Position numbers and translations under genes: made by a program
Notes under the pieces: generated by a model
What the model saw: only the letters and a program-made list of their open reading frames with translations
What the model was told of the DNA's origin: nothing
The model's database searches: none
Shown: in pieces, positions 1 to 17,105 of the stretch
Layout: the number at the start of each line of letters is the position of its first letter
Numbering within the stretch: the first letter of the stretch is position 1
DNA from: Candidatus Thorarchaeota archaeon
GTDB taxonomy: Archaea > Asgardarchaeota > Thorarchaeia > Thorarchaeales > Thorarchaeaceae
Length of the DNA stretch: 17,105 bases
Assembly (NCBI GenBank): GCA_016839605.1
Contig: JAEOTX010000167.1
Coordinates: 1 to 17,105, forward strand
Direction: 5' to 3'

Positions 1-424
1 CATGTGGACAAGAAACATTCAGCTCAATTGCATCAACCCCTGTCTGGGTCATTGTTTCAGCCAGCTTTGTCCACCCCTCAGGATTAGGACTGCTCATTAT
101 GCTCGCAATGAGGACAAAGTCCTCCGGAGCCTCTTGCTTGAGCTGAGGTATCCACTCATCCGTCCAAGTCGATAGAGGCTTACGAGAGAGAAGTTCTATG
201 TTGTTCATACCAATTAGAGAGCCCCCTCTTCGTAGCGCACCTAATCTCGTACGAGGGTCCACTGTTGGCTCTTCAGTGACCGTCTTGAAGACGGCGCCTC
301 CCCATCCAAGTCTTGCTGCCCGAAGCATATGTCGTGCATCCATCGTAGGGGGAGCTGATGAGAGCATGAATGGATTCTTGAAGCTGATTCCTGCAAATTC
401 CAAGGCGAGCCTATCATTGGGCAT
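1..424 (-). CDS. preA: Dihydropyrimidine dehydrogenase FMN subunit PreA (partial, runs off the left edge; not in the ORF track)
   Basis: Manual translation from ATG at 424: MPNDRLALEFAGISFKNPFMLSSAPPTMDARHMLRAARLGWGGAVFKTV...GMNNIELLS...LIASIM...GVDAIELNVSCPH, open to the window edge. NPFxLxSAPP, GWGGAVxKT, NNIEL and ELNxSCPH are PreA/DPD motifs. GGAGGT lies 10 nt upstream and the neighbours are pyrimidine-catabolic genes. Confidence 0.92.
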   Translation of the reverse strand, partial: MPNDRLALEFAGISFKNPFMLSSAPPTMDARHMLRAARLGWGGAVFKTVTEEPTVDPRTRLGALRRGGSLIGMNNIELLSRKPLSTWTDEWIPQLKQEAPEDFVLIASIMSSPNPEGWTKLAETMTQTGVDAIELNVSCPH

Positions 425-434
425 CTCATAGCAA

Positions 435-440
435 ACCTCC
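435..440 (-). promoter_or_regulatory. Shine-Dalgarno motif (GGAGGT) for preA
   Basis: Reverse complement of acctcc, 10 nt before ATG 424. Confidence 0.65.
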
Positions 441-466
441 AACACCGAGGCAGTGAACAGCCCTCC

Positions 467-481
467 CCTAAAGTCTTTAGG
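467..481. promoter_or_regulatory. Palindrome CCTAAAG-T-CTTTAGG in the divergent preA/aminotransferase spacer (operator or back-to-back TATA-like boxes)
   Basis: Perfect 7-1-7 inverted repeat roughly midway between divergent starts at 424 and 529. A related motif occurs at 2801-2817. Confidence 0.45.
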
Positions 482-528
482 CTCGATAAGCTCAGCATTG
501 TGATGCTCGAAATAGCTAGGTGCGCACT

Positions 529-1866
529 ATGACAGATGAACTCGTCCCCGAAGACCTAAAGAAACAGTACTCAAAGGAAGAGATTCTTGAGATTGAGAAG
601 GAGCACCTTGCTCCTGCTGTAGCTCATTATTATGAAGACCCGGTGCTCTTTGTCGATGGCGAGGGTGCAACTCTGAAGGACAGCTCGGGAAATCACTACA
701 TAGACCTGTTCGCAGGAATATGCACAACAATCACAGGCTACAACCACCCCAAGTATGTCGCCACAATCAAGTGGCAAGCTGAACGACTTGTGTATACTAG
801 TTCGATGTACGCGACTATTCCGTATGCGGTGCTTGTAAAGCGACTCGCCAAGATCGCTCCAGTCGGCCTGACTCAGTCATTCATCGTCAGTAGTGGCTCT
901 GAGGCTAACGAGGCTGCACTATTCATGGCCCGGAAGTATACTAGTAATCCGTACATAGTCGCATGCTCACGAGCATATCACGGGCGTACGACTCTTGCAA
1001 GAGAGCTCTCAGGGGCAGGATGGCGTACAGTCCCGGAGAGCCATCCACCAGGCGTGCGATTCACCCCATACGGATACTGTTTTCGCTGTCACTTCGGGAA
1101 GGAGTATCCCGATTGTGACTTCGAATGCGCCCGATATCTAAGAGAAGTCATACGAACACAGACCAACAATGCAATTGCAGCTTTCATTTCAGAACCAATT
1201 CAGGGAGTTGGCGGAATCATACAGCCACCTTCAGAATACTTCCGGATTGTGCATGAAATTGTCAAGGAGTACGGAGGGCTCTATATCTCCGATGAGGTAC
1301 AGACAGGATTTGGTAGAACTGGAGAGAAATGGTGGGGAATACAGCATGCTGGAGTTGACCCAGACATCATCACCCTTGCCAAAGGCTTTGGGAGTGGAAT
1401 TCCGATTGCTGGATTCATCACGAGCCCCGAGATTGCTCGTGACTTCACCATTACCGATGCCTTTGCAACTTTCGGAGGCAATCCTCTGTCTAGTGCAGCT
1501 GCTGTAGCTGTCATTGAGATCATTGAAGAAAGCAACTACTTGGAGAAGGCTGCGAAACTTGGCAACGAGTTCAAGAAGAAACTAAAGACTCTCGAAGAAG
1601 ACCACAAACTGGTTGGCGAAGTGCGTGGACAAGGAATGATGCTAGGAGTTGAACTCATACGAGACGAGGTCACAAAAGATCCGGCTTCAGAGGAGATGGT
1701 ACAAGTCATGGAACTCACGAAGAAAAGAGGGCTACTCGTGGGTAAGGGAGGGCTCGATGGCAATGTAATCAGAATCCAGCCACCACTTGAGCTTACATCT
1801 GAGCAGATTGACAAGTCCTGTACAATCCTCGACGAGGTCTTCTCTGAGATTGAGAAGAAGATGTGA
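529..1866 (+). CDS. Class III PLP aminotransferase, AGXT2/PYD4/PydD-like (probable beta-alanine/beta-aminoisobutyrate aminotransferase)
   Basis: Motifs YIDLFAGI, SGSEANE, YHGRT, EPIQGVGG, SDEVQTGFGRTG, ITLAKG (PLP lysine) and FATFGGNP. ATG 529 is preferred over GTG 520 because AGGTG (518-522) then acts as SD. Substrate is inferred from gene context. Confidence 0.9.
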   Translation: MTDELVPEDLKKQYSKEEILEIEKEHLAPAVAHYYEDPVLFVDGEGATLKDSSGNHYIDLFAGICTTITGYNHPKYVATIKWQAERLVYTSSMYATIPYAVLVKRLAKIAPVGLTQSFIVSSGSEANEAALFMARKYTSNPYIVACSRAYHGRTTLARELSGAGWRTVPESHPPGVRFTPYGYCFRCHFGKEYPDCDFECARYLREVIRTQTNNAIAAFISEPIQGVGGIIQPPSEYFRIVHEIVKEYGGLYISDEVQTGFGRTGEKWWGIQHAGVDPDIITLAKGFGSGIPIAGFITSPEIARDFTITDAFATFGGNPLSSAAAVAVIEIIEESNYLEKAAKLGNEFKKKLKTLEEDHKLVGEVRGQGMMLGVELIRDEVTKDPASEEMVQVMELTKKRGLLVGKGGLDGNVIRIQPPLELTSEQIDKSCTILDEVFSEIEKKM

Positions 1867-1873
1867 TGAAGCT

Positions 1874-2749
1874 TCAGATGTCAGTAAGACTCCCATAGCT
1901 GTCCGGTCTTCGGTCCCGATAGAACTGCCAGACGTTTCGCACTTCACGGATCATATCGAGATCTATGTCAGCTACAACAAGTTCTTCCTTGTCACGTGTA
2001 CCCTGGGCTACAATCTGTCCGCGCGGATCAGCGACATATGAGCTGCCATAGAAAGTTCCTGTCTTCCAAGGCTCTTCACCCACTCTATTGATGGCTGCAA
2101 TGAAGTAGCCGTTTGCCACAGCGTGTGCAGTCTGTTCAATAGTCCATAGGTGTTCAGATAGTCCTGCAACTGTAGCAGAGGGGTTGAACACAATCTCTGC
2201 ACCATTCAGACCTAATGCTCGAGCACCTTCTGGGAAGTGTCGGTCATAGCAGATATAGACACCAACTTTTGCATATGCTGTCTTAAAAACCGGATATCCA
2301 AGATTTCCTGGTCGGAAATAGAACTTCTCTTGGAAGCCTGGATCGATCTGAGGGATATGCATCTTCCTCATCTTGCCCAATAGAGTTCCGTCAGAATCGA
2401 TGACAATAGCAGTGTTGTAGTAGACTCCAACTTCTTGCTCTTCGTACATTGAAGCGATTAGAACAAAATTATGTTCTTTTGCCAGTTCACACATCCGTTC
2501 GCTTAGGGGCCCGGGGATAGGCTCTGCATACTTGTACCACTTTTTGTCCTGCTCAGCACAGAAATAGGGACCATAAAACAACTCTTGGAAGCACAGGATT
2601 TGGACTTTCTGTTGGACGGCAATATCTGCAAATCCCTCGTGCTTCCGTATCATCTTTTCGACGTTTTCTTCGATTTTCCCTTCGTCCTTAACATCGCCTT
2701 CCCATTGAGCCTGCACTAGACCGATACGAATCTTTCTCACTGTCATCAT
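1874..2749 (-). CDS. Nitrilase-fold beta-ureidopropionase (beta-alanine synthase)
   Basis: Glu-Lys-Cys triad in FQELF, RKMHIP and ICYDRHFPE, plus EKFYFRPGNLGYPVF and AINRVG. Divergent from dihydropyrimidinase. N-carbamoylputrescine amidase is the related alternative, but context favours ureidopropionase. Confidence 0.88.
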   Translation of the reverse strand: MMTVRKIRIGLVQAQWEGDVKDEGKIEENVEKMIRKHEGFADIAVQQKVQILCFQELFYGPYFCAEQDKKWYKYAEPIPGPLSERMCELAKEHNFVLIASMYEEQEVGVYYNTAIVIDSDGTLLGKMRKMHIPQIDPGFQEKFYFRPGNLGYPVFKTAYAKVGVYICYDRHFPEGARALGLNGAEIVFNPSATVAGLSEHLWTIEQTAHAVANGYFIAAINRVGEEPWKTGTFYGSSYVADPRGQIVAQGTRDKEELVVADIDLDMIREVRNVWQFYRDRRPDSYGSLTDI

Positions 2750-2800
2750 TCCAAAGCCTTGGGTAAATTGAACAGTAATTTATTCGCCTAATAGGAGTTT

Positions 2801-2817
2801 CCTAAATCGATTTATGG
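2801..2817. promoter_or_regulatory. Palindromic motif CC-TAAATCGATTTA-TGG in the divergent ureidopropionase/dihydropyrimidinase spacer
   Basis: Perfect 12-bp palindrome at 2803-2814 that resembles 467-481. A second inverted repeat TAAATT-N7-AATTTA lies at 2764-2782. Confidence 0.42.
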
Positions 2818-2837
2818 CAGCGGCCCCAGTAGTTTAA

Positions 2838-2843
2838 GGAGGT
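2838..2843 (+). promoter_or_regulatory. Shine-Dalgarno motif (GGAGGT) for dihydropyrimidinase
   Basis: GGAGGT 6 nt before ATG 2850. Confidence 0.7.
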
Positions 2844-2849
2844 CTTTCC

Positions 2850-4238
2850 ATGGTCGAGTTAGATTTAATCGTCAAAAACGGCAAGATTGTCACTGTTTCT
2901 GATACATATTCTGCAGATATTGGTGTGAGTAAAGGTAAGATTGTCACCATTGCGCAGAGTCTCCCAGATAATGGCGCAGAAGTGGTTGATGCTAAAGGGA
3001 AGTACGTCTTCCCGGGGGGCATTGATGTACATGTTCACCTTCAGTTGCCATTCTCAGGGACCATATCTGCGGATGACTTTGAAAACGGAACAAAAGCTGC
3101 GGCCTGTGGCGGTGTGACTACTGTCATCGATTTCGCCATTCAAACCAAGGGAAGCTCAATCATGGAGGCCATTGAGGCTCGCAGAGCTGAGGCAGACCCG
3201 AAGGTATGTGTGGACTACGGCCTACACGCAGCAATAACTGATTGGAACGATAAGACACAGGCAGAAATCAAGAAGGTCATAGACTACGGAATTCCTACCT
3301 TCAAGATGTTCATGATCTATAAGAATGAGGGCTGGATGGCCGACGATGGAATGCTGTTCAACGCTCTCGAAGAGACCTCGAAACTTGGCGGTCACATTGG
3401 AGTCCATGCAGAGAGCGTGGATGTTCTGGACATGCTGATTGAGAGGTATGCAAGGGAGAAAGAGAAGTGGGGGGCATATGGACATACTCTCTCTAGGCCA
3501 TGCTATACTGAGGAAGAAGCGGTCATTCGTGCGATTAAGTGGGCAGAGGCCACAGGCGGCCAGCTCTACATCGTGCATATGTCCACAGGAGAGGGTGCTG
3601 ACGCAGTACATCAAGCCAAACAGAAAGGGATCAGGGTATTTGCAGAGACCTGTCCTCAGTATCTGCTCTTGGATGATGAGGTCTTCAAAGGTGAAAACGG
3701 ACATCTCTATGCAACATGTCCTCAGATCAAGAAGCCACATGATAGCGAAAGACTCTGGCAGGGCCTGATGAATGGAGATGTACAGATAATAGCGACAGAC
3801 ACCTGCACCTTCACAACTGAGCAAAAGGCAGCATGGAACGGGGACTTCACAAAGATTCCATTTGGGATGCCTGGCGTTGAAACTATGGTTCCGCTCATGT
3901 TCACAGAGGGAGTGGGCAAACGCGGATTTACCGTGAATCAATTAGTTGCCCTAGTCAGTACTAATCCAGCTAAGCTGTTTGGAATGTATCCCGAAAAGGG
4001 GACAATTGCCATCGGAAGTGATGCAGACTTGGTGGTGTTTGACCCGGAAAAGAAGGTCATAATTAGTGCTAAGAATCTGCAGACTAATTGCGATTGGAGC
4101 CCATTTGAGGGGTGGAAGTTAGTTGGATACCCTGCCGTGACGATTTCCAGAGGGAAAGTGGTTGCTGAAGATGGCAAGTTTGTAGGTGAGGTTGGACACG
4201 GAAGATTCCTGAAGAGAAAAGCCTTCGGAAAACTTTGA
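2850..4238 (+). CDS. hydA: Dihydropyrimidinase (D-hydantoinase)
   Basis: PGGIDVHVH metal motif, AAACGGVTTVIDF, TFKMFM (carbamylated Lys), VHAES, YIVHMS, ETCPQYL and GSDADLVVFDP; 462 aa. Confidence 0.95.
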   Translation: MVELDLIVKNGKIVTVSDTYSADIGVSKGKIVTIAQSLPDNGAEVVDAKGKYVFPGGIDVHVHLQLPFSGTISADDFENGTKAAACGGVTTVIDFAIQTKGSSIMEAIEARRAEADPKVCVDYGLHAAITDWNDKTQAEIKKVIDYGIPTFKMFMIYKNEGWMADDGMLFNALEETSKLGGHIGVHAESVDVLDMLIERYAREKEKWGAYGHTLSRPCYTEEEAVIRAIKWAEATGGQLYIVHMSTGEGADAVHQAKQKGIRVFAETCPQYLLLDDEVFKGENGHLYATCPQIKKPHDSERLWQGLMNGDVQIIATDTCTFTTEQKAAWNGDFTKIPFGMPGVETMVPLMFTEGVGKRGFTVNQLVALVSTNPAKLFGMYPEKGTIAIGSDADLVVFDPEKKVIISAKNLQTNCDWSPFEGWKLVGYPAVTISRGKVVAEDGKFVGEVGHGRFLKRKAFGKL

Positions 4239-4246
4239 GCTAAGCG

Positions 4247-4723
4247 TCACTCCTCTCCGATGTCCTCATTCCATATGTCAGGATTATCTCGGGTGAACTC
4301 CTCCATCATCTCAATACATTGTTCATCATGCAATACGACAACATGAACTCCTCGACTTCGCACATAGTCCTCGGGACCTTGGAATGTCTTATTTTCACCA
4401 ACAATAACAATTGGGATCCCGTATAACAACGCAGCTCCACTGCACATGTCACATGGCGAGAGGGTGGAGTACAGAGTCGATCTACCGTAATCAGAAGGAG
4501 ATAGACGACCTGCATTCTCGAGAGCGTCCATCTCAGCATGAAGAATCGCACTCCCCTTCTGCATTCTTTGATTGTGCCCTCTACCAACAACCTTGCCATC
4601 GATTACTAGCACAGATCCGATTGGTATCCCTCCCGCGGCTAGGCCCTTCTTCGCTTCAGCTATTGCCTCAGCCATGAATCGTTTCATTTCTTCATCAGAT
4701 GGCATTCTTCGTTCCATTGACAT
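4247..4723 (-). CDS. Cytosine deaminase, yeast FCY1-like (CDA-fold zinc deaminase)
   Basis: HAE...PCDMC zinc motif. GGIPIGSVL, GRGHN, LENAGRL, TLYSTLSPCDMCSGA, GENKTF and the C-terminal WNEDIGE closely match the FCY1 type. Start is uncertain (GTG 4726, ATG 4723 or later ATGs). Confidence 0.88.
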   Translation of the reverse strand: MSMERRMPSDEEMKRFMAEAIAEAKKGLAAGGIPIGSVLVIDGKVVGRGHNQRMQKGSAILHAEMDALENAGRLSPSDYGRSTLYSTLSPCDMCSGAALLYGIPIVIVGENKTFQGPEDYVRSRGVHVVVLHDEQCIEMMEEFTRDNPDIWNEDIGEE

Positions 4724-4773
4724 CACGCCTCTCGGTTAGGGGGTCGGCAGGATAAAGATGTGGTGGAATCCTG

Positions 4774-5688
4774 TCATTCAATGTCTTTCAGCGGCTTGTT
4801 GAATATATCAAATCGTGAGTAGTGGCCGCTGATATCAAAATTCTGACGCTCCTCAATTGCAGTTTGAGTGTCCATATCAACGTAGACTATCCCTTCTTCA
4901 TCTACAAGTGGCTCAGTAACAAAGCGTCCAGTTGGATTAGAAACAACAGTTCCACCGTTCATCCAATTTGCATCAAACGACTCCATCGCTGCTATCATTG
5001 GAAATTCATCCTTTGTCAGATGAGAGAAGTCCGTTGGACGAAGGAATCCAGACACCGAAATGACCCATGAACGCCCCTCGAGTGCGATGAACCGAGTTAT
5101 GTCCTGCGTGTTTCTTAGGTTGCCGGGCCATACAGCTACATGGATGAGCTCCCCTTGCATATGCAGAGATGCTCGTGCTAGGGGAAGCCAGTTCTCCCAG
5201 CAGTTGAGTCCTCCAACTCTAGCGTCTTTCAAAGGGTAAGTTCTCAACCCCGCACCATCACCATCTGCCCAGACTAATCGCTCCTCATAGGTAGGCTTGA
5301 CTTTGCGATGACGGCCCAAGATGCCCCCGTCTTGGCCTATAGTAAGCAATGTGCAGTAGATTGAACTCCCTTCCTTCTCTGCGATTCCACCCATGAACAT
5401 GATTCCTAGTTCTCGTGCTAAAGACCTCATCTCTTCAACAATAGGCCCATCAAGACTCAGCGCCTCTCTCCAGTATGTGGAATAAGCAGTCTTCTGATCT
5501 GAATCATTGAACCGAGCTCCGCCAGAGGGCGATAACCAGACAGGATAGCCAGGAATCAGCGTTTCACCCCAAGTCACCAGCTCTGCACCTTTGGTCTTGG
5601 CCTCTCGTATACTAGAGGCCAGTTTCTTCCAAGTTTCTCTGGCATTGAGAAATACAGGAGCAATCTGGATTCCTGCGACACGAATCAT
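4774..5688 (-). CDS. Carbon-nitrogen hydrolase, branch-1 nitrilase-like
   Basis: GETLIPGYP (Glu), HRKVKPTYEER (Lys), LNCWENW (Cys) and C-terminal DISGHYSR. Confidence 0.9.
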   Translation of the reverse strand: MIRVAGIQIAPVFLNARETWKKLASSIREAKTKGAELVTWGETLIPGYPVWLSPSGGARFNDSDQKTAYSTYWREALSLDGPIVEEMRSLARELGIMFMGGIAEKEGSSIYCTLLTIGQDGGILGRHRKVKPTYEERLVWADGDGAGLRTYPLKDARVGGLNCWENWLPLARASLHMQGELIHVAVWPGNLRNTQDITRFIALEGRSWVISVSGFLRPTDFSHLTKDEFPMIAAMESFDANWMNGGTVVSNPTGRFVTEPLVDEEGIVYVDMDTQTAIEERQNFDISGHYSRFDIFNKPLKDIE

Positions 5689-5720
5689 AGAGATGGTTCA
5701 GACGGGGTACAAGAAAAGTT

Positions 5721-5784
5721 TGCTGAACGGAATACAAACTAGTTATGCCAAGCATGTGAGCTAGCCATATCTAATCGTTCAGCA
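5721..5784 (-). other. Long imperfect intergenic hairpin (candidate structured RNA, terminator or palindromic element)
   Basis: TGCTGAACG (5721-5729) and CGTTCAGCA (5776-5784) form a perfect 9-bp stem. Inner GAUAUGGCUAG/CUAGUUUGUAUU pairing (with GU) and an AUGC-UUG-GCAU tip form on the minus strand. Confidence 0.45.
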
Positions 5785-5804
5785 GAAATGGGATTAATTG
5801 TAAT

Positions 5805-6110
5805 CTATTCTGGAATCCACAGCGGCTTCAGTTTGACAGCTTCTGACTCTAGACGAATCGCTTCAAGTTTCTTTGTCAGGTCAGCGTAGCGTTCATCGCT
5901 GCGCAGTTGGTCAGTCTTGCTTTTGTAGTCAGCCTCATCCTCATATTTTGAGAGATAGTAGGCCTCTTGCGAATCAGCAGCGTTCTCCCAGAAGCCGATG
6001 ATGTTCACTTTGTATTTCTTATAGATGCCCTCGAACTCAGATCTTAGCTCATCGAGTTTACCCGGAGTGCCATCTTTCGATTTTGTGCGATAAAGCATGT
6101 AAATTGCCAT
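5805..6110 (-). CDS. NIPSNAP-like / dimeric alpha-beta barrel small protein
   Basis: IYMLYRT..GKLDEL...YKKYKVNIIGFW...YYLSKYEDEA...LKPL pattern typical of NIPSNAP domains. ATG 6110 is preferred, with GTGA upstream as SD. Confidence 0.65.
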   Translation of the reverse strand: MAIYMLYRTKSKDGTPGKLDELRSEFEGIYKKYKVNIIGFWENAADSQEAYYLSKYEDEADYKSKTDQLRSDERYADLTKKLEAIRLESEAVKLKPLWIPE

Positions 6111-6221
6111 AATAATCACTGAACTAAACTATAGTTAATTCTTTTTATGTCTTGGCATGGCTCTATTCATATGCTGGAATGACTACCATGCGTAAGTCAT
6201 GGACAATAGCGAGCTGATAAA

Positions 6222-6671
6222 ATGTTGAAAGAGAGGAACGAGGAAATAGGAAGACGATGGTTTGTTGACATGTGGGGTAAACCCAATCCAGATTTGGCTG
6301 ACGAATTAGTAGACAAAGACTACAATCCAAGCTGGGTATCAATTGATGCAGTAGGCCCGGACCAGATAAAACACGAGATCAAGTACTTCAGGTCAGTCTT
6401 TCCCGACCTGAAATATGAAATAGTGGATGTGATAGGGACCGAAGAAAAGGTTTGGATACGATACAGAGGGAAAGCGACGCACAAGGGGAATGCCTGGGGC
6501 TTTAAGCCCACCGAGAAAGAATTCGAGTATGAGGGCGCAACTATACTCTATATCAGTCCAGAGGGGAAGGTAGTGGACCGATGGGGAGCATTCTGTTTTT
6601 ATGACATATTCACGGAGTTGGGACTAGTTCCTCCTTTCTGGGAACTAAGTAAACACTTCAGAAAAGACTAG
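6222..6671 (+). CDS. SnoaL-like ester cyclase / NTF2-fold protein
   Basis: W..PNPDLADELV, FRSVFPDLKYEIVDVI, VWIRYRGKATHKG..WGFKPT and EGKVVDRW. Confidence 0.85.
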   Translation: MLKERNEEIGRRWFVDMWGKPNPDLADELVDKDYNPSWVSIDAVGPDQIKHEIKYFRSVFPDLKYEIVDVIGTEEKVWIRYRGKATHKGNAWGFKPTEKEFEYEGATILYISPEGKVVDRWGAFCFYDIFTELGLVPPFWELSKHFRKD

Positions 6672-6681
6672 GAATATCCGA

Positions 6682-6858
6682 TTATTTACGGGTCCTCTCC
6701 CTTTCAGCAATCCACCCGAGGAAGCAAGGCCAGCCTAAAATGCCATAGCCCCCAAAATAAGGGACTCCTGTAACTAGTTCAATAATCTCCATTGATAGGA
6801 ATACGACTCCAATCGCGAGAAGGCTACTTGTGTGAGCAAGGCAATGCGGAGAATTCAT
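6682..6858 (-). CDS. Possible small two-helix membrane protein (58 aa)
   Basis: From ATG 6858: MNSPHCLAHTSSLLAIGVVFLSMEIIELVTGVPYFGGYGILGWPCFLGWIAERERTRK. It has a hydrophobic hairpin with a basic tail and fills the gap between two genes without overlap. No family recognised. Confidence 0.35.
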   Translation of the reverse strand: MNSPHCLAHTSSLLAIGVVFLSMEIIELVTGVPYFGGYGILGWPCFLGWIAERERTRK

Positions 6859-6880
6859 CTGTAGGACTGCACTCCTAAGC

Positions 6881-7642
6881 ATGAGGCGTGCTGGATTGAC
6901 TGAAAGACTCAAGGAACTCGAACGTGTACATGAAGAGGTTAGACAGGACCCCCACAATGTGTCGGACGATACGAGGAAGTACTTCTGGAAGTTGGTGCGT
7001 CAGATTAAGAGAGAAACGAGTCCCAATGAGAAAGAGATTGCCGTGGCCGCTGAGGTCCGGGACCTTCTGTTCGAAGCTAGTCGAGGTAAGACCTACCGAT
7101 TAGGTGTGACTCTTGGGATTATGATTCTCATAGGAATGGTACCACTACTTGTGTATCTATGGCTGCTCCAGACACCACTCATTTGGAGTAACATCCTAGG
7201 TTGGACTATGGATGATATCTGGCAGTTTATCTTCCGATTTCTCTGCATCATGGGTGTTGTCGCGTTGTTCTATCCCGTAGGACGGTTGATTGCAGGAAAG
7301 GCACTGGGAATACGTCTCCTAGGGATATGCAGAGACCAATACTATGAACCTACAATCAAGATTGACTATGTGACCTTCCTAAAAGCCCCGCCTCCCAAGA
7401 GAAAGTGGTTCTTCTTCTTTGCAGGTTTTTGGACTGTTATTACTTCAATAATATTGGGGATGGTAGGACTCGTTATAGGCGGCGATGTCACTGGATTCAT
7501 ACCTGCAGTCGTCCTGCTGCTCTTTGAGGGATATGTTGTGTATAGCGGCAATCCAAGTCCATCAAAGGGAGAGATGGGACACTACAACAGAGAGAAGAAA
7601 ATAGAGAAGGTCTGGAGAAAGAAATTGGCTGAAGCTGACTAG
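6881..7642 (+). CDS. Membrane protein with degenerate M50 (site-2 protease)-like architecture
   Basis: Charged helical N-terminus, then about 4 hydrophobic segments. FYPVGRLIAGKALGIRL, KRKWFFFFAG and GNPSPSKGEMG lie where M50 HExxH, AG and NxxPxxxxDG motifs would be. The start may be TTG 6896. Confidence 0.75.
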   Translation: MRRAGLTERLKELERVHEEVRQDPHNVSDDTRKYFWKLVRQIKRETSPNEKEIAVAAEVRDLLFEASRGKTYRLGVTLGIMILIGMVPLLVYLWLLQTPLIWSNILGWTMDDIWQFIFRFLCIMGVVALFYPVGRLIAGKALGIRLLGICRDQYYEPTIKIDYVTFLKAPPPKRKWFFFFAGFWTVITSIILGMVGLVIGGDVTGFIPAVVLLLFEGYVVYSGNPSPSKGEMGHYNREKKIEKVWRKKLAEAD

Positions 7643-7747
7643 GAAGCAGTAATCGGCCAGCGACAAATCTTGAATATACAGGCTCAAGCAACCAATGACC
7701 GGGGGCAGCACAAATAAGGACCCTTCGCAAGAGGTCTACTGCGTTTA

Positions 7748-7755
7748 GGAGGTGA
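7748..7755 (+). promoter_or_regulatory. Shine-Dalgarno motif GGAGGTGA
   Basis: Full archaeal SD 6 nt before TTG 7762. Confidence 0.75.
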
Positions 7756-7761
7756 CTGAGT

Positions 7762-8571
7762 TTGGAGTCCGAAGAGAAGCCAAACGCTTCCAAACTCGCA
7801 GTAATGCGTGTCTATGGTGCTTCAGGGAGCACTGTGAAGAGTGGAATTGAAACAATCATGGGCGTTCATCCAGGAGGAAAATCCATTCATTCCAAAGAAA
7901 CAGGAACTGTCACGGTTAAGTCGGAGATCCACACACACTTCGAAGGATCAGATTGTGGTGGCGGTGGTGGTGGTGAAGGCGAACTCCTGTGTCTCATCGT
8001 TGTAGCCATAATAATGGCAGTTTTTGCGATCGTATGGTCTGTTGTGATGATTGCGTTCTCAATTGTGACCATTGGCGGATTCGTGAAGAGACGCTATCGC
8101 ACTATTGTCATCATAGGAAAGGAGAATATCGAGTTCATAGGAAAACTCTCAGTATTTGTGTCCCGAAGGGGCGGAGTTTCGGATTACACATTGGGGAACG
8201 TACAGTATGACGAATGGAAGGATGATACGTTTAGTCTCTTCATGCGACTGAAGCACCTTCGACAGGGCAGTCTTCTGCTTGCCTTTGGTTGGGGCATTAT
8301 TGAGATTGGGTTTAAGCTAAATCAGATACTCTTTGATCCCACCGATTACTATCTTTGGCCGTTCAGGTATGTGATGATTGCGATCTTTGCACCCCTCATC
8401 TTCTACAGCCCAGTTCTTGAGATGACAATAAGAGGGAAATTCGATGAGGGAGAAGACATCCATGCAAGACTGGTCATGAATGAGCCCAGATACAACCCAG
8501 ATATGTCAATGGACTTTGAGCAGAAGCCTGTGATTGGAGAAAGCCTCCCTGCTTCTCTTGCAAAGGAATGA
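7762..8571 (+). CDS. Hypothetical membrane protein with poly-Gly linker
   Basis: Strong SD and 269 aa. DCGGGGGGEG precedes a ~30-residue hydrophobic segment, and two more TM-like segments lie near the C-terminus. Confidence 0.8.
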   Translation: MESEEKPNASKLAVMRVYGASGSTVKSGIETIMGVHPGGKSIHSKETGTVTVKSEIHTHFEGSDCGGGGGGEGELLCLIVVAIIMAVFAIVWSVVMIAFSIVTIGGFVKRRYRTIVIIGKENIEFIGKLSVFVSRRGGVSDYTLGNVQYDEWKDDTFSLFMRLKHLRQGSLLLAFGWGIIEIGFKLNQILFDPTDYYLWPFRYVMIAIFAPLIFYSPVLEMTIRGKFDEGEDIHARLVMNEPRYNPDMSMDFEQKPVIGESLPASLAKE

Positions 8572-8583
8572 TTATTGGACCTC

Positions 8584-9039
8584 TTAGATGATGTATGGTA
8601 TTTGAGGCACATCGATTCCAAGCAGGCGATAATAGACTGTTATCTGGCCGCGATGATGGATGGAGTGCTCAATCACCTCTAGGAGAATCTCTGAGGCCTT
8701 TGCAGGGCGATTGAACGAACTGGTAGACTTCTCGAGGTCTCTATCGCTTAACTTATCCACACATTCGCGTGCTCTGTCAAAAACCTCACGGCTCAGCCCC
8801 TTAACGGCCTCAGCGGTATTGTATTCTTTAAGTGAATATGATAAGGGAACCCATTCATTCTGTGTGAGACCTACCATATAGAAATCAATAGATCTGAGCA
8901 TGTGAAGAAGGATTTCACCCACAGGTCGTCCATCCTTGATAGGGACTTTCGCTAGATCTTGATCGACTATTTGATCAATGAGGGGTTGTGTTTCATCAAG
9001 ATGACGTTTCAGTGCGGTGCTCAAGAACTGATGATGCAT
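8584..9039 (-). CDS. DinB/YfiT family metal-binding four-helix protein
   Basis: RPVGEILLHM and IEHSIHHRGQITVYYRLLG motifs give the His triad. Confidence 0.9.
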   Translation of the reverse strand: MHHQFLSTALKRHLDETQPLIDQIVDQDLAKVPIKDGRPVGEILLHMLRSIDFYMVGLTQNEWVPLSYSLKEYNTAEAVKGLSREVFDRARECVDKLSDRDLEKSTSSFNRPAKASEILLEVIEHSIHHRGQITVYYRLLGIDVPQIPYII

Positions 9040-9104
9040 ATGGAAACCATCCTAATATCGTCAACCAGCAGCAATAGAAAAACTAGACGATACGCCTATT
9101 CTAC

Positions 9105-10193
9105 TCATGGATTTGAGGCTGCGGTTTCGACCGGTTGACTCCAGATTCCTTTTTCGAGCTCAGCCATCCTTTGGAGTCGACCAAGAGAATGGAACATGGA
9201 GGCAGATTGTCCAACTTCCATGAACCCGGCCTTCTTGCAGGCACTCCTAAGAGTTTCAGCCCTTGAGTCAACGAACAGGTTTGCCATTGGACAGTCCAGT
9301 GTATCCTTGGCAATCTCTTTAGCTCTGTGAAGAACTGTGGCGATCACATCTTTAGTCTGCATGGCCTCACTGAGAATCAGATTGCCAATCACGGCCATTC
9401 TATCTGTTGCTCCGGGTCCAGAGAAATCAGATGAAGATACCGTGAGCATCCCGGAGAACTCATGGTCCTTGGTGATGGAGATCATCTTGAGTGCTCCATC
9501 GGCTCGTGGATTTGTCATCCACTTGACGTACTCTTCGTCTAGTTGTAAAGTCCCGTTAGGAAGCTCATTCTCCTTTTGGGCGCGTAGTGCAACTTCACCA
9601 ACAGTTCTACCTTCAGTAATTTCGATTTGGCATAGGTTCTTGTCAATCCGCATGTTTCTGAAGGAATCAAGCAGACTCAGTGCTAGTAGAGGTATAGCCT
9701 GTCGACGTTTACCAAACCTTGCCGCGCGCCTATATTGAAGAACACTCAGCATATTGATGCAGTGAGTACTAATCTCAAAGCCTACACGTTTGTAGATGCG
9801 AATAGCTGAACCATTTGGATCTGCGCTAAGGTGAACTCCCCAGCAATTCGTTTCGCGTGCTCGATTAATGGCATGCCTCATCAGTGTGGTGGCAAGTCCC
9901 TGTCGCCTCCACTGCGGGTGAGTCGATACATCATCAATCAATGCGACTTTCTTCGGATTTCCATTGACCATTATTGTTCCATAGGTCATTGATAATGCGG
10001 CGGCAAGTTCGTCCTCTTTCCGAATCATGAGAATTGACTCGGGGTCAAAGCCGGGCCTTTGTATATATCTCCAGATCCAGGACGAAACAGTTCGTGGAAA
10101 GTAATAATCCGCCTCGCCAAAGGATGTTTCGAACAATCCTACTATCTCTTCTTCATCTCCTGGTTCAAAAGTCTGAATCCTGTCGGAGGGCAT
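9105..10193 (-). CDS. GNAT N-acetyltransferase (two-domain, Eis-like)
   Basis: Acetyl-CoA motif A (DVSTHPQWRRQGLA) and AIRIYKRVGF, with a second degenerate GNAT half ending in KKAGF. Confidence 0.85.
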   Translation of the reverse strand: MPSDRIQTFEPGDEEEIVGLFETSFGEADYYFPRTVSSWIWRYIQRPGFDPESILMIRKEDELAAALSMTYGTIMVNGNPKKVALIDDVSTHPQWRRQGLATTLMRHAINRARETNCWGVHLSADPNGSAIRIYKRVGFEISTHCINMLSVLQYRRAARFGKRRQAIPLLALSLLDSFRNMRIDKNLCQIEITEGRTVGEVALRAQKENELPNGTLQLDEEYVKWMTNPRADGALKMISITKDHEFSGMLTVSSSDFSGPGATDRMAVIGNLILSEAMQTKDVIATVLHRAKEIAKDTLDCPMANLFVDSRAETLRSACKKAGFMEVGQSASMFHSLGRLQRMAELEKGIWSQPVETAASNP

Positions 10194-10224
10194 TGCTTTC
10201 TCCTAATCAGGACGTGGCTTCGCG

Positions 10225-10230
10225 ATATAA
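10225..10230 (-). promoter_or_regulatory. Candidate TATA box (TTATAT) for the GNAT gene
   Basis: About 31 nt upstream of ATG 10193, consistent with archaeal short-leader spacing. Confidence 0.4.
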
Positions 10231-10241
10231 GAAATAGGTTC

Positions 10242-10262
10242 ATTGACTGTCTTACAGTCAAT
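10242..10262. promoter_or_regulatory. Perfect 9-3-9 inverted repeat ATTGACTGT-CTT-ACAGTCAAT, candidate transcription-factor operator
   Basis: Directly visible in the divergent spacer between the GNAT and zinc-ribbon membrane genes, just upstream of the candidate TATA box. Confidence 0.55.
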
Positions 10263-10359
10263 CGACTTGTCAGAGGTTCAGAACTGATAAATAGAGCGTG
10301 TGCTCTCATGGTTTCGCCTGAATCCTTGGTCTAAGGCCAGAGGAGCGGGGGGAATGTAG

Positions 10360-10929
10360 ATGCAGTTTACATCAGACCCTAGTATGAATTTCCTCATCAC
10401 ATTGTTTGTGGTGATGCTGATAACTTGTGTTTGTGGCAGATCATGTAGACGAGGTGACAGTGGAAGTAGCGGGGGTGGCGGTGGTGTAGGAGTACCTGGC
10501 ATTTCTCGCGGTTCTGTTAGAGGATGTGGAATGGTCTTCATAGTCCTCGGTATGGCGTTCTTCTACTCGTTTGGATACTACGGCTGGGGTATTGCGGCAC
10601 CCTTTTTGGTAGTTGGTTTGTGTCTGACCGTCGCTGGTTCAATTGCAGGAGGGGAGGAGGGAGATCAATCCTATGCTCCAACTCCCACAAGACCACATCC
10701 AGCTCCAAGAGGCGTTTCTGATACCCCGAAGGATGACTTGCTATTCAGAGCAGCTAGATTTGCTGAGCAGGAAGGGTTGTTGGAGAGACGACAGGATCCC
10801 TATGATTCTGCTCTTTTGATACCCGTCTATAGATGTCTATCATGTGGTCAAGAAACAGACTTTCGGGATCTCAACATAACAGACGACGCAATACCGTGCT
10901 TTCATTGCGGGAAACGAGTTGACTTCTAG
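10360..10929 (+). CDS. Membrane protein with Cys/Gly-rich linker and C-terminal zinc ribbon
   Basis: N-terminal TM segment, CVCGRSCRR plus a poly-Gly linker, two TM segments, a Pro-rich linker and C-terminal CLSC-x17-CFHC. Confidence 0.8.
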   Translation: MQFTSDPSMNFLITLFVVMLITCVCGRSCRRGDSGSSGGGGGVGVPGISRGSVRGCGMVFIVLGMAFFYSFGYYGWGIAAPFLVVGLCLTVAGSIAGGEEGDQSYAPTPTRPHPAPRGVSDTPKDDLLFRAARFAEQEGLLERRQDPYDSALLIPVYRCLSCGQETDFRDLNITDDAIPCFHCGKRVDF

Positions 10930-10953
10930 ATCCATCCATTAGTGCTAATGGGA

Positions 10954-11307
10954 CTAGATATCTGAGTAGTTGATGGTCAGGAGGATTAGGTCCAAGTCGT
11001 TGGTGTTTCTGTAACCATGCGACTGTCCAGCTGGGACTCTCACAATCAGTCCCGGCTTAATCTCATAGGATTCAGCTCCCAACCAACCTTCGCCCTTACC
11101 CTTCAGGAATAGGAAGATGTGATTGAAGTCGTCAGCATGAATGGAGAATTCGCCTTTAGGCTCAACTCTCGTGAATGTCACAGAATGTACATCAGCCCCC
11201 TTAGGAACAATTCTGCTTCCTAGAACTCCAGCAGTGACGTCTGGTCTTATGGATTCCCAAGGAAGTTCAGCCCAGTCCTGAATTAGGTCGTGATCCATTG
11301 ACAACAA
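10954..11307 (-). CDS. Cupin domain protein
   Basis: EPKGEFSIH...FLFLKGKG...IKPGLIVRVPAGQSHGYRN cupin motifs. The start may be ATG 11298. Confidence 0.88.
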   Translation of the reverse strand: MLSMDHDLIQDWAELPWESIRPDVTAGVLGSRIVPKGADVHSVTFTRVEPKGEFSIHADDFNHIFLFLKGKGEGWLGAESYEIKPGLIVRVPAGQSHGYRNTNDLDLILLTINYSDI

Positions 11308-11378
11308 ACTCCAGAGTCTGTATTAACCTGGACAGACGCTGGACCTTATGTGTTGCGAAGAGAACCATCTAGTAATGT

Positions 11379-12197
11379 TTACAGGTTAAGAATTGCTCTT
11401 GCGTCTTTAGGCGTCGCTACTTTTCGACCCATAGTTTCAGCAAGCGTAGATGCTCTAGCAACGAGTTCCTCATTTGTAGCCAGTCTGCCCTTTGAGAGGT
11501 AGAGGCTATCTTCAAGTCCAACTCTCACATGACCTCCTGCTTCTATCGACAGGGTTGTCATACTGAGCTGTGTTCTACCAATGCCTGCCACCGTGAATAT
11601 ACTACTCTTTGGAAGTTGCCGTATCATATGCAGAAGGTTTTCGGTTGTGCCAGGAATACCTCCATCAACGCCCATGACTAGTTGAAATAGGGCGGGCAGA
11701 CGAACTAAGCCCTGTTCAATGAGCTTGATGCCCTGTTGTATGAAACCCACATCAAAGGCCTCAAGCTCTGGTTTAATGTTTAGCTTGCTCATTGTTTCTG
11801 CAAGATAGGTTATGGTTTCCCATGTATTCACATACACCAAAGATGGTTTTCTCCCTGCAAAATTAAGTGACCCAGTCGTAAGACTAGCCAATTCCGGATT
11901 TGTTTTGAGTGGTTCAGCTCTTTCCTCATCAGACTTGCCAGCAATACCACTGGTGGACACCATCACAACGAGGGTAGTTCGTTTACGTATCTTGTCTACT
12001 GTTTCCTGAAACAACTGATAATCTGAGGTGGGATTCTCATTCTCGTCCCGACAATGGACATGTACAACGGACGCGCCCTCTTGCTGGCACAGGTATGCTG
12101 TTTCAGCAATCTCGTCTGGTGTTATGGGCACATGAGGTGTATCCTTCTTCCGCGGGACGGATCCAGTGGGAGCAACAGTGATTATCAGTTTCTCCAT
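11379..12197 (-). CDS. Beta-keto acid cleavage enzyme family (BKACE/DUF849, Kce-like)
   Basis: LIITVAPTG, PHVPITPDEI, GASVVHVHCRD (Zn His pair), KPELEAFD and GGHVRVGLED. Confidence 0.93.
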   Translation of the reverse strand: MEKLIITVAPTGSVPRKKDTPHVPITPDEIAETAYLCQQEGASVVHVHCRDENENPTSDYQLFQETVDKIRKRTTLVVMVSTSGIAGKSDEERAEPLKTNPELASLTTGSLNFAGRKPSLVYVNTWETITYLAETMSKLNIKPELEAFDVGFIQQGIKLIEQGLVRLPALFQLVMGVDGGIPGTTENLLHMIRQLPKSSIFTVAGIGRTQLSMTTLSIEAGGHVRVGLEDSLYLSKGRLATNEELVARASTLAETMGRKVATPKDARAILNL

Positions 12198-12328
12198 CGC
12201 TAAAACTCCGGACTGTAATTCTGAACACCGTTACCACAATGAGCCGCTGACTTCTTATTCAGCATTGTGTACACTGAGTTCTTGCCAGCATTGAGTGGGA
12301 TTGCTGGGTAAATGAAGAGGGTGATAGC

Positions 12329-13618
12329 ATGCGCTTATCGCTTGTTACAAAGAATCTGAAGCCTTCTGCTACTTTAGCTATGAATGAGTTGATTTCTGAA
12401 AAGCAGCGAAGAGGAGAACAAGTCTATCATATGGGATTTGGTCAGTCTCCATTCCCAATTCATCCTAGTATTCGTGAGGCTCTTTGCAATCATGCAGATG
12501 AAAGAAGGTATCTTCCTACTCAAGGAATACATGCTCTTCGAAACCAGGTTTCGGAGTTCTATTCCAAGATGTTTGGGTTGGACTATTCTTCAGAGCAGAT
12601 TATCATTGGTCCTGGCAGCAAAATACTCCTCTTCGATGCGATGATGTGTTTGGAGGGCTCCGTCTTCCTGCCTTCTCCGTCTTGGGTCAGCTATGACCAA
12701 GAAGCACATCTTTTGGGGAAGGACATTCACTACATTGAAACACATCCAGAGACTTCGTATCTGTTGACTCCGGAGGCTTTGGAAAGTGCGATTAGGCAAC
12801 ATAGCCCAACTCTTGGACAGCAGAAGATACTAGTATTGAATTACCCATGCAATCCTACTGGCTGTAGTTATTCTAAAACTCAGTTGAAAGAGCTAGCAGA
12901 CACTGCTCGAAACCATAACGTGCAGATACTCTCAGATGAGATCTATGCGCTTCTGAGTTTCCGAGATCATGAACATCACAGTATTGCCGAGTTCTATCCT
13001 GAGGGGACTATCTTAACAGGTGGTCTTTCTAAGGACCGATCTGCGGGAGGATTTCGAGTAGGAGTCATGCTGCTCCCAGAACAGGAACAAGATCTTCTGA
13101 AGGCAATTTTGGCGGTCGCAAGTAACACTTGGTCATGTGTGGCGGCACCAATACAATATGCGTCCCTTGAAGCTTACCGACCAACTCCTGAGATCACTCA
13201 ATACATTGCGGACTGCACATCGATTCACGAATTGGTTACTAGAAGTGTTCACCAGAAACTAATAACTCACGGAATTCGGTGTCCTCGTCCACAAGGTGCA
13301 TTCTATCTATTTCCGGATTGGAATAGCGACAGGGATGTAATGCAAAGAGGAGGAATCACCACATCCGTCGAGCTGGCGGGAACAATTCTAGAGAAATGGA
13401 ACGTAGCAAGCCTTCCGGGTATGGACTTTGGGATGCAATCCGATGATTTTTGCATTCGAGTAGCCACTGTTGACTATGATGGAGAGGGTGCACTGGAGCG
13501 ATTTAGGGCCGACCCAAAAAGAGCATGGCGAAATCCTAACGAGTTCGTCAAGGAGGTTGCGCCACGAATAATCATGGCATGTAGTCAGCTAGGTAGCTTC
13601 ACGGACTCAATTCGCTAG
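12329..13618 (+). CDS. Class I/II PLP aminotransferase (aspartate aminotransferase-like)
   Basis: LKPSATL, GFGQSPFP, PSPSWVSY, LNYPCNPTG, LSDEIY and LSKDRSAGGFRVG (PLP Lys), with SD GAGGGTGA upstream. Confidence 0.92.
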   Translation: MRLSLVTKNLKPSATLAMNELISEKQRRGEQVYHMGFGQSPFPIHPSIREALCNHADERRYLPTQGIHALRNQVSEFYSKMFGLDYSSEQIIIGPGSKILLFDAMMCLEGSVFLPSPSWVSYDQEAHLLGKDIHYIETHPETSYLLTPEALESAIRQHSPTLGQQKILVLNYPCNPTGCSYSKTQLKELADTARNHNVQILSDEIYALLSFRDHEHHSIAEFYPEGTILTGGLSKDRSAGGFRVGVMLLPEQEQDLLKAILAVASNTWSCVAAPIQYASLEAYRPTPEITQYIADCTSIHELVTRSVHQKLITHGIRCPRPQGAFYLFPDWNSDRDVMQRGGITTSVELAGTILEKWNVASLPGMDFGMQSDDFCIRVATVDYDGEGALERFRADPKRAWRNPNEFVKEVAPRIIMACSQLGSFTDSIR

Positions 13619-13640
13619 GAGTATCTCTCGAAGCTAGTAT

Positions 13641-14513
13641 TCAGATGGTGAATATCAACCAGAACAGTATAATGATGCCTAGTAGAACATAGACTGGACT
13701 CAGGATTATGACTCTCTTATCGATGAGTCTGAAATTTCTGAAGATGACTATGCCAGCGAATAGGTAGAGGAATATTGATGCTTGAAGTATTGGCTGGGAA
13801 TGCACAAGCAGGGATAGGCAAAAGATTAGTGCGGTTGCGCAAAATAGTAGCGGCTCATGCGTCACCGATTCGCCCAAGGTTAGATTCTTCTTGTAGCCTT
13901 TGAAAAGAACCACATACATGAGAGAAAATCCAAGAGCAAAAAGAAATGGGAACTGAGTAAGATTCGTTGTGAATGCCCATGGAAGAAGCAATTTCAGAAT
14001 CTGCATTGCTGATATTAGTGGCAATGCAGCAATAGAATGCTTGAAGCTGATTGGGTGTGTCTTATTGTCTTGAGATTCTTGGAGGAGAGACCGTTTGTTT
14101 GATAGACTGAATATTGGAATTGAATAAAGAGCATTGATGATTATCAGAATAGACACAATGCCAAAGAACTTCAAGTCAACAAGGAGGGAGAGTAGAAGAC
14201 CTATGATAAGGAGGGATAAGCCAATTTTGATTGCCTCATCTTTCTCAATTGACCCCAAAACCAGTGGTTTTCTCATGGTTTTTACCGGAGTCATTTCATC
14301 TTCTGCAATATCGAACAAATCATTGAGCACGTAGACTGAAGAATAGGAGATAATGAATGCAATCAAACCCACGAGTGTGGCTACAACTTCGAAACCATAT
14401 CCAGAAATTACAAGAAGTAGGATGCCAACTGCATAGAGTCCAATGTTCTTCGGGATGTTGTCCACTAGATTCTTGAATAGTAGAGTCTTGCGAATCATAA
14501 TTGCATTACTCAA
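13641..14513 (-). CDS. UbiA-family prenyltransferase-like membrane protein
   Basis: YVLNDLFDIAED...K..RKPLVLG first Asp-rich motif, NALYS and many TM segments. No clear second Asp-rich motif. Confidence 0.82.
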   Translation of the reverse strand: MSNAIMIRKTLLFKNLVDNIPKNIGLYAVGILLLVISGYGFEVVATLVGLIAFIISYSSVYVLNDLFDIAEDEMTPVKTMRKPLVLGSIEKDEAIKIGLSLLIIGLLLSLLVDLKFFGIVSILIIINALYSIPIFSLSNKRSLLQESQDNKTHPISFKHSIAALPLISAMQILKLLLPWAFTTNLTQFPFLFALGFSLMYVVLFKGYKKNLTLGESVTHEPLLFCATALIFCLSLLVHSQPILQASIFLYLFAGIVIFRNFRLIDKRVIILSPVYVLLGIIILFWLIFTI

Positions 14514-14564
14514 GTCTGCTCAGTTCACCGTAGTCTAGTTGGAACTCAACCAAAAGTCCTACGA

Positions 14565-14906
14565 CTATCTGATGTATGGTCCTGTTTGGATGATCCAAAG
14601 TCCATCTTTGGAAAGACCGTCTGGCAACAAAACAGCGATAAGACCTACTACCATCAACAGAAGGCTAATTACAGAACCGGGTATTGCGATATCGAGATAG
14701 GTTTGATTCAAGCCTGCTGCGCCAGTATATGCCGCGACTAGCGATACACATGCTCCGAGAATAATGAGTGACGCCATTAGAAAGACACCGGTCACTAAAG
14801 CAACCTTCCCAACTCTCCTTCTGATTGGAGTCACACTTTGATCCTCTGATTGTCTTTCTGTCAACGTGTTTCTAGCTAAAATATGCGTATTTACTGAAAT
14901 AAACAT
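14565..14906 (-). CDS. Small hypothetical membrane protein (2 TM)
   Basis: RRRVGK followed by two long hydrophobic segments. The ORF-track TTG start (14924) lies inside the repeat, so ATG 14906 or TTG 14864 is more likely. Confidence 0.6.
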   Translation of the reverse strand: MFISVNTHILARNTLTERQSEDQSVTPIRRRVGKVALVTGVFLMASLIILGACVSLVAAYTGAAGLNQTYLDIAIPGSVISLLLMVVGLIAVLLPDGLSKDGLWIIQTGPYIR

Positions 14907-14918
14907 TGAGTCAAAGAG

Positions 14919-15012
14919 AACCAATGAGGTTGACCTGCACAGGATGAAGGCATTCGTTACAACTCTTGAACCTTGACAACTCTAGGTACTGCGCGAGCTC
15001 ATGTTTCCGACT
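14919..15012. repeat. 94-bp direct repeat, copy 1 (duplicate of the 23S 3' trailer)
   Basis: Ungapped alignment to 15960-16053 gives 87/94 identity, and 14949-14998 is a perfect 50-bp match. Confidence 0.97.
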
Positions 15013-15041
15013 TCATCTCTTGGTTTTGAGTGAAATCTTTG

Positions 15042-15051
15042 TGTTTCTGAC
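15042..15051. repeat. Third copy of the 10-bp junction motif TGTTTCTGAC
   Basis: Identical to 16043-16052 and one mismatch from 15002-15011 (TGTTTCCGAC). Confidence 0.6.
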
Positions 15052-15059
15052 GTCTTCCA

Positions 15060-15830
15060 TCACGATTCAGCAACTAGCCACTTGCATATCCTCAACATGA
15101 AATCCCATTCGGAGTCAGGGTCCTGCGCTGAATCATAAACATCAGTTCCATCCCTATCACTACCCTCTTCGTACTCAGGATGTGGGCTTGAAAGGAAGAC
15201 TGTTCCATTTCCAAACTTGAAGACGATCATGCATGGCAAACTAGTATTGACGTATGTAGCTACTGTGGCTATCCCAGTCATGTCATCTGCATCGAAATAG
15301 CCTGATGCTTCATAGAGGATTTCGTATGATTCAGGTTCTTGAGAGAGGTCAGGAGAATCCAGATTGGTGTTGACGGTCACTTCCAGAAGGAAATCGCCTG
15401 CGCCATATGTGTCCGGGTAGAGTGTTCCGTGGAAGATATCAAGCCTGTAGCTTGTCGCATAAGATGCGCCTCCATCAATGCCAAAGTACGAGCCCCCATT
15501 CTCAATGAACTCACGGATGATGTTCATCTCATCCCCCATGATTTGACACCGTTCAGTGCACCAACAGCCACTAGGCATGACAAGAATGTCTACAGTATCA
15601 AGTATACCATCATTGATGTCAACGGCTTCTATAATAGAGACCTCGGCATGCATCCATTCGAACATATTCTGAAGCGCTATGCGACTCGTAGCCTGAACTC
15701 CTCTATCAGTGTATATGGCTACTTGAACGCCTTCCATTCCAGTAGTCATTGGAATAAAGACGACCGCAGTAATCAGCAATGTTGCCGTCAGGATCACTGC
15801 AAATCCAATCTTAACGCTTTGCCTTGGCAT
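15060..15830 (-). CDS. Membrane-anchored/secreted BPL-N-like (class I glutamine amidotransferase-fold) protein
   Basis: N-terminal hydrophobic anchor, VAIYTDRGV, DILVMPSG, IREFIENGGSYFGIDGGASYA and GNGTVFLSSPHPE, as in biotin-protein-ligase N-terminal domain proteins. Confidence 0.82.
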   Translation of the reverse strand: MPRQSVKIGFAVILTATLLITAVVFIPMTTGMEGVQVAIYTDRGVQATSRIALQNMFEWMHAEVSIIEAVDINDGILDTVDILVMPSGCWCTERCQIMGDEMNIIREFIENGGSYFGIDGGASYATSYRLDIFHGTLYPDTYGAGDFLLEVTVNTNLDSPDLSQEPESYEILYEASGYFDADDMTGIATVATYVNTSLPCMIVFKFGNGTVFLSSPHPEYEEGSDRDGTDVYDSAQDPDSEWDFMLRICKWLVAES

Positions 15831-15856
15831 GACTCTATTCCATCAGAATTGCCAAA

Positions 15857-15864
15857 CTAAAAAA
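15857..15864 (-). promoter_or_regulatory. Candidate TATA-like box (TTTTTTAG) for the BPL-N-like gene
   Basis: 26 nt upstream of ATG 15830, typical leaderless archaeal spacing. It could instead be a U-tract terminator of the rRNA transcript. Confidence 0.35.
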
Positions 15865-15959
15865 CGTAGGCGTTAGCGCATCGACACCGAACACTCTGTA
15901 CTGGGGGACTATAGTGGTGAATTTTCAACAGTTGCATTACAAATATCATATCAGAAGAA

Positions 15960-16049
15960 AACCAATGAGGTTGACCTACAAAGGATGATGGCATTCGTTA
16001 CAACTCTTGAACCTTGACAACTCTAGGTACTGCGCGAGCCACTGTTTCT

Positions 16050-16053
<4 letters not shown>
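15960..16053. repeat. 94-bp direct repeat, copy 2 (23S rRNA 3' trailer)
   Basis: Abuts or overlaps the predicted 23S 3' end and ends on the minus strand in a pyrimidine tract (UUGGUUUUCUUC). Confidence 0.97.

Positions 16054-17105
<1,052 letters not shown>

Follow-up and report, generated by a model that had tools for sequence, protein, structure and literature searches.

Copies of the 23S rRNA processing-stem arm delimit a one-gene cassette, and variable cassette arrays in relatives, behind the 23S gene of Thorarchaeota

The source assembly (G000) is a MAG of Candidatus Thorarchaeota of 3.08 Mb in 259 contigs, 80% complete, and the window analysed here, a stretch of 17,105 nucleotides, is the entire contig G000:C102. 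On the rRNA strand, the 23S gene is followed by the rRNA-adjacent copy of a repeat (REP_a), a BPL_N-family gene, the distal copy of the repeat (REP_b), a gene for a small membrane protein and a UbiA gene, in this order (Table 1). The 5' part of the 23S gene and about 170 nt of its leader were located on contig C60 by BLAST with the 23S of a relative as the query, and C60:1-1167 showed a 96% match to the 5' part plus leader of the 23S of a relative. The genes upstream of the 23S leader are rph and genes for a nucleotidyltransferase and a WD40 protein. No tRNA was found in the window, no 5S in the G000 genome, and no Rfam family inside the repeat or the cassette at E values up to 1. In a closed relative genome, the last approximately 280 nt of the 23S lie at this locus, and there is no other 23S match in that genome.

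Table 1. Features of the 23S-proximal part of the window (coordinates of the whole stretch)
Feature	Position	Strand	Basis or remark
23S rRNA gene, 3' third	16049..17105	(-)	Rfam RF02540, 858.8 bits, model positions 1999-2987; contig end truncates gene
REP_a (rRNA-adjacent repeat copy)	15955..16056	(-)	23S 3' trailer, the 3' strand of the processing stem
BHB 3' half in REP_a	16012..16035	(-)	read off cofold structures
Promoter-like motif, T-rich TATA-like box	15856..15880	(-)	conserved in alignment of four species
BPL_N-family cassette gene, 256 aa	15060..15830	(-)	Pfam PF09825, E 4.6e-13
REP_b (distal repeat copy)	14914..15015	(-)	repeat search; 50-bp core shared with REP_a
BHB half-site in REP_b	14971..14994	(-)	intact
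Small two-helix membrane protein, 89-119 aa by start codon	14565..14924	(-)	ORF
UbiA-family prenyltransferase	13641..14513	(-)	Pfam PF01040

An earlier note on this DNA had claimed a 94-bp duplication of the 23S trailer around one BPL-N-like gene, and the claim was exact. A gap-free alignment of positions 14919-15012 with 15960-16053 has 87/94 identities and contains a perfect 50-bp run (14949-14998 and 15990-16039). The repeat pair extends to 102 nt with 91% identity at a spacing of 1041 bp, and REP_a begins 7 nt within the Rfam-modelled 3' end of the 23S. Because BLAST and profile searches found only two full copies in the 3.08-Mb assembly, a generic dispersed repeat was ruled out; contig C244 has one 25-nt piece of the repeat core. 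An assembly artefact was ruled out by the identical gene order in the independent MAGs G009, G002 and G014, which come from other studies and other assemblers, and in metagenome contigs, and the downstream part of this gene order is also present in G001. Matches to the repeat pattern in a public genome collection came only from Thorarchaeota-type MAGs and other MAGs labelled as Asgard. A second copy of the 16S trailer was not found in the G000 genome.

The product of the cassette gene is a class I glutamine-amidotransferase-like protein with an N-terminal hydrophobic anchor, and the GC content of the gene (46%) matches that of the genome. Comparison with the orthologues from G009, G002 and G014 gave differences at the third position in 52-73 of the 256 codons, against 12-24 at second positions. 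The divergence at third codon positions amounts to 21-29%, and since the differences fall mostly there, the gene is under purifying selection. The TATA-like box lies about 30 nt upstream of the cassette ATG and is kept in the four cassette-sharing species, with a variable spacer adjacent to it; it is probably the cassette's own promoter. The small membrane ORF has no Pfam match. Its protein cluster (cluster 3) has members in loci L017, L024, L026 and L034, and in G016 the gene is a lone cassette between two repeats. The UbiA gene is present in L024, L026 and L034, with matches on G015:C13, G011:C84 and G002:C49. Across the genus, the variable region is bordered on its distal side by a conserved pair, the small membrane gene and the UbiA gene.

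Pairing of the repeat with the leader, the bulge-helix-bulge (BHB) in this pairing and the formation of the same stem in four relatives with complete 23S genes, where compensatory changes were seen further out, identify it as the 3' arm of the 23S processing stem. REP_a and its own leader on C60 form a long stem with a cofold energy of -128.8 kcal/mol, compared with -98 +/- 4 for shuffled trailers. Adjoining 23S helix 1, this stem contains a canonical 3-4-3 BHB, that is, two 3-nt bulges on opposite strands with a 4-bp helix between them and helices of 7 and 10 bp on either side. On the trailer strand, the sequence is GCGCAGU, ACCU, bulge AGA and GUUGUCAAGG, and on the leader strand CCUUGACAAC, AGGU, bulge AAU and ACUGUGC. 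Thus, the claim of the earlier note that the trailer supplies the 3' arm of the 23S BHB stem was borne out. REP_b also folds with the same leader (-116.8 kcal/mol, compared with -95 +/- 4 for shuffles) in the BHB register of REP_a, so that folding of the core against the leader gave a BHB for both copies. One compensatory base distinguishes them: GGAUGAUGG in the leader pairs with CCAUCAUCC in REP_a, and REP_b carries CCUUCAUCC, without the compensatory A. On its own, the repeat is no more stably folded than its shuffles, whichever strand of either copy is taken (z from -0.6 to +0.4), which agrees with the earlier expectation of a weak self-fold and a partner in the 23S leader, here found on C60. 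Across the genus, the BHB half is fully able to pair in all 13 of the rRNA-adjacent copies versus 13 of the 39 other copies. The T-rich run at the end of REP_a may be the rRNA terminator.

Cassette arrays anchored on the 23S are widespread in Thorarchaeota. A profile search found two to six direct copies of the repeat right behind the 23S in members of the genus (G016, G013, G010, G006, G009, G002, G014 and G011), and arrays also occur in two other genera (G018 and G017). Four copies were found in G005, on a contig that begins inside a repeat, and the metagenome contigs L076, L079 and L085 are independent examples of arrays. Every copy points in the same direction as the rRNA, and the blocks between them mostly hold one to three genes in either orientation, with one block of 9.5 kb (G003, L032). 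The cassettes are 0.3-2.5 kb in size and without mobility genes. According to a count from the array maps, about four in ten cassette genes of the relatives are antisense to the rRNA and the repeats. The 101 ORFs within and just beyond the arrays fell into 66 protein clusters, and from the maps and clusters, the first block behind the 23S is of at least nine kinds among 14 genomes. The cargo includes GNAT and MarR-GNAT acetyltransferases, nitroreductases, DUF4760, a pterin-binding protein, a solute-binding protein, methyltransferases, an ABC-2 permease, small membrane proteins and many unknowns; it has the GC content of the host, and cargo families have host paralogues. Some cassettes recur with differing neighbours, namely the MarR-GNAT cassette (G016, G005 and G015) and the pterin-binding cassette (G013, G002 and G006). 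The earlier note had suggested that the duplicate is either the scar of a captured cassette or part of a repeat-plus-gene array growing behind the rRNA. With two to six repeats and variable cargo in the relatives, these two suggestions taken jointly are the best, and both are favoured because gene content is not invariant across relatives.

The boundaries of the distal copies were measured against the rRNA-adjacent copy. Their left ends lie between a point 68 nt within the 23S and +47, a spread of more than 100 nt, and some of these copies in relatives carry 30-68 nt of the 23S 3' end. The right ends cluster at +80-82 or +88-96, with some at +29-72. The distal copies are most conserved between the BHB bulge and GGTCAACC, and their best-kept segment is the one downstream of the BHB cut. 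In shared cassettes, the upstream cassette carries along the 5' two-thirds of the repeat, and the downstream cassette its final 15-30 nt; the variant pattern places the junction just after CATCCT (+66), in three cassette families only. In three genomes, where its neighbours differ, the MarR-GNAT cassette retains its own version of the 5' repeat part, as far as CATCCT, and of the 3' part that follows, and the homology of the pterin cassette begins at the CATCCT junction point. Mapping one exact crossover point from the ends of homology was rejected, because the repeats are themselves homologous. The split at +66, seen in these three cassette families, resembles the attC split of an integron; homologous exchange agrees better with the scatter of the left ends.

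The order 23S, REP_a, BPL_N gene and REP_b is common to four species, which makes the insertion older than their split. Identity between species is 0.90-0.96 for REP_a, 0.82-0.89 for the BPL_N gene and 0.64-0.82 for REP_b, and when compared with the third-position divergence of the BPL_N gene, REP_b evolves at about the synonymous rate. In the closest relative, G001 (94% identity), REP_b has a 17-nt deletion and the outer BHB helix is gone, and the BHB half of REP_b is broken in G009 and G014. In G000, REP_b has TTCAAGAG, the variant that is also present in REP_a of this genome. In G009 and G002, REP_b has TTCAGAAG, and only from TTCAGAAG can the G001 deletion be derived. Because of these two variant states, the perfect core in G000 is most simply accounted for by gene conversion, in which REP_a recently converted REP_b, later than the split of G000 and G001; by this account, the recombination machinery of the host does act on these repeats. 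A hint of gene conversion on the core had been noted earlier, and the pattern of the TTCAAGAG and TTCAGAAG variants supports it.

No recombinase, transposase or mobile-element nuclease was found among about 60 proteins encoded in the window, in the arrays of 15 loci and upstream of the leader, and no integrase fragment was found in about 50 array ORFs from the 15 loci. The wording of the earlier note, which likened the two copies to attL and attR, implies an integrase, and to this extent it found no support. The tyrosine recombinase (PF00589) and serine recombinase (PF00239) profiles had no match in G000 (80% complete) or in the array-bearing G002, G011 and G017; among the family genomes they matched 11/31 and 10/31, respectively, never on array contigs, where the genomes searched are 62-98% complete and a missed gene or an unfamiliar family is possible. 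No TnpB- or Cas1-like gene was found among the array proteins scanned, and two conserved patterns of the repeat had no match in a viral contig collection. An integrase adjoining the leader, as intI lies beside attI, was considered and rejected, as that place is taken by rph and the nucleotidyltransferase and WD40 genes. An attC-like hairpin was rejected on the basis of the shuffle-like folding of both strands of both copies. The locus is not an integron, because it has neither an attC hairpin nor IntI.

We regard as likely the explanation that the locus is the one-cassette state of a 23S-trailer-anchored array, turned over by recombination in the trailer copies, probably by host homologous recombination. 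REP_a would be the working arm, which pairs with the leader to form the BHB to be cut by the splicing endonuclease. REP_b would be a displaced spare at the far edge of a one-gene insertion, free of any role in rRNA processing and drifting neutrally, and the insertion would consist of a BPL_N-family gene with a putative promoter of its own. Cassettes would be gained, lost and shuffled through recombination inside the trailer copies, with host homologous recombination as the presumed agent. No DNA in the vicinity is better conserved than the trailer and the 23S end, which may therefore act as a landing pad for DNA from diverged relatives. In G000, conversion from REP_a would then have reset REP_b and left the perfect 50-bp core. 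This explanation is drawn from the comparison of present-day sequences and from no directly observed recombination event, and homologous recombination explains the shuffling, not the origin of the first trailer duplicate or of a brand-new cassette. In addition, the only cassette of G000 is older than the divergence of four or five species, and nothing at this locus points to recent mobility. Several of the observations, namely the direct repeats, the small cassettes, the right ends at +80-82 and the CATCCT junction at +66, would also be compatible with a trans-acting, site-specific enzyme. Small cassette circles, each with a trailer-like site of its own, might recombine with the rRNA-adjacent trailer with the help of a dedicated recombinase that is either encoded elsewhere (on a plasmid or virus) or of an unfamiliar family, in a functional analogue of the integron with the 23S trailer as attI. 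The strictly direct repeats, the 0.3-2.5 kb cassettes without mobility genes, the repeat halves that travel with the MarR-GNAT and pterin cassettes on either side of CATCCT, the clustered right ends and the good preservation of distal copies from the BHB bulge to GGTCAACC are all in favour of this possibility, as is the enrichment of Asgard archaea in integrons, mostly as integrase-less arrays (PMC9668308). It is a real rival, but we consider it rather unlikely, given that G000, G002, G011 and G017 have no tyrosine or serine recombinase, that these enzymes are sporadic in the family and never on array contigs, that the repeat has no hairpin, that the left boundaries scatter over more than 100 nt, and that the site is absent from the viral contigs searched. 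The distal sites also decay neutrally, and thus are not maintained as recombination sites.

The earlier note had also raised the possibility that the two copies are alternative processing arms. The leader of a read-through pre-23S RNA would pair with REP_b instead of REP_a, and BHB cleavage and ligation would either excise the 23S along with the RNA of the cassette or connect the leader to the downstream mRNA, coupling cassette expression to ribosome biogenesis. The structural part of this proposal held, since REP_b of G000 has a perfect BHB half-site and forms the BHB with the leader (-116.8 versus -95 +/- 4); further points for it are the half-sites kept in 13/39 other copies of relatives and the position of the best-conserved segment of the distal copies, downstream of the BHB cut. 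Its evolutionary side did not hold: REP_b drifts at about the synonymous rate, is broken in the sister species G009 and G014 and half-deleted in G001, and has no counterpart of the compensatory A common to REP_a and the leader. Alternative processing is thus not a conserved function. Further points against it are the antisense orientation of about four in ten cassette genes to the rRNA, the T-run at the end of REP_a and the conserved promoter-like box of the cassette's own, and we consider this explanation very improbable. We give equally little credence to the view that the blocks are remnants of plasmids or proviruses that integrated at the 23S 3' end and lost their integrase and most of their genes. 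The 30-68 nt of the 23S 3' end in some distal copies are indeed like the gene fragments of tDNA islands, and the 9.5-kb inter-repeat block of one relative (L032) would be in line with it, but about 50 array ORFs from 15 loci contain no integrase fragment, the cargo has host GC content and host paralogues, and decay would have had to proceed tidily time after time to leave blocks of about 1 kb with well-preserved repeats. A combination of the two kinds of role is also highly doubtful. In it, the stem arm would be the recombination site of integrase-free gene capture, and a distal arm that is intact, as in G000, would have a second use in the RNA. The leader would pair with this arm, the 23S (with the cassette or without it) would be removed in the manner of a giant intron by the splicing endonuclease and ligase, and the leader from the rRNA promoter would be joined to downstream cassette mRNA.

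Capture sites at tRNA and tmRNA genes depend on integrases, and integrons depend on hairpin sites and IntI. Additive flexible islands, such as fGI-2 of Methylophilaceae with its recurrent copies of the final 20 nt of tRNA-Lys (PMC10872708), are like the present arrays in having a variable accessory stack by a stable-RNA gene, gene-end copies in the same direction and a content that differs between close relatives. However, those islands are inserted via mobile elements, whereas no integrase, transposase or phage gene is found in the arrays here; the anchor here is an archaeal 23S gene, and the repeat of about 100 nt is mostly transcribed trailer and not mature RNA. The tRNA/tmRNA islands of the Islander type (PMC4383910) share the regenerated gene end and the displaced direct copy that mark the ends of the insert. 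They encode a tyrosine integrase and target tDNAs, in contrast to the integrase-free, single-gene block described here, in which only 7 nt of mature 23S are duplicated (30-68 nt in relatives). Integrons and CALINs, including those of archaea (Ghaly et al. 2022, PMC9668308), have similarly small, mostly one-gene cassettes without mobility genes, repeats of about 60-130 nt and a similar accessory cargo (GNAT, nitroreductase, small membrane proteins and unknowns), and Asgard archaea are enriched for arrays of the integron type (PMC9668308). Here, in contrast, the repeats are non-palindromic and non-folding copies of a working rRNA-processing element, there is no IntI, and cassettes occur in both orientations. 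Additive islands, tDNA islands and integrons all need an integrase, and none of them uses an rRNA trailer. HVR2 of SAR11, in the 23S-5S interval, is described as a hypervariable island that is likewise anchored on the large-subunit rRNA gene, with conserved rRNA sequence as the likely recombination anchor; unlike the Thorarchaeota locus, it belongs to bacteria and sits within the rRNA operon (PMC2217521, PMC3448164). With regard to the BHB processing stems of archaeal rRNA (PMC7038931, PMC7714728), REP_a and its leader are a textbook case, with the 3-4-3 BHB by 23S helix 1, and extra genomic copies of one stem arm are not part of the known process. We found no description of trailer-delimited arrays in the literature searched.

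In Asgard archaea, the prokaryotes most closely related to eukaryotes, the tail of an rRNA gene would act as a gene-capture site without an integrase and without hairpin sites. If the building and shuffling of cassette arrays needs no more than homologous recombination on a conserved processing element, this would be a simple and overlooked route of accessory-gene flow, and if true, it would also explain the breaks of MAG contigs at rRNA genes in these lineages. The spare BHB half-sites provide a natural test of the tolerance of archaeal rRNA processing to decoy arms. The locus in G000 is a small example but itself informative, as it displays both the relaxed constraint on the spare copy and a probable conversion event.

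Among the small single-domain accessory genes of the window, which comprise cupin, GNAT, DinB, SnoaL, NIPSNAP, deaminase and two nitrilase-family genes, no repeats were detectable, and synteny with the Thorarchaeota relative G009 was found for part of this series. The stretch of 2206 bp with the aminotransferase and BKACE genes is absent from the closest relative, G001 (94% identity), and has no copy of the trailer repeat (the duplicated 23S rRNA 3' trailer) at either end. Because the final 17 nt of the BKACE ORF are still present in G001, this difference is a deletion in G001.

On a separate contig of the source genome (G000), a short fragment of the repeat core matches the bulge-helix-bulge (BHB) half-site at about 20/24 positions (manual count). 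This fragment is directly preceded by an endonuclease/exonuclease/phosphatase-family gene, a Ras-family GTPase gene is also close to it, and a second BPL_N-family gene of G000 (C244:5018-6007) lies 1.1 kb away. The fragment may be a decayed piece of an array of trailer-flanked gene cassettes.

Features in the window, G000 and a relative
Feature	Location	Basis or remark
Series of small single-domain accessory genes	window 4247-11307	follows UbiA on its downstream side
Genes for class I/II aminotransferase and BKACE	window 11396-13602	
25-nt piece of repeat core, spanning the BHB half-site	G000:C244:3866-3890 (L088)	
rph (RNase PH gene)	G000:C60:997-2233 (L062)	upstream of 23S leader, same strand
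16S rRNA	G000:C82:4369-6699	16S rRNA contig, partly covered by L003
Group I intron within 23S	L027:12054-12384 (G018:C46)	Rfam RF00028, 114 bits

The array of another relative, G004, is headed by just the last ~280 nt of a 23S gene (L016; G004:C1:1720001-1739000, CP070658.1), and no other 23S match was found in this MAG, a single-contig 'chromosome' (CP070658.1); the assembly probably has a gap where the rest of this rRNA gene should lie. Neither a 5S rRNA (RF00001) nor a tyrosine recombinase (PF00589, which would cover the Xer type) was detected across the G000 assembly (80% complete).

The 16S and 23S genes are unlinked in G000. With a span of 2131 nt, the 16S gene exceeds its model of 1478 positions, indicating introns or insertions within it, and close to its 3' end about 28 nt lie between GGATC and TCACCTCCT, a stretch that may be a mini-intron. 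Insertions were also seen in the 23S genes of relatives: the host of the group I intron, the Thorarchaeota genome G018, belongs to another genus, and the 23S of G012 likewise has an insertion of ~270 nt close to its 3' end.
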